This document shows, piece after piece, positions 1 to 64,000 of a stretch of 64,000 bases of DNA. Origin of the DNA: Vermamoeba vermiformis (taxonomy: Eukaryota); contig JBEWZL010000209.1 of assembly GCA_045837725.1 (NCBI GenBank), forward strand, positions 248,001 to 312,000, in the 5' to 3' direction. A program made the position numbers and the translations under genes. Numbering within the stretch: the stretch's first letter is position 1; each line of letters opens with the position of its first letter. The notes under the pieces are model-generated. The model was not told the DNA's origin and made no database searches. It was given only the letters and a program-made list of their open reading frames with translations.

Positions 1-3000
1 TGCATGAGGAGACTCGAGCGAATAGCCCAATTCAAAGCCAAGCACTCCGAACTCACTCAACGTGGAGTCAACAATATCAATGGAGGCCTTGGCACTGGCC
101 AGTTGTTGAAGAGGGAACCAAGTCTTGCCTGTGTTTTGATCGTGCATGACAGCGTGACGATGAGAGAAGGGACCGCGTTGACTGTCTTGACCGGCAAGAC
201 GGACGTGATGGCCTTCTAACAACAGAGTCCCAAAGGCCAGTGCTTCGGCAGTAGCCCAATCAAGTCCCTTGCCAGTTTGGAACATTTGCTTCTTAGCTGC
301 GAGCAATCGACTGGACCCAAAAAATGATCGTCAGTATCAAGGTACATATGGCCGTATATGTTCATAGAAATCTTACGTCAAAATAGGATGAGGAGTGAAA
401 CCGTCAGGGAGGCTGGTGATGACCTCTCCGATGTACTTAAGGACATCTGTAGGGGCACCAGTACATATGTTCTGGATGCGAGCATCTGTCTTGGGGCCTA
501 AATTATACGAGTAAGCTATCTACTGCACATTGTTCAATCAATTCGAATTGTCAGATCCGATCCGATCAACGACCGACCGACGTACTCTTAAAGTCCTTCC
601 ATTTGGACTCCAACCAGTCGCTAGCTATAGGCTTATAGCTCTTGCTCGCTTCCATAGCTTGATTCAAAGTGGCATAGATCCGTTCCTTCATGCGAGAGAA
701 GGCGTCTTTGTTAGTGAGTCCTTCGTGGGCCAATCGTTCATAATAGTAGTCCAAAGTGGCCTTGTGTTGCGCAATGTTCTTATACATCAACGGTTGAGTG
801 AATCTAGGTTGGTCTTGTTCGTTATGGCCAAAGCGTCTATTCATTACATTAGATCATAAAAATTTCGAAGAGAAACAGAATTTTTGTAATATTTGAAATA
901 GCCGATTACGTACCTGTAGCAAATGAGATCAATAACTACAGATTTTTTAAACTACAAATTAAAGCCGTTAGCAAATTGGAGCGGACAGACGAATTTTCCA
1001 AATGCACCTTTTGTCTCCATTCAGTGGCCAACTGGCAAGCATGAACAACTGCTTCGGGGTCGTCTGAATTAACGTGGAATATAGGAGCGCCAATAGACTT
1101 GGCGATATCGGTGCAGTACTAAATAAAAAAATGAGGATCTGCTTTCGTCGATCGGAAAATTAATACGAACGAGAAATAGCTAAATTCTATATAATATATC
1201 ATGTTGCCAAATTAATATTCTTACTAAACCACCACGCGAGTTTTGAGGGTTGGTAGTGAACCCAACTTGATTGTTGATGACAATATGAACGGTACCTCCA
1301 GTAGTGTAGTCAGCAACACCAGCAAAGTTCAAAGTTTCCCAAACAACACCCTAGATAATGAAATAGATCAGCATTATCAAAATATTCGCGTTATCCTAGC
1401 TGTTGTACTAACTATTGGTTAGATGTTGAATTTTCGATCCGAAACTTTTTAATTAAAGGGGGAACTTACTTGACCAGCGAATGAAGCGTCTCCGTGCAAT
1501 TGAACAGCCATTGATTTGCTTCGCTCAACATCACCGCTGTAGTATTGTTTAGCACGTGTCTTGCCCTCAACAACTGGATCAACAGCCTCCAGGTGCGAAG
1601 GATTGGCCAAGAGCGACAAGTGCACTATCTTGCCACTGCGTGTCGGTCTGTCGTACGAGGTGCCCAAGTGATATTTGACGTCACCAGAGGCCCACTCATC
1701 GTAGATAACAGCACCTTTCTCGAACTCGTAGAACAGCACTTCGAGAGGCTTGCGCACGACGTTGCCGAGCACATTCAACCGACCTCTGTGGGCCATACCA
1801 ATCACAATTGATTCCACGCCAACGTTAGCAGCTGTATCGATCATAGCTTTCATGCCAGGGATCAACGCTTCGCAACCTTCCAGACCAAATCTAAAACAGG
1901 ATCGTTATTCACTTAGAAATTGGTAATTATTTAAATAAAATTGGAAATATCGTCAACATAGATAATAGTTGAAGTGTAGTACGCTAATAATCAGGCCTTA
2001 TTATTATTAGTATTTTTAGTATTTGTCTAACAAAAGCTTTTAAAAATAAATTTGACGCTGTTTGATACTAAAATTTACCTCCTCTGAATGGGAAACTTAA
2101 AGAACAAAAATTGTTCGAAGAAAGTGGCCCAAGCAAGCCGATCCAAAATGAGAAGTTTGTCATCCTGTATTGCAATACAAAGTGTTTATAATGGCTATTA
2201 TTAAAAAGAAATTACTACGTTGATATCGTAGCATAATTTAACTTCAATTAATGCAGATTTGATTGCGTGCTGCTTTCCGGTTCGAAAACGTTTTCTGAAT
2301 AAGATTTTTGTTGGAGTCAAGGTTATAACACGTCACCGGGCACAGTAATTTCCTATTAATTGGTGCCTAATACTCAGAATTTACAAATGAAGTTAAAGTA
2401 TTTTAGAGCACGACGATTATTGGATGTTGATAGCAGTCCAAAAAAATAGTAAGCATACAAAACACGATATAATCGATAATTGATAGTCTAAAAAATAGCC
2501 AAAAATTGTACAAAATTATATTGTAATTTTTCTGTGGCTTACCTTGCTAAAAGAATATTTTCTCTCGGTCTCGAATTGTTCTTTAATCCAATTGATCTCC
2601 TCGCGGTTTTGAATGTGCATAAATTCTACACCAATATTGTTGCAATAGGTTTGCTGGAGCTTTTCTATAATTTCGCGGAGGGTTCGCTTGGGCTTGTTAC
2701 CGGACAGGAATCCAGAGATGAGGCCTGCGTTCATCGGAATATAGAATTCGCGGTCCATATCAGCTTCAGTGAAGCCATAAGTCTCAGGTAATAATTCAGG
2801 GAATACGTGGGGCATGTACATTCCCAGAGGATCGGCTTTGGCTTGCGTGTGGCCACGTACTTGATAACTACGAACAAGCAGCATAATCTTCAAGCTGTCT
2901 TCGATAGTCTTTAAGTCTACCGTTCCTGATGCAGCTGTCTGAGCGAGGAAAGGCAAATCTTCGAGCGAGATCACCGGATTTGCAGAATAGTCTCCAGGTT

Positions 3001-3310
3001 GAATTCCATTCTCTATCCTTGAGAAAAATTCGGCCCATGAGATTGGAACATTTGCAGAATCTTGCTTCCATAAATCATACAGATGATCTAAATAATTGGC
3101 CGCAGAAAGCCAACTTTCCGAGATCTGCTTCAGTGTTGAGAGCGTTGGAGCAGCAGATTGCGTAGAATAATGGTCCAATGGAATACATATACCATGTTGA
3201 GCCGTCTTAGCTTGCTTTCGGTGGACGGCGAATAGGGCAGATGAGCGAGATGTGGTAAGGCCTTTCTTCGCTAATGCACAAGCCCTCCGCAATAACACTC
3301 GGGACAACAT
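1..3310 (-). CDS. OGDH: 2-oxoglutarate dehydrogenase E1 component, mitochondrial (multi-exon; 3' end runs off the window start)
   Basis: Exon translations contain [75 protein letters not shown] and [16 protein letters not shown]. The Arg-rich N-terminus [11 protein letters not shown] (ATG at 3310) looks like a mitochondrial presequence. Confidence 0.96.
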
Positions 3311-3761
3311 TAGTAGTGGATATGACTTCAAAATTTGTTTGCTCAATTTATAGGAAGGCGTTTTGTACAAAACTGAGTTCAATTAGAACAAAATCACGTG
3401 TATTTGCTTCTATTTAGAAGGTTCGGGAAATCACTGTTGCTGCTGTTGACAGTCAAAGAGGCCATGCTCTGCCAAGTAAATCGGGTAAATTGCTAATAAA
3501 CAATAATGCCTTAAGTCTGGTCGGTTTTCCGATCCCTTGTTGTCTACGACATCCGCACAAAATAATAACGTTCTTCTCAAATAGCCAATAAAAAAAACCA
3601 TGAATCGCCAATGATATGCGATCCACGATGTTAAATTACATTTACTATAATACATCAGATTTCTTGCAACAGTTGGTCGTACACTTAACGATTGTTCGAC
3701 GCTATAATACAGCATAGTTATTTCAGCGCTGCGTGTACTAACAAGACCAACTGCTCTCGAC

Positions 3762-6700
3762 TCAGCTCAAGCCCGATCTGTCGCCCACATTGGCGCGAAC
3801 AAGACAACGACGAGCAAATCTACGTTTAAGAATCATTAGTCCATAATGTTTTCTGCAAAAACTAATGTTGTTACGGTACCTCTTCCCAAAGCCTTTGCCA
3901 GGCAATGAGGGCTCCGTTGAAGGATGCGATCTTCCGTGCACCAAGTCCAACCTCTGTTTGTCAGGCGCTGCTATGCCCGCGAGCACAGATCTGTCCCGTG
4001 GTCCAAAAAATCGGATCATGTCAACCGAATGTCTTCGCACCAGCAGTATTGTATAGCACAACCGCTGATGCCCGTCCCAATCAGTAGCGTTGATAGTGTC
4101 GTAGTCGTGTAAAAGAATACGCTGCACTAAGTTTTTGTCAAAAGAAGCCCAACTCGGCCAAGTCTTCGGCAGTCGTGCGTTCAGATCCGCGATCTAAGCG
4201 AAAAAATATGAGGTCACAATTTTGTGCATAATAACAAATATCCTACGCTATAATCAGTAAGTATGTTATCAGCGTCGTGCCAGACTAATAGTCGAGGATC
4301 GTACAATGTCGGTCTAATTGAAAGCAATAATATTAGTTGAATTTCTTAGTATTTTTTTAACAACTAATGAATCTCGTACCCCGAAGTCGTGAAGGGCCTA
4401 ACACTACCAAAGGCAGGCAAAGTTGACCAATCGTTAAGCTGACCTGCAAAACGGTCCCTCAACTGATCAACCACGTCTGAAAATATCGATTCGTAGCGAC
4501 TTGCGTAGGAATTTAAACGACCGTAAATCTCGCGATCTTCAAAATAACGTGTCGTTTGGTGCATTCCTTCAAAGTTCAAGTAAAAAGTGATGATATCTTC
4601 GGCAGAAGTTGAGTCCCTAATAATGACAATAATTAGCTCCGCTCTTAAGTATTGAGATCAAACTCCTACTCTGCGAGACGCAGCATCACAACGCATTGCT
4701 CAATGTTCGGTCTGTTGTTTGGATCTTGCATACAGCAGGCAATAACTATTTGCTGAAGTTGTTTGTCGCTAATATTTTCTTTAATCAAGGCAATTCGCTC
4801 GTTCTCTTGAGATCGTACCCGAAAGCACATTCCCGTTATCATCTCGTACAAGACTGCACCAAACCTAGCGAGTACAAGAAATCATTAAATGACTCGCTCT
4901 CACATTCTTGATGCAAAACTTACGAATAGATATCAGCTTTTTCGTCGTACAATCTCTCTTCGAGGACTTCAGGAGCCATGTAGCAAAGTGTGCCTGCAAC
5001 GGTCTTTGCCAAGGATCCATCCCGCAATAATCTGGCCGTACCGAAGTCGGACAGCTTGGCCGTATTGTATTTGTCAAACTGTTGGACATTACGAGTAAGA
5101 TCGGGTGTTATTAACATCGTCAATAGACTTACCAAAACATTTGCAGGTGTGAGATCACGATGAATGATCTTCGGGTACCGAGAGTGCAAATACCTCAGGG
5201 CCCTGGCAATGTCGAGTGCGAAGTTAATGACATTCTTGCGTGAAAGTGGAACATTTTGATTAGGCAAAGGGTGAAGTCTATCCTGCAACGAGCCGTTCAG
5301 TAACTCCATAACCAGCTTCACCGGACTAACTTCGCCGAACTTATTGTCGTCAATCACACCATAAGACTCGACGATGTTTGGATGCTTCACCGACCTTATA
5401 TTATGAAGTGTTAGTACGATTGCTTTGCATCCAATATCAACACTTACAAAGCACGGTAAGCCTCTTGACGGAAGGCCTCAGTGTGGCAAGCCGACTTGAG
5501 AATTTTTACGGCTACATTTTTGTCGTTGAAAGTGCCTTTGTACACCGTTCCAAACGTTCCTTCGCCAATTTTTCGGTCGAAAAAGATCTTGACGTCATCG
5601 GACGGGATTATTTGCCCAGATAAAGGTTGCGCAGGATCAACAAGGAGCCGCTTGTTCATTATTGCATCCACGCGAGACTCGTGCCTCATAGACTCGGAGT
5701 CGTTGTTTAGGAGCATGTTGGTGATGCGCCTAAGTGAAGAGAATTGAGAGCAACGATCACTTAGAGTAACTTCAGACGGTCTAGTGTCAGAGGACGGGAA
5801 ATGGGTGGTCATCGTAGAAACTCCTTTCGTGCGGACAGAATTTCTTTTGAGGCTTAACATCACACTGACGTTCCATTCAACAGGCAAATACGCCGCCTTG
5901 TTTGCAGTCATAAGCTCGCAAAGTGGAAGGTCAGAAGAGCCGACTAACTCGTCGTCAGCAGCAATTTTGTGGTTCCATACTTCAATGTGCAATTGTGCGT
6001 CATCGTTTGGAACCTCGAGCACGGCTACCGAGTCAAAGTCTGGATAAATGTTCTTACGAGTTGTAGCTCCGTTCAGTGTCATTTTGACCTATGGTTCGAT
6101 GAGTTGCTATTCATTGAGCTTCGGATTAAATACGTATATTTACTTACATATGAGCCGTTGTTAAGTGCATTGCTAGCCTTTACTGAAAAGGAGCTGGATA
6201 TTAATACAAAAGATATCAAACTACAAATGCCTACCCGTTACGAACAGACTTCCAACACGACAGGAGTAGTATAATCTAAATGAACGGTAAATACTCCAAG
6301 GCTCATTCATTGATGCACTTACTTCAGTCCAATACTTTCAAATCGTTCCGTTGAGGATGACAGATTCTGCGAGCTTTCGCCTTAAAATTTGTTCTTTATC
6401 AGTAACCTTTCACCGAAAAACACTGATGTTGAAAACTGAACAACTCTGTTCAACGGTTGAAATCGATATTTAAATGTGCGATAATTACCAGGAATTAGTG
6501 GCTTGTAACCAATCTTCTTGTAAGAATTTCCTTCTTTAGTGCCATCCAGCTTGTCCACGACCGGTTTCTCTCGTCGCAACAATGGCAATACTAATTTCCA
6601 TTCAGTGTGAGATCTATTATTAACTTCAATGAACTCATCGAGTATCACATCCGTAGTGCCGATCAAATTATCGTTGGTCACTTTGTCGTAGTCCCAGACT

Positions 6701-8132
6701 TCAATGTGCAATCGCGTGAATAATTCGAAGTTCGGAGGAATAATAAATTGACAATCGTAGTTGAAGATTGGGTTCAAATTCGACTTGATAATTTGACTCA
6801 CGGCGGTCACGTTGTTCAGCGTCATTTTGACCTGTTACAAAATTACGATAAGCTTTCGTATTAAGCCAAAATGGTACGCTTGTTGGGTAGTACTTACATA
6901 TCGATCAGAAGTTCCATCAACATCCTTGGCATCGAGATTGGCACATGACAAAACTGCACCGGACAAAACATTAATTCATTTCTACGATTAAAATTCGTTC
7001 GAACGAAAAATTTGTACATCGAATAAAGGCTCGTTCTGTCTATGAATAAATCTAATAACAATGCTGGGTACATGCCTGTGGCGCACAAACATCCTTCTCG
7101 TTTCAGACCAGGCGGAATGTACAAAAATCTTTCAATACTTGTTAATATGGCTCGTCTTGCTAATTATTGTAATTCTATAATTACGTACTGTAACGAAATC
7201 ATTCCAGATTTGTAGCCCAATCCAATCTTCGTGTCAATAATTTTTTTGCGCTCTTTAAATTGCTCCTTTTGTTTGGCGGAAGGTCCACTATCAGTGACTA
7301 TGTTTGTGAGCTTCTGAAATACACGTCCTACGGCTGTTGCAGCGTGTCCTAACTTATTCTAAATATAGCCGGTTAGATTTTTTACTTCAGAAGTCAGCTG
7401 TAGGAACTGGAAACCGTTGTGGTTAGCCAGCCTGTTACGCATTTTTTGAATCAATCCAATCTTTCCGGATTGAATATGGATGGTAATATGAATTATCAGG
7501 ATTACATAGATCTGCATGAGATACTTACTCCGTATTTGATATCGATGTAAAGAAGACCTGCACCTAAAGTTTGTTCTTTTTTGGTGCTATGCAATACGAA
7601 CCACTTCTTGTCATAAAAAGAAATGTCGTCCAAGTTGATACGCACGTATCCAACTTCTTCGCGCTGAGGATGTAGCAAAAAGTTACCCTCGACATGTCAA
7701 AAAAGATTCTTTAGTTACCTTCGCTCCCTTCTTTTTAGCAAATAAAAATATTACTATAGCTTCAGCTTTGGCTGGATTCGGCATTAAAAATGGAAATTGA
7801 CGGATCTAAATTAGACTTACATTAAAAATTCATTTGGCTTGTCCCATTTAAAATTATCCTCTTCTGTTTTATCAGTCTTATATTTAGTGCTTTTTTCAAC
7901 CTTGTAGCCTTCAGATTCGGTTGACACAAATAACTCGCAAAAATACTGTGCACCTGCGAGTAATTTAGATTGATGTTATTACCTTAATTAATACTGACCT
8001 AGCGTTTTAGCCAAAAGTTTGTCGATCTGTAAGACTAAAATCAAGTCAGAAGTTATTCAGGATCCGTAGGGAAATTAATTTCTTACTTGATACAGTAATA
8101 TTATGACACCCAAGAGGTGCGTTAAAAGACAT
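3762..8132 (-). CDS. Multi-C2-domain tyrosine-kinase-like (TKL) protein kinase with a degenerate ankyrin-like C-terminal segment
   Basis: Kinase motifs GEGTFGTVYKG, VAVKILK, HPNIV, IIHRDLTPANVL, SDFGTAR and GTLCYMAPE (4920-5600). Two clear C2 domains (LNPIFN..LHIEVWDYDKVTNDNLIG; LHIEVWNHKIAADDELVG) and a probable third at the N-terminus. GT-AG introns link the kinase to exons at 4617-4381, about 4314-4250 and 4193-3762. Both termini are approximate. Confidence 0.8.
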
Positions 8133-8329
8133 CTTAAGATGTAGTAACCAGATCGGACCAAAAAAAAAAAGAATCGCTATTCAAAGAATACACTTTGTGA
8201 CTATCCAATTTCAAGTTCGATCGGTCGATCAAATGAGCGACATGCGAAAGTTATGCCTATTAGCTCACCAGAAGACTGTTGTCTCAAAGGGGGCGAAAAT
8301 TAACTTTCGAAAAATCAAAGGACCAACGT

Positions 8330-9550
8330 TTAATTACTACCAGCAGCACGTTGTTCCAAATTCTCAAGGATGTGTTTGTTAGGGTAGCTGCCTTGCTTGT
8401 CAAGATAAAAGCGGATCGTCTTGTCTTGATTATAGGGATTTCTGAAAGACAACGTGTAGAACGATGACTCGCCGATAGGTAACTGCTTTCTATAAATCAT
8501 TGATGAGGCTGGAAACTCGACAGACTAAATACCAAGAGATATTAGTGGATCTGGCAACACAGATCTCGGAACGCTATACAAAGCTGCTTAATATTTAATA
8601 AAGCTAAAGATGCTCATAAACTATTATAAGTAGCATCTACTATTTATATATATGACGGCACTGCATAAGGATATTTCCCGATCTGTTTTGTCACGTACCT
8701 TCGTGGCCGTAAAGAAGTTCATTATTCCGACTTTAACTTTATCGTTAACGTACTAAATAAATATTAATAAATACCATGTTATATATCTTTTCCATTGCCA
8801 CTTACATCGACCTTCAAGGCGATCTTCTTTCTGAAAATATTGAAAGCGATATTGATTGCAATACCATAAGCCATAACACCAACACCAATAGCCTATTTAG
8901 CGATTAAATTAAGATTACTATGGTTAATGCCGTATGATCTATTGAGCTACCTTTTTAATGTTGGCTTGGGCAGGATCTCCGAACTGTTCAGCCTTAGTGA
9001 TCAATAAAGGTCCAAAATATGCTGATATGGCCAATTGACTCCATGCTGTAAGACCGACAACTCTAAATTGCCGAAAGGTGAGCAGATCTCGTCACAAGCG
9101 AAACGGATCAAGCCAATGCGAGGTACTTGATCATAACTAACTACACGTACCTGTATATTGCCTTGGTAGAAGGCCTAAGCTCGTATAAAGAAACGCTGGA
9201 GCTGGTTGCAGTGCTGCACAACCTTAATCCAAGATCGTGAGTTTCAACATGATTTAAAATGCTCCAGAAAATCAAATTATTTTTCTAACCTCTCTTTAAC
9301 ATGTATTATATCGTATTCATTGTACGTGTCGATAAACAAAAGCGCAGGTAATTTTTAAAAATTATTTGATCTGATCCTTTTTAACACGAGCTCGATTACG
9401 GTCTGTAATGATTTGAATATTATTATCACACACGCACCTCTTTAAATTCATTTGAGTAATCGGTGAGAGGCTCTTTGCAACAAAGTGGCTCGAAATATTG
9501 AAGCTCTTGGGAGCAGCAGTGACAGGCTTGAATGTGTTGTTCGAGTACAT
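8330..9550 (-). CDS. TMEM223/TMEM70-family mitochondrial inner-membrane protein
   Basis: Hand-spliced six exons give a Ser/Lys-rich presequence-like N-terminus and two hydrophobic helices (VVGLTAWSQLAISAYFGPLL; AIGVGVMAYGIAINIAFNIF). The C-terminal RFYLDKQGSYPNKHILE resembles the TMEM223 'FLLDKxGxFPN' motif. Confidence 0.6.
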
Positions 9551-9579
9551 TATTCAGTCGTTCAAATGTGCAATATTAA

Positions 9580-11152
9580 CGTTGTTTTATGCAATACTCG
9601 GACCGTTGTTGTTCTTTACGAAACAAAAATAGAAACGCTAGCAATCCTGAAAGAGATTGCACAAGCTCCTCGATTAAATTTAATCTCCCAACGCTTGTTC
9701 TAATCGAAAAATAAATCGTATTTGCATTAGTCTGCGAGTATGAAGCTATCGTGTTAGGACATCTGATCTGAAGTAAACAAGAGAAGTGAATAAAGAGACG
9801 TTGTTTTCGTTTTGTATTTTTTGTTTTGTTTTGTTTTCGTTCTTTTGCTTTCCTTTTATTATCGCTACTAACGCATCTACAAGATCCGCTAATAAAAACA
9901 TAAAATTATCATTATAATTACAAAAATCGATCTTGCTCGCAATAACACCAGTGAAAGCAAAATCTAGCATTAATCATAACTTGGGCTTCAGATAGATGAA
10001 GTTAACGAGATTGAAGCACTCGACTAAGGACTCGAGCGTCAATCCCCAGATTCGTTCTGGTGCTGAATCCGCTTCATCCTCTTCAAGGGACAATACGAGA
10101 CTAGGACATACAGCCTTCGAGTTGATTCTCAATGGGACGAATTGTGGGTTCTTGAACATAACATTGCGAAGTCTGTTCACCGGAATCCAACGTGCTCTAT
10201 TGCAGATCTGCTGGTGACAAGGCGCGATCTGCAAAAAGACAAACGGGGAGATGACGAATGGTTCCCCGTCCTCTGGTTGCACGTATCTATGTGATAGTAG
10301 TATCGTTATTATCAGCACCAGTAACGCGTTGGATCCAGATTTAAATTATTAGTTCGAAAGCCGGAAATTTATTCAAGATTAATGACGGAATTTTAACGAA
10401 AGCTTATGTATTTTAGCATATTAATGGCAAATTAAGTCACAAAGTATGAAGTAATGATTACCTGTCGTCTAAGCGTCCGATAGCGCGAAAGACGGCTTCA
10501 TCCCCCAAGTCCAAGCCAATATCAGCTCGGCACTCATTGATTGATACGGAGATCATATCATCGGAAGGACACACGTCGGGTCTCAACCCACCAGGGAAGG
10601 CAACCTTCATAAAAGACGATCAGAAACGACATTCGGATTTGTGGGAATTATGTAATTTTTAATAAATGGCGCAGAAAATCCATTACAAATTAATTCTTTT
10701 GCGGGAATAAATTTGTCTATAATTATTAGGTGTTTTGCCATGCTTAATTCGATTGAAAAAGCGCCGATAAATTGCATTTGATCGTTACTTACTCCACAGC
10801 CCAATTTATCCGCACGAATATTCTCAGGTCTACGCACAATCAACACTTCTAATTGTCCTGAGTGTCGCATTGAGCGTAATTTATGATCAGCATCATTAAT
10901 ATAAGAGCCATTGGTGGGCGCCATGGAGATGTGCCCCGTCTGTTTTTTGGGAACGAAACGGAACACCATAGCCACAGCGCTTCTTAGATCATAATCGATC
11001 GTGTACGGCTTGTTTTGATTGAGCTGCGAAAGAAGGTTCATAAAGAAACAGTAATCTTCATTCGCGTTGTCAGTGCTTGGATCATAGACAGATGGATGGC
11101 TGTTTCCGTGCAATCTTCGCCTGGTGAGTATGCTTCTTCGACCTACGAGCAT
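9580..11152 (-). CDS. Nudix-fold protein of the CoA-pyrophosphatase (NUDT7/NUDT8/Pcd1) type with a degenerate Nudix box
   Basis: RSAVAMVF...LEVLIVRR...G|VAFPGG...IGLDL...IGRLDD...ISPFVFL...RIWGLT, the motif order of CoA-type Nudix proteins. The 3' exons (9970-9580) are uncertain. Confidence 0.7.
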
Positions 11153-11620
11153 GTTCGTCACTCTTACACTTGTTCCTGGGTAAACTTAAAACAAATATAT
11201 AAAATAAACAAAGGGCCTTTGTGTTCTTGTTCTGAGCTAAACAAGCGAAAAAAAACAAAGTCCGAAACGCGGACAAAAAAACCTGGCGGTCGGAAATTTC
11301 ATAGAAAACAGAATTTTGGACCAATCCTGTAGCAGAGATACAGAATTTTTTCTATGTTCTTAACGAGCGACATATGCCTACGTATGAACACCCTAACACC
11401 GCTTTCGTAGCTTGATCACGTTACGAACGGCTGGATTCGACGCATCTTCCTCGTACGTTTTACCTCAAGTTTTATTAGTACTGAGGTAATATGTTGTTAC
11501 AAGTGTCTCTACGGAGCATAGAGTTGATTGCACGAGAAAAATTTGTTCGTAGTTCGTTCAATTGTCGAAGAAATTCACCACTTAGTTCGTGTTCTTCTTT
11601 TGTTTGCTAGAGCAATGGAG

Positions 11621-12384
11621 TTAAGGTCTAAATAACTAACAACAGGGAATAGGAATACTAGGTCATATAGTCATAATATCTTCTGCGTAACTCGAGCAAA
11701 ATACAAAATTCAGACGAGCTACTAAATTTCAAAAGATACGCGATCGAGTAAATTTCAAAATGAAGCTCGATGAATTTCTAAAACACAGATATGACGGTAA
11801 ATAAGTATGATAAGGATACCTTTGCCAGTATTGGTCCATGCCGACTTGACTGTCTTGTTGAATAGCCTTCTCGCGAACCTCAGCAACGTTGGTCACTTCA
11901 ACTTCGTCGTTGCGAATCAATTTGGAACCAAAACGTTGACCCTTCTCGCCGACATCGTTCTTGTATAAGTAATAATGTTAATATTGCGAGCAAAAAAACA
12001 GGATAAAGTAATTAGCGGATTTGAAATTGTTTCCGTTACTTACAACATAATCAGGATCGGTGTCCCAGTCGTCGTCGTTGTTGGCCTAATTGCAAGCATT
12101 AGAACAAAAAAAGTAGGTCTTGAGACAAATACAGAAAAAATCTTTGACGCATCCAGCCGAATTTCGTTTACAATAGCTCCAAAAAATCAGAAATAATACC
12201 CTAATATTTTACTATAATTACGAGTAATTATTGGTAATATTAGAAAGCGAAATGGAGCATAAAGAATCTTCAACAGACAATAAGCTTACGTCACGCGTCC
12301 GTTTGACTTCTACACTATACGTACCAATTTATCAGGCATATCGTCTTTGCGAGTAATAGGGGTGAGGTTATTGTAGACAGACAT
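11621..12384 (-). CDS. 82-aa microprotein consisting of a cortactin/HS1-like N-terminal acidic (NTA) region only
   Basis: Exons 12384-12325, 12085-12044, 11959-11820 and 11627-11621 (all GT-AG, frame-consistent) give MSVYNNLTPITRKDDMPDKL-ANNDDDWDTDPDYV-NDVGEKGQRFGSKLIRNDEVEVTNVAEVREKAIQQDSQVGMDQYWQR-P*. Compare cortactin [23 protein letters not shown]. Confidence 0.8.
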
Positions 12385-12741
12385 GATTAGTCTTGTGTTT
12401 GTTATTTAGCTAATAATGAAAATAAGGCATTCCACCAATTTTACTGCTGAGTACGCAACGGCAGCCGTAGAAACTGTTTGCTATCCTCAGTTATTACTGC
12501 GCTCAATTTATTTGTCTCATATTAATATTAAGAGACCTCTGTGTTGATTGCGTTTGGAGCAGATACGAACCATCTCAGCCAGCCGATCGAGCGTGCGCCA
12601 AAAATAAAGGTAATATAAATATAATACGTGAAAATATTAATATACGAGGTAAATTACTAACTGTACATTTATATACAAGGGAATTGAGATCTAGCACAGC
12701 ATCTAATCTGCTTTGTATTGAGGGTAAGAAGCTCTTCAAGT

Positions 12742-12820
12742 ACTAAAACGCTATCTCGGCCATCGAACCATAATTATATAATTAATTTTAGTGGTTCGCG
12801 CGTCATTCAAGCGTTTTAGT
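12742..12820 (-). promoter_or_regulatory. SECIS element (type II-like) in the 3' UTR of the Rdx-family selenoprotein gene
   Basis: Minus strand reads ACUAAAACGC-uuga-AUGAC-gcgcgaacca-cuAAAau(uaauua-ua-uaauua)-ugguucgauggc-cGAga-ua-GCGUUUUAGU. It has a perfect 10-bp helix I, the AUGA/GA core, helix II and an apical AAA with an AU-rich mini-stem, about 45 nt after the stop codon. Confidence 0.88.
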
Positions 12821-12864
12821 TTTGACGATCAACTTGTCTCGAGCAGATTCGTTCTATAATCGAC

Positions 12865-13440
12865 TTATTTTTTCTTCTTAAGCTTATATCCTAATTTTAA
12901 CATGGCCACTTCGACATCTCTAGGACTCGGATATCGATATTTCGTCAGTTTAGACCAGATGACGTTCGATCCGCTCGTGATCTCAAAGGCGCCCTTAGTA
13001 GGATTCGTGTCTTCTTTCTCGATGGTGACTCCAGGGAAATCGACTTGAATACTAGCTTTCATTAAGAGGCTTTGAGACCAGGCCCCGCCTCAGCTGGATC
13101 CGCACGAGGTACTAATGAATAATTCTTGTTAATGGATTATTTTATAATAATAAGAGGAAAATCAGTAATAATAATACTGATAATGAAGTATTGGAGCTAA
13201 TATATCTTTATCAAGCTCAGTGACAATTTTAGAATAATTAATGAAAATTTAAAACAATCAGATCTTCGTCTCTGTAATAATTAAGAGTTATTTTATCATG
13301 AATACTACTTACTTATAGCTGATTTTAATAGGAGGTAATTGTTTGTTGATTTCGGCCGGATCTTCTTGAACTCCGGAGTTTGCATTGAGCGTCTTTGGCG
13401 CATCTGGCTCTACTTGAGCCTCTGCCGTATTCTCACTCAT
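12865..13440 (-). CDS. Rdx-family (SelW/SelT/SelH-like) selenoprotein, about 124 aa, with Sec encoded by TGA at 13092-13090
   Basis: Exon 1 13440-13313 plus exon 2 13111-12865 give ...PIKISYNTSCGSS-U-GGAWSQSLLMKASIQVDFPGVTI...TKGAFEITSGSNVIWSKLTKYRYPSP... The GxFEI...IWSK...RxP signature is typical of the Rdx family. The TGA is in frame with the downstream ORF 13062-12865, and a SECIS follows. Confidence 0.88.
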
Positions 13441-13686
13441 ATGAAATATTACAATATCGCTTGGTGAGGTCCTATTGTTGTTTGAACAATAATTATGTTC
13501 GAAGACACTCGGACAAAAGTTCAACTTGAAGCACGTGCCGATTCGTCAATAACGAGACAATTACAACAATAACAGTAAGATAGTACTAAATACCTAATTA
13601 AGCATCTCCTAATCGTCTCGCTGTCGGATCTTGATTGCTGATCGGGTGCACGAAAATTCTTGAGCGGTAGACAGAAAAGAAAGGCT

Positions 13687-14973
13687 TTATTCAGCATCAT
13701 TACTCGTGTTACTATATGATCCGTACCAATGCTTATTCTTCGGTTCTGAAGCCAAGCAAAGATTGCGGCGATAGTAATCAATGCCAGGGTGCTCATTGCA
13801 CGAGACCTCCAAGCCACAGTGTTCGCAGTCTTCAGCGCATCGGTGACAAAATCTCTTGTAGCAGTTGATATCTGTGAAATGGCAGCCTATTCATATCAAA
13901 AGGTAAGTACTATAATGATAAAAGTTGCCGTGAAGTTAGTGGATGTGACTGATCCGGAACTGACTTACATTCAGCGCAATTTTCACATATAAATCGATTG
14001 CATCTATAACAAAGCCCATTTAATTGATGCCGATCCGTTAATGATGGCAAAGTACACAGCATGCAGTATCCACGGCCACATCCGCATACCAACACAGCCA
14101 GATCTTCTTGATGACAATTTGCGCAGTATGATGCTCGCTCAATATGAGCAGAAATATTGCACTTAAAGCATTCCTTGGCCAGAATTACAGTTTTTACTCC
14201 CGATGCAATTTCTGAACCTGGGTACGTTTTAAGTTTTCGTCAGATTTGAAATCGTATTTGAAAACGGATATTATAGATTATGGTTTAATATGCCGATGAG
14301 CTTACTTGAAAAATACGTTGCAATGAAATGTTCCGTCTCCAAAAATGAGTTATTGTAGTCAAAATTTTTCTTAGCTTTGATCTTCCAACCTTCTGGATCC
14401 CACTTCATGCGGCTAACAACTATTAACAGTGTTATATTAAGTGCCAATACTAACGAGATATAGTATTTATGGTAAAGCTTACCTGAGCGATTTTCATTCA
14501 ATGAAATTATTGAGATCGACAAAGGATCATGGCATTGAAAACAGAACAGATGATCGTCATTCATATAGTTATCGATATTAGCGCCTAATCTTTCTTTAAG
14601 GTACGTCGTATATGCAGTTCTCAGGGTTTTTCGTTGATTTTCAAACGGGTCCTCAGATTTGACCTTAAAATCATTAGTAAAACAACGTTAAAAAAAATTA
14701 AATATTAGAACAATACAAATCTAATCTATATATTACAAAGCATGTTTGATCAAACGAATTTTTATAAATTAATTGTCTTTATTAATAAATTTTAAATTGG
14801 CTTTGGTGCTGGGAAGCTCTTACCTCAATATTAAGAAAGTCTAATAATGTGTTCCATCTAGCAGGTACTTTCAGGGGCCGTTCGTTTCCCAACATGCAAT
14901 AAATAAAATTCGCGCGATCAGATTCGTTAAGGTAGCTAAGCAGTTCCTTCCATAGCTCGAGCGGCAGTTCCAT
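13687..14973 (-). CDS. F-box protein with a Cys/His-rich (zinc-binding) C-terminal region
   Basis: N-terminal MELPLELWKELLSYLNESDR is F-box-like. Later exons carry many CxxC pairs (CFQC, CFKC, CANC, CMLC, CYRC, CENC, CHRC, CEHC). Confidence 0.65.
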
Positions 14974-15073
14974 AGGGCCAAAATGTGCAATACACGAGTG
15001 TGTTCGTTGGTCAGTTGGCTTGAATCAATTGTACGTAGAAAATAACTTATTTCGTACTCGAACATGAAAGACA

Positions 15074-15811
15074 ATGCACAACAACAGCGCCTTAAAGTTC
15101 AATGACGACACTATATTTCAACTCGTCAAGCGCATGAACATTGACCTGCGCGAGCACAGAAAGCCGATCTGGAGTCAGTTCTTTAGGTACTATGAAGAGC
15201 GGCGGCCAAAGTTATCGGAGGAAAGAAAAATAGGAGCTATAGTGGCGCTTATATATGTTATAGACGACATATATCTAGGCGAAGAGGGCATTTTACAATT
15301 TATTATCGACATGGTAAAAGAGTTAAATCTGGCAACTCCGGCGAAAATTCTTTACAACGATAATTTGAGAGCTCATGAAGATATGGGCAAGTGGTCTGAG
15401 ACATTGGTAAGTCGATTTTGTCTTTTTTACATTATTTAAGTCGAAGTAAACCAAAACCAAATCCGCTAAAATTCTGCTAGTTGTTCTTAAGGCTTCCAAT
15501 ATACATTTAATTACCGCGTTACAATACAATATTGTTATGATTAATTATGTATGCAGCCAAAATACACCGTCGTCTTAGGCAAGCGGAAGCACGAGTTTGA
15601 AATGATCTACGATCTACACGGCGGAACTGTTCGCGGCGAATTAGGCGTCGTTTATTCGTATAACTTGGACTTCTATCAAGGCAAAACTTTGTGTCATATC
15701 GCTAAACCTGGCGAGACTTATGTGGCCAAGAAGACGAAGCCGAAATCAACAAAAATGTTCAAAAAAACGAAGCGCGTTGGTGGCGTTAAATATGCATCGC
15801 TCATTAATTGA
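15074..15811 (+). CDS. Hypothetical protein, copy 1 of a tandem pair (2 exons)
   Basis: ORF 15074 spliced at gtaagt (15406) ... tgcag to PKYTVVLGKRKHEFEMIYDL...; clear paralog immediately downstream; no recognisable domain. Confidence 0.6.
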
Positions 15812-15936
15812 ATTAGTCTATTATTACCTTGTATATTCACATTCCCTTATTGTACATTTTGATCGAAAAAAATTTGCAGATTTGTTTGTTCACGAAACAA
15901 AAAATTGGCTGAACGGAATGAACATAAGAAATAACG

Positions 15937-16784
15937 ATGCAACAAATAGACAATATTATTACTAATTTAGAGATCAACGAAGAAAATGCATTCGAGCTGG
16001 CCAAGAGACTGAACGTCGTCAAGATCCTAGAACATCGAAAGCCGATCTGGAGGCAGTTCTTCAGTTATCATCGACAAAGACTGCCAAATCTACCAACAAT
16101 ACGACGGATATACACCTTAGTATACTTACTTAAGATTGGAGATGACGGATATTATGGAGAAGAAGAAACTAAGAACTTCATTTCTGCAGTGCTCAAAGAA
16201 CTTAAGATAGAGGGCGTGTCGGAGGACTTGCTATTTGAAGACATCAGTAAAGGACGAGCAATATTATCGACATGGATAAAAAAGCAAGTAAGTTATTTTA
16301 AAGTTGAATCCGAATCTAAATCCGCAGTGGACGTTGGGAAAGACATCGTTTTCTAAATAGATATATTTTCTAAATATGCTCTAACCTCCATAATGCTAAT
16401 TATAGCCAAAATATACTGTTCTGTACAAAGGCAAAAGTTTTGACTTCGAAATATTTTACGATCTACTCTAAAAAATTTGTGGATCTGCATCAAAATAAAC
16501 GTTGGTTGTACCCAACAAATATGAATATGACGCGCTTTAATATTTAATAAGGATCCATGGTAAAATAAAATATTTATAAATACATTTACACTCTTACAAA
16601 ACAAAATTGAGTAAAAACGAGCCTCTTTGTTCGGTGGCACTTAAGAGTTTCAGCGTCATATAAATTGGACTTCTATCAAGGCGAGACGAAATGTTATATC
16701 GCTAAACCTGGGGAGACTTATGTGGCCAAGAAGACGAAACGAAAGAAAGAACGCAGCAAGACCGTTGGGGACAAAGAATATGTA
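15937..16784 (+). pseudogene. Copy 2 of the tandem pair: C-terminally truncated (stop 16469-16471), followed by an insertion and a frameshifted remnant of the original 3' end
   Basis: Shares EHRKPIWxQFF...YxGEE and PKYTV...FExxYDL with copy 1. It then stops. About 160 bp of unrelated sequence follow, then a near-copy of 15660-15745 with a 1-nt deletion (cctgggagact vs cctggcgagact). Confidence 0.55.
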
Positions 16785-17176
16785 GCACTGAAATAATAGT
16801 AAAAATACCCTCATTGTAATAGTTAAGAGGATAATAATATGTTTTTTGTCCCGAGGTCCTACTAGAATCATCCGGGGAAAACTTTGCAGATTCGACTTTT
16901 GGGACAAACTGGGCATCACATTATTGGTGATCATTATGAACTGTTCAAATGCAGCTAATAGTACTAATCGAGAGTTAATAAGCAACGAAGACGCTAGATT
17001 CGGGTTTGCTAAGCGAGTTGACATCAGGATCATAGAACGAAGAATCTTGCTCTCGGCACGTTAAACCGGATCTGTCCCGTCACAAAGCTTTGTACTAATT
17101 AGGCAATAACATATTCGTTTATATCATACCTATTGATTATTTACACATGAAATGAAGGCGAATTAAGCACGCAGAT

Positions 17177-18648
17177 CTAGTTCTTTTCCTTGACGCTCCA
17201 TTTGTGTTGGATGCTCTCGCTGTTGAGACCGACCATAGGCTCACCAAGGTCCTCGCTGACTTGCGCGAGAATTTTAGGGTCATTATAGTGCGTAGTGGCC
17301 ATAACAATAGCTCTGGCTCGTTTCTTTGGATCACCGCTCTTGAAAATGCCTGATCCGACAAACACGCCGTCCATGCCAAGTTGCATCATTAAGGCTGCGT
17401 CAGCAGGAGTAGCCTAGCATATCAAACATTAGCATATTTCCTTTCATTACGTAACGGATGCAGATCCGCTAAATTTCCAATAAAAATCAATTTGAATTAC
17501 TTACCACGCCACCAGCAGCGAAGTTAACGACGGGCAAACGACCTAATTGCTTGACTTGTTGCACGAGTTCAACAGGTGCTTGGATTTCTTTGGCGTAGCT
17601 GTACACTTCATCGTCGCTCATGCCTTTAACTTTGTTGATCTGATTTAAAATCGATTAGAATTGTTTATAATCGACTACTATTATTTTGTGTACCTCACGC
17701 ATCAATGCTCGAGCATGACGAACGGCTTCAACGACGTTTCCAGTGCCTGCCTCACCTTTGGTACGGATCATGGCTGCTCCTTCGCTAATTCGACGCAAAG
17801 CCTCGCCTAAATTACGGCAACTATAATAAATAATCAGTACCGTAGTAAGGTAGAGCAATTTTCGGTTCAGAACTTACCCACAGACGTAAGGTACTTTGGA
17901 TTTGTGCTTGTTAATATGATTTTCTTCGTCAGCAATGGTGAGTACTTCAGACTCATCGATGTAATCGATTTCGAGGGCTTCTAATATTTGTGCCTCGACG
18001 AAGTGGCCTAAAAACGAATCAGGTCAAAAATTCTGAAGGTTTTTACGATTGGATCTGATCCGCCAGTACGCGATTCAGCAAAACTTATGAAACTTACCAA
18101 TTCTGCACTTAGCCATAACAGGGATGGTAACTGCAGCCTTGATCTCCTTAATCAGCTTCGGATCTGACATACGAGCAACGCCGCCTTCAGAACGAATGTC
18201 TGCTGGGATCTTTTCGAGCGCCATCACTAAAACGATTTGTTAATCTTCGGAAAAATATCGCATATATGTATGTAATATAGACCGCGATTTGGTATTGGTA
18301 TTTTGATTAAAGCAAGAAAACTTTTCGGAGCCGATCAGCTGCATCTTCGCAAGAAATTTTCTAATTGATTTGATTCGGTATGAAATAACTTACCGGCAAC
18401 AGCTCCAGCTTCTTCGGCAATTTTAGCCTATTTAAAGAGCAATCAGTAACAGTTCGAAAGGTAGCGCGATTGTACGTGATTGGAAAAATGCGGATGTAGC
18501 TCGTTATCGATCGACTTACTTGCTCAGCATTGACAACGTCCATAATAACACCTCCTTTGAGCATTTGGGCGAGTCCAGCTTTAACTTTAAAGCTTCCATG
18601 GACTGAATCTGCTCCGTGGCCATTAGCAACTCCGTTAGTTTGCGACAT
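17177..18648 (-). CDS. PDX1: Pyridoxal 5'-phosphate synthase subunit PDX1 (SNZ family)
   Basis: [96 protein letters not shown]. Confidence 0.97.
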
Positions 18649-19086
18649 ACTTGATATTTGTTGTGATTAACTCGTGATGGTCGTTGAAAATAGCTTAAAA
18701 CTGAAATCTTTCTTTATTTGACGACGGAGCGGGTGACACGCAGTGGATTCGCGTGACAGGTCGGTTTTGGCCAATATTCTCTCGCAAAATGATAGTCCGA
18801 GTTCCTTATTTGGTGAAAAGACGCCTCCACGAGCTACAGTGAGTTCATTTTCCGTTACATTTCGCAAATCGAAGATTGATAGAAGATTCCAAGCTACCGA
18901 AGTTGCGTTTATTTCCACTCCGCGTAGATCCACTACAAAACATTTCGGAAAAGTAAGAAACGATCGTCGGTTCAAATTAAGCTTATTATTAGCAAGATTA
19001 GCCCTTAAATAATCGATAAAGTAACGTTTGATTGGGATCGGATCTAACACCACATTTTTCAGAAATTGAAACAACAACGCCAAAAG
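18649..19086. promoter_or_regulatory. Probable bidirectional promoter shared by PDX1 and PDX2
   Basis: 438 bp between the divergent start codons of the two subunits of one enzyme. Confidence 0.6.
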
Positions 19087-20071
19087 ATGAGCAACGTAAA
19101 AATCGGAGTATTAGCATTACAAGGTATAGTACCTTCATATTTAAATATACACGTATTATCAAGCACGAGAAATTGAAGATTCTTACAATTCAGAAAAATT
19201 GTTGCAATTTTAACGCTCTTTTATCAACTATTAATAGGCCCATGTTTGTAGGTGCATTTAGAGAACATATTGACGCGTTGAAAAAAATACCCGGCGTTGA
19301 AGCCTTTGAAATCCGAACTTCGAATGACATGTACGACGGAGATCGACTTAAAATCGACGGTTTAATCATTCCTGGAGGTGAAAGTACCGCCATTGGTATG
19401 TAATTTCAATAATTTATCGGAGTTGATGCTTAATTTTGACTTTTGATCCAGCGACCGTTGGTACATCTAACGGAACCCTCGACGCCGTCCGTCAATTCGT
19501 GCAAAAAGGTATGTATAAATTATAATCATATAAGTCTATAACAAAATCAGCGTGCTCGATTTTAATATTGCACGGCAAAGTTTGGATCTGACATATTTTC
19601 GAACTAGGCAATCCAACCTGGGGAACTTGCGCTGGCTGCATATTATTGGCCAATCAAGTCTCGTCTCAAAAAGCAGGCGGCCAGCCCTTAATAGGCGGCA
19701 TGGATATATCAGTACAACGTAACTACTTTGGCCGCCAAGTCGCGAGTTTTGAAGCAGATCTCGCCCTAGATGCGCTCGACATGAAAGACAAGCCATTTCC
19801 CGGCGTATTCATTAGAGCACCAGCTATATTAGACGTACTTCAGCCTAACGATGGTTCGAAGCCGCCAGTAAAAATTTTAGGTTCAATTCCGAATCCAAAT
19901 AAGGCTAACTCGGACCCGTCAACAACGCATCCGGAAACACTCGTGGTAGCTGCTCAACAGGGCAATATGGTCGCCACTGTATTCCACCCAGAACTCACTA
20001 CTGACACGAGATTTCATGAGTACTTTGTCGAAGTGGCACGGAAGAACAAAGCGCAACAACACCACGCTTAG
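19087..20071 (+). CDS. PDX2: Pyridoxal 5'-phosphate synthase glutaminase subunit PDX2 (SNO family)
   Basis: MSNVKIGVLALQ|GAFREH, DGLIIPGGESTAI, WGTCAG (nucleophile Cys), RNYFGRQVASFE, GVFIRAP, FHPEL. Confidence 0.96.
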
Positions 20072-20463
20072 ATCTGACGTCAAAACTTCAACTAATTTGT
20101 ACATAAATGAAGGGGTTATTGAAATGATTGAAGACAATGTTTCGTATAAATCTGCTCGAAACAACGCTGTTCAAACCAAAAAGATTTCGAGCTTACCACC
20201 AATTGTAGCACCCTTCAAGACGTGTTGCTTTTGAACTGCAAAAAGGCGTAACAGCGGTTGTGGTCAATCAACTAGTGGAGATACGAGCCAATTTTCTGAG
20301 TTGGCTAAGCGTCCGCACTTCAATGACAAAAGGGCGAGTGACGATGCTATCGGCTTGATTCTTGTGTATAAGTAGAGTATAGGCTCATTTTGATTATCAC
20401 TAATTCGATCGCTATTGTGAATTAACAAATTTAATTTACTAATAGAAGGACTTACAACAACGC

Positions 20464-22832
20464 CTATTCATCATCCTCGTCATCATCTTCTTCGTCCTCT
20501 TCCTCTTCTTCACCTTCTTCTTTCTCTTTGTTCTCGTCGTTATCCTCCTCGTCTTCTTCGTCTTCCTCTTCTTCCTCGGTAGTTTTAGCTTGTTCAGGCT
20601 GCGGCACGGGGTTTGGTATCGCTTGAGGAGTAGGAGCAACTGCAGCTGGCTGTGGCGGTGCAACGACAGATGTAGCGACAGGAGTGGGATTGATTGGTTG
20701 AGTGACTGCTGGTGTGACAACAGGTGTGATAGTCACTGGCAACTGTTGTACGGCAGGCTGCACAGGTGTCACGGGCACAGCTGGAGTTACGACTTGTTGC
20801 ACGGGCGTGACGGGCGTTAAAATCGAGTTGGACTGTGGAATTACTGGTGTTGGCATTGGTGTTGAATTGAGTTGCATATTGTTAATCGGAAGTTGCGAGG
20901 GTGAAGTAGGGACTTGCTGTACTAATGACGCGGCACCAGTAGTATTAGTGTTGTTAATAGATGAGGTCGGTGAAGCAGAACGTGTCAGCGATGGACTTGG
21001 CATCTTCGGCACGACTGGCGCTTGAATTATTGGCAGGACTTTGCCCGTTGAAACGGCGTTTTTAAGTTTTTCAATTTCCATCACTATTCGTCTCAAATGC
21101 AACGGTTGAGCTACAAATAATAACTATTAGTAATAATCGTCTAGTAATATATTAGTATAGGACTTACTAACGCCTAAGTGAGTTTTCAAGTCTGTTTCAG
21201 TCAAAGTCAACAACAACTCGCCGTTCACCAAGTTCTGTTTGAAAGCGTCAACGTACTGATTGCAGCCCATTTTTTCGAGCCAATTCTTCACGTCTAGTTC
21301 TGTCCATTGCTTGGGATCGTTTTCTTGCGCTATTGTCAGCTCGTAGACTTCATCGGCCAATGCAACGCCCATTTGACCGCTTTGTCCACCGAACATTAGC
21401 AGCGACGATTTCGAGCCCTCACTAAATAATTATAAGTATATGATGGTATATATTGATTATAGGTCTTACGTAGGAGAGAATGACGTATGAGCGGTCATTG
21501 TATGGCCCCATCGTTGTGATGGAACGGTGCCAATAACGTTGGGTTGGATCCACTCAAAATTACCTATCAAAAAGCGTTAGAAACTAAAACTCAATATTAA
21601 TTAATACTATGTATTAATATGCATACCCAAATTAAGTATATGAGTGTCGTTATAAAAGTTTTTATCGTCGCCTCCGCCGAACACGACCAAATAATTGTGG
21701 ATCAGTTCAGCAGCGTGGTATCTCCTCTTTGAAGGCTTGCTTCCAGAAACAACAGGCGAGTTCCATGTATTAGTAGCTAGTTATATAATTAAATATAGTA
21801 TTTAAAGTTAAATTTAGTCTCGCGTACCGGTATCGAAGATCCAAACATCGTCGTACAAAATGTTCTTTCCACTGCCTCCAAACATTACAATTTTATCGCC
21901 TACTACTGTAGCACTATGTCCCCATCGATGAGGTGGCACAGGACCTGTCGGAGTTAAATGCGACCACTCATTTTTTTCTGGGAACAGATCCAAGTCAGTA
22001 CGTTAATTATTTTGTCCTGTACTAAAGGGTCCTACCAATGTCTAATATGAATACATCGTTTGACGGCACTGAGGACGGATTAATACCGCCTAACAAATAA
22101 ATCTTCGCGCCAACCAATGATAAAGAGTGACCGCGTAACGGAGGTGGAACGGATCCAGAAACTGTTGGTTGCTGCCATTCTCGCGTCTCTTTATGCCAAT
22201 AAATTATTTAAGCATTGTAGCCAAGTTATGAATCCTAAGGAGCTATCTTACCGATATTGAATATAGCGAGTCTGAACCATGACTGGGCACCCTGTCCGAT
22301 GCCACCAAACACGTACATTTGCGCGTCTAATGTTACTGAGGCATGAGAGCATAGAGGTATAGGTTGAGACCCTTTTACTTCGACCATAAACCACGTATTG
22401 GCTGATCAAGCAAATCCGTTAGTTCGGGACACAATTATAGCTATAAACGGTTCCTTACTCTCAGGCTTAAAAGCGTATATGTCTCGTAAATGAGCCGCAC
22501 CAGTAGGTCCTGAAGAACCGCCAAAAATTATCATCTACGGTGGATCGTGTCAGTTTCGAGGAAAATTGATTGTATAATATTAGTTATAATTTAAATAATT
22601 AAATATAATACTGAGCATTAAATAACAAGCACAAACCAAATAAATCAATTATTTTGAATTATTTTACTAATAATAAGATCAAGCCTTTCTGCGAGCTTTA
22701 ACACTATTGCAAAACGCAAATAAAATTATTAAATTAATAACATACATAGCCACGAGAGGTGCACGAAGTGTGAGCCCATCTGGGCGTTGGCTTAACACCA
22801 GTCGTCTGCAGGCGCTGCCAATTGACTTGCAT
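20464..22832 (-). CDS. Kelch-repeat protein with SAM domain, Pro/Thr/Val-rich linker and acidic tail
   Basis: Repeated PxPRxxH(S/T)...(I/V)FGG units (PTPRWAHTS, PPLRGHSL, PPHRWGHSA, PSKRRYHAA, PSQRWGHTM). SAM motif WTELDVKNWLEKMGCNQYVDAFKQNLVNGELLLTL. Poly-E/D C-terminus. Confidence 0.85.
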
Positions 22833-23585
22833 TTAGTTCAGTATTCTATATTCTTAATATTGTTATTAAAAAAGATTGCGTCTGTGCTGCATCTTGTACA
22901 CGGGCTTGAATAAGACGGCAGAAAAAATGTCTAAAAACTCAAACACGTGGCCCTAAAATACACGGATCCGCTGAATTCAATTTCGAATAAAGTATCGGGC
23001 TTAATAGAAAGTGATTTGACGCCATGAGCAAGTTCGACATTCGGAAAACGCGTACTTTTACAAATTTGTTTTGATTTCACAACGTTAAAGGGATGTTGAG
23101 ATTGTTAATTATGTATTAAGGCATTTATTTAAGAGGAGTCGCAACGAATATGAACGGTCCTACTTTGTCGTGTAGCAAGACAAAGAAGTTCATTGACTGG
23201 ACCTTCCTAGGAATAAAGTTAATCCTGTCGGTCCAGATGTCGCACTTAGTGTCAGTGCGTCACTAGCCGATGAATAGTGGGCAAGTTTTTAAGTAAAAAC
23301 TAGTAAAATTAGATCGCATCCGAGTACAAAAAAAAATAGAATTCAAAATTTTGGTGCAGGTAAAGAATGGAAACATCAGATTTTGTACATTAACTGCGCT
23401 CGGGAATTTAAAAGATTTTTGGAGCTCCACTAAAACCGACTTGCTGCGAAATTTGGTTCTTTCACGAAACTTTTTTCGGCCGTTGCGGGCTCCATTAGTT
23501 TAAACATAAAAACCATGTTTTAGAAACCTATATTCATTCATTACTTACCTACAGTATACTTCAAGTCAACAACAAGCCCAACGAA

Positions 23586-24759
23586 ATGAGATCGTTCATC
23601 GTATTGTTGCTTCTTTCCTTCATCGCTATTACTCTTTGCCAATCCCCTGTCGCTGCTCCAAGCAATACTGGAGACGGTCGTGCTCGTACTCTCAAGTTCT
23701 TCAAGGCACCTGGTGTAGTTGGTGTAAAGGCTGTTGCCGTATCCAAGGTTGGCGGTATGGCCGAATTGGATGCGATCCTTGCCGGTGCTACTATTACTCC
23801 CTTCCCCACCATGGCATTCTCTTACTTCACTGCTGAGCGCAATGTTACCGAAGACCTCACCACCTTCACTTCTGGCCGTTTCTCTTTTGCTTTCAGATTT
23901 GTCGGCATGGTCGAGTACGAGGAAAGCGGCGCCAACCCGGGCTTCCAACCTGATGGTAAATATTATTTATAAATTAAACTGGATATTTTATCGAGCGAAT
24001 AAGCTTGAAAATTTTGTTGCGAAATCCGATCGAGCTACTAACTGATGACTTACGATCTTCTTTATAGAGGATACCCCCGTCTCTTACTACTCTTTCCGCA
24101 AGGAGCTCGTCGGCTGGGAAGCCACCACTACCTCTGAGGTCAACAACAACGGCCAAACTGTTCGCGTTGCTACTGCATCCACCAAGGACGGCGTTGTTGC
24201 CTTCACTCTTGTCTTCGCTGGTGACCGCACTGTCTACGAGAATAAGACTTTGAACGGTGACAACTTCAAGTTCAGCGTCAAGATCAACTACGGCAATGCT
24301 CCCAACTACAGCGGCCGCAACGACACTAGCATTGCTATCGTCACTCTTGCTGCCTCCAAGCAGTCCGTGAAGGATATCCAACGCTCTGATCAAGACGGTG
24401 ACGGCATTGAAGTGCCCTCTGGCGAGAAGGCTATTGTTGGTACTCTCAACTGGGACAACCAAGTCACTGGTACTAGCGGCGACAAGCAGGGCCTCTTCAA
24501 CCTCGTCAGCACCGTCGATTCTACTCTTCGCAACGACTCTGCTGCTATTAACGTCACCACTGGCTGGACTACCAAGGTTGTCTACCACTCAATCTCTTTG
24601 GACAATAGCATGTCCATTGGCAACACCGAGTTGTACTGGGATCCCGAGCTCGGAGCTGATATTGATTATAATGCCTTGGGCTCTTCCACCTCCTCTGCTT
24701 CGTCCATCATTGCTTCCATCGCTGTTGTCATCAGCGCCATCGTTGCTTTAATGGCCTAA
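23586..24759 (+). CDS. Secreted, probably GPI- or TM-anchored surface protein of unknown family (2 exons)
   Basis: Signal peptide MRSFIVLLLLSFIAITLC; one intron about 23956-24068; C-terminal YWDPELG...SSASS + hydrophobic IIASIAVVISAIVALMA; strongly biased codon usage. Confidence 0.8.
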
Positions 24760-24999
24760 ATTTGTTTGTTAGATGTAGTTCAGTCGCTAGATCACTGAAA
24801 TAAATCTTTGTTTTTAAAGAATCTACGTGCTCATACCTTGAATACCTGCGCATATTTCGTTTCCCCTGATACGGGGCTCATTTTTCGTCTTGTTATCAGA
24901 GGAATTTCAGTCAAAATTGGATCTCGGAATAATGATAGGAAAACGTGTGTAAAAGTTAGTTCTAAGCGATACCAAGCTCATTTTAATCAACTTACCAAC

Positions 25000-25856
25000 A
25001 TGGCAACACCAATCATGACTACGCCACTCACGGCAGCACCAATCAATGCTAATCCGGAAGTCCGCGCGGATGCAACCTCGGACACCGTTCCGCAAGCACA
25101 GCCAATTCCGATTGCTTATCCTCTTCCTCCGAATATGGACCCTAGGTTAGTAAACTCGAATGGACAGCCCATTCCTCAATACTACTTCGTGCATCCGAAC
25201 TTTTACAACACGACACAGCCGATCGGACAACCTATTTATGCGCAACAATTCGCACCTCACCCGCAGCCTGTAGCGATTGTGGAGCACAAAGTCGTCGAGT
25301 CTCAACCTGTTAAAGAGCCTGAACCACAAATAGTCGTAGTGTAAGTAATACTAAAGAAATTATAGCCTAGCAAAGTGCGCGATCCACTCGCCTGAAAATT
25401 TCAAACTGGCCTTTTGAAATCAATTTTGTCATATATAATAAATTACTAGCTACTAAATTATTAATTAAATAGAGAAGAAACAGTCCCACCGAAAAAAGAT
25501 CGAGGCGCAACAATTGTTTGGGTATTGTAAGTAATCAATTTGAATAATTTAAATTAATGCTTAATTACCGTAAGGATCTAAATTGCATTTTATGGTGCGG
25601 ACAAGATTAAATACGCAGCTAATCCACACTGAATTTCTAATTTCGATCAAAAAAATATTTACGCGATTTCAACTAAACGATTATTATTAGATTTGGCCTA
25701 GGATTTCTCATACCTTTAATATGGTGGGGTGGCGTGGGTTACTCCCGCTCAAACAATCGAACAGTGCGAGCTGGTGGAATCTTGTGCCTTATTTTTGCTT
25801 TGCTTTCAACGATAGCCATCGCTGTTTTAATTTATGTTGGCCTTCGTTGGTGGTAG
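25000..25856 (+). CDS. Small membrane protein with a Pro/Gln/Tyr-rich N-terminus and C-terminal hydrophobic helices
   Basis: Three exons: MATPIMTT...PQIVV|EETVPPKKDRGATIVWVL|FGLGFLIPLIWWGGVGYSRSNNRTVRAGGILCLIFALLSTIAIAVLIYVGLRWW*. Confidence 0.7.
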
Positions 25857-26112
25857 GCTAGTATAGTCTTATGAAAATTTCATCTTTCTTGTGTTGTGTA
25901 CATAGTTTCGTTTGTAAATAAGTAAAAACTTTTGATCTACAACTTGAGACCCAAGATTTGAATTGTATTTTCATCATAGTTTATTATAAAACAATATTAG
26001 TGCAATTCTATTTACATAAGATTACAAAAAAGAGATATGAACATAAAGTACAGGGAGGAATCCAGATAAGCGAGGTTGCCTCTAAGACCTTCAAAAGCAA
26101 TCTTCTTGCTTA

Positions 26113-26765
26113 TTAAGCCTAGAATGATATATATATTGTGAGTATAAGAACCAAACTAGAGCTAAGCGATGGATTACAGTTGGAATTTTCGAACTTTCTA
26201 TTCCTTCTCTCGGATGAGCCAAGACAATTCTAATGCTTACCTTAGGTTGGATAATGGTATCTGCAAGCGATTTTTTCTCTTCGGTGAGGTAATCGATTAC
26301 GGTGCTCTCAAATCTGTTCTTGCCCGACAAGTCTTTGGTGAACGAGAATCGAGTAGTCTTATCTGCAGAAGATTGTCTGCTCCATCGTCTAACAGGCGTT
26401 GTTTCCTTGGACTTAAAGGTAGATTTCTATGAATAAAGGATTAATTTAATTGCAACGGCGATATTCTTGATCAAAAGTTCAAAGTCAATTCTAATTGCTC
26501 AGAAATTATAAATTCGGTAATGGACCGATATATTATCTATATTAAGGGGTAAATTTCCACTTTTTAAAAGGTTTACACGAGGGAGAACGCAGATTTACAG
26601 TTGGTAGAATTTCAACTCGATCAACGCAGAAATCTTTTGATTGTCAAAATCATCGAGGCCAAGCATCCTTGCACAATATAATTTAATTACCTTCATATAA
26701 CCCCAAAGAGATCGTTGAGGCTTGCGTGGAGAAGCTGGAGCACGGGTAGTTTTATCGGCTTGCAT
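26113..26765 (-). CDS. Small basic hypothetical protein (about 3 exons)
   Basis: MQADKTTRAPASPRKPQRSLWGYMK|KSTFKSK...IIQPK| with canonical splice sites; ADKTTR occurs twice; no recognised domain. Confidence 0.4.
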
Positions 26766-27036
26766 CGTTAAAGTTATTCGTTGATAAACAAATGGTAGTT
26801 GCGGTGCTAAGTGTTGGAAAGATTGAAAAATAGCTGGGCAACAGCACCTTTTTTTATCCACCAGGACAGGCTAAAAATACAATTTTGAGAAAGAAATCAG
26901 ATAAGAATCAGTGCACCAATTTAGGAATTACTGTACTATTAGTAATATTAATTTATTGCTATTATGTACATTCGAGTTGAATTCTGATTTGTGGATTGAG
27001 GTTCAGATTTGGAGATTGCCAGTACGCGATCCGAGC

Positions 27037-29656
27037 TTATTTCTTGAGCTGAGCAGCGGTCTCGTACAAAGTGGCAAGAGCTTGCAAACCTTGAGCGTCG
27101 GGGGTACCATCAGCAGTTTGAGGTTGATCGTTGCTAACGGCGTCCCACCAGAACATATGGAAATCAGCAGGGAAGCGGTGGAACTCGCGAGGCTTCTGAG
27201 CAGTAACTGAGGGGTAGACTTCGTGGTGATTGAAGCGAGCGACTATACGATGAATACATTAGCATATTTTCGAAAAAAAGAACGAAGATCTATTTTGGAC
27301 TTACATCCGGATCCAGGCAAGTTCTTGGGTTGATCGGGGAATGAAGGGAATTGACGCAACCAGCCAACGAATGAGGCCCAGTCAAGGACGTTGCCTCCGG
27401 CAAAACTGCTAGTTTCCATCTCATCCATGCCTTCAATGCCTCCGTACGACAAAACTTTAGCCTTATTGTACGATTGGAACTTGGTGATGAACAACGCGCA
27501 AGCAGATCCGCAAGTACCGTCAGTGATGATAGTCAAGTCATCGACAAAGTAGTCAATGCTCTTAGTAGGGCTCAAATATGAATCGCATTCGGCAGGGAAG
27601 TAACTAAGAAAACGAGTTAGATCCGGATTTGAGCAGAATTCCTTTTTAGGAAATATTAAATACTTACACTTGCGAGCTGAATTGACCAGTAACACCACCA
27701 CGAGTGCGAACGACAGAGTCTTCGTACCAAGTGTTGTCAGAGTAGACGCGACCAGTGTGCATGTTGTAGTACTCTTGCGGGGCGTTGAATCCAACCTTAG
27801 TCAAGCCGTCGTTCATGGCAGTCTTGCGCATGTCATAGGGCTGCCACACGGTCTGGTTGGGGTTAGTGCCGGGAGCACCTCCGGCCCATTCCTTGACCAA
27901 AGTAGCTTGAGCGGCGATAGCCAAGCAAATAATACCACCTCTATATTATAGTATAATTATTAGTACAGAAATTACGGAGAAAAATCCATTGCTCGGATCG
28001 GCTTTTTCGATCTGAATGAAAATTCGACTTACCCGTTCTTAGCAACGTCGATGACAGCACGCTTGTGGTTCTTAGTCTTCAAAGACTTGGCGAAGCCAGT
28101 CAAAACGCTTTGCCATGAGTTTTGGTTGGATGGAGCGAAAGAAGTGATCTTCAAAACGGGAACGACAGATCCGTCTAGAATAAACAATGAGGAGCGATTC
28201 GAATATTATATCGTGTATATTACGTACCCTTCAAGGTGTATTCGAAGTGGTAGATGGAAGGTTCACCACCCCAAGTAGATTCAGCGGCGACCTGCTTGAT
28301 GTTCTTGGGATTGCCAATGTCAGCGTTGACTTCAGTAGTCTTAGTAACGGATCGCTTGTTGAAGGAGTGAGTGCGAGCAGGTCTGTACTTGCTCAAGTGA
28401 GCAGGCACGGGCTTGGGAGGAATAGCAGATCCGATAGTGTCTTCAAGACGAACAATAACTTCGCGGCGGATGTCGGGAGTGAAGAAGAATTTCTTAACAG
28501 ATGCAGCATTGCCAGCGGACATATCGGCACGAGCACTGTCGATTTGTTGAACGAAGTAGTCGGTGCTCTTAATTCCGTTTTGAGCAAATCCGAGGTTAGG
28601 AACTTGGACGATCTCGTTGGGCTTGTCGGCGAAGACGATTGAATCAGCATCGAGCTCTTGAGAGAAGGGGAATCTGAATGCTTCAACGAGCGGCCAGCCT
28701 TGTTGTTGCAACACGCTGTAATTAATAAAATTAATAAAATATTTTATCAAATTTATAAACGGGCTCATCACTTACGCGTTAACTCGAACAGCTTGGTCCT
28801 TGTAGTAACCAACGTATTTATCAGCGTAGTCCTTCAAGTATTCTAAGACGTCCTTGCCGTTCACAACGGAAATTTCTTTGCCATAGTAGGCGGATGCGTT
28901 GAATCCAACGTTCTTTTCGAAGATAGCTGAAGGGAAAACGCCTTGAGTAGTGAATACGCGCATCTTGCCATTGTCATTGACGGCATGAAGAGCGAAAGGA
29001 CGAATGGCCAAGCAACTTCTGTACAAGTACGGGGCACCATAGAAAGTGTGAGCATCGTTCAAAGGAGTGAACAAGCGGATCAAATCTATTAATTGAAGAA
29101 AGAGTGTTAGAACTTTCGCGCATTGATACAATTTATTAGTGTGAGCCGATTGGCGCAGTTTTGTGAGTTGTAATGAAATCCCAATTGAAAATTCGAAAGT
29201 TCGTTGTCGGTGGACAGTATTTGCAATAATTCTATGGACGTACCTGCTTCAAATTCGTAGTCTCCTTTGTATTGTCCATTGCTGATCTTAGAATTGATCT
29301 TGTCGAGGGTTCCGTCGAGATCAATTTTCATGTTGTAAGGAGCACCAGAGTCCTTGGCAATGTCGGTAAATGAATACAACTGAGTCAGTTGTTTCAATAC
29401 GCGGACAGTACCAGCAGCTCTGTCTTTTGAGAAAGGAATGTTGTCGAAGCAAGCGCGGAGTCTGGATGTAGCAAAAAAGTTAAATTAATTAATTCTTTTT
29501 AGTTTACTGGGAATGCACTTACTTGGCGACAGGGCCAACCCAGTTATTGCCTTGGTTGCGTTCCAAGGTGCACGGATCGGCTGCTGCGACTTGAGAAATG
29601 ACCAACGCGCCAAACAAGGCGAGCACGGCGAGGGTTATCCTGAACGGAATCTTCAT
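27037..29656 (-). CDS. Secreted S41-family (tail-specific protease/CPAF-like) peptidase
   Basis: Signal peptide MKIPFRITLAVLALFGALV; YSFTDIAK; LNDAHTFY; VIDVAKN-GGG; IITDGTCGSACALF (catalytic Ser region); SFAGGNV. This motif series is typical of eukaryotic S41 peptidases. Confidence 0.8.
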
Positions 29657-30857
29657 TTGTGTGAAAGCTAATGTGGTGATATTCGAGTATGTAGTAGTAG
29701 GTCTCGGCTATATACGACTTTTCTAATAGATGGTATCCGTATCAAACGTAGAATGTAGTTTGTTGGAACGGTACAACGGGATCTTCTATTGAAAAAAATA
29801 AAAATAAACGAGAACAAGTGGTATGGTCTCGTTGATAGCTTATATTACTAAATAACATAAAAATGAGTTAGTGTTTTATAGTTTTGGGCCTGAAAGTTCT
29901 AACGCAAATTGCCTGCGCTTTTTCGAATTCACACCTTCGGCGCGTGCTCCGATGGAAAAGTTGAAGGAGAAAGCTTGGATACTGTCGCACGGGCATTCTG
30001 TCAATATTCGCAATATTACGGTGTGTAGGTACACTAATGGTCATAATTTGGGTACGCCAATAACAAACGAATCAAAGTTAGTAATCCTAAATCCAAAAAA
30101 TCGTTAGATCTTGGATGTAATTTTATTTAGTTAGGCCTAACTGTTAAAATACTTACTAAATCAGTTATAAGCATATATATATACCATATTTTTTTCATAA
30201 TTATGCTTCGTTCAAACATTTAGTCAATTTTGCTCAATAACCTCAACAAAATAATTTTGTTCGCTGCTCGTTGTATTAATTTTTCAATATCGTAGACCGC
30301 ATTGTTCTTGCTAAACAGTAATTACTTAACGGAGTTGTGTGCTGCCGATGCGTTTCAAATTTATTTTTTGTTTTACGCACCTCAGTATATTAATACCGGT
30401 CATAGCACCACGATAACATACTGCATAGTGACATTATTTCCTCACTGTTATTGATATGCACGAGGCAGCAGAAACAGTCCTAATCTGTATTTATAACTGG
30501 AGGCAAATGAAAACCAACTAAAAATTAGCCGCAGGTACTGCTGTAATAATTAATTCAAATATTGTACTGAATTATCCGCGTAATAGTCGCCGATTTAACG
30601 GCACACCATATTTTTCAATTATTTTCCTATTTTCTCAAAAAATCTTTCATAATGAAAGCAGCCACAAAGTCTATACTTTACTCTATCACTCCGTGGTAGA
30701 CAATATTCGAAGTTATTTTTGTATGAATCTCGATGAGTTCTCCATCGGTTTCATTCTCGACTAAATTTGTCAAAGTACATCCCGATCACAAATTTTTACG
30801 AGGCTCAATACGGCAGTCAATCGAATATACTTTATTGTAGCACAGACAACATATTAT

Positions 30858-33800
30858 ATGGAGGGAGAAGTCGCGGTGTTACGCGAACAATTACAGCAGC
30901 TGCAGCTCGCTTCTATCAAATCCAATTTTGAGCTGCATTTACGAAAGCAGATCGAAGAACTCACTAAAACTATTCGTAAATATGGCAACGAGAATATAGA
31001 TACAGTGCTAAATAGATGCACGACGATTATTCACCAAACATTCAACCCCGTACCAAATTACTGCGGAATTGAATTATTAGATGATCTCAATCAGCAGCTG
31101 GTATTACGAAGCGCTAGCAATATTATAGACGCACATAATCGCAAGGTCACTATGCCGCTGACCACAACACGTAAGTTTTTCTGGAAAGATTTAAATATGG
31201 ATCCAAAATTTTTCGTCTTAAATCCCGTACAAGATCTACCGAAGAGTTTATTACGTAAATTAATAATATAGAAAAATCATATTATATTTATTGACTAATA
31301 CTACTTTCGTAGCTGACGATGGAAAGAAGTCTTTGCAACAATTCACGCTGCAGAACAAGGATGCGCCAACAATATTTAGCGACATTAACAACGACCCTAG
31401 ATTCGACCACGCACACGATCACCACGCGATATTTCCAAACACAACATCTGGTATTTCTATCGCGCTGATTTCTGACAATTTCAGTGAACAAGATCCATCG
31501 AAAATCAAACCCCGAACAGAAGAAGACGGCAATGCAGAGAAATTAAGGAAAGGTGGAGAAGAATATAAGACGGCAATAATAGGCCGATTCTTCGTATATT
31601 TCATAGATCGACATGAATTTTCCGACGAAGAATTGTGGTTCATTAACTCTGCTTCGAATCTGCTCGCGGATGCAATAACTCGGCATAAACTGCGAAACCA
31701 ACTATCGGAGAGCTCCGAGCGATTCAGGTAAGTCTTTTTTAACCTGTATAAAGCTAAAGCTTGAGCTATTTTTAGACTTTAGCTAATTTACTGCGACAGA
31801 ATTCTAGCGGATTGTTCGCCAGTAATGCTATGGATGACGTAAGTGACCCTATTATACCCTTTCTAATCTATTCATATCTTGCTGAATATTTCTGTTCTTT
31901 CGCGTACCAGCATTAATTTCATTATTTTAGGGACCATTCATCATTGTGCACTTGGTTCAACAAGCCATGGTTGACGTTTAGAGGTCGTTCGTTAGGTAAG
32001 CGTAGTGATCTCTTTTTTTAGAAATCAACCTCGATCGGGTTCAACGATCTGATTTACTTTTTTTGTAGAGGAAGAATACGGCAACGGATGGGCTGAAGGC
32101 ATACACCCTGATGATTACCACCACAATATGAGAATATTTTTGTTGAATTTCAAGAAACGCAAGCCGTTTGAAATGGAATACAGAATGTTGGGTAACGACG
32201 GAGAGTACCACTGGATCCGCCACTCCGTACGTACCATTATCCATAACAATGAATAGTATATACTTATATATATTTAGGGAGCCCCTCGAATGTCCGCTAA
32301 CGGCGAGTTTGATGGATTTATCGGATCTTGCGTCGACATCACCGAAATCAGACAGAGCCGTAGAGCAACATTTGACGCAAAGCAGCTTGAACAGAGCATT
32401 CATGCCAAGAATAAGTTAATTGAGCAATTTGTTACTGACACTCGCGTAAGTCAAGCTCATATACTTTTTGATCCGCAACAAATTTTCCTTTTTAGGAAAT
32501 CCCATTACATTCAAACATTACCTCATTTACCAAAGCGAATACTTTATGATACTAATTATACAATTATGGATTAAGATTTTCTCTGATTGTTTTTTGTTCG
32601 TAGAATCCACTCGAAAGTATTCTGGCGATGAATTCTTTACTGCTTGACATGAACTTAACGCCTGAACAACGAAGTTATGCCGAAGGAGTGCAAATGGGAA
32701 CGGAATTATTGGTGGAATTATTCAGTGATCTATTTGGTAAGAAAAAATTCGGATCAGATCCGGACCAAAAACCTAACTTTTAATGAATAGATCTGACGAG
32801 GAGCGAACAGACTAAAACAGAGCTAGAATACAACGAGTTTAGTGTATACGAGGCTATTGAGCCAGTTGTTGGATTCATCTCTCATTCAACGCGATTGAAA
32901 AAGTTGGATGTGGAATTGGTCTCGTCGATTGAGCCCAAAATTCCGATGCTGAACGGAGATTTGCTTCGATTTAAGCAGATCATTATGAATCTTATTAATA
33001 ATCACTTACTTCGATGCGGCGATGGCACTGTCATTTACATCAAGTAACGAAACGAAAATTTCCTTTTTTGGACATCGATTCTAATCCAATATATTTTCTT
33101 AGAACCCAAATTGGATCGGAATCGGACGACAAATTGCAGCTGAAAATAGATTTCAAGCACGTTAACGGACTTTTACGTGACAATACTCGTCAGCAGAGCA
33201 GATCCATTATGACATTCGGCGAAGAAGCGTTAGGTATGACAATATTAATCTACATTACTATATTAAGCATTGTTACTATTTATAGGCGTTTACATCGCTA
33301 GACAGCTCATTCAAGCAATGAACGGTGAAATTTCGTTTGGCAGTGAGACCGCGACATTCTGCAAAGTGAAGTTGTGGTTCGACAAATCAGATAATAGGAC
33401 CAACAAGTATATGCAAGTGGGTGAGACCCCGGCTGATGCAGACGACACGACGAGTCAATCTGATGAGGGCGAGCCCTTGTTCGGTACGTAGCGCAAAGTT
33501 ACATTTTTCACTTGTTTTCAACATCATGACACGTGTCATTTTGAATCTTGCGTCATTTGCGATAAAATCGACTTCTACGCAACGTGTCAACAAGTGTGAC
33601 ACGCATCACTCGATATTTTTAAGTGTCAAGTTTTTCTTTTCAACGAAGAGGGACCATTTAACTACTTGTGTCATTTGATATTTTTCACGCGTTAAATTCT
33701 TTCGCTGAAATCTGCAGTGCTTCGGCATAATGTGACAATTTTGAATACCTTCTTGCAAGGGAGCTGCAAATTAACGTAGTTTTTATCATCAGATAATGAC

Positions 33801-34343
33801 CTCAGATCGACACAAAGTCCTAGTCAAAGCTGTTCTATTCCCCGCTTCACTCGCGACATTAGAATTTTGATCGTGGATCCGCATCTGGTCGCCATTGACA
33901 CCATCACAGCGTACCTGAACACAGAACCGAAGTATAATATAGATTCGTCTATTAGCATCAATGAGGCTGTCAGAATGATCACGCATAGTCTCGAGACTAA
34001 AACTCCGTACGATCTGATCTTGCTGGATTTCAAGTTCGAAACTTTGGGCCGATTTATGATGCAATCGCATCCTAAAATGTTCAAGACTACGAAGTGGGTA
34101 CCTATTATATTCCCGCAAGATACTTCTAAGCTCGCTGCACTTGAATGGAAGTACAGCAATGTCATTTACAAGCCGATCCGGATGAACAATTTGCTTGAAG
34201 CAGTTTCTGATACTATTATGGATAATGAGAGTATGACTCCCTTATATATGAATTATTCTAATATTTCCAAGAATAACGATTATCGTGTAACTAATAAAGT
34301 ATTTTAATTTCCAGTACAAACTCTGAAAACGACGATGGCTTAG
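30858..34343 (+). CDS. Hybrid histidine-kinase-like protein (GAF-like, PAS/PAC, degenerate HisKA/HATPase, receiver)
   Basis: PAS: SPVMLWMT..WFNKPWLTFRGRSL|EEEYGNGWAEGIHPDD..FEMEYRML..DGEYHWI..FIGSCVDITE. HisKA-like AKNKLIEQFVTDTR|NPLESILAMNSLLLDMNLTPEQRSY. GDLLRFKQIIMNLINN. G|VYIARQLIQAMNGEI. Receiver RILIVD...YDLILLD...KPI. The 3' end is approximate. Confidence 0.85.
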
Positions 34344-34799
34344 TGGTGCGCGGTGCTAAAACTCAATAAGTAAGTGTATTATGCTATCTTTACTATATTT
34401 TATGCCTCGTTACTCATTTTTGCTTGCTCAGAATTCAGCAGAACAGGGATGCGTTCCACATCCAGCGCACTCGTTATGCTTTGGTCGTTTAAGGGACTAC
34501 GGACTCCAACAAACTATAATACATATTTCCTTATTTGTACAAAGGATCGCGCGCGATTCAATGCAGTCAGGATCCCTGGTAAGTTGCTTCCAAACGCCTT
34601 TTTAACGTTAAAACAATGAATTGGAGTGCTCATTAATAATAATATCGGAAATATCGTCAGAATAATAGTATTACACAACATTCTCTTAATGTCAATGATC
34701 CCGCTATCGAAATTTCGTACGTTGACAGCAGTAACAACTTTTCGGACCGAGAACAGTGTTCCGTTTTAGTTAACCGTTACATTATGAAGAGTACCACCA

Positions 34800-37646
34800 A
34801 TGCGTAATATATTTTTCATACTTATCGTCGGTGCTATCTTTTCAGCGTTTGCTCAGCCGATCCCGCGCTCGAGCTGGAGAAAAATCAACCAAGGAGAATT
34901 GGCTATTATTAATGGCTCTTATCCTCGCGTAGCTTCATTTAGTAACGGAGACTACGTAGTAGTTTATACTGTAGCTCCTCCTGCCGGTGGCGGCAAGATC
35001 ACGCAGATCATGGCTAAGATCTTCTTCAAAGACGGTTCAGTGAAAAGAGATGAATTTCAATTGTCAACAACACTAGGTCCTAATCATTCGCCTAATGTCC
35101 TGGTTCTGAAGGGAGACATGTAAGTAGTCACATCCACGTCAATTCACAAAATTGACAAGTAGCTAGAAATAGTTATAGGATAGCAAAATATTAATATCTT
35201 ATCAATTACAGTGCAGTTGCAGTATGGCGATATGATGACGTTGCTACTCCATCTGAACACTTTTACGGTCAACGATTTTTGGCGGATGGGACTTTCCAAA
35301 ACAATGTTTTTTCGCTTTATGACGTAGATACTGCTCTGTCGAGAGAAACGGTGAGTAAACACTCTTACTGTTTAATATTTCTTACAACTGATAGGCCGGT
35401 ATGCTGAGCTTGTTCTCTTGAGTTTGAAATGTTTTGTTTTTTGGGGGGTTAAATTAAAGTATTCGACGAAAGAACAAACAATAGCTTCTATATGTACAAA
35501 GGACTCAATAGTAACTTTCAAATCATCTCTTATTCCGGCTACAAACCATTGACATCCGAAAAACGCGGAACTTTGACGAGAAGTACAAGAGCTACTTATG
35601 GCATTCCTCTATTGCTCGACAGTACGAGGTATGTAATTTTGGTGCAAGCTGAATTGAGTACCAATTCCATAGTTTTGAGTAAGTCCGAAACAAAAAAAAT
35701 TTGGATCGCAGCAAATCCGACTAAAATTTCATTTTCTGTTTGCAGCTCGATTGCAGCAAAGTATAGCCGGCAGTGTTACAGACTCGATCTTCACTAAGTC
35801 AGTTCGACCGACTGTCATGCCCTCTGCTGTCCACATCGGATCCAATTATTTAGTGCTCGCCCACAGCTCAACATTAAACACTACTATTTGTAAGTAATTA
35901 TCGATCATTGCATTTATTAACATCATATTAGATCAATACATGCGTATCGATGATGTACAAGGTCTGATATCGATTGGTCCGCAATTATCGCTCGGTACGT
36001 AAAAAACACAAATGTGACACCTGTCAAAATATTTCCCACGAAGAAATCATACGCGTCAAACTAAATGTTTGCACGAATTGAGTGTCATTTTATACCACAA
36101 AAGTTCAGCTGATTAAGTGTCATTTTACAACAAACTCAGTTGATTAAAACAACAAATTGACACGTGTCATTTGGATCAAGTGTCAAAGTGACACTCGAGC
36201 ACAGCTAACAACCATTTAATTCTCAAGGTGATGTGCCCACTGAAGGCGTACAGATGGCACGACTCGGCAACTCCAGCGACATAGTCATGGTTGCATTCAA
36301 TGCCGACAAGACACAAGTCCTCATGCGTCAGTTGTCACTGTGTGGCAACGGAATAATTGACACGAACGAGCAATGCGATGGATCTGATGACTGCACCAAT
36401 CAATGCACGTGCGTGTATGGAATGGAATTTCGCAACGGCAGATGTGTCGATGGTACGGAATAACTTTTTTCCTGCGCGCAACAGTACCATTAATCTTTGC
36501 GTTAGTGTGCGGCAACGGAATAATTACCATCAACGAAGACTGTGACGGTGGAGCTGGCTGCAATATGACCACGTGCAAATGTGAGCCTGGCTATCAGCCG
36601 TACATTGTCAGTCAAGAATGCAGACGTATTCCTTCAGCTTTTGTTCCGAGTGTCGGGCCGTCATTGGATTGCCTCAATATTATAGACAATAGCTCTATGA
36701 TACTGTACTTTAGCTTTGTCAATAACGATGGATTTGACCTTACTATTCCGTTCGGAGATTTGAACAAGTTCATTCCAACCGACCTCGCGGTAAGTTTCTT
36801 TTTCAAAAGCATAACTTTTTGCTACTCGAATACACTATGTATATACCTTTATTAACTGTTGTATATATTCAGGGTGACAGACCGACGTCCTTTGTAGCAG
36901 GCAATAGTTTGACGTATCCAGTCTCACCATACAACTTGACCGTACCTCGCTCAACAGCCTCCATCGCATGGCTTTTAGGCTCGTACAATTTAACCGTAGA
37001 TTTTTCAGGAAACAAAGCTGAAGCCTTACAATGTCCTAAAGGCAAGTACAGCAACGAATATATCGCTATATTAATATTATTATAGATGCTGGGTTCGTCA
37101 TTACTATAGCTACATTTGACACGCTGAATAAGACTGACGTCCAAACGATTTTAAACAATCTCGCGGCCAGATACAACTTCAGTGCGAGTAGATTAGACGC
37201 TACTTATAGACTCTCTATCGCTGGTAACGATACACAACCGAACACTATTCGATCTCGGTGACAATCTTCGCTCCTACAAGTAAGTAAATTTCCAATAAAA
37301 GCAATGATTCTAATACGAATTCATTCTCTATATTTATTAATGAAATTGGTTGCTTTATAGATTCGTCAGAAAGAAGCGTTCAAGACATCTTGAGCGAGTT
37401 GTTTTCGGATCTAAAGGACGCGAAGCAAGATCTCGATTCAGATCTGACGCAAGGACTCGACGGAAAGAGTCCCTTATTAAATACGTATCACCGAGTCCTA
37501 CTGGCGTTGAAGTGCGTGGTCAAGAACGAGATATTCCGCCAATGGCTGTTGAACCGATTAATCAGCCAGTACAAGTATCCAAGGCGCCAATAATGCCACT
37601 ATTTAACAGCGTAGTCTTGTTGGTAATAACTTTCATCTCATTTTAA
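34800..37646 (+). CDS. Secreted, probably GPI-anchored surface protein with CGNG..ExCD cysteine-rich (DUF4215/Myxococcus-repeat-like) and EGF-like modules
   Basis: Signal peptide MRNIFFILIVGAIFSAFA; two repeats CGNGIIDTNEQCDG and CGNGIITINEDCDG; CKCEPGY; hydrophobic C-terminus PLFNSVVLLVITFISF*. Confidence 0.75.
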
Positions 37647-37921
37647 AATTTATATTAGCTCAAATAATGGTCTTACCAACGTAATAGCCGTCCGCCAATG
37701 ACTTCTGTAGTAGTGCTACGCAACGGCAATCGATTTAAGGACCATTTGTGGTGTTAATGTCGCGTTGCGATGAAAAGAAAAGATAACAATTGCGCAACAA
37801 ATGCGCGAGTAATTATCGGTACAAAAACATGTAATTTTAAATTTTTAAAGCACAAATCCAGTTCGAATTTGTTTTTATTTTATCCTTTAGAAACATATTA
37901 CCAAATATCACCGTCAATAAT

Positions 37922-38843
37922 TTACCAAAGCAAAGTAGCAGCAGCGGCAAGAGCAACAACAGAACCGACAGCAACAGAAACAGCGTCGGACCTTCGGACA
38001 GGAGTAGCGGCCTTAGGAGCGGCAACTGGAGCGGCCATGGGAGCAGCCATGGGAATGGCCATGGGAGCAGTCATAGGAGCGGCCATTGGGGCTAAAAATA
38101 GAAATTAGTTTTTTTTTGAAATATGGCAAGCTGGCAACGGATTCGTACCTTGAGGAGTAGGGACGCAAGTAGTTTGAATGCCGTTGTAAAAGCTACCCAC
38201 GATAGCGGTGGTGGTAGCGTTGGTGCAGACGTTGGGGAGAATTGAGGAGAAGATGTTGCAACCAAACCCGGGAACGCAACTTTCGAACGACATATCGCCA
38301 TTGATGCAGGAGATGGTGACGTTCAAGGGGATGAATAGACCTGAGCCGTAGCCCACAACAGGGGTAAGACCGGAAAGAGCTATGAATAATTGGTTAGGAG
38401 ATTCGATCCGATCGACTTATTGTCCCAAACAATTAACTTACTGCCAGCAACGTCATATCCATTATTTGCGAAATCGCAACCTTGAGCACTGGTTCCCTTA
38501 AATGATTGGAAGCCTGAGGGGATGGCAGTAGTGGGATCACCAACACTGGCGGTGCACTCCAACACCTTGTACCAAGGACCATCAGTGGAGAGAGGAGAAC
38601 AAACATTGGTACCAGCGACTTCTTCGGTAGAACGCTTGGTAACACCGCAAACCTGATTACTCTGCAATACGTAACGGATTAGATTTGGTACCAGCGAATC
38701 TACTTCGCAGATTTACTTACAGCGTAATAACCAATAGCAGCACCGCAAGAGTTATCAGCGTAGGTAATAGTGGCAACGGCAGCTTCGGAGACTGCGACGA
38801 AGGCAACAGCGATCAACGCAACGGCAAACAATTTAGCGAACAT
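37922..38843 (-). CDS. Array gene A: secreted 10-Cys protein with xPMx stalk and GPI-type C-terminus (4 exons)
   Basis: MFAKLFAVALIAVAFVAVSEA signal; KRSTEEV; 10 Cys; stalk APMAAPMTAPMAIPMAAPMAAPVAAPKA; RRSDAVSVAVGSVVALAAAATLLW*. Confidence 0.85.
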
Positions 38844-39783
38844 TTTCCAAGTTGTGGTGTTGCGTTCAGTGCGCACGATGAAAATAAAACGAAATCAACC
38901 GAAAAAATTCTATACCACCGAAAAAAAATTTTCGGTCCGTTGTACGCCTGATTTTGCACGTGTGTCATTTTAGATTTTGTTCTTTCTTTCTAGTTAGCCG
39001 CTAGTAAGAGTACACTACATTCATCGTAATGCTTGACACCTAGAGCCAGGCTAACAGCATTTCCGAAGGCTCAGTTCCAAATTTTAAATTTAATCCGAAT
39101 CCAATTTTAGTCCTGGTGTAATGCTTGAAAATTAATACATGCTTTTTATCGCTTGTGGAACGACCAATCCCTTTCGGGACGTTTCTTAAATTTAATCGAC
39201 AAAAAAAAATTTGATCCCGAATCGAGAGGAGATCGTCAGAAATGCGCATTCAAGAGGCAGCACTCAGTTTCGGGCATATATATGTCAGTATAATAATATT
39301 TTCAGCAGTATTGTAATATCATCGTTTGATTTCGGTGCGTTGCCCAGACCCTGTGACTTGAACAGTTTGTGCCTGGTCGGCTACTCGATGCCATTGTCCT
39401 TCGTCTGGAACCCTCTTCCAAACGACGAGGACGTGTTCGTGTGCGCGAGTCCTGCGAGGGCCCAGAAACTTTTGACGATAATTAACGTAGGGTAGAGAAT
39501 CAACTAATTACATTTACTAACATCATATTAGATCAATACATGCTTGACATCTTGATGTCATTTACAGCAAACGCTCAGTTGACTAAAACAACAAATTGAC
39601 ACGCGTCATTTGGATCAAGTGTCAAAGTGACACTCGAGCACAGCTAACGGCGATTTAATTCTCAAGGTGATATGCAAATGTGAGCCTGGCTATCAGCCGT
39701 ACATTGTAAGACAAGAATGCAGACGTACACTATCTTTATTTTACTACTCTCGAAACAAATTAACGAATAGCACTGTCAATAAT

Positions 39784-40702
39784 TTACCAAAGCAAGGTAG
39801 CAGCAGCGGCAAGAGCAACAACAGAACCGACAGCAACGGAAACAGCGTCGGACCTTCGGACTGGAGTAGCGGCCTTAGGAGCGGCAACTGGAGCGGCCAT
39901 AGGAGCGGCAATAGGAGCAGCCATGGGAGTGGCCATGGGAGCAGTCATAGGAGCGGTCATTGGGGCTAAAAATAGAAATTAGTTTTTTGATAACTGGCAA
40001 CGGATTCGTACCTTGAGGAGTAGGGACGCAAGTAGTTTGAATACCGTTGTAAAAGGTACCCGCGATAGCGGTGGAGGTAGCGTTGGTGCAGACGTTGGGG
40101 AGAATTGAGGAGAAGATGTTGCAACCAAACCCGGGAACGCAACTTTCGAACGACATATCGCCATTGGTGCAGGAGATGGTGACGTTAATGGGGATGGTGA
40201 GGCCTGCGCCGTAGCCCACAACAATGGTAAGACCGGAAAGAGCTATGAATAATTGGTTAGGAGATTCGATCCGATCGACTTATTGTCTCAAACAATTTAC
40301 TTACTGCCAGCAACGTCATATAAATTATTTGCGAAATCGCAACCTTGAGCACTGGTTCCCTTAAATGATTGGAAGCCTGAGGGGATGGCAGTAGTGGGAT
40401 CACCAACACTGTTGGTGCACTCCGGCACCATGAACCAAGGACCGTCAACGGAGAGAGGAGAACAACTGGCACCAGCGACTTCTTCAGTAGAACGCTTACC
40501 AATACTGCAAGCCTGGTTACTCTGCAATGGGTAACGGATTAGATTTAGACCAACGAATCCACTTCTCGTATTTACTTACAGCGTAATAACCAATAGGAGT
40601 GCTGCAACTGCTATCACTGTAGGTAATAGTTGCAACAGCAGCTTCGGACACAGCGACGAAGGCAATGGCGATCAACGCAACGGCAAACAATTTAGCGAAC
40701 AT
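39784..40702 (-). CDS. Array gene B: paralog of A
   Basis: Same 4-exon structure, signal, KRSTEEV and 10 Cys; 8-unit stalk; same C-terminal hydrophobic tail. Confidence 0.85.
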
Positions 40703-41343
40703 TTTCCAAGTTGTGGTGTTACGTTCAGTGCGCACGATGAAAGTGAAATGAAATCAACCGAAAAAAAATATGCATACCCCCGAAAAAAAATTTCGCTCCG
40801 TTGTACCGTGCATCCATAAATAGAAAGTTTGTGGTGTGATTTTGCACGCGTGTCATTATTGTAGATTTTGTTCTTTCTTTCTCGTTAGCCGCTATTAGAG
40901 TATTCTAAATTCATCGCAATGTTTGACACCTAGAGCCAAGGCTAACAGCATTTCTGAAGGCTCAATTCCAAATTTTAAATTTAGTCCGATCCAATTTTAG
41001 TCCTGGTGTGTAATGCTTGAAAATTAATATACGTTTAGTACCACTTGTATAGACGATCAACTAATTACATGTATTAATATCGAGTTAGATCAATACATGC
41101 TTATCGATGATGTACAAGGTCTTTTATCGATCGGTCCACAACTATCGCTCGGTACGTAAAAAACACAAATGTGACACCTGTCAAAATATTTCCAACAAAG
41201 AATGTATATGCGTCAAAATTAATGTTTGCACGAATTGAGTGTCATTTTATTCCACAAATATCAAGTTGATTAAAAATCAAACCCAGATCGAATTTGTTTT
41301 TTACTACTCTCGAAACAAATTACCAAATATCACTGTCAATAAT

Positions 41344-42230
41344 TTACCAAAGCAAAGTAGCAGCAGCGGCAAGAGCAACAACAGAGCCGACAGCAACGGA
41401 AACAGCGTCGGACCTTCGGACAGGAGTAGCGGCCTTAGGAGCGGCAACTGGAGCTACAGCCATGGGAGCAGTCATTGGGGCTAAAAATAGAAATTAGTTT
41501 TTTTGATAACTGGCAACGGATTCGTACCTTGAGGAGGAGCCACACAAGTAGTTTGAATGCCGTTGTAAAAGAGACCTGCGACAGTGGTGGTAGCGTTGGT
41601 GCAGACGTTGGGGAGAATTGAGGAGAAGGCGGTGCAACCAACTGTGGGAGCGCAAGTTTCAAAAGACATATCGCCATTGGTGCAGGAGATGGTGACGTTA
41701 ACGGGAATGAAGCTTTGTGCTACGGCGGCGTAGACCAGAACGGGGGTAAGACCGGAAAGAGCTATGAATTAATTCGTTAGGAGATCGGATCGACTAATTG
41801 TCCTTAACAATTAACTTACTGCCAGTAACTTCATAAGTTGTGAAGTCGCAACCTTCAGCAGTGCTAACCTTCAATGATTGGAACTCAGAGGGGATGGCAG
41901 TATTAGGATCACCAACACTGTTGGTGCACTCCGAAGTCTTGACCCAAGGACCGTCAGCGGAGAGAGGAGTACAAGCAGGAACAGGGGTACCAGCGACCTC
42001 TTCAGTAGAACGCTTCTTGAGAGGAATAGGATTGCAAGCCTGGTTACTCTGCAATGGGTAACGGATTAGCTTTGGTACCAACGAATCTACTTCCCATATT
42101 TACTTACAGCGTAATAACCAACAGGTACCCCGCAATTGTTATCAGCGTAGGTAATAGTGGCAACAGTAGCTTCGGACACAGCGACGAAGGCAACAGCGAT
42201 CAACGCAACGGCAAACAATTTAGCGAACAT
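41344..42230 (-). CDS. Array gene C: paralog of A
   Basis: Same structure; KKRSTEEV; 10 Cys; short stalk APMTAPMAVAPVAAPKA. Confidence 0.85.
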
Positions 42231-43099
42231 TTTCCAAGTTGTGGTGTTACGTTCAGTGCGCACGATGAAAATGAAATGAAATCAACCCGAAAAAATTTTT
42301 TTCGCAGTTGTACGGTGGTGCGTCCAAAAATAGAAAGTTTGTGGTGTGATTTTGCACGCGTGTCATTATTTTAGATTTTGTTCTTTCTTTCTTGTTAGTA
42401 GCTAGTAAGAGTACACTAAATTCATCGTAATGCTTGACACCAAGAGCCAGGCTAACAGCATTTCTGAAGGCTCAGTTCCAATTATTAAATTTAATCCGAA
42501 TCCAATTTTAGTCTGGTGTGTAATGCTTGAAAATTAATATACGTGCTAATTACCGCTTGTATAGACGATCAATCCCTTTCGGGAGGGGAGACCGTGACAA
42601 AACTATGATAATTCGGCTCACTTCGCGAACAACTGCCTTACACGCCATTCATTTGTAAATTTTCTTGCAGCAAAATACTAACAATTATGGAGTTATTACA
42701 AGGCACCAATTGATCTATTTAGCTAAACTATCGACAATTTTTTTTTTTGATCAAATCCGAATCTGGTGGTAGATCGCGAGAAATGCGCAATTAAGTGGCA
42801 GTTTCGGGCATATATATGTAAGTATAATAATGTTTTCAGTATCATTGTAATATTATCGTTCAACTTCGGTGCGACGCTTTGTTCGCGCCCAGAACAAATT
42901 TTTTGATGATAATTAACGTGTGATAGACGATCAACTCATTACATTTATTAACATCATATTAGATCAATACATGCTTGACATCTTGGTGTCATTTTATTCC
43001 ACAAACATCAAGTTGATTCAACACCAAATTGACACGTGTCATTTGGATCAAGTGTCAAAGTGACACTCGAGTACAGCTAATGGCGATTTAATTCTCAAG

Positions 43100-43492
43100 G
43101 TGATGTGCCCACAGAAGATGTACAGATGACACAACTTGGCAACTCCAGCGACATAGTCATGGTGGCATTCAATGCCGACAAGACACAAGTACTCATGCGT
43201 CAGTTGTCTCTGTGCGGCAACGGAATAATTGACATGAACGAGCAATGCGATGGATCTGATGACTGCACCAATCAATGCACATGCGTGTATGGAATGGAAT
43301 TTCGCAATGGCAAGTGTGTCGATGGTACGAAAAAAAAACCTTTCAAGGTCCGCTAATCTTTGCGTTAGTGTGCGGCAACGGAATAATTACCATCAACGAA
43401 GACTGTGATGGCGGGACTGGTTGCAATATGACCACGTGCAAATGTGAGCCTGGCTATCAGCCGTACTTTGTGTCAGACAAGAATGCAGACGT
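43100..43492 (+). pseudogene. Duplicated internal fragment (two exons plus intron) of the 34800-37646 surface-protein gene
   Basis: Near-identical to about 36228-36628 (PTEDVQMTQLGNSSDIV...CGNGIIDMNEQCDG...CKCEPGYQPY). No start or signal exon; fused to the 3' flank of array gene D. Confidence 0.8.
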
Positions 43493-43549
43493 ATACTATC
43501 TTTATTTTACTACTCTCGAAACAAATTAACGAATATCACTGTCAATAAT

Positions 43550-44434
43550 TTACCAAAGCAAAGTTGCAGCAGCGGCAAGAGCAACAACAGAACCGACAGC
43601 AACGGAAACAGCGTCGGACCTTCGGACAGGAGTAGCGGCCTTAGGAGCGGCAACTGGAGCAGTCATAGGAGTGGCCATTGGGGCTAAAAATAGAAATTAG
43701 TTTTCATGATAACCAGCAAAAAAATCTGGCGAGCTGGCACCGGATTCGTACCTTGAGGAGTCGCGCCACAAGAAGTTTGAATGCCGTTGAAAAAGGCACC
43801 CATGTTAGGGGAGGTAGCGTTGGTGCAGACGTTGGGGAGAACAGAGGAGAAGGTAGTGCAAGCCAACCTGGGAAAGCAACTTTCGAACGACATAACGCTA
43901 TTGATGCAGGAGATGGTGACGTTAATGAGGAATGCAGAGTTGAGCACAACAGGGTTAAGACCGGAAAGAGCTGTGAATAATTGGTTAGGAGATTCGATCC
44001 GAACGACTTATTGTCCCAAACAATTTACTTACTGCCAATAACTTCATAATCTGTGAAGTTGCAACCTTCAGTGCTACTAATCTTCAATGATTGGAAGCCT
44101 GAGGGGATGGCAGTAGTGGGATCACCAACACTGTTGGCGCACTCCACCTCCTGGTACCAAGGACCGTCAGCGGAGACAGCAGTACAAACAGGAGCAGTGG
44201 TACCAACGACCTCTTCAGTAGAACGCTTGACAACATTGCAAGGCTGGTTATTCTGCAATAGGTAACGGATTAGATTTGGTACCAACGAATCTACTTCGCA
44301 GATTTACTTACAAAGTAATAGCCTACAGCAGTGTTGCAATTGCTATCACTGTAGGTAATAACGGCAACAGCAGCTTCGGACACAGCGACGAAGGCAACGG
44401 CGATCAACGCAACGGCAAACAATTTAGCGAACAT
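43550..44434 (-). CDS. Array gene D: paralog of A
   Basis: Same structure; KRSTEEV; 10 Cys; short stalk APMATPMTAPVAAPKA. Confidence 0.85.
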
Positions 44435-45031
44435 TTTCCAAGTTGTGGTGTTACGTTCAGCAGTAAGATGAAAATAAAACGAAATCAACCGAAAAAAAAG
44501 CAGCAGTTGGCCATAAATTAAACTAGAATTGTGGCAAAGTTTAAGGCGAGATTACTTTGTGATTAACCAGCAAAAACGCTTTGCCAAAGCATTTCTCATA
44601 ATACGTATTATTATAAAACGAATTGTATCTGACTAGGGTCGTGGTTAAATAATTTTGCCGCCTGATTTGACCCAAAAAAATTTAGCGCCGAACGGACGTT
44701 CAACAGCTGGGTTAACCAGGACAACGATCGCAGCAGTGCCTGTTGAAGATAAGCTAGGGATAGCGTTATACGGCATTACTACGGCCCATTTCCCGACTTG
44801 TTGCTAAAACGTATTTTGAATAATTCGTTTATGTACCTTATTTACAGCGATCTGTTATGGATTGCATCGGGTAATCACTCTGGCTTAATACTGAAGGAGC
44901 CACTTGTCTGTACAGCCATATAATACTCTGATCAGGGAGGGGACACGACTGCTCGTAACGGATAAAAGGTACATCCGGCCGCCGGATATTGCTCCATAGC
45001 GCTACGTTTCAATATTCTTATCAGCTAGCAA

Positions 45032-48000
45032 TTACCTTCGCAATTTTTGTTTCTAAGGAAGGAATTAGTAAGAATGAATCGCTTTTAAGTACGACGAGAA
45101 GGTAAGGTTACCTTATTGGATGTGAACGAAGTCGAATCTCGTTTTCTCTTTTTCGACGACGATGACTGGCCAGGAGGAGCTCTTTTTCTAGTAGGAGTGG
45201 CGAGTACGGGTACTGGTCTATTTCTGGTCGGTGGTGGTGGTTTGGTATGTCGATCTCCTCGGTTGTTTGGCCGTTTCGTTGACGAGCTTTCCTTCTTAGT
45301 TTCTTTTTTGTTTTTGTTCGTAGCTGGCTTAGCAACTGCTTTCTTCTTAGGTACAGGCCGCGCTACTGGCTTTTTAACCTTTTCTTTGGCAGATTCGGAA
45401 GACGAACTTGACTCCGATCGGCTCTCTTCCGCAGAGCTTTCTTCACTTTCCTCGTTGCTCCTGTTACTATTACTCGACTCACTCGCGCCGCTCTCTTCTG
45501 CGCTCGAGTTCTCTTCGTTGCTCGATTCTGACGACGCGTCGCTCTGTTCTTCAGAGCCCGAATCCTCCTCAACACTCGACTCCTCTTTCTCGCTCTCATC
45601 TTCTAAAAATGCATATTAATACTTAATATGCGGCGTTTATTAATATACTCTATATCCTACTAACCTTGTTCAGAGGATTCACTTTCTTGTTCGCTTTCGC
45701 TGTCTTCAGACGAGCTTTGTGACTTGATTTCAATGACGGACTGCCTCTTCTTGTCACTATTCGTCTTTGTGGGAGACTTAGTAGGCTTGCTCGTGCCATT
45801 AGGCACGTTCTTCCTTGTGGCCGGCGACGACTTCTTGTGGACCGGAGACCTACCGTTAGCCTCCTGTTTCTTCGAGGACGGTGCAAGTCGGCCATTGACA
45901 GTCTTCGTGACAGGTGTTACAGCCTTATTATGCGCGTGTCCGTTGATCTTTTTCTTCGGACTTGGTTTCGGTGCAGGTTTAGGCGACGGCTTGTTCGTTT
46001 CTTCAATACTCATTTCATCGTCGCTAGTAGTGCCGGGCTCCTTCTTGACCTTCACGAACACGTGCTTCTTGGCAGGTGCTGGTGCCGGCTGTTGTTTCTT
46101 TGGAGACTTCTTTGAGTCCTTGCCAGTCTGCTCTTTGACAAGGAACTCGTAGATGTCTTGGTAATGAGTAATCAGACTTTTCTTTGCTTGCTCACGCTTT
46201 CGAGACAAATCGATGAGCAGACGTGTTCGCTCCAAGCTCTGTCTGATCTTTTTCAACTGCTTGTACTTCTCTTCATCGACAACCTGACAACACAGAATGA
46301 GCTACACTCGCGATAAGCACGTGCTACTTACCAGTTTGGTGGATCTCTTTCGAGCTTCCTTTTCTTCTTTAACTACCTCTTGCAGTCGAGTAATAAGGGG
46401 CTTGCCGATGAATATGCGCCTAGAGATCCAATTTCGATAACAAACCTCCAGTGTCTCTTTGTCAACATTGATTTTACGTGCAGATGAGCTGCCAAGACGC
46501 GCGATCTCGTCTATTTCTTCTTGCTTGAACTCTTTATGTACAAAGAGATGCTTCTTGTTTTTAGTCAACATACGAGTATTCTAATAATACAAGTTAGAAG
46601 ATCCAAAAAATGAAGTTCAAGTTACGTACGATCGAGTGCTTTATGCAATAAGCCTCCAGCACTGGCGCGAGTTCACCGTGATTCTTGCTCTTTGTTTTGT
46701 GTCTTGCCGTTATCTCTTCATTATAGTGCACGTCCAAGCCTCGCTTCAGCGCACAAGTAACGTGGAAATAATGCTCGCAATCTTCGTCTAAACACTTGAT
46801 ACAAGCACCTTTTCGAATGTCGCAGAGGTAACAGACCTATTCATAATAAAGTCAGACTTCGCCTGTTTATTGTCCTCGAGACCCTTCATATTAAACGCAA
46901 GGAAAGGAATTTTTAAAAATTTAAGAAGAAAAGCTGCAGGCGTGCGCATCCACTTACCGCAGTACGACTTCCAGGAGGCAACTTTTCGAAACTTTTAACG
47001 GCGTACCCGTTAGGAAGTACTTGAATAGGAATTTCATTGAAGGAAAAGGCGCAGGCAAGGTGCACCCAGAGTTCTCCCTTTTTTGGATAAAAAAGGCCAT
47101 CCGTGACTGGACAGAGCTCACAAGACTGAATCAACAAATTAGTAAGCTTGACGATACGACGAAAGTTGTAGAGAGCCACTTACGAGTTTTTTCTTTTCTT
47201 GGCTGCATCTCTCGCACTTCCAGTTCTCCTTTGAGACCTTCTTGAGCCCGCAACACTATAATAATTAGTCAGTAAATTGTCCATCATCGTAATCAGGTAG
47301 TTAGTACCTTTTGATGAGCAGCAACGCGGCATCCTTGGCAAACCAAAATTGGATTGTCGCTGCTTGTCTTGCTACTTGCACAAATGGCGCAAGGTACCTC
47401 ATTCGGGTCCAGGTTTATCGATGGGTTGTCGTCAATGAAAAACAATTTTTTCTGCAACGAATGCGTTAGATCGTCAAGGTTTGATGTAGAAATAATAGGC
47501 GAGCTCCAATAGCAAGAAAAGAGGTGAAAACTGATTTGATGACTATTGATAGCACAGCATACATATTATGAATAGTAAGATCGCCTACAGAAGCGCCATC
47601 CACAAGTGGTCGTGTGGATTTCGTGCAACTTACCTTGTAGTAGACTTCCTTCTCAAAGAAATCGATTATATTCTCGAACTTATCAAAGTTCAAACTTGAG
47701 GTGTCCTTTTTCTTTGCCGGCCTATCGTTCAAAGCTTCGATAAACTCGTCATCTTCGTCATCTATCTCGTACTCTGTGGATTTCGCTACTTCAGAGGCTG
47801 GTTTCTCTGGAAATAAAATATTAACCATATATAATCGCTTATATGGAGTATTCTCGCATTAAAGTACCTTTATACTCGATGTAGTTCTTTGGGCGGGTGA
47901 AAGGCTTTAGTTTCTTGCTGACACCATCGTCTTTGAGTACTGTTATGCGGGGAATAGGAACTGCCGCATTCTATAAAGGAGGATCAGCGAGTTTGAATAA

Positions 48001-48275
48001 TGATAACGGTAACAAAGGAAAAACGGTAAATCTGATTTGCGCTCCAAAAAATAATAATATTTATTCGAGCTTACTTTAACCGGTTCTGGTTCGTCGCTAT
48101 ATTGTACAGTTGTTAAATCACTGAAAAAAATAGCATTTTTCTCCTCCTCTACTTCTTCAAGGGTATGAAAAAGAATCTCCAACTTTTGGTTGATGTCGAT
48201 GGGGCGCGGACGCAATTTATGTTCAGCTTGGCGCTTTTGCTCATCCTCATCCACTGAATAAATATTATTACTCAT
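45032..48275 (-). CDS. Enhancer-of-polycomb-like (EPL1) domain + PHD + extended PHD protein (BRPF/JADE/Nto1-type HAT scaffold) with a low-complexity C-terminus
   Basis: LRPRPIDINQKL and EYEIDDEDDEFI (EPL1). CAIC...NPILVCQGCRVAAHQK (PHD). CELCPVTDG...WVHLAC, CYLCDIRKGACIKC...CEHYFHVTCA (ePHD). IRQSLERTRLLIDLSRKREQAK (EPC-II-like helix). Confidence 0.85.
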
Positions 48276-48815
48276 CGCCAATACGCATTTCTTGAAGAAA
48301 TTCTATGCTGAAATCTGAGTTCCCTTTCAAATCTAAGTCTGAGTTGCTTTAAACTCTCATTACGCTGTAGATTTGCTTGCTATTGTATTCTATAAAGCTG
48401 GGTTCGCTATAATTCGCTCCAAAAACGCTGTTGGGTTGCCGTTGAATTGTTATTTCTCTTTGCAATCCTTTTTCTTTTTCGGCCTCAAACAAGGATACGG
48501 ACCGTTTTCTAAATATCGTATTAGCATAGGTTCGCTATTATACTTAGGTACAAGTGAATGTACGTCGAACGGAAGCTCATAACTCGCGTCCAGATTTTTT
48601 CTTTCAATTAAAATATTATTAAATTTGAGGCTGATCCGCGATAAAACTTATTACGTCTTTTTAACGTCTTTTAAATTAAAGCTATTTTTCATAAACTAAT
48701 AATTACTCTTTCTACCCACCGATTACCGCATCTGACGCGGTCACGTGCTTGCTGCAAAAATGGCTCCAAAAGTGTTTAAGGCTTCATATATGGCGGAACA
48801 ATACGAGCTTCGCCA

Positions 48816-51097
48816 TTAATTCAGTTCTTCGATCAAAATCTTCTTCTTGATCTGCGTGCCTTCCAAGGTTGGTCTCGGATTTGCTTCGGTCTGCATCGTC
48901 ATTGAAAGCTGAGTTGATTCTTGAGCGGTTGGAGGCTTCGGCGCAGATGGTTTCTTTGTATTTTCAAGCTCTTTTAAGTACTCTAATTGCTTCTGCCACT
49001 CGGTAAAGATCTCCAATCTGACCAGTCCAAAACTTTGTTCCTCGTTCTCGTTCGCCCAGCATATGAAGAAGTATATCTTTTTGGCAGCAAGTACGACTTT
49101 AGAAGGCTTTTTGGTTTTAGACGCACTAGTCTCTACAAATAACAAGGTTAAAAGGTGATCTGCACACGTGCCATCGATCCAAAAAAATAATGTGGTATTT
49201 AACGATAGAAACCGGGATCTTCTCATATATGAATATAAGATCCTTTCTCATATATCGCTGTAATTAATGTTACAAATTTCAAGAGCGGAAGGGTCATTAA
49301 AGAGCGATCAGACGAATCCAACCGATCTCGTTACACTCCCTGCTGGAGAATTTGTTATGCGCTCCACCAGCACTTCCACTTCGGCAGTGCGCTAGAGGCA
49401 GATTGTAGAAAATAAAAACTTCAATTACATAAGTATTGTTGTTGGGTTTAGGTTGGATCCACGAGGAGGGCAAAATTTAATGTGGGTCCATTACTGAAGA
49501 GGTTTGGTACTTACTTTTTGCTTCTGTATCGAACAGTCGATACAAATCGGAGAGAGCGGCTAATATAAACTTCTTGGCTTTGAATAGCTCGTTTACGTCT
49601 TCGAGTACGGAGATCGAGAATCCACGACTGTTTTTGACATGAGGCTATTAATAAAGTTAGTTAATGATATGCAAAAAGCAAATAAATAGTGGACATACCT
49701 TTAAAGAGTTCTCTAATGACTTGTGTAGTGCTTCTGTTCCATTTTGATAGATCTTGTTCTCGCTGAGGACGGAGGACAAATCGAATATCAAATTCACAGC
49801 ATCAATACCTGCATCATGATATTCACCATTGAATATACGCGCAGTGTATGCGTAGGCATATCTACAAGTACAGTTAGCATACGGATTCATGGTTATCGTA
49901 ACAAGTGCTGTGAAAGTACGGATGCGCGCAGGTCGAAAAATTGATTGTTTTGCTTGCGTCGCCGGCAATGGGCTTAACTCAGTACTTACAGCACTTCAAT
50001 GATGTTGTACATCACGAGAGGCGACGGTGGTGCAGAGGTCAGACTAGATAACGGCTTGACATCGTCGAGCACTAACGGTACTTGACTCGGTGGTGGAGCT
50101 AACTCTTGTTCTTCCTCGTCGCTGCTTGCCTCATCCTCATCGTCCTCGTCTTTAGCCTTAGTCGGGGTAGGCTCTAAGGGAGTAATGGTAGGCTAGAGAA
50201 GTATTAGAAACGCAAGTCTAGTGCACGTCGTTCGCGACAAAATGTACGTACTGCATCGTGAGGCAAGTACCACCATGGCTTCCACATTGCAATCAAATCA
50301 CTAAGACGACCTTCTTGCATCGCTTTTTTGAACTCTTCTTGGTACTCGCGAGGCAACTTACTGAAAAGATCGGGATCATCGAGATCAAGGTTCATTAGCG
50401 CGTCCGTTAGGTCATCTGCATCAAAATCATCTGAAATATTCTTAGTATATATTTTGATGTCTCTTATTGAATCAACTTACTGTAGTCCGATTCGTGGATT
50501 CGTTTGAGCGCTTTCATAACCTTTTTCTTTTCTTCTTCCGTTGACTGTTGATTTTGCATCGCTTGCATAACATTATCTCGATAAAATCCTTCAGTACATT
50601 GTGTGTTGTGTTTCTGTTCATGGTTTTAATCGATTAGACCCGTATTATTTTGAGTTTCTTCTGCTGCAACATTAAATCTGGGCAAGAATGATTCGATTTA
50701 CAAGTTTCAAGACAAATACTATTAAAAAGCACATACCTTGTAGCATTCAGAGCAACAGTAGGGTTTGTAACAGCGAGGGCACACGTACTTCGTTGCTTCT
50801 TTACCGCATCTGAATAATTTTGATAAAATATTATTATTGATGAACAGCAGTGTTTTTAATCGCCCAAAAAATAGAATATGCTAGAATATGACATAAAGGA
50901 TATTGTAAAATTATAGAGGTAATTATTAGGCCATATTGAACGGATCCCAATTTACAGTAAAAAAAGGTCAATTTTTCGCTGTCTATTTCCTCAATGAATA
51001 CTTACATTGTGCATAATTTTGGTGTTGTATCGACACCAGGATTATTATTCTCTCGTAATTTAATCTCTGGCAATGTTTCTTGGTTTGTGTGTGCCAT
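48816..51097 (-). CDS. ZNHIT2: Zinc finger HIT domain-containing protein 2-like
   Basis: CTI|CGKEATKYVCPRCYKPYCCSECY|KHNTQCTEGFYRDNV; WKPWW; YAYAYTARIFNGE; AAKKIYFFICWANE. Confidence 0.85.
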
Positions 51098-51404
51098 GTC
51101 TGTTGCGCAAAAAAAATGATGCAAAATAAATTCGTTGGCGGCTTGTGCCCTCGTGGCGAAATCACAAAAGAAGTTGGATATGGGTTTGAAATGGCATTAC
51201 AGGAGTAGTGTACACTTGCGCTGCACTCAAGAAGTCTCAGGAAAATAGAATAATTTTTTGATGTTCGTCGGAATTCTCAAACGTTAATTGAACCGATTAA
51301 AATACCACAAGTAAGCACAAAATAAACGATTTTTTATATATGAGTCTATGAGGTTATATTCACATCGAGTATACAGCGCAGTACATCGTTAATGACGAAC
51401 GAGC

Positions 51405-52840
51405 TTATTTTCGGTTGTTATTATTTTGTTTTTGCTTTTTCTTGCTGTACTTCTTAATTTCTCTGCCAACGTTTCGACGAGGCTATAAATAGAAATACGA
51501 TTAGTTTCAACTGAACTGAAATTTAGATCTGATGTGGTACACGTACTTTGGGTTGCTTGGTACCGCCCTTAACAGCAGGGAATATTCTGATCTTTCGGCC
51601 ACCAAATACAGTCTTCTCGCTCAGTTCAATCGCTTTGTTCATGTTATCTTCAGTCTAAAAGGACCATAATTAGCACGTGTCAAACTCATCACCTCGAAAA
51701 GTACCGAATATTTCGGTACACAAACGCGGATAATACTATTATTGTACTATAAGTAAGTACTTACAGTAAACTTAATATAGCCAAATCCTTTGCAGACTTT
51801 GTATTTTGGATCTCGAATAATTCTGACGTATTCGATTTCGCCGACTTCAGCTTCAAAATGCTTGCGAATAGTTTCTTCATTAGAGGCTATAAATACGTAA
51901 TATTAGCATACATTATATAATTTTGACTAGGCGATGCTTACAAATAGGAAGATTGCCAATAAAAACGCAGTTAGTTGTGTCTTCTTTTTTCTTCTCCTTA
52001 ACAGCTCTGTCCACTCGAATGTGATGCTCTTTAAATAAAGTGTTGTTTTCAGCGAGCGCTTTTTTGACTGATTCAACGTCCTTGTAGACTACATAAGCGT
52101 TCATAGTTTGAAGTTCATCGTGGAAATCTTTCTGCATCAACGAGAGCTTCTTCAATCTAATATTCGTATTAATATAGCGTTTGATAATAATTTGCACGAA
52201 ACTATTGGCCGAAACTAATAGTTTGAGTTGAGATCCAGATCACGATCGAGATAAATTTTTGTCGGTTAGATTAATTACCTGTCAGGGTTCTTGAACGCGA
52301 TATTTCTAAATCTGATACTTTCGATCTCGCCGTGCTTCTTGAATACACGTTGAAGTTCCTTTTTAGTCGTGGTGATCGGGATGTTGGAAACGAATACGGT
52401 CTGCTTATTTTTCTCTTCGTTTAATGCTTCACGTTCTTCGGGAGTCAGGCTCTATAATGGCGCGATCGAAATTAATAAACAAAATTTTGGGATAGAAATA
52501 ACTAATTTTGAATATCAGAATCTGGATTTACCTTTATTTTCTCCTTCTCCTTTTCTCTCTTTCTTCGCTTAGCCGCCTTAATATCCTCAGGATCGCTTTC
52601 TGCCTTTCGCTTACGTGATTGCTTCTCTCCGTCCTCTTCATTTTGGGATCCACTTTGCTCTTCCTGATCTTGCTCAGCGCTTTCATCAGCTTCCTCGGGA
52701 ACAATGCCCTCGGGAGTATCTAATTCAGCATAGGGCTTTTCAACTTCGGCCGAGGTCTTGGTTAAACCGAATACGTCGGTCAAATCCTTCTTGAGCAAAT
52801 CCTGATCTGCACCCTTGTATAAAAAGGAAGAAAGCGACAT
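51405..52840 (-). CDS. RBM34: RNA-binding protein 34 / Nop12 (two RRMs)
   Basis: [70 protein letters not shown]. Confidence 0.88.
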
Positions 52841-52952
52841 TGTTACTTCTTATGTCTATCGTTGGATTAATAGTTATTAAATGTTCTCCTGATTTTTTCA
52901 GGCAAAAACCGAAGCCTGCAAAAAAATTTGTTTTGTGCGATCAGATCACCAG

Positions 52953-55900
52953 ATGAGCGCTGCAGATCCAAGTTCAAAGAACAAAATGGCCTCAAAATCG
53001 CAAAAAAATAATACAGCAGACGCCTTAAAAGAGAAACGAAGAAAATTCGTGAAAGCCAAGTTACCCAAGAAACCGAATCCGCAATCAGATGCGCCGATCG
53101 TCAAACCAATATCAGAGACAGAAGAATTGTATAGTCCATTATCACCATGGTACGAGAATATGGAACGATTGAAGCCTATAAAGCCTCTCGATGAAGCAGC
53201 AAAAGTCGATCCCAAAATTATGGTGCAGTTGAAAGAGAAGGCTAGAAATTTATATGAAGAGCGCGTTAAGAAATTTGATAGAGGTAATTATTTTTTGCGC
53301 AATTTATTAGTCAAGTATAATCTATACGGGTGTCAAATCTGATTCAGATCGCATCTCTAAATTCAAAAATAGTAATTAAACACCAAAATAAGATACATCT
53401 TAATTTTTCATATTTCATAACAAAATTTAAACAAACTTAAACAACTAGACAATGTTGGATCGCGATCAATTTTATTTCCTAATTTTGTCGCTGCCAACTT
53501 GGGCACTAATTGATTTATTCTTAGAAACTGAGGGTGAGGGAGACACTGAATGGCTTCGTACCGTCTTGAAGTCCGGTACTGTAACGGATAAAATGGCAGC
53601 GATGACAATTCGACTTCAGAGATCCTCGTTCTATAGATTGAAGGTAAGCCCACGTTCTTATAAACCATAATATTCAAATAATAGTACGAGTCTATCAACA
53701 ACAATTGCTAACGTTTAATTATTCAGACGCTGGAACTTATGATGTCGCTTGCTCGTAAAAAAGGCCGCCGTGAGAGTCAAATGGCAATTGAAACGCTCAA
53801 AGACTTGTTCTTGAACAATTTTTTGCCTAGTGAGCGTAAATTAGTGTAAGTACATGTGTAAATATGAGCTGTTTCCGGATGGAGAAGATCGGATCCATTT
53901 TATTTGTTCCTCGTATTAATTGTGCCGTTCTAGTGCGTTCAACCGCCGTCCATTGACAGATAAGGCCGTTACAGACGACCACTTAATATTTTGGTATTAT
54001 GAAGACGCGATTAAAACTCGTTACGCGGAGTACTTGCGACTTTTAGAGGTACGTCAACAAAAATATTAGAGCAATAGAAAAATCTCCTAATTATTTATCT
54101 TTAGCTCGGTTCTCACGACGCCTTGTTACATTTCAAAGAAAAAGTCGTCAAAGCCGCATTCGAGCTGCTCTTGGAAAAACCGGAAGGCGAACAAATTTTG
54201 CTTGCTATTCTCATTAACAAATTGGTACGATAATATCATATACATTTCATTTATCTATAGTTACTAATTTTCATGTTATTAGGGAGACAAAGAGCGAAAG
54301 TTGTCCTCGAAGGTCGTGTACTTGATGAACTTGCTCTTGATGAAACATCCTCAAATGAAATTAGTCATTGCCAAGGAAGTTGAAACATTCTTGCATCGTC
54401 CTAATATCCCTCCTAAGGCTCAGTAAGTATTTTAGAAATCACTTCTAACGTCCTCAAATTAACACTTTAAATTAGGTACTACGCTATTATTTTCTTGAAT
54501 CAAATGGTCCTCAACAAATCTAGCGTGGAAGTGTCGCGAAAGTTGATCAATATTTACTTCTCAATGTTCAAGATCTTCGTGGAGCACAAGGGTGACGTCG
54601 AAAGCAAAATGTTGTCGGCACTTTTGACAGGTGTCAACCGCGCGTTCCCGTTTGCTACATTGGATGCCAAGGCGTAACCTAGATACTACTCGGGACCTAT
54701 AATAACAACGTCTAATTACTATTGTTATTAGATTTGAAGATCAAATGGATATGCTGTTCAGATTGGTCCACGTCGCAACATTCAACAAAGCCGTTCAAGC
54801 TTTATTGCTTATTTACCAAGTTATGTCTGCTCAAGACGTATGTATTGAACGCATTATATCATAATAGGATAGGGATATTAATGTTTTTTTCATAGTTTGT
54901 AACGGATCGCTTCTACCGCGCTCTTTACGATATCTTGCTGCACAAGGATCTCTTCAAATCATCCAAGCAAACTATGTTCCTCAACGTACTCTACAAAACA
55001 CTCAAGAACGATAATAATTTGGCTCGAACAGTCGCCATTATTAAGCGTTTAATGCAAGTCTGCTTGATCCAAAAAGCGCCGTTTGTTTGCGGTACTTTAT
55101 TCTTGCTTTCAGAGGTATGTTATGCACTTATTAACAAAAATTAGAAAATTTCGGACGCCAAAAGTTAGTCCCATATTAAAATTTTACCTCAGCGATGCGA
55201 TGGCATAAGAAAATTTTTTGGTATTAAAATTCGAGTTATTTGATTTTAAAAAGGGCCGCAAATTCTAATCTCTCGACCACTCCATTGGTCAATTCAATGA
55301 GAGCGTTAGCCAGACACGGTCCGATATCCATTTTATTTAAAGATTATACGGTTGGTTTATATCGAGCTTACTTTTCTTTTTTTAGGTAATCAAGCTCAAG
55401 CCAGAGTTGAAGCAATTTATTTCCGAGGCTCCTAAAGACTCTGAGGAGTTCAATAAGTACGCTCAAGCAGTTTTGGATTTCATCGAAGGAGAGTACAAAA
55501 AGGAGAATCCGGATGCAGTTTTCTCTGACGAGAAAGTTCTTGCTGCTGGTGGTTCTTCTAACGCTAACGATGGCGAAGAAGACGAAGACAATGAAAATAA
55601 TGAGGACAACGAAGAAAATGACGGATCTGAGTCAAGCGATGCTGAAATGAATGGCGATCTCGAACTTAACTTGGACGGAAAGAAGGACAATAAGACTAAG
55701 CATATTATCCCTAAAGATAGCATTGAACTGTTGCACGAAGCTCAAGCTAAGCAGAAACAAGAAGAAGAAGAGGCCTCGCGTAACGAAGAAAACTCCGAAA
55801 AAGAAGACGGATCCAACAAAAAGCCTCAAGTCCCTCATTTCAACGACGAGTACTTGTCGTCAATGGACTGGACGAAAGTTGGAAAGTTGCCGTTGTCTTC

Positions 55901-57399
55901 ATACGACCCAATCAAGCGTGAGCCTCGCTTCGTTAACTCCGAAGCAAGCTGTTTCTACGAACTCGTAAGTTATAATTAATTGGCTGATATGACCTATCTC
56001 TAATGTTATTTTATATAGAACGCACTTGGTCAACATATTCACCCTTCAGTAGCGAAATTTGCTAATTATTTATTGGCCGGCGAAGACGTTCTTTACGAGG
56101 TTTGTACTGGAATTAATTTTTCTTAGAATAATATTTAAAATTGTTTCAATTAGGGCGATCCTATCACTGACTTCAGTTTGACATCTTTCTTGGACCGATT
56201 CAGTTATAAGAAACCTAAGAAAGAGCCCAAGGTTGGATCCGGATCTGCTATGCAGCCTACTCACATTCGCCGTGTTGATATTGAACACCCTGTAAATAGT
56301 CAAGAGTTTTTGAACCAAAAAGAGCACGAAATTTCCGAGCAAGACGTACGTAGTCAGATCAAGATCTTTACGCGTAGCGGATTCTGACGTTCTTTGAATT
56401 GAAGGTTTTCTTCTACAAATATTTCAAGATGAAGGAAGAGACGGACCCTGAAGCTTCAAATAAGAAAAAGCAACAAAAGAAGAAGAGATCCGAAGAAGAC
56501 AGCGACGCTGAAGAAGCGGATGAAGGCGAAGACGAAGTTGAAGGAGAAGATGAAGAGCTTGAAGGTACAGCGCATATTAATATGAAGCTTTAGCGTCATT
56601 TGTACTAATATTTATTATTTTTTTTAGCTGCAGGCGGTGACGACGACGATATTGGTAGCTTCGAGGAAGTTGATGACGACGAAGCAGATGATTTCTTGAA
56701 GAAACAGATGGGCGTCTTAGAAGAAAACGGCGATGAAGACATTGCTGACTTGGAGGATAACGGCGATTCATTCGAGGTACAGATCTGCACTTTCCTTTTT
56801 AGGAAAATTTCATTTTTTTTTGTTACGTTCGTCCAAGAATAGCCAATTAATTCTTACAATAGGGCGATTTTGACTATGATGACCTTGATAATGCTAGTTT
56901 CGACGAAGATAGCGATGAAATTGCTGATCCGTCCGACAAACACCTCGAAAAAGTTTTGAAGGACGAGTACTCCGATGATGAAGGCGGAGATGATAACGAG
57001 CTCATGGAAGGCGATGAAGATAACGAAGGCGATATGGAGAACGACGAGTTTGATGATGACGATGACGACGGCATTATGGGCGAGTTGTTAGAAGACGATC
57101 TGATGGACGGCGTCGATGACGATGACGAAGAAGAAGAACAAATGTCGAACAGACAACGCAAGAAGTTGCAACAACGCGGTGGCATCAAATTGAAGACCGG
57201 ATCTACTTTCGCATCCGCTGACGAGTTTGCGGATCTGTTGCTTAATAATGAAAGCAATTCTAAGCAAGCTGCTTGGGAAGAAGGAAATTGGAGGAAAAAA
57301 TCAAATTATTCGGGACAGAAGCGAAAGGCTGGTGGTGGTGGCAAGAAGGGCCCTGCAGGCGGTCGCAAAGGCGGTAATAAACGTCAACGAAGAGGTTGA
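52953..57399 (+). CDS. CEBPZ: CCAAT/enhancer-binding protein zeta / Mak21 / Noc1 (60S biogenesis)
   Basis: SGTVTDKMAAM, KPEGEQILLAILINKL|GD, HPQMKLVI, SKMLSALLTGVNRAFPF, DRFYRALY, YDPIKREPRF, HIHPSV, FLDRFSYKKPK, FFYKYF, STFASADEFADLL. Confidence 0.95.
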
Positions 57400-57888
57400 T
57401 CAAAGAACTTTTTGCTAACAAAATAATAAACAAACAAAATCAAACCCTTGTGCAGGCTCTTTAAAACTACAGCTTACAGTAAGTTTATTCTTCATTTGGT
57501 AACTGCATCAAGAAGTTTTGCATTGTGCCTTTTGATGTTGTTTGGTTTTCTTCTTTTTGTTTTGAATTATCGTGGAATCATCATTATCTGAAATTGAATT
57601 TGCAGCTGCCAAAACAATTAACTGCAATAGTTCATCAACATTAGTGTAGTTGTGTGCCGATACTTAAATGCAGTTATCATGTTGGTACTTTAGAAAATAA
57701 GTAAAGTAAGAATTCCGATTAGAGGAGAAGTATCTTACTTGAGTATAATACCAGCCGCTGTCTTCAGTTTCCAGAATATCGAGTTGCTGCGGAATCGCTG
57801 AATTTTTTAAAAACGATAAATTGCTTTATAATAGCTATTTAGTACAGTATTTATCTGTTATCAGGTAATGCGATCGCTATTATCATAA

Positions 57889-59079
57889 TTATTTAGCGTT
57901 GTATTGGCTCGGGAAGGTAAATTGATGTTGTCCCTTGGTTTGAGTCAACAAAACACCAGCGACGGGCATAATATTATAGTTAACAGTAATATTAGCTGGA
58001 GTACCCCTAAATATACCATCTATATTAATATCAAGCCAATCAATTATTTTAACAGCGAAAAAAATTGATTCAATTTCAAGGATCGGATCTCGATCTCGCT
58101 AAATTTGTCGTACAGCGTCTCTTATTATGTATATGATACTACGTACTTCAAGTGGTATCCTTTGTCCAACAGAGGATATTCGCATCGAATGTTGGTCTTG
58201 TTAATGAGAGCGTTTTGTTTAGTTTGAATAATCGCGTCCCAAATTGTTGCTTCGTTGATTTTCTACGAGAAATAATCAATTAATTTCGCAGAAAAAGAAA
58301 TAATAATTAATTAAAAGAATGAGAAGACTCGCAGCAGATCCAGATCTAAATGCACGATTGCTTAAAGAAAATTAATATTTATAAATATATTTAAATGTCA
58401 ATTTATAAAGCTGCGATTATCGGTGAATTTAAAAGCGCTAAATGAAGGTGGATCTAGTCGATTTTTTGAAAAATTCGAATGTCGTTGTCTTATACTTACA
58501 AAATCACTAGATTCATATTGAACAGTAACATATACAAATAATTGCTTAGTGTTCCAAGTCCAAAGAGGTCGCAAATCAGCGTTGAGGTCAAACGAGATCC
58601 ACGCTTGATCACCGACCACATTATTTCCCCAAACGCTGCCTGCACGTCTGTAATAACGATGAATATTAATTGTATTGCACGATAGATATTTAAATTCCAA
58701 TTAAATGCAAGATATAAGATCTGCAAAAAAAACATGATATTTTTTATGCCACGTCAACAGTTAAATTTAAATAAATTATAGTCGGTGTGATTAAATGTTA
58801 CTATTGATATTTCAGCAGAAAATAATTTTAATAATGACGTGGCTATTTAACACAAAATTTTTCGTCCAAGATCTAAGATTATTGCTTAGCTTGGTTTCGC
58901 TTACGATATTCTATTATTGCAATATATACTTACAAATGATCTACATTATGGAGCTTGATTGAGACACTAGGCTCTTGCATCATAAAAAATCCTGTGAATG
59001 CGTTGAACGCAGTAGCTACGAATAGTACAGTTACTGCATAGCCAAATATGGCATTAGCTCTATTATATACACTGTTCAT
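57889..59079 (-). CDS. SPCS3: Signal peptidase complex subunit 3 (SPC22/23)
   Basis: MNSVYNRANAIF; FDLNADLRPLWTWNTKQLFVYVTVQY; NEATIWDAII; YPLLDKGYHLK; YNIMPVAGVL. Confidence 0.93.
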
Positions 59080-59258
59080 TGTGATCGCTTGGGGAAATAA
59101 TGAAACAAAACTGATCAGCCAAAAGTTGGTCTGCCAGCCTAAAACAGTCTCAAGGCGGAAATTTTAAAAGGAAACTGACCAATCAGAAGTAAGTTTGACG
59201 GAAAAAACTATCAAAGGAAGAGAGAATCTTTTTAATTCTTCATTTGACACTTACAGTA

Positions 59259-59816
59259 ATGCACGCAACATATTTATTAGCGATTCTACTATCGATATTA
59301 ATTTATCGCTCGACTGGACAATCAGAAACAGCCAACTTTTGTTCAAGTTTCAGTTACTGCGCTACTTGCACCCATAATGGTCGGGGTGCTTGTGGGTGGT
59401 GCCTGGATTTACAGAACTCACCTACAGAATATGCGTGCATGATTAAACCCCGAAATTACGACACTAATTATAATTGCTCAAGAATCTGTCCGACGAATTA
59501 TTTCAAGTTGTGGTGCTCGACTTTCAGATGGGTCGTTGGTGGATTTACAGTTTGTCTAGCAATTAGCTTCTTTATAATTGCAGGAGTGCGATGTGCCAAG
59601 AAGGTCAAAGTATACGATGGGCCACGGTATGAACTCATGGTTGATGGCGAAACTGTTGGAGTTATAAGACCTGAAGGCTACACGTGCCGCTCCCTTCGTA
59701 CCCCAGGAGTGCTTCTTGTACTTTTCGGGATATTTCTTATTGCTGGAGGCATTTTAATTATGCTCTTGGCTAACGACTATGTAGTGACACTTTGTACAGT
59801 CGAGTCCCTAGAATAA
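59259..59816 (+). CDS. PSI-domain membrane protein (signal peptide, PSI-like Cys module, two TM helices)
   Basis: CSSFSYCATCTH..ACGWC PSI-like pattern after a hydrophobic leader; two further hydrophobic segments; single exon. Confidence 0.65.
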   Translation: MHATYLLAILLSILIYRSTGQSETANFCSSFSYCATCTHNGRGACGWCLDLQNSPTEYACMIKPRNYDTNYNCSRICPTNYFKLWCSTFRWVVGGFTVCLAISFFIIAGVRCAKKVKVYDGPRYELMVDGETVGVIRPEGYTCRSLRTPGVLLVLFGIFLIAGGILIMLLANDYVVTLCTVESLE

Positions 59817-59908
59817 AATCACTGATCGCGACCTTTAAATGTTAAAATAGAGGTTTAATGGCTATACTACATCAATAAATAAGTTTAAAATAAATAATAA
59901 ATAAGGTT

Positions 59909-61279
59909 CTATTCGTAGTCTTCTTCCACGACGTCGCCAGTTCTTGTCAGATGCACCGCTACGTCATGTCTGGATTCGAGTCGCAGCAATTCGCTGATTG
60001 AAGTGAGCTTATAGAGGCCAGGTTGCACTCTAAACACCTCAATGAGGTCTTTTCTATCCAATCCTCGTTCTTCAAAGTCGTTGTAGTCCATAATTACGAT
60101 ACTAGAGCAATCCAGTACGCTCGGCATTCTAGCTCGTTTTCTAGGAACAAATTTCTTCGTTCTGCGTGCCTTCCTTTTCTTAGAACTGCTCGTACTAGCC
60201 GCGTCTGAAGCACCGCCAGCGTTACTTTCAGTTTCGTCGTTTTCAATTTGAGAAGGCTCTTCTTCCGCATCCGGTTCAGGTTGTTGATAGAGTCCAATTT
60301 TAACGTCATTATCTGCTATCCAAGTACGATAGCCTGGGTCCTATAAATGGCTATAAGTAAGCACATCCATGTTTAGTAGATCGAGCCAATCTTACCAAGT
60401 TTAGTACAAAGACTTGTTTCTTGGTTGCACTAGTCTTTTTAGTAACTAATTGACTAACTTCATATGTAAATCCGACCGTGGGAGCTTCAAATTGCTTTAT
60501 TTCTTCGACTAGTGAAAACTCAGCTGTTAGATCCAGTACTTTTGACTGATTTTCTACTTACTATCATCAACTGTCATATAGTGCGACCCCATATTGTTGT
60601 CGCGGACGATAGCAACTCTACCTGATACGATATTCAATTCGACTACGACGGGCTCTAAGGCTGCATCAGTTCGGTTAGATCCGTGCGTGCAGAGGGTTTT
60701 TCAATACACTTACTCAGTGTAGAACACTTAGTAGTAGCTCTTATTATGCTTCCATTGGTTTCATATGATAAGAACTGAGAGCATTTATAGCACAAGTCGT
60801 CATTGAAGCCTTTTTTTGAGACCGCATCTTCGAGATCGAACTTGAAAAAGTCCGCAGAAGACTAAATTAACGTTCACAAAATTAGTAGGTGCGTTATGTT
60901 ACATTATCTAGGTTTTTTAGCCGTTTCCCGACAACGTACCTTGTTGCGGATCGCTTTTAAAGCTTTTTGAATAGAGGCGAGTTTCTTTGCCTGAAGCTCG
61001 GGAGGCATGGTCATCAATGCATTAATTTGATTAATACTAACGGCTAAAGGTGTATTAGAACTGTAATTACGGAAAGGTAAAAGTAATTTCAGAAGTAAAT
61101 TTTCCGGTTCGGATAAATTATTTACTTTGGTGAATGTAATGGTCGGCATCATAATGCTTATGATTGGGAATGTGGTGCTCGTTGAGATCAATCGAAATAT
61201 ATTTTTCGTTGGATTTTAAAGTTGAGACGATCTGATCGACAAGCTTGTGCGGGTTTTGGTTGCTGAATACTGTTCCCAT
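59909..61279 (-). CDS. Hypothetical multi-exon protein with a basic NLS-like segment
   Basis: Start MGTVFSNQ; several GT-AG introns; last exon DPGYRTW...SKKRKARRTKKFVPRKRARMPSVLD...EEDYE*. Confidence 0.5.
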
Positions 61280-61456
61280 GATGACAAAAAATATATGGTA
61301 TCGATTGTGCTTGCTACTATGCCGATAATCGTTAAGATTCGGTGGTCGAATCAATGGAAGATTTTGTTTTTTTGCGCGGGAAGTCAATTTGTTCTGAATC
61401 AAGCGAAGGCGATCAAGGAACTTTGAACAATGATGTAAAAAAGTTTGGTCATGAGT

Positions 61457-64000
61457 TTATTTTTTGTTTTCCCGAAGCTTGGTCAAATCGGCGCTAGGAA
61501 TTTTGGTGATCAAATCATCGATGAACTCTGGCGGTAGCTTGTCCCTCTTAAGCTTCTTCATGATAGGTCTAATGGCCCCAGAGCCTTTACTAGCCCCCAG
61601 CTTGAGGTACGCTTGTCGTTCTTTCATCACTTGACATGTCATCCGGTATTTTGTTGGATCTTCAATTGACTCCTGTAACTTCACATTAGCGACTTCTGCA
61701 CTGGTTATTGTAGCTCCTTTCGATAAGAGGTATTCAACGACTTGATCATTGGAGTAGAACGATGTTTGTGCCATTAAAAGCAACGAGTTTTGTTTGTTGT
61801 CGGTAAAATTGACGTCAAAGCCAAGTGTCTCGATCAAAAGCGTTGTTAACTGAAGATCGACGGTGAATAGCGACAGTTCTCTGCTCAAATCTTTGTCGCT
61901 GTTGTTGTTAAAGTACTCGTCAATCTCGCTTTTGATGAATGCGAAGTTCTCTGGTGTTGCGTACTGCTTACAAACATCAATGATGTTATATTTTGTACTA
62001 GAAGTGTCATTTGAAGTGTCGTTAGATTCACTGCCATTCTTAGAACCTACAAACTACATTAGCGGAATGGAATTTCTCGAACATTAAATCGTACTTGGGA
62101 ATGCTGTTGCCAATTGTGCAGGAGAAAACTGGAGTAAGTAGTGCATGAAGGATTGATCCGCTTTGTTTTTGTGGCGAATGTTGACTTTGCCGCTTGCAAG
62201 AAGTGTCAGAATTATTTGACACGTGTAATCGTCGCACCATGACGACGGATCCAAGAGCATCAGTAAAGGTGTCATATGCATCATTGACTCGTAGGCATTG
62301 ACATCTGCACCGCATTCAATCATTGTTTTGATCTCCATTTCTTCATCGGAGTTGAGCACCGCACGATGAAGTGGCGTTTGACCGACCTTGTTCTGAGCAT
62401 TGATGTCAATATGCCTTGACAGGTATCGGATCAAATCAAGTATATTTTCCAGCACAACGCCGTCATTATTAATGTCGCCTCTATTTGGGAACAGTGCGTG
62501 CAATAGCGTGTTGCCGGCATTGTCGATAATATCGAGTCTCGCACCGTGCGACACGAGCACTTGAACAAGTTCCACTGGCGCACCACATCGAACAGCTGTG
62601 TTCATGGGATAGGTTAATCGACCCTTTGCATCGTAGTCACGATTGTTGACATCTGCGCCATGCAGCAGTAGTGAGAACATGGCTTGTGATGCGAATTCTC
62701 GGTCTGAAAGTGACAAACATAAGCAGAGTGGATTGACGGTGTTTCCAGCTATATTTGGATCGGCGCCATGTTCTAAAAGCGTATCAACAGATGAAATACT
62801 TTGTGCGAGGATTGCTGAAATTAACGGGGTATTGTCGTTCTTGTCGGGCTTGTTAATATCAATCTGCAAACCTTCTAAGATGTCCTCGAAATCTCCTCCC
62901 AGTTCTATTAGGTACGTTAATACTGATTGGCCTTTTTCGTTGTAAACTTCGTCGAGTGGGATCTTCACTTCTTCAATAAATTGTTGGAGCTGTTTTACTT
63001 CCATTGCTAAGAGAAAGCGAAATAAAAACTTCGTGGCGAAATCTTTTGGTATGATATCTTTGATGGATTGGTAGCCTTTCATGAAGACCGGAAATAATAA
63101 ACCAATATAATCGGATTCGAATGAAATCTCCACCCCACGTTGGACTAATGCTAGCCAAACAGGATAATTCTCTATAGCATAACTCGCAAAATTATATTCT
63201 CCTTCTTTGGCTGGCCTCAGTAATCTCTCTTCTCCAAAAATGTCGACCAGATCTTCGTACGACGGCGCTTTTTGAACTATTCTTTTGATGTCAACGCTAA
63301 ATAATTGATCCAACTCTTCTTTCGGAAATTGCATTAGAACTTCTTTAACGGAGTTGAAGTCGAATTCTCCTTTGACCAAAGTACTACATAAATTCTGCGG
63401 CGTTGAGTTTTGTGGATTTGACACCAAACCGAACTTCTCTAATAAATCCAGAATGTTGTTTGAGGCTTTATGAGTCCATTTCAAGTTCCACGACCAGGTG
63501 TACACAAGCGTTGGAAACACAAACTGACGGGATCTTTCTGAAAAAGACTCTTCGTATTCTGCGGTGATGTAACCGTGCTTTTCTAAGAATCGTTGAGGTA
63601 CTCCCATGTCTCTATAACTATAAAGCTCCTTAATTGGCGTGTCCACGTGAGTTGAAATAATGTGAGTACGAAGTTCCTTGGAGATCGAAGATCAGGTAAT
63701 GTTGATGAGGAAATCTGCAATTAACTTGAACTCCGAGGGCTTTGCCATACTCCTCGAGCTTTTTCCAGTCTTCTTCGGCCTCTTCCTTCTTGGCATATGA
63801 AGAGGTCTGATTTACGTATAAAGTCTTTAATAACGGAAACATTGTCGTGGTCCAACTGAGGCTTTCAACGTTCTTAGGCAATTTATCGATCACTATTTCG
63901 AGTTCTCTAACTTTATCCGAGATATATTCTGGATTATTGAGGTCGACACCGGTTGGTAGATTTCCACGGAGCAAGGTCAGCTGTTTTACGTTCGGGAATA
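61457..64000 (-). CDS. Ankyrin-repeat protein (5' end beyond the window)
   Basis: DINKPDKNDNTPLISAI...LLEHGADPN, LLLHGADVN, GNTLLHA, INAQNKVGQTPLHRAV, GADVNA..MTPLL. The three track ORFs join via two short introns. Confidence 0.85.

Follow-up and report, generated by a model that had tools for sequence, protein, structure and literature searches.

A candidate stand-alone cortactin NtA protein of 88 residues in Vermamoeba vermiformis, with short relatives in Amoebozoa and chytrid fungi

Cortactin (CTTN) and HS1 (HCLS1), class II nucleation-promoting factors of animals, carry an acidic region (NtA) at the N-terminus, together with 37-residue repeats, helical and proline-rich regions, and an SH3 domain. 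The microprotein described here likewise has an apparent NtA at its N-terminus, homologous to cortactin over approximately residues 7-76, but has none of the other parts and is 88 aa in total. The NtA module is already known from animals; the family of the microprotein is itself uncharacterised. Cortactin has been dated to the Holozoa (PMC3748353, PMC4824007). Structural references for the NtA are the Cort1-76 fragment (PDB 8TAH) and the branch junction (PDB 8P94), and the two structural papers of 2023-2024 differ on what its binding to Arp3 does without F-actin tethering (one answer is displacement, the other that the active state is stabilised). The isolated NtA is reported neither to bind F-actin nor to activate alone. 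Cort1-76 synergises with WASP-family activators, polymerisation rising with both monomeric and dimeric activators. Cort18-76 is much weaker in synergy, indicating that residues 1-17 matter, and high Cort1-76 with monomeric WCA leads to a decay of polymerisation (all PMC10613254). The isolated NtA was not inhibitory even at high micromolar concentrations (PMC3762189), and alone it partly protected branches in a debranching assay (PMC11102864).

Two further systems invite comparison. Section 6 of PMC10613254 visualises ten cortactin residues, a decapeptide, in contact with Arp3, and describes the acidic Trp motif of the Arp2/3 inhibitor Arpin as binding the same Arp3 site from a C-terminal position and with opposite polarity. 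Arpin is a small regulator with an acidic Trp motif, as the microprotein may be, but the motif of the microprotein is N-terminal. The two proteins have no sequence relationship, and an Arpin fold is not indicated, given that the orthologue P0004 (below) matched no Pfam family at E<=10. The acidic Trp motif of the VCA regions of WASP/SCAR proteins, which are class I nucleation-promoting factors, targets Arp3, as does the cortactin-type motif (PMC10613254, section 6). Unlike VCA, the microprotein has neither a WH2 motif nor a central helix (no Pfam match), its polarity is inverted, and by analogy with Cort1-76 we would expect it not to activate alone.

The microprotein gene lies on the minus strand of the window (the whole 64-kb stretch of DNA that was analysed). 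RNA joints and sequence together define four exons, and the spliced CDS of 267 nt has no internal stop and encodes an acidic product (pI 4.5). The 5' UTR covers at least 12385..12401, where the X1 contig (record 6) begins at 12401, and inspection of the contig sequence found no ATG 5' of 12384. The coding part of exon 1 (12325..12384) comprises the ATG and 19 codons, or 20 aa, with the N-terminus MSVY common to the family. Intron 1 (12086..12324; 239 nt; GTACGT..AATTAG) is absent from the X1 contig, where the exon 1 joint reads 12324/12084 (cut +1). Exon 2 (12044..12085) encodes ANNDDDWDTDPDYV, an acidic Trp motif equivalent to the Arp3-contacting cortactin residues 20-29. Intron 2 (11960..12043; 84 nt; GTAAGT..TACAAG) follows; at the equivalent protein position the relative P0035 has an unspliced insert. 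Exon 3 (11820..11959; 46 codons plus 2 nt) starts with the conserved stretch NDVGEKGQRFGSK and includes a predicted amphipathic helix. After intron 3 (11607..11819; 213 nt; GTATCC..CTCTAG; like the others, GT..AG), the coding part of exon 4 (11582..11606) completes a Ser codon and adds KQKKNTN before the stop TAA (11584-11582), a tail that is the same in P0004. The 3' UTR (11460..11581, end approximate) is placed by an AATAAA at 11476-11471, about 105 nt past the stop, and by the fall-off in RNA depth.

Translations and RNA joints uphold exons 1-3 of the sequence-only reading, in both coordinates and strand. The fourth exon of that reading, 7 nt ending at 11621, was wrong: it falls inside intron 3. 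RNA reads join 11820 to 11606, so that the tail is KQKKNTN and the protein has 88 aa instead of 82, the CDS running 39 bases past the earlier coordinates. A next gene about 470 bp downstream had also been described, and its ATG (11152) is indeed 469 bp from the end of the earlier model; from the true stop the distance is 430 bp.

The locus is a real, spliced gene bearing a polyadenylation signal. The joint 11606/11820 occurs in all three RNA runs (5, 6, and 9 reads), which answers positively the expression check that had been suggested for this locus. One 314-nt spliced contig of run X1 carries all three joints; those between exons 1 and 2 and between exons 2 and 3 rest on this single contig, and the RNA nature of X1 is presumed. 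A relative only 95-99% alike is the source of the raw RNA reads, which barely cover exons 1-2. Depth is 2.8-13 in the exon 3 bin, 2-4 in 11547-11637, and approximately 1 in 11456-11546, and it is zero in 11274-11455, 3' of the gene. With depth falling to zero there, the transcript contains no further exons that encode repeats or SH3. Expression is low (depth 1-13, versus 20-160 for the downstream gene).

The resemblance to the cortactin NtA, first noticed in the letters alone, is significant in PDB searches. We used P0004, an independently predicted and near-identical orthologue of 89 aa, 83 of whose 89 aligned columns are identical to the microprotein. For P0004 the two best matches were to cortactin (E 1.7e-9 and 1.6e-8), with the following one at 0.39. 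A four-sequence profile (A1) matched it at 1.2e-15 and 2.4e-14 across residues 7-76 (next match 0.31), the chains aligned being 8tah_H and 8p94_I. Exon 3 alone matched only cortactin in the PDB (two matches, E 0.085 and 0.41). Against 1.84 billion representatives the same 46-aa query returned two matches at E<=0.001, both close relatives; cortactin was not among them because the query is too short. In the PDB alignment exon 2 corresponds to cortactin 18-29 and exon 3 to cortactin 30-67. The exon 2 residues DDWDTDPDYV are identical to the Arp3-contacting decapeptide at 8 of 10 positions and retain the Trp as well as each of the five acidic positions. In the AF2 prediction the chain is disordered as far as residue 59; a confident helix follows at 60-87 (pLDDT 90-93), which on the alignment falls where cortactin has its Arp3-binding helix (55-76). 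The published prediction for the cortactin NtA is likewise of low confidence except in helix 55-76 (PMC11102864). Judged by its sequence, the microprotein is homologous to the whole cortactin NtA and to nothing else in cortactin, and we are nearly certain that this is a real gene and a true NtA homologue.

The lack of repeats and SH3 after the NtA, on which the idea of a stand-alone small protein depended, holds up on the RNA-supported stop, Pfam, and a motif scan. Pfam assigns P0004 to no family at E<=10. A six-frame scan of the entire 64-kb window found no HS1-repeat-like motif, against six in L001, a metagenome locus used as a positive control. The family PF02218 (HS1_rep, the 37-residue F-actin-binding repeats) is found in none of 25 family members. 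An SH3 domain is likewise absent, with the microprotein stopping at residue 88 and P0004 lacking a Pfam match. Rfam gave no match at gathering score in the window and none at E<=1 in 11100-13000, and the Rfam search did not find a SECIS for the neighbouring Rdx-like gene. The nearest Atlas cluster of the downstream neighbour is RNase H-like, at a best score of only 0.77, too low to be informative.

Mapping NtA-only proteins by homology, as the sequence-only reading had proposed, yielded 226 short relatives at E<=1e-3 among 1293 candidates, with the gene as one divergent member. The profile search covered short proteins, so that amoebozoans or chytrids may also have longer forms in which repeats follow an NtA. 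P0004 scored 128 bits. Among the relatives are "hypothetical" proteins of 83-131 aa from named genomes, six of Amoebozoa and four of chytrids. The amoebozoan members come from Dictyostelium discoideum (DDB_G0288379), D. purpureum (DICPUDRAFT_93002), Cavenderia fasciculata (DFA_00909), Heterostelium album (PPL_02355), Acytostelium subglobosum (SAMD00019534_006740), and Planoprotostelium fungivorum (PROFUN_02085), and the chytrid members from Geranomyces, Entophlyctis, Fimicolochytrium, and Chytriomyces. These matches point to an unnamed family of NtA-only proteins, about 90-100 aa long, that spans Amoebozoa, chytrid fungi, and some other protists. We found no description of an NtA-only protein in the main texts that we consulted on cortactin with chytrids, Amoebozoa, Dictyostelium, choanoflagellates, or sponges, and no literature on DDB_G0288379. 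The one hint there is an EST of Blastocladiella emersonii (BeG30N15C05), tabulated with 'cortactin' as its best match (score 97) in an animals-only class (PMC1550239).

The microprotein shares the main features of this family. At 88 aa, complete, and with an MS-type N-terminus, it falls in the family size class of about 88-104 aa. An MS-type N-terminus is common to the microprotein and all six named amoebozoan members, and occurs in 38 of the 120 relatives listed; these 38 have lengths of 75-122 aa and no HS1-repeat-like motif. Animals and chytrids, in contrast, have an N-terminus of the MWK type, and the chytrid members have other tails. The microprotein has the helix of the family and also its conserved core (alignments A1 and A2), which begins with the acidic Trp motif and extends to the end of the G-S-K block; its GEKGQR variant of this core is shared with the Planoprotostelium protein. 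Across 25 sequences that include animal cortactin, the invariant positions are T30, D31, N36, E40, R44, and G46; D26, D27, W28, V35, and D37 are conserved in at least 90%. The KK-x-LYGG-type tail is missing in the microprotein and P0004, which end in KQKKNTN; LYGG is present in 22 of the 38 MS-type relatives among the 120 listed. The microprotein and P0004 sit on a long branch of the family tree (1.53 changes per column), which could reflect relaxed constraint. The microprotein is an atypical, fast-evolving, and divergent member. In the tree of 49 rows the deep nodes lack resolution and the microprotein has no placement; only animal and chytrid clades and a weaker dictyostelid group stand out.

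Three other searches bear on the reach of the family. P0004 compared with proteins of 157-2000 aa matched none of 17 candidates at E<=0.01, a weak search, since P0004 and cortactin have no exact words of 5 residues in common. A metagenome scan reduced 333 pattern matches to two loci. One (L001) is an ordinary cortactin with repeats; the other (L002) is an 81-aa, three-exon short form with a convergent Cupin_8/JmjC gene 186 bp further on. For P0007 the nearest Atlas clusters were an 84-aa hypothetical protein commonest in Chytridiomycota (0.93) and HS1 (0.90), which we treat as a lead only.

How might such a protein act? The acidic Trp motif encoded by exon 2, itself disordered, would enter the basic pocket between Arp3 subdomains 3 and 4, as cortactin 20-29 does, and the C-terminal amphipathic helix would sit, like cortactin 55-76, in the hydrophobic cleft of activated Arp3. 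Binding to Arp3 seems quite likely. Since the microprotein has neither F-actin-binding repeats nor SH3, it would have no means of linking to the daughter filament, and SH3 partners no means of recruiting it. The microprotein would instead behave like Cort1-76, inactive alone, synergistic with WASP/SCAR-type activators, and modestly protective of branch junctions. A Cort1-76-like, NtA-only Arp3 binder is probably the best explanation overall. Counting against Cort1-76-like behaviour is the microprotein N-terminus, which is unlike the cortactin residues 1-17. That the net effect would be positive, as a co-activator or stabiliser rather than an inhibitor, is a reading to which we give slightly less than an even chance.

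The main competitor, already raised in the sequence-only reading, is a competitive inhibitor or buffer, in which a free acidic Trp motif takes the Arp3 site of activators and, lacking an F-actin tether, lowers nucleation like Arpin. The shared Arp3 site speaks for the idea: section 6 of PMC10613254 assigns the cortactin motif to the site used by the acidic domains of activators and by Arpin, and the microprotein has no F-actin-binding repeat of any kind. With monomeric WCA, polymerisation is also reported to decay once Cort1-76 is high (PMC10613254), so that inhibition at high dose is possible. Against this, Cort1-76 raises polymerisation with monomeric and dimeric activators in the same paper, and the NtA alone protects branches, if partly (PMC11102864); both results make inhibition the less likely mode. 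In addition, the microprotein conserves the helix with a preference for activated Arp3, and the prediction of this helix is confident. We regard an inhibitor as unlikely.

An improbable variant accepts the resemblance as real but assigns it another partner, with the acidic Trp motif and helix binding a different protein with a basic pocket and Arp2/3 not being the target. The D. discoideum member (P0025) has Phe in place of Trp, so the Trp pocket interaction may not be universal, and the MS-type N-terminus and LYGG-type tail of the family are foreign to cortactin. However, the best-conserved block of the family across the 25 sequences coincides with the Arp3-contacting decapeptide and the residues that follow, and Arp3 is near-universal in eukaryotes (PMC3748353). 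Conservation centred on the contact residues favours Arp3 as the partner.

Decay or truncation of a full-length cortactin gene could also have left the locus as a remnant that is transcribed but functionless. Its long branch, lost family tail, and low expression would fit such a history. The comparison with P0004 speaks against it: the 88/89-aa architecture and identical tail are kept, only 6 of 89 columns differ, and all six differences are conservative or outside the core. The sole listed RNA difference in exon 3 (11876) is at a third codon position and reads as synonymous. Moreover, similarly short length is the rule in the family, and the 64 kb hold no repeat remnants. A remnant is very improbable. 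Least credible of all is an incomplete gene model in which further 3' exons would extend the real protein by repeats or SH3. The weakness of the single-sequence search among longer proteins (0 of 17 candidates) leaves it some room. Against it, exon 4 has an in-frame stop followed about 105 nt later by AATAAA, and RNA depth is zero over the next 180 bases. The gene beyond starts at an ATG of its own and is covered about ten times as deeply, and the window has no HS1-like motif.

A stand-alone NtA that binds Arp3 would have consequences beyond this locus. Conserved in Amoebozoa and chytrids, it would push the origin of the module to before their split from animals. Dictyostelium, a main model for actin-driven motility, would gain a further, so far unstudied Arp2/3 regulator, and so would the chytrids, in which zoospores crawl by means of actin pseudopods. 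The protein would also be the natural equivalent of the Cort1-76 used by biochemists, offering a clean genetic test of NtA-Arp3 binding without F-actin tethering.

The suggestion in the sequence-only reading that such a protein represents the ancestral building block of cortactin is compatible with the distribution, because NtA-only forms occur in named Amoebozoa and Chytridiomycota and cortactin itself is holozoan. We tentatively propose, at less than even probability, that an NtA-only protein of approximately 90 aa was the ancestral Arp3-binding form, that it predated the split of Amoebozoa and opisthokonts and tuned branch junctions without F-actin contact, and that cortactin on the holozoan stem added repeats and SH3. 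The Y-G-G that ends many short forms aligns with the start of the first cortactin repeat, and a Palpitomonas-labelled transcript (P0069) has one repeat-like motif after the NtA. These two observations hint that the repeats may have grown from the tail of the microprotein itself.

The gene lies on the minus strand and has four exons. Exon 1 (12384-12325) starts with ATG and contributes 20 residues, exon 2 (12085-12044) encodes ANNDDDWDTDPDYV, and exon 3 (11959-11820) encodes 46 residues beginning NDVGEKGQRFGSK, plus the first two bases of a further codon. The coding part of exon 4, from 11606, finishes this Ser codon and continues with KQKKNTN and a TAA stop at 11584-11582. The introns (239, 84, and 213 nt) are all of the GT..AG type, and the joined coding sequence of 267 nt specifies 88 residues plus stop, with no internal stops. 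The product contains 18 acidic and 12 basic residues and has a computed pI of 4.5. The sequence-only reading had exons 1-3 right, but its 7-base fourth exon ending at 11621 was wrong, as the RNA joint runs from 11820 to 11606, and its protein length of 82 aa is corrected to 88 aa.

RNA was mapped on positions 10000-12700, using three raw RNA-seq runs (X20-X22) that carry the same species label and derive from a relative of a different strain (reads 95-99% alike), and contigs of a further run, X1 (99+% alike). The GT..AG joint 11820/11606 was found in all three RNA runs (5, 6, and 9 reads), and one 314-nt X1 contig spans this joint together with 12324/12084 and 12044/11959. The short exons 1 and 2 are hardly covered by raw reads, and their two joints come from that single contig; taking X1 for an RNA run is a guess, though a spliced contig is hard to account for otherwise. 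X1 also includes an unspliced contig across 11665-11834. The locus is expressed, as the reads and the spliced contig indicate, at a level that is low by RNA depth.

The transcript stops without further exons carrying repeats or an SH3 domain, so that neither of these two refuting conditions proposed in the sequence-only reading (such exons, or a silent locus) holds. RNA depth past the stop is 2-4 (11547-11637), then ~1 (11456-11546), then zero (11274-11455); an AATAAA lies 3' of the stop at 11476-11471. The downstream gene (exons within 10000-11199) has its own ATG at 11152 and an RNA depth of 20-160. A six-frame scan of the 64-kb window turns up no HS1-repeat-like motif. As a positive control, the same scan gives 6 in a metagenome locus (L001) with a canonical cortactin gene (4937-5780, plus strand). 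There the N-terminus is of the MWK type, exon 1 encodes the acidic Trp motif, and the exons after it encode HS1 repeats. Given the stop, the zero depth beyond it, the downstream gene's own start, and the lack of repeat motifs, the microprotein is the product of a transcribed gene and is made only of the cortactin N-terminal acidic region (NtA). Because HS1 repeats and SH3, both defining features of cortactin, proved absent on testing, the protein is not a cortactin, and its description as a stand-alone NtA module holds.

By sequence comparison, the resemblance to cortactin exceeds chance. Exon 3 alone, without the acidic motif, matches only cortactin in the PDB (177,635 distinct sequences; 8tah_H, E 0.085, and 8p94_I, E 0.41), and its 46 residues recovered two close relatives among 1.84 billion representatives. 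One of the two, P0004, an independently predicted 89-aa orthologue, is identical to the window's protein in 83/89 aligned columns, and both have the KQKKNTN tail. Searched against the PDB, P0004 matches cortactin at E 1.7e-9 and 1.6e-8 (next match 0.39), and a profile of four family members does so at E 1.2e-15 and 2.4e-14 across cortactin residues 7-76 (next match 0.31), which bears out the match proposed originally. No Pfam family covering the NtA region was found.

The conserved part coincides with residues of known structural role. Only ten residues of the isolated NtA fragment Cort1-76 (20-29) are reported as visible on inactive Arp2/3; the Trp occupies a pocket of hydrophobic character between subdomains 3 and 4 of Arp3, with basic residues arranged in a ring opposite D20, D21, E23, D25, and D27 (PMC10613254). 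The stretch DDWDTDPDYV in exon 2 is identical at 8/10 of these positions and retains the Trp and all five acidic positions. At the branch junction, cortactin residues 24-54 meander over Arp3 and are followed by an amphipathic helix (55-76), which lies in a hydrophobic cleft that belongs to Arp3 in its activated form; in AlphaFold the cortactin N-terminus is of low confidence except for this helix (PMC11102864). The AlphaFold2 prediction from a 25-row family alignment with P0004 as first row gives the same picture: apart from a single short turn, the chain lacks regular structure as far as residue 59, and a helix spans 60-87 (block pLDDT 90-93; overall mean 67.5), which HMMER alignments set opposite cortactin's helix.

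A profile search limited to proteins of 48-167 aa yielded short relatives, so the window's protein is a family member and not a singleton. Among 1293 candidates, 226 matched at E<=1e-3, of which 120 were listed. They include amoebozoan "hypothetical proteins" of 96-100 aa (Dictyostelium discoideum DDB_G0288379, D. purpureum, Cavenderia fasciculata, Acytostelium subglobosum, Heterostelium album, and Planoprotostelium fungivorum), chytrid proteins of 83-131 aa (Geranomyces variabilis, Entophlyctis helioformis, Fimicolochytrium jonesii, and Chytriomyces hyalinus), and transcriptome ORFs labelled Palpitomonas bilix, Tiarina fusus, and Chloropicon mariensis, labels that may reflect contaminants. 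Other matches are many metagenome ORFs, N-terminal fragments of animal cortactin and HS1, and a JGI record (P0080) automatically named "cortactin". In the 120 listed, the N-terminus is of the window's MS-type in 38 (75-122 aa), of the MW-type of animal cortactin in 50, and other in 32; an HS1-repeat-like motif occurs in 19, 14 of them MW-type and none MS-type. A KK-x-LYGG-type tail is conserved in 22/38 of the listed MS-type proteins and is kept between distant members such as the metagenome protein P0007 and D. discoideum P0025; hence these proteins are complete and do not represent first exons read into introns. Metagenome locus L002 is independent genomic proof of the short form: its three exons end in a stop at 5379 and encode 81 aa, and 186 bp further on comes a Cupin_8/JmjC gene (435 aa) in convergent orientation.

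In an alignment of 25 sequences that includes animal cortactin, the columns with little or no variation are those of the Trp motif and of the block that follows; PF02218 was detected in 0/25 aligned family members at E<=10. P0025 (DDB_G0288379) has Phe at the Arp3-pocket Trp position, where all other aligned members and cortactin have Trp; the D. purpureum member retains it. In the 99-aa ORF P0069, labelled Palpitomonas bilix (possibly a contaminant), a single HS1-repeat-like motif (G-Y-G-G-x-F-G) comes after the NtA core; the ORF does not reach PF02218 at E<=10 and may represent a step between the short forms and cortactin. P0035, a metagenome ORF of 122 aa, has 40 unrelated residues inserted exactly between D-Y-V and N-D-V, the position of the window's intron 2 (11960-12043); this points to an intron of conserved position that was retained in a relative.

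The window's protein has the amoebozoan-type N-terminus and shares the GEKGQR core variant with Planoprotostelium, and it lacks the LYGG-type tail. In the family tree, whose deep branching is otherwise unresolved, it shares a long branch with P0004 (1.53 changes per column). Compact gene spacing, short GT..AG introns, and ~40% G+C are as expected of a protist, and on the evidence of this single protein the source would be amoebozoan-like.

Cortactin has been dated to holozoans (PMC3748353), "found since Holozoa" (PMC4824007), or placed in the choanoflagellate-animal ancestor (PMC2824662). The literature searched, with subscription-only papers and supplements outside reach, held no description of NtA-only proteins and no mention of "DDB_G0288379"; the lone hint is a 2006 table row for a Blastocladiella EST with best match "cortactin" (PMC1550239). 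What is new is that this module, known until now solely from the N-terminal end of a multidomain protein, occurs widely in nature as a protein of its own. That it is cortactin's "ancestral building block" is no more than plausible, since longer forms may exist outside Holozoa.

As a homologue of the NtA of cortactin and HS1, the protein would be expected to work likewise: it may bind Arp3 in the manner of the cortactin NtA and so act like the isolated NtA fragments assayed by others. Cort1-76 is reported neither to bind F-actin, nor to recruit Arp2/3 to filaments, nor to promote the short-pitch state in solution, and yet to synergise with N-WASP constructs, strongly when these are dimeric and weakly when they are monomeric (PMC10613254); isolated NtA reportedly has no inhibitory effect up to high micromolar concentrations (PMC3762189); NtA alone gives some debranching protection, less than full-length cortactin (PMC11102864). 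From this published behaviour we favour, by analogy, a co-activator or branch-junction stabiliser without a tether to the daughter filament. Competitive inhibition of Arp2/3, raised in the sequence-only reading and the main rival, is less likely on these isolated-NtA data. In its favour, polymerisation decays at high Cort1-76 with monomeric WCA, and the Arp3 site is in common with activators and Arpin; cortactin binds there, with inverted polarity, where the acidic domains of WASP-family activators and Arpin bind (PMC10613254). Two points weaken any confident statement on function: the D. discoideum member has Phe for the Trp, and cortactin's first 17 residues, which differ here, matter for synergy (PMC10613254).

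Upstream (12865-13110, minus strand) lies an Rdx-family (SelW/SelT/SelH-like) ORF (PF10262, E 8.7e-6). Just ahead of its reading frame stands an in-frame TGA, which itself comes a few codons past a Cys. As a candidate selenoprotein with unusual Cys-to-TGA spacing it is unsupported, because Rfam finds no SECIS in 11100-13000 at E<=1. The downstream gene (10000-11199, minus strand) has at least 3 exons (joints 10604/10794 and 10286/10462) and 10-50 times the RNA coverage of the microprotein gene; its first exon has no Pfam match, and its Atlas neighbours are weak and RNase H-like (0.77). RNA-strain reads ending at 11174 run on into ~48 letters not colinear with the window. Elsewhere on the minus strand are a 2-oxoglutarate dehydrogenase N-terminus (2516-3382), a C2 domain followed by a protein kinase domain in a PKC-like arrangement (4920-6088), and a 535-aa ankyrin-repeat ORF (62084-63691).

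Follow-up and report, generated by a model that had tools for sequence, protein, structure and literature searches.

A spliced two-exon gene of Vermamoeba vermiformis for a predicted Rdx-fold selenoprotein with a displaced selenocysteine

The window analysed here is a stretch of 64,000 nucleotides from Vermamoeba vermiformis (assembly GCA_045837725.1, contig JBEWZL010000209.1, positions 248,001 to 312,000), and positions are counted within it unless another sequence is named. Its minus strand carries a real spliced two-exon nuclear gene for a 124-aa small redox-type protein of known fold (Table 1). Exon 1 (128 nt) runs from an ATG at 13440 to a GT donor after 13313, the AG acceptor of the intron stands before 13111, and exon 2 ends with a TAA stop at 12867-12865. 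GC content is 22% in the intron vs 45% in the exons. The spliced frame holds 124 codons plus TAA, with a single internal TGA at codon 50 and a single Cys at codon 46. Seven of the first 34 residues are D or E; the domain is basic (14 K/R vs 7 D/E), and the C-terminus is a run of Lys. The acidic N-terminal extension noted in a preliminary description is thus present, but its novelty does not hold, as the extension is poorly conserved and MIEN1 also has a flexible one (PMC3527542, partial text).

Table 1. Features of the two-exon gene and its 3' region. X1, X2, X10 and X22 denote sequencing-run data; L001 is an orthologous metagenomic locus; P0003 and P0007 are database proteins.
Feature	Positions	Strand	Evidence
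Coding exon 1: ATG, acidic flexible N-terminal extension, strand beta1 to Tyr42	13313..13440	-	contigs X1, X10
201-nt GT..AG intron splitting codon 43	13112..13312	-	skipped in X1, X10 and one X22 read
Coding exon 2: active-site loop, helix alpha1, GAFEI strand, basic Lys-rich tail, stop	12865..13111	-	Pfam/TIGR profiles, L001 comparison
Cys46 (TGC), sole Cys of the protein	13102..13104	-	kept in L001, P0003, P0007
In-frame TGA, predicted Sec50, Gly/Ser loop before helix alpha1	13090..13092	-	unchanged in X1, X10, X2
SECIS-type hairpin 3' of the stop	12741..12820	-	folding, pattern scan, L001 pairing

The joint of 13313 to 13111 through a single in-frame TGA, proposed at first from the letters alone, is borne out by sequencing runs. 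Among the four runs examined (of 24 listed), contigs X1 and X10 show exact removal of 13112-13312, and the same 13313/13111 joint occurs in one raw read of X22. X1 is an RNA run by guess, X10 is a metatranscriptome, and X22 comes from a diverged relative. The X2 contig is unspliced. Spliced contigs cover exon 1 from 13480 (X1) and from 13397 (X10). Since X1 spans 13480 to 12652, it places the coding part and the hairpin on one spliced record. A check of the four runs for transcripts that avoid the TGA or use another acceptor found none, no other joint being present, and the TGA at 13092-13090 shows no letter difference in X1, X10 or X2. Five donor/acceptor pairs give at most two stops, and only 13313/13111 is supported by RNA-run data. 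The database protein P0003, with 91% identity across exon 2, has its exon joint there too and shows W at the TGA site. An alternative acceptor before 13093 (AG at 13093-13095), which would give an in-frame form with Sec and without Cys, was rejected; it is unseen in the runs examined and absent in L001.

In L001, the candidate selenoprotein gene starts approximately 195 nt after the stop of PDX1 (SNZ), whereas the corresponding interval of the window is approximately 3.7 kb longer (13441-17177 vs 2464-2661 in L001). Two paralogous plus-strand ORFs that fit no clear family lie in this interval, at 15068-15439 and 15928-16356, with 37% identity across 113 aa. The interval also contains an 83-nt repeat (88%) whose copies are separated by exactly 1000 nt, an ORF with weak F-box similarity (14785-15024), and another rich in Cys and His (13910-14239). 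Beyond it, at 17177-20068, PDX1/SNZ (minus strand) and PDX2/SNO (plus strand) lie head to head, and 17178-19740 matches L001 at 72.5%. A divergent PDX1/PDX2 (SNZ/SNO) pairing is also found in fungi. Further away, plus-strand exons at 30765-34304 contain a response-regulator receiver domain and possibly belong to a hybrid histidine kinase. Two long multi-exon genes (27246-29248, minus strand; 23499-24756, plus strand) apparently encode secreted or membrane proteins and have no Pfam match at E<=0.001. No tRNA gene is found within the 64-kb window.

The protein belongs to the Rdx family by profile searches, as the preliminary description had supposed. Exon 2 scores 26.6 bits against Pfam PF10262 (cut-off 22.6) and 41.9 bits against TIGR02174 (cut-off 34.2, exceeded also by a second score of 44.8), for which the more distant relative P0007 falls below the cut-off (21.6). 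The C-terminal half contains the G-x-FE-[IV] strand, a signature of the Rdx family. This strand aligns with those of MIEN1, SelW, and Atu0228, and its Phe is invariant in 21 of 21 alignment rows. An AF2 model of the 91%-identical homologue P0003, built from a 21-row alignment in which three rows cover the motif, has a pLDDT of 84; at the Sec site, where P0003 has W instead of Sec, pLDDT is approximately 75. In P0003 numbering, the model has beta1 at 37-42, a turn at 43-45, a loop at 46-51, and helix alpha1 at 52-66. In structural comparison it comes closest to SelW-related proteins (Z 10.7-11.7, rmsd 1.4-2.5 A, 76-82 residues), followed by MIEN1 and SelW at Z 8.5 and thioredoxins at no more than 7.4. 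The protein thus models as a SelW/MIEN1-type thioredoxin-like fold. A single-sequence AF2 model (pLDDT 41) was set aside.

Conservation of the TGA can be followed in L001, which comes from a metagenome scan that gave two loci from 285 candidates; the other locus, L002, is bacterial and matches by chance. In L001 the intron site (the intron being 184 nt), the TGA and the SECIS-type hairpin are all retained, and both codons adjoining the TGA differ synonymously from those of the window. Across the 82 codons compared in exon 2, 48 are identical, 24 differ synonymously, and 10 non-synonymously; exon 1 has 68% nucleotide identity. The 16 codons from the start of exon 2 to the first internal Met contain one non-synonymous change, and the stretch around the TGA is therefore under coding constraint. 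P0007 is 39% identical over 112 columns and reads Y-S-P-K-CGSS-W-GG, with CGSS-x-GG identical to the window protein. The three-residue spacing between Cys and the predicted Sec, read in the first place from this organism, accordingly extends beyond it, to L001 with its TGA and to P0007. The most likely origin of the W in the gene calls P0003 and P0007 is a TGA translated with a TGA=Trp table. Residues 127-197 of P0007 form a Trp-rich C-terminal extension that resembles a 3' UTR read through under the same table and may hide a SECIS.

Protein searches returned 11 matches among 50% representatives and 14 with a profile. In the resulting 21-row alignment A3, which omits the long, many-stretch matches P0010, P0011, and P0014 and the near-duplicates P0017, P0018, P0024, P0026, and P0027, 18 sequences begin 2-22 residues after the Sec site, and only three rows cover the motif. 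This agrees with the earlier expectation that gene callers truncate such genes. The late starts fit truncation at the TGA, and in genomic calls an intron could cause the same. One truncated member comes from Planopodium desertum (Amoebozoa), which, together with the richness of the window's genes in introns, points to an amoebozoan source. The CGSS-x-GG motif is directly visible in only two lineages. No homologue with Cys at the Sec site was found, and the only two database proteins that span the site, P0003 and P0007, both have W. A protein search with the motif region returned the query alone and no further full-length member. A pattern scan of prokaryotic genomes found no relative (0 of 60 candidates), and BFVD gave no match at E<=0.001. 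The single locus from viral contigs, L003, was discarded as a chance GC-rich match.

The preliminary description placed a SECIS-shaped hairpin with an AUGA/GA core about 45 nt past the stop. The hairpin begins 44 nt past the stop, is kept in L001, and has an ungapped helix I of 11 bp, an AAAA apical bulge, and a mini-stem. Its core consists of AUGA at 12806 and GA at 12757, with 13 nt from AUGA to AA and 30 nt from AA to GA. The SECISearch windows for these distances are 10-13 nt and 15-39 nt, and the hairpin is counted as SECIS-type because its core, two helices, and distances agree with that description (PMC2375036, partial text). The folding z is -3.38, and 2 of 200 shuffles are equally stable. 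A SECIS-type pattern scan, tuned with the target in view and loosened after a stricter version missed it, found three candidates in the 64-kb window, and the target has the longest helix I. Shuffled windows gave 0.55 candidates per window at the loose settings and a helix I of at least 10 bp in 0 of 20. Rfam yielded no SECIS match, whether the limit was E<=10 or the gathering score. The Rfam SECIS models are animal-biased.

In L001 the hairpin, likewise 3' of the stop, has this core as well (z = -2.25). All 16 SECIS pairs compared form in both sequences, three of them via double (compensatory) changes, vs 25-41% in slid controls; with two sequences, a covariation shuffle is not significant (62/500). 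The element is 69% identical between the window and L001, as against 47-55% in the flanks and 50% in the intron. The strain contigs X1 and X2 each have one change that breaks a SECIS pair, both also have U in place of the C of the core, and the tuned scan no longer recovers these hairpin variants. With the conserved TGA and the hairpin, the internal TGA very probably encodes selenocysteine.

The position of this predicted Sec within the family is unusual. The Rdx criterion is that a CxxU or CxxC motif follows strand beta1 directly (PMC13437758 and PMC3527542, partial texts). Here this motif is absent, with Asn at Tyr+1 (Ser in P0007), Cys at Tyr+4, and the predicted Sec at Tyr+8, whereas MIEN1 has CxxC directly after Tyr29, its first Cys being Cys30 (PMC3527542, partial text). 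Because of this absence, the protein is classed as an Rdx-fold variant and not as SelW, SelT, SelH, SelV, or MIEN1. A profile alignment to mouse SelW (2npb) puts Y-x-x-x-CG on YSGACG and leaves one 5-residue gap over SSxGG after Cys-Gly. The 2npb chain is presumably the Cys10Ser/Sec13Cys mutant of SelW. Alignments to Atu0228 (2fa8) put YNTSC ungapped on YCTQC. The ungapped Y-x-x-x-C alignment and the single gap after Cys-Gly place Cys46 at the canonical Sec site and imply that Sec is displaced. In the favoured register, five residues are thus inserted as one block after Cys-Gly, the first Cys of CxxU is lost, Cys46 takes the usual Sec site, and Sec50 falls in a new loop. Residue 50, very probably Sec, would sit four places later than the Sec of known relatives, inside this extra loop. 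The preliminary description had instead proposed a hidden Rdx selenoprotein with an insertion (NTS) after the strand and a stretched CxxU. Its spliced Rdx-fold gene, probable selenoprotein product, and SECIS-type element are upheld, but the NTS-insertion register is less well supported in view of the 2npb and 2fa8 alignments.

In the register of the preliminary description, the same selenoprotein would have Cys46 and Sec50 as the C and U of the ancestral CxxU, set one residue further apart; small insertions would lie before the Cys and after the Sec, and Sec would keep its canonical spot where helix alpha1 starts. No loss and gain of redox residues is then required. The Sec site is three residues ahead of helix alpha1 in the P0003 model, where the loop has a pLDDT of approximately 75, and seven residues ahead of the Y/S-L-x-L-K anchor vs six in SelW. 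However, three indels are needed instead of one. In both the HMM and the pairwise alignments (2npb, 2fa8), Cys46 falls on the CxxC motif's second Cys and is followed by a Gly that matches that of SelW. Such an arrangement is considered unlikely.

Among solved structures, MIEN1/Rdx12 (C17orf37, PDB 2ljk) is the best sequence match (E 1.6e-7), and MIEN1 with its sister SELENOW2 is the best Atlas cluster (0.89, a lead only). The MIEN1/SELENOW2 clade has Sec and Cys forms (PMC13134290, partial text). MIEN1 is strongly acidic with a prenylated C-terminus, whereas the window protein has a basic domain, a Lys-run end, and no C-terminal Cys, and the MIEN1-type C-terminal prenylation motif is absent from it. 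A figure legend in PMC3527542 (partial text) gives 'Cys30 and Cys34' for MIEN1 where the text gives CXXC; this is probably a numbering slip but could pass for a CxxxC precedent. The protein resembles SELENOW (2npb) in fold (Z 8.5, rmsd 2.5 A, 81 residues), the FPG turn, the G-x-FE strand, and the use of a 3' UTR SECIS for the predicted recoding, but differs in the 5-residue insertion after CG and the lack of CxxU. The closest folds are the bacterial SelW-related proteins 2ojl, 2fa8, 2p0g, and 2obk (TIGR02174 CXXU_selWTH; Z 11.0-11.7, rmsd 1.4-1.7 A), which have CxxC or CxxU and neither intron nor 3' UTR SECIS.

The known variant of the SelW motif is UxxU, not a displaced Sec (PMC7539508, partial text). 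No Rdx protein with a displaced-Sec motif appears in the literature searched, although one might be present in supplementary SelW alignments (e.g., Fig. S7 of PMC7539508) or among the Selenoprofiles profiles. Within that literature, CxxxU together with 'selenoprotein' occurs only for trypanosomatid SelK (PMC1557815, partial text). SelK shares CxxxU with the window protein but is from an unrelated family, with a C-terminal Sec and no thioredoxin fold. The accessible part of 10.1101/314781 makes no mention of SelW or Rdx, and the Dictyostelium selenoprotein list in the available text of PMC2375036 has no SelW-type protein.

As a whole, the evidence is probably best explained by a two-exon gene for a SelW/MIEN1-type protein in which UGA is read as Sec50 and the site is remodelled with Cys46 as the resolving residue. 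In eukaryotes, a SECIS element, SBP2, and eEFSec insert Sec at UGA. Amoebozoans use Sec, as seen in Acanthamoeba (PMC8038987, partial text) and in 75Se-labelled Dictyostelium (PMC2375036, partial text). After removal of the intron, which is observed, the UGA remains within the reading frame of an RNA that also has the conserved SECIS-type element, and SECIS, SBP2, and eEFSec would then insert Sec at codon 50. An ancestral Y-C-x-x-U-G site would have been remodelled by one 5-residue insertion, perhaps, more speculatively, through duplication of an x-x-U-G unit (TSCG then SSUG). From the alignment and the model, Sec50 is expected to lie exposed where helix alpha1 begins, in a flexible Gly/Ser loop, and could from there attack a target disulfide or oxidised thiol. 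Cys46, as the sole Cys, would resolve the product through a Cys46-Sec50 selenenylsulfide, to be re-reduced by glutathione or the thioredoxin system. The protein would be a thiol-redox regulator like SelW and MIEN1 that keeps the Cys-then-Sec order from N to C, with a wider and more flexible ring. The basic tail, common to most members, may direct nucleic-acid or membrane localisation.

Sec50 might also act alone, as a monothiol, glutathione-coupled, or peroxidase-like residue or as a redox-switched binding site, with Cys46 structural, metal-binding, or glutathionylated. The CxxxU spacing does differ from the strained CxxC geometry, and SELENOW binds 14-3-3 via its Sec (PMC13437758, partial text). 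However, Cys46 is the sole Cys, its distance from the site is the same in the window, L001, P0003, and P0007, and such a solitary Sec is very unlikely. That the UGA is not read as Sec at all, being a true stop, a stop bypassed by re-initiation at Met60, or Trp/Cys under a variant nuclear code, would suit the 65-aa database products beginning at Met60 and the W-containing read-throughs P0003 and P0007, but is highly improbable given coding constraint before and after the TGA, the conserved SECIS with its covarying pairs, the lack of beta1 and the active site in a Met60 product, both exon 2 Trp codons being TGG in the window and L001, and, as a weak test, long exons that use TGG with no internal TGA (e.g., 535 codons at 62087-63691 and 288 at 2519-3382).

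The preferred reading, a remodelled site with Cys46 resolving Sec50, involves neither a new recoding mechanism nor a new fold. There is about an even chance that the protein represents an undescribed, old, and widespread protist Rdx subfamily, at least partly amoebozoan, with a moved Sec, in which the Sec site has become Cys, the canonical Cys is lost, and Sec lies in an inserted loop, possibly via x-x-U-G duplication. For Rdx selenoproteins, CxxU right after beta1 is treated as a signature that does not vary; their substrates and mechanism are poorly known. A sole Cys and a displaced Sec would separate the two canonical positions and allow a direct test of the role of each. A search pipeline that insists on Sec being aligned with an established Sec or Cys would overlook this subfamily or score it wrongly. 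The gene would add a SelW-type protein to protist selenoproteomes, and the variant would show a route by which Sec changes place in evolution. If true, this would be a natural case of a catalytic Sec relocating within the thioredoxin fold, invisible to searches for Sec/Cys pairs.

What the first reader, a model, noticed from the sequence alone, without database searches (positions are those of the whole stretch)
37922..44434. Four-gene array of variable 10-Cys GPI-type surface proteins with constant ends
Seen: four intact paralogs share an almost invariant signal peptide, C-terminal tail (RRSDAVSVAVGSVVALAAAATLLW) and introns (intron 1 of A and D differs at only a couple of bases). The mature domain differs at many residues and has in-frame indels between ten invariant cysteines (e.g. 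VPGFGCNIF / APTVGCTAF / FPRLACTTF). Inference: introns being more conserved than coding loops points to diversifying selection or patchy gene conversion on a disulfide scaffold, as expected for recognition, adhesion, prey-binding or antigen-variation proteins. I do not recognise the family.
Basis: partly seen in the sequence, partly recalled or inferred. Interest (0 to 1): 0.72.

Follow-up and report, generated by a model that had tools for sequence, protein, structure and literature searches.

The report
Variable GPI-type amoeba surface protein array
Four neighbouring genes encode small cysteine-rich proteins that are probably tethered to the outside of a freshwater amoeba-like cell, and their exposed part changes faster than neutral DNA, which marks an undescribed family likely used to recognise something outside the cell.

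Summary
Four intact minus-strand paralogs (37922-38843, 39784-40702, 41344-42230, 43550-44434) each have 4 exons and 3 GT..AG introns of 46-68 nt. Each encodes 231-250 aa: signal peptide, about 170-aa domain with 10 invariant Cys, a repeated Ala/Pro/Met stalk, and an invariant GPI-like hydrophobic tail.

Introns diverge by 7-11%, no less than 4-fold synonymous sites (7-18%) or the upstream flank (10-12%). They are not specially conserved; the ectodomain has excess amino-acid replacement:
- dN/dS is 0.72-1.37 in the ectodomain.
- dN exceeds the intron/4-fold rate 1.2-2.9 fold.
- My own M2a-versus-M1a test gives 2ΔlnL of 32-36, and 15-17 after trimming near gaps.
- dN is 0 in the tail.

Informative sites are mosaic (p=0.001), so patchy gene conversion is also real.

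No Pfam, PDB-sequence or fold match was found. The family does have relatives: several unnamed metagenome proteins (40-44% identity) and one Vermamoeba vermiformis transcript (30-33%), all with the same architecture. AlphaFold models of two relatives are all-beta.

Best reading: an uncharacterised amoebozoan-type GPI-anchored surface glycoprotein family under diversifying selection. Its ligand is unknown, and expression and anchoring are untested. It is a new family of a well-known kind.

The parts
37922..38843 (-). Gene G1 (247 aa). Exons 38721-38843, 38442-38661, 38149-38379, 37922-38091 (stop codon 37922-37924).
   Evidence: Gene model from splice motifs and frame. The spliced product aligns without breaks at the junctions to full-length relatives P0005 and P0013.
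39784..40702 (-). Gene G2 (250 aa). Exons 40580-40702, 40305-40521, 40012-40242, 39784-39965.
41344..42230 (-). Gene G3 (240 aa). Exons 42108-42230, 41820-42048, 41528-41761, 41344-41480.
43550..44434 (-). Gene G4 (231 aa). Exons 44312-44434, 44033-44252, 43752-43970, 43550-43683.
38006..38086 (-). 12-nt tandem repeat (6.8 copies) encoding the Ala/Pro/Met stalk of G1. G2 has 7.8 copies at 39868-39960. G3 and G4 have too few copies to be detected.
   Evidence: Tandem Repeats Finder; protein alignment.
38844..39190 (-). Duplicated upstream flank (5' UTR and promoter region) of G1. Homologous flanks lie at 40703-41065 (G2) and 42231-42590 (G3). Only about 65 nt are shared by G4 (44435-44499).
   Evidence: blastn self-comparison. 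MAFFT: 288/326, 286/323 and 307/340 identical.
39470..39735 (+). Partial copy, downstream of G2, of the G3-G4 spacer and of the 3' end of the plus-strand Cys-rich ORF that lies beside G4. It shows that the duplicated unit once carried part of the neighbouring gene.
   Evidence: blastn: 39470-39675 matches 42901-43108 at 87%, and the G2/G4 unit match starts at 39673 / 43437.

Best explanation
The array encodes four members of an uncharacterised, lineage-restricted (amoebozoan-type) family of small cell-surface glycoproteins.

Proposed architecture, in order:
- a cleaved signal peptide;
- an all-beta head of about 165-175 aa, braced by 10 cysteines and carrying two invariant N-glycosylation sequons;
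- an extended Ala/Pro/Met repeat stalk of variable length;
- a C-terminal GPI-attachment signal.
The head would therefore be held out from the plasma membrane on a lipid anchor.

Proposed evolution: tandem duplication of a 1.3-1.4 kb unit that includes its promoter, then patchy gene conversion or unequal exchange between copies, with positive diversifying selection on a minority of head residues. Purifying selection keeps the export signal, the anchor signal and the cysteine scaffold fixed.

Such a regime is expected for a surface molecule that contacts a changing outside partner, such as prey or attached bacteria, viruses or other parasites that use it for entry, or conspecific cells.

Shown here: gene structure, paralogy, family membership of relatives, selection and mosaic pattern.
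Inferred: signal cleavage, GPI anchoring, glycosylation, surface display, the all-beta fold (models of relatives only) and any ligand.
For: Gene models: 12 of 12 introns are GT..AG with conserved phases.

Architecture: an N-terminal hydrophobic leader ending in a small-x-small motif. The last 12-residue windows have mean hydropathy 1.5-2.4 and run to the last residue, so there is no cytosolic tail. Small residues (S, then A at +2) lie about 9 residues upstream. NVT and NAT sequons are invariant. The stalk is a 12-nt repeat with 6.8 and 7.8 copies in G1 and G2.

Family: a profile of the four exon-3 translations found 8 proteins among 1.84 billion. I accept 6 of them (P0003, P0004, P0005, P0007, P0008, P0010; E 3.5e-08 to 5e-04). 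Full-length relatives P0005, P0011, P0012, P0013, P0018 and P0019 share leader, Cys pattern, Ala/Pro/Val stalk and hydrophobic tail. P0013 is a Trinity transcript of Vermamoeba vermiformis in EukProt, so at least one relative is transcribed.

Selection. M2a puts 5-16% of codons at omega of about 6-14 and 43-57% at omega 0.

Variants seen in two other samples: 3 intronic, 6 synonymous, 3 replacement. One replacement lies at a high-posterior site (G3 codon 80). The MK-like contrast with paralog differences gives p=0.007 to 0.024.

Mosaicism.

Fold: AlphaFold models of P0005 (mean pLDDT 69.4; residues 100-180 at 81-94) and P0013 (71.9) give the same order of about 11 strands.
Against: No expression data exist for these four copies.

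No GPI or signal-peptide predictor was available, so those calls rest on inspection.

The site-model test is my own implementation on only 4 sequences. Recombination, which is demonstrably present, together with multi-nucleotide changes and alignment error, can inflate such tests. Against plain NG86 dS the pairwise ratio is not significantly above 1 (p 0.18-0.91).

4-fold sites in conserved codons may be a biased, more recently homogenised subset.

Variable positions are not enriched outside predicted strands (38/85 in strands versus 33/76 elsewhere), so the 'variable loops on a scaffold' picture is not supported at secondary-structure level.

The AlphaFold models are of relatives with 30-44% identity, and the five models of each run disagree (mean pLDDT 47-72).

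The variants from other samples may come from paralogs rather than alleles.
Confidence: 0.6

Rival explanations
1. There is no adaptive diversification. The copies are recent duplicates whose head domain is only weakly constrained (omega near 1 at half of the sites). The apparent omega>1 class is an artefact of gene conversion, multi-nucleotide mutations and alignment near indels.
For: M0 omega is 0.88 and pairwise NG86 omega is 0.72-1.37, not significantly above 1. Recombination is demonstrated. Several top sites sit beside indels. The LRT halves after gap trimming.
Against: The LRT stays at 15.2-17.3 (2 df) after trimming, on all three topologies. The maximum null value was 6.0 in 14 simulations. 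dN exceeds the intron plus 4-fold rate up to 2.9 fold. About half of the codons are at omega 0, and all ORFs, splice sites and Cys are intact. The MK-like contrast also argues against it.
Confidence: 0.17
2. The proteins are structural components of the cyst wall or of an extracellular coat. The C-terminal signal would serve only as a transient anchor before release or cross-linking, as in fungal wall mannoproteins. The array would exist for dosage rather than for diversity.
For: The features fit wall or coat proteins as well: small size, disulfide richness, N-glycosylation sequons, a Pro-rich repeat stalk, and tandem copies with conserved promoters. The only named relative comes from an amoeba species that I recall forms cysts; no call checked this.
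Against: A dosage array should be homogenised, yet the heads differ at 15-36% of residues with omega around 1 or above. No similarity to any known wall protein family was found.
Confidence: 0.12
3. The array is an antigen-variation-like coat. One copy would be expressed at a time and the cell would switch between them, as in the ciliate immobilisation antigens.
For: The proteins are GPI-type, Cys-rich and variable, the organism is probably free-living, and the copies have near-identical promoters and ends. Ciliate precedents are PMC4136848 and PMC4235209; I saw only their abstracts in the search listing.
Against: Only four copies were seen. There are no expression data and no periodic Cys repeats. 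The copies lie among ordinary housekeeping genes; I did not examine whether the window is near a chromosome end.
Confidence: 0.06
4. The head is a small up-and-down beta-barrel that binds a small ligand, in the manner of avidin or fatty-acid-binding proteins, and acts as a surface-bound scavenger.
For: VIA-align hits to avidins, FABPs and designed beta-barrels cover residues of about 85-185 of both models (Z 3.5-5.7).
Against: These Z values are at the stated background level (typical best Z is 7-8 for unmatched models). Secretin sheets score higher (Z 6.7-7.1). Foldseek gives nothing at E<=0.001. Diversifying selection is not expected for a conserved small-ligand pocket.
Confidence: 0.05

Closest known systems
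Unnamed relatives of the same family: metagenome proteins P0005, P0011, P0012, P0018, P0019 and the Vermamoeba vermiformis transcript P0013 (EukProt EP00029)
   Same: Same length (237-243 aa). Same leader, conserved Cys positions and motifs around the KRS, GWQ-like, N-x-T-x-S-C and QT(S/T)C sites, Ala/Pro-rich stalk and terminal hydrophobic tail. Identity to G1-G4 is 27-44% (40-44% to P0005, 30-33% to P0013).
   Different: Their stalk uses Ala-Pro-Val rather than Ala-Pro-Met units. All are annotated only as hypothetical or carry no name. No function, structure or paper is attached to any of them.
Ciliate GPI-linked cysteine-rich surface (immobilisation) antigens: Tetrahymena Ser family, Paramecium surface antigens
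   Same: They are GPI-linked, Cys-rich, variable multigene surface proteins of free-living protists (abstracts of PMC4136848 and PMC4235209, seen in the listing).
   Different: From recall: the ciliate proteins are much larger, are built of periodic Cys repeats, and are expressed one at a time. Here there is a single domain of about 170 aa with non-periodic Cys spacing. No sequence or profile similarity was found, and the expression mode is unknown.
Dictyostelium globular-head / Pro-rich stalk / GPI-anchor adhesion and spore-coat antigens (csA/gp80, PsA); recalled, not from a call
   Same: The overall layout of head, proline-rich stalk and lipid anchor, in an amoebozoan.
   Different: There is no Pfam link. 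Membership was not tested.
Dictyostelium TgrB1/TgrC1 allorecognition proteins
   Same: They are rapidly diversifying amoebozoan surface recognition genes lying side by side (abstract of PMC12745789 in the listing).
   Different: From recall: these are large transmembrane proteins with IPT/TIG-type domains, not small GPI-type 10-Cys proteins. No similarity was detected.
Counting factor-associated protein domain CfaA_B_C (PF11912)
   Same: A cluster in which 37% of members carry PF11912 (commonest phylum Evosea) was the second-nearest ESM-Atlas cluster to the P0005 head (score 0.76).
   Different: The score is below the tool's lead threshold. PF11912 gave no hit at E<=10 in 7 of 7 full-length relatives or in 6 of 6 window exon translations.

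Membership tests
GPI-anchored surface protein (signal architecture) | N-terminal cleavable signal peptide | tested here: met
   By inspection only, since no predictor was available. The leader is 21 residues with a hydrophobic core and small residues at -3/-1, nearly invariant in the 4 copies. It is shared by 6 full-length relatives.
GPI-anchored surface protein (signal architecture) | C-terminal hydrophobic stretch that ends the protein (no cytosolic tail), preceded by a short spacer and small omega / omega+2 residues | tested here: met
   Mean Kyte-Doolittle hydropathy is 1.5-2.4 for 12-residue windows over the last 22 residues, and the protein ends in that stretch. S and A (+2) lie about 9 residues upstream. 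This is a rule-of-thumb check, not PredGPI or NetGPI.
GPI-anchored surface protein (signal architecture) | Actual lipid anchor and surface location | not testable with these tools
   Needs PI-PLC release, detergent partitioning or localisation.
The new 10-Cys family (P0005 / P0013 type) | Significant profile match plus shared Cys pattern and domain order | tested here: met
   The exon-3 profile gave E 3.5e-08 to 5e-04 for 6 accepted hits out of 8 listed. Full-length alignment gives 27-44% identity with aligned Cys.
Any Pfam-A family, including CfaA_B_C (PF11912) and MBG_2 (PF18676) | Score at or above the family's gathering threshold | tested here: not met
   No family reached its threshold. 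This holds for 6 of 6 window exon translations and for all distinct relatives scanned. The MBG_2-rich hit P0006 aligns to the exon-3 profile with hhalign probability 0.8%.
Ciliate immobilisation-antigen type (definition recalled) | Periodic cysteine repeats in a large ectodomain | tested here: not met
   There are 10 Cys in one domain of about 170 aa. Spacings in G1 are 13, 16, 15, 26, 36, 10, 6, 11 and 20 residues.
Ciliate immobilisation-antigen type (definition recalled) | Mutually exclusive expression | not testable with these tools
   No usable RNA data were available.
Known beta folds (secretin sheet, avidin/FABP-type barrels) | Structural match clearly above background that covers the domain | tested here: inconclusive
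   Best Z was 6.7 (rmsd 3.2, 81 residues aligned) and 7.1 (rmsd 4.6, 93 aligned), both to 5w68_A, covering only the C-terminal half. The stated background is Z 7-8. Foldseek found 0 matches at E<=0.001.

The most novel reading that the evidence does not exclude
The family is a previously undescribed beta-fold receptor on tubulinid amoebae. It would be locked in an arms race with agents that attach to or enter the cell through it, such as amoeba-infecting giant viruses or intracellular bacteria. It could equally be the amoeba's own discriminating receptor for prey. On either view the tandem array plus gene conversion acts as a small diversity generator for the binding face.
Probability: 0.12. 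Interest if true: 0.75.

Novelty: new variant of a known kind. Interest (0 to 1): 0.45.

Why it matters
Free-living amoebae are hosts and training grounds for giant viruses and intracellular bacteria, yet little is known of the proteins on their surface. This array gives a concrete candidate: a small, easily expressed family with no known domain, with clear marks of export and lipid anchoring, and with a selection signature pointing to contact with a changing partner. If the head proves to be a receptor or an adhesion or recognition module, it would open a testable route to how these amoebae bind prey or are entered by parasites. If it is only a coat or wall protein, it is still a new protein family, possibly with a new fold. 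The general pattern is already familiar from ciliates, apicomplexans and trypanosomatids: a tandem array of GPI-type, Cys-rich surface proteins evolving by positive selection and conversion.

Tried and rejected
I then used single exons by window reference and kept spliced sequences inside scripts.
- Own-genome search: no genome is held for this window, so a genome-wide copy count could not be done.
- Word-based search with exon 3, lengths 'longer': 45 candidates, none scored.
- ESM Atlas: no usable hit for exon 3. For the P0005 head, only sub-threshold leads of 0.75-0.77.
- PDB sequence search with the family profile: 6 rows, all ribosomal P0/uL10 at E 0.067-0.23 over the Ala/Pro-rich part. 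Rejected as compositional.
- Foldseek against PDB (two models) and BFVD (one model): 0 matches at E<=0.001 in each.
- VIA-align wide, twice: best Z 6.7 and 7.1, which is background level.
- Two metagenome-contig scans (family profile A3; exon-3 alignment A1): 55 and 189 pattern matches, none confirmed by tblastn. No DNA of relatives was obtained, so dN/dS could not be extended beyond 4 sequences.
- P0006 (a bacterial protein with 30 MBG_2 repeats) and P0009, both among the 8 profile hits, were rejected: hhalign probabilities 0.8% and 4.2%, and the Cys do not align. P0014 and P0020-P0024 match only the Ala/Pro stalk, or were not examined, and were not used.
- Expression: no RNA holder is listed for the stretch. 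Two RNA runs with the same species label gave 1 and 0 reads at 97% likeness, with about 46-48% of each run read. The organism's presence in those runs was not shown, so this is no test.
- Earlier findings of this scan: three look-ups, nothing to show.
- Paper searches found nothing on this family: 'Vermamoeba vermiformis' with GPI-anchored / cysteine-rich, and amoeba / GPI-anchored / tandem / positive selection / surface protein. A 'find' for GPI and surface in PMC7125106 and PMC10980511 gave no protein-related passage.
- Variable sites are not enriched in predicted loops, so I dropped the 'loops only' picture.

Full report
WHAT IS THERE

The window is eukaryotic. GC content is about 0.36-0.45. 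Split genes with ordinary domains surround the array: 2-oxoglutarate dehydrogenase E1, a C2-domain kinase, SNZ/SNO, SAM, EPL1, SPC22 and ankyrin.

On the minus strand between 37922 and 44434 lie four genes, found through their identical start and end motifs and modelled from frames and splice motifs:
- G1 37922-38843
- G2 39784-40702
- G3 41344-42230
- G4 43550-44434

Each gene has four exons. The three introns are 46-68 nt long, 12 of 12 are GT..AG, and their phases are 0/1/1 at the same alignment positions.

The proteins are 247, 250, 240 and 231 aa. All have exactly 10 Cys in invariant columns and two invariant N-x-T sequons. The 21-residue leader has one substitution in one copy, and the last 36 residues are identical in all four. 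The quoted loop variants, the in-frame indels and the two-base difference between intron 1 of G1 and G4 are all present.

THE DUPLICATED UNIT

The units match each other over 1.0-1.38 kb at 81-87% identity. The match includes about 340 nt upstream of G1, G2 and G3 (88-90% identical) but only about 65 nt upstream of G4, which is the edge of the array. No other copy lies in the window.

The stalk between the Cys domain and the tail is a 12-nt tandem repeat. It has 6.8 copies in G1 and 7.8 in G2, and too few in G3 and G4 to be detected.

Downstream of G2 lies a partial copy of the G3-G4 spacer and of the 3' end of a plus-strand Cys-rich ORF that sits beside G4. So an earlier duplication carried part of the neighbour.

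ARE INTRONS MORE CONSERVED THAN CODING SEQUENCE?

In raw identity, yes: introns are 86-100% identical, against 80-94% for exons 2 and 3. But intron divergence (12-18 differences in 161-178 sites, 7-11%) is not lower than divergence at 4-fold sites of codons whose amino acid is conserved (4-10 in 55-79 sites, 7-18%; Fisher p 0.14-1.0). Nor is it lower than that of the upstream flank (10-12%). The introns therefore look neutral. What is unusual is the number of amino-acid replacements: 15-36% of ectodomain residues differ.

SELECTION

Nei-Gojobori estimates:
- Ectodomain: dN 0.10-0.24, dS 0.09-0.24, ratio 0.72-1.37.
- Tail: dN 0, dS 0.06-0.10.
- Leader: dN 0-0.02.

The constant ends are thus kept by purifying selection at roughly the neutral level of silent change, not by extra homogenisation.

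Against introns plus 4-fold sites, ectodomain dN is 1.2-2.9 times higher. One-sided Fisher p ranges from 1.6e-05 to 0.026 in 5 of 6 pairs and is 0.29 for G1-G2. The pairs are not independent. Against NG86 dS itself the excess is not significant (p 0.18-0.91).

I wrote a GY94/F3x4 site-model likelihood for the 4-taxon tree. M0 omega is 0.88 on the best tree (0.86 on the other two). M2a beats M1a by 2ΔlnL = 32.5, 34.9 and 35.6 on the three possible topologies. On the best tree (G1,G2),(G3,G4), 7% of codons sit at omega of about 14; on the other two trees, about 15% sit at omega of about 6. On all trees 43-50% of codons are at omega 0.

Controls:
- Fourteen data sets simulated under the fitted M1a gave LRTs of at most 6.0.
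- After removing every codon within 4 of a gap (180 of 258 columns kept), the LRT is still 15.2-17.3.

Sites with posterior above 0.8 are alignment columns 29, 34, 52, 79, 80, 182 and 184.

Caveats: there are only four sequences, the code is my own, recombination is known to be present, and multi-nucleotide changes are possible.

GENE CONVERSION

Of 47 parsimony-informative sites, 22 support G1G2|G3G4, 13 support G1G3|G2G4 and 12 support G1G4|G2G3. They are clustered along the unit:
- exon 1: six G1G3|G2G4 sites;
- intron 1 and intron 3 / exon 4: G1G4|G2G3;
- exons 2-3: 21 G1G2|G3G4 sites;
- 3' flank: G1G3|G2G4.

Adjacent-same counts are 26 against 15.9 expected (p=0.001). G1 and G2 share a run of 23 concordant polymorphic sites in exon 2, reached by 0 of 5000 permutations. 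G2-G4 share the 3' flank (p=0.019). The copies are therefore mosaics.

OTHER SAMPLES

Contigs of two DNA runs from other studies cover parts of the array at 97-100% identity, with depth in 24 and 19 of 30 bins. Within the genes they show 12 differences: 3 intronic, 6 synonymous and 3 replacement. One replacement is at G3 codon 80, a high-posterior site, and another (G4 codon 48) lies next to one.

Set against paralog differences (75 or 61 replacement, 20 or 23 silent), this gives an MK-like Fisher p of 0.007 and 0.024. This is only suggestive, because the contigs may stem from paralogs. Both runs also lack 124 nt of the G3-G4 spacer.

RELATIVES

No Pfam family reaches its threshold for six exon translations. 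A profile of the four exon-3 translations (A1) searched against 1.84 billion representatives gave 8 hits. Six are real family members. Two are rejected: a bacterial MBG_2 repeat protein and one other, with hhalign probabilities 0.8% and 4.2%.

Further searches from the full-length hit P0005 and from a family alignment (A3) gave P0011, P0012, P0013, P0018, P0019 and close variants. All are 237-248 aa with the same order of parts. G1-G4 are 40-44% identical to P0005 and 30-33% identical to P0013.

P0013 is a Trinity transcript of Vermamoeba vermiformis in EukProt; the others are unnamed metagenome proteins. P0012 and P0018 both list a longest contig of 8,360 nt. That hints that paralogs may be neighbours there too, but does not show it.

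The named relative suggests that the window comes from an amoebozoan of that general type. So do the window's GC content and three introns per gene, compared with 41.7% GC and 3.5 introns per gene reported for V. vermiformis (PMC7125106, passages). Pieces of the array also turn up in water metagenomes. This placement is inference. I did not try to name the record.

FOLD

AlphaFold2 on P0005, with a 20-row alignment including the window's exons, gave mean pLDDT 69.4, rising to 81-94 over residues 100-180. On P0013 it gave 71.9. Both models are all-beta with the same succession of about 11 strands, and the stalk and tail are disordered.

No fold match stands out:
- Foldseek found nothing at E<=0.001 in the PDB or BFVD.
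- VIA-align's best matches (secretin sheets at Z 6.7 and 7.1, then avidin/FABP-like and designed barrels at Z 4-6) cover only the C-terminal half and lie at the tool's stated background level.
- The PDB sequence search gave only compositional hits to the stalk.

Positions that vary among G1-G4 are as frequent in predicted strands (38/85) as elsewhere (33/76).

HOW IT MOST LIKELY WORKS

The protein enters the secretory pathway through its leader. The C-terminal hydrophobic stretch ends the protein, with small residues about 9 positions upstream, and would be exchanged for a GPI anchor. The glycosylated, disulfide-braced beta head would then be displayed on an Ala/Pro/Met stalk whose length changes by repeat slippage.

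The array diversifies the head by point substitution under positive selection and reshuffles segments by conversion. Selection holds the export signal, anchor signal, scaffold cysteines and glycosylation sites fixed. That regime points to contact with a changing external partner.

Which partner it is (prey, parasites and viruses, or conspecific cells) cannot be decided here. Anchoring, localisation, glycosylation and expression of these four copies are all inferred.

COMPARISON AND NOVELTY

In kind, this resembles the GPI-linked Cys-rich variable surface proteins of free-living ciliates (abstracts of PMC4136848 and PMC4235209 in the listing). It also recalls the head-stalk-GPI layout of some Dictyostelium adhesion proteins, though that comparison is recalled and untested. 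It is not a member of any of them by any test I could run, and no paper on the family was found.

It is a new, small, lineage-restricted family of a well-known kind. I score interest at 0.45. The evolutionary signature is clear and the family is undescribed, but the pattern itself is familiar and the function is open.

Noticed in passing
window 43081-43526 (+), with a partial copy at 39470-39735: A plus-strand Cys-rich ORF convergent on G4, in two pieces, carrying two C-G-N-G-I-I...C-D-G type repeats. It has no Pfam hit at E<=1e-4. Its 3' end and the spacer before it are copied downstream of G2 at 87% identity, which records the history of the duplications.
   Followed up: partly
window 42543-42666: Contigs of two DNA runs from other studies (X4, X5) skip these 124 nt of the G3-G4 spacer, a structural polymorphism. 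Neither run shows any depth over 38488-39475 (the 5' part of G1 and its upstream flank), which may or may not mean that this part differs there.
   Followed up: no
protein P0010 (111 aa, NCBI source), compared with intron 3 of G1-G4 (e.g. window 38092-38148): P0010 looks like a mis-joined gene model of a relative. It has a leader, then only the last part of the Cys domain, then seven residues that resemble the read-through translation of the first bases of the window's intron 3, then stalk and tail. Either that intron start is conserved across species, or it is coding in that species.
   Followed up: no
window 38006-38086 and 39868-39960: The stalk is a 12-nt repeat with different copy numbers in the four genes. 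The stalk therefore differs in length by up to about 16 residues between copies.
   Followed up: partly
window 45088-45616 and 45660-46301: Long open frames on both strands over the same stretch (176 aa each way, then 213 and 162 aa). None has a Pfam hit. The cause is unexplained; it may be compositional.
   Followed up: no
window 18364-20068: A divergently placed pair of pyridoxal-phosphate synthase subunit genes (SOR/SNZ on the minus strand, SNO on the plus strand). This is an ordinary head-to-head arrangement.
   Followed up: no
window 33780-34304 (+): An ORF with a weak response-regulator receiver domain match (24.6 bits, below the 30.2 cut-off). This would fit a hybrid histidine-kinase type gene.
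   Followed up: no
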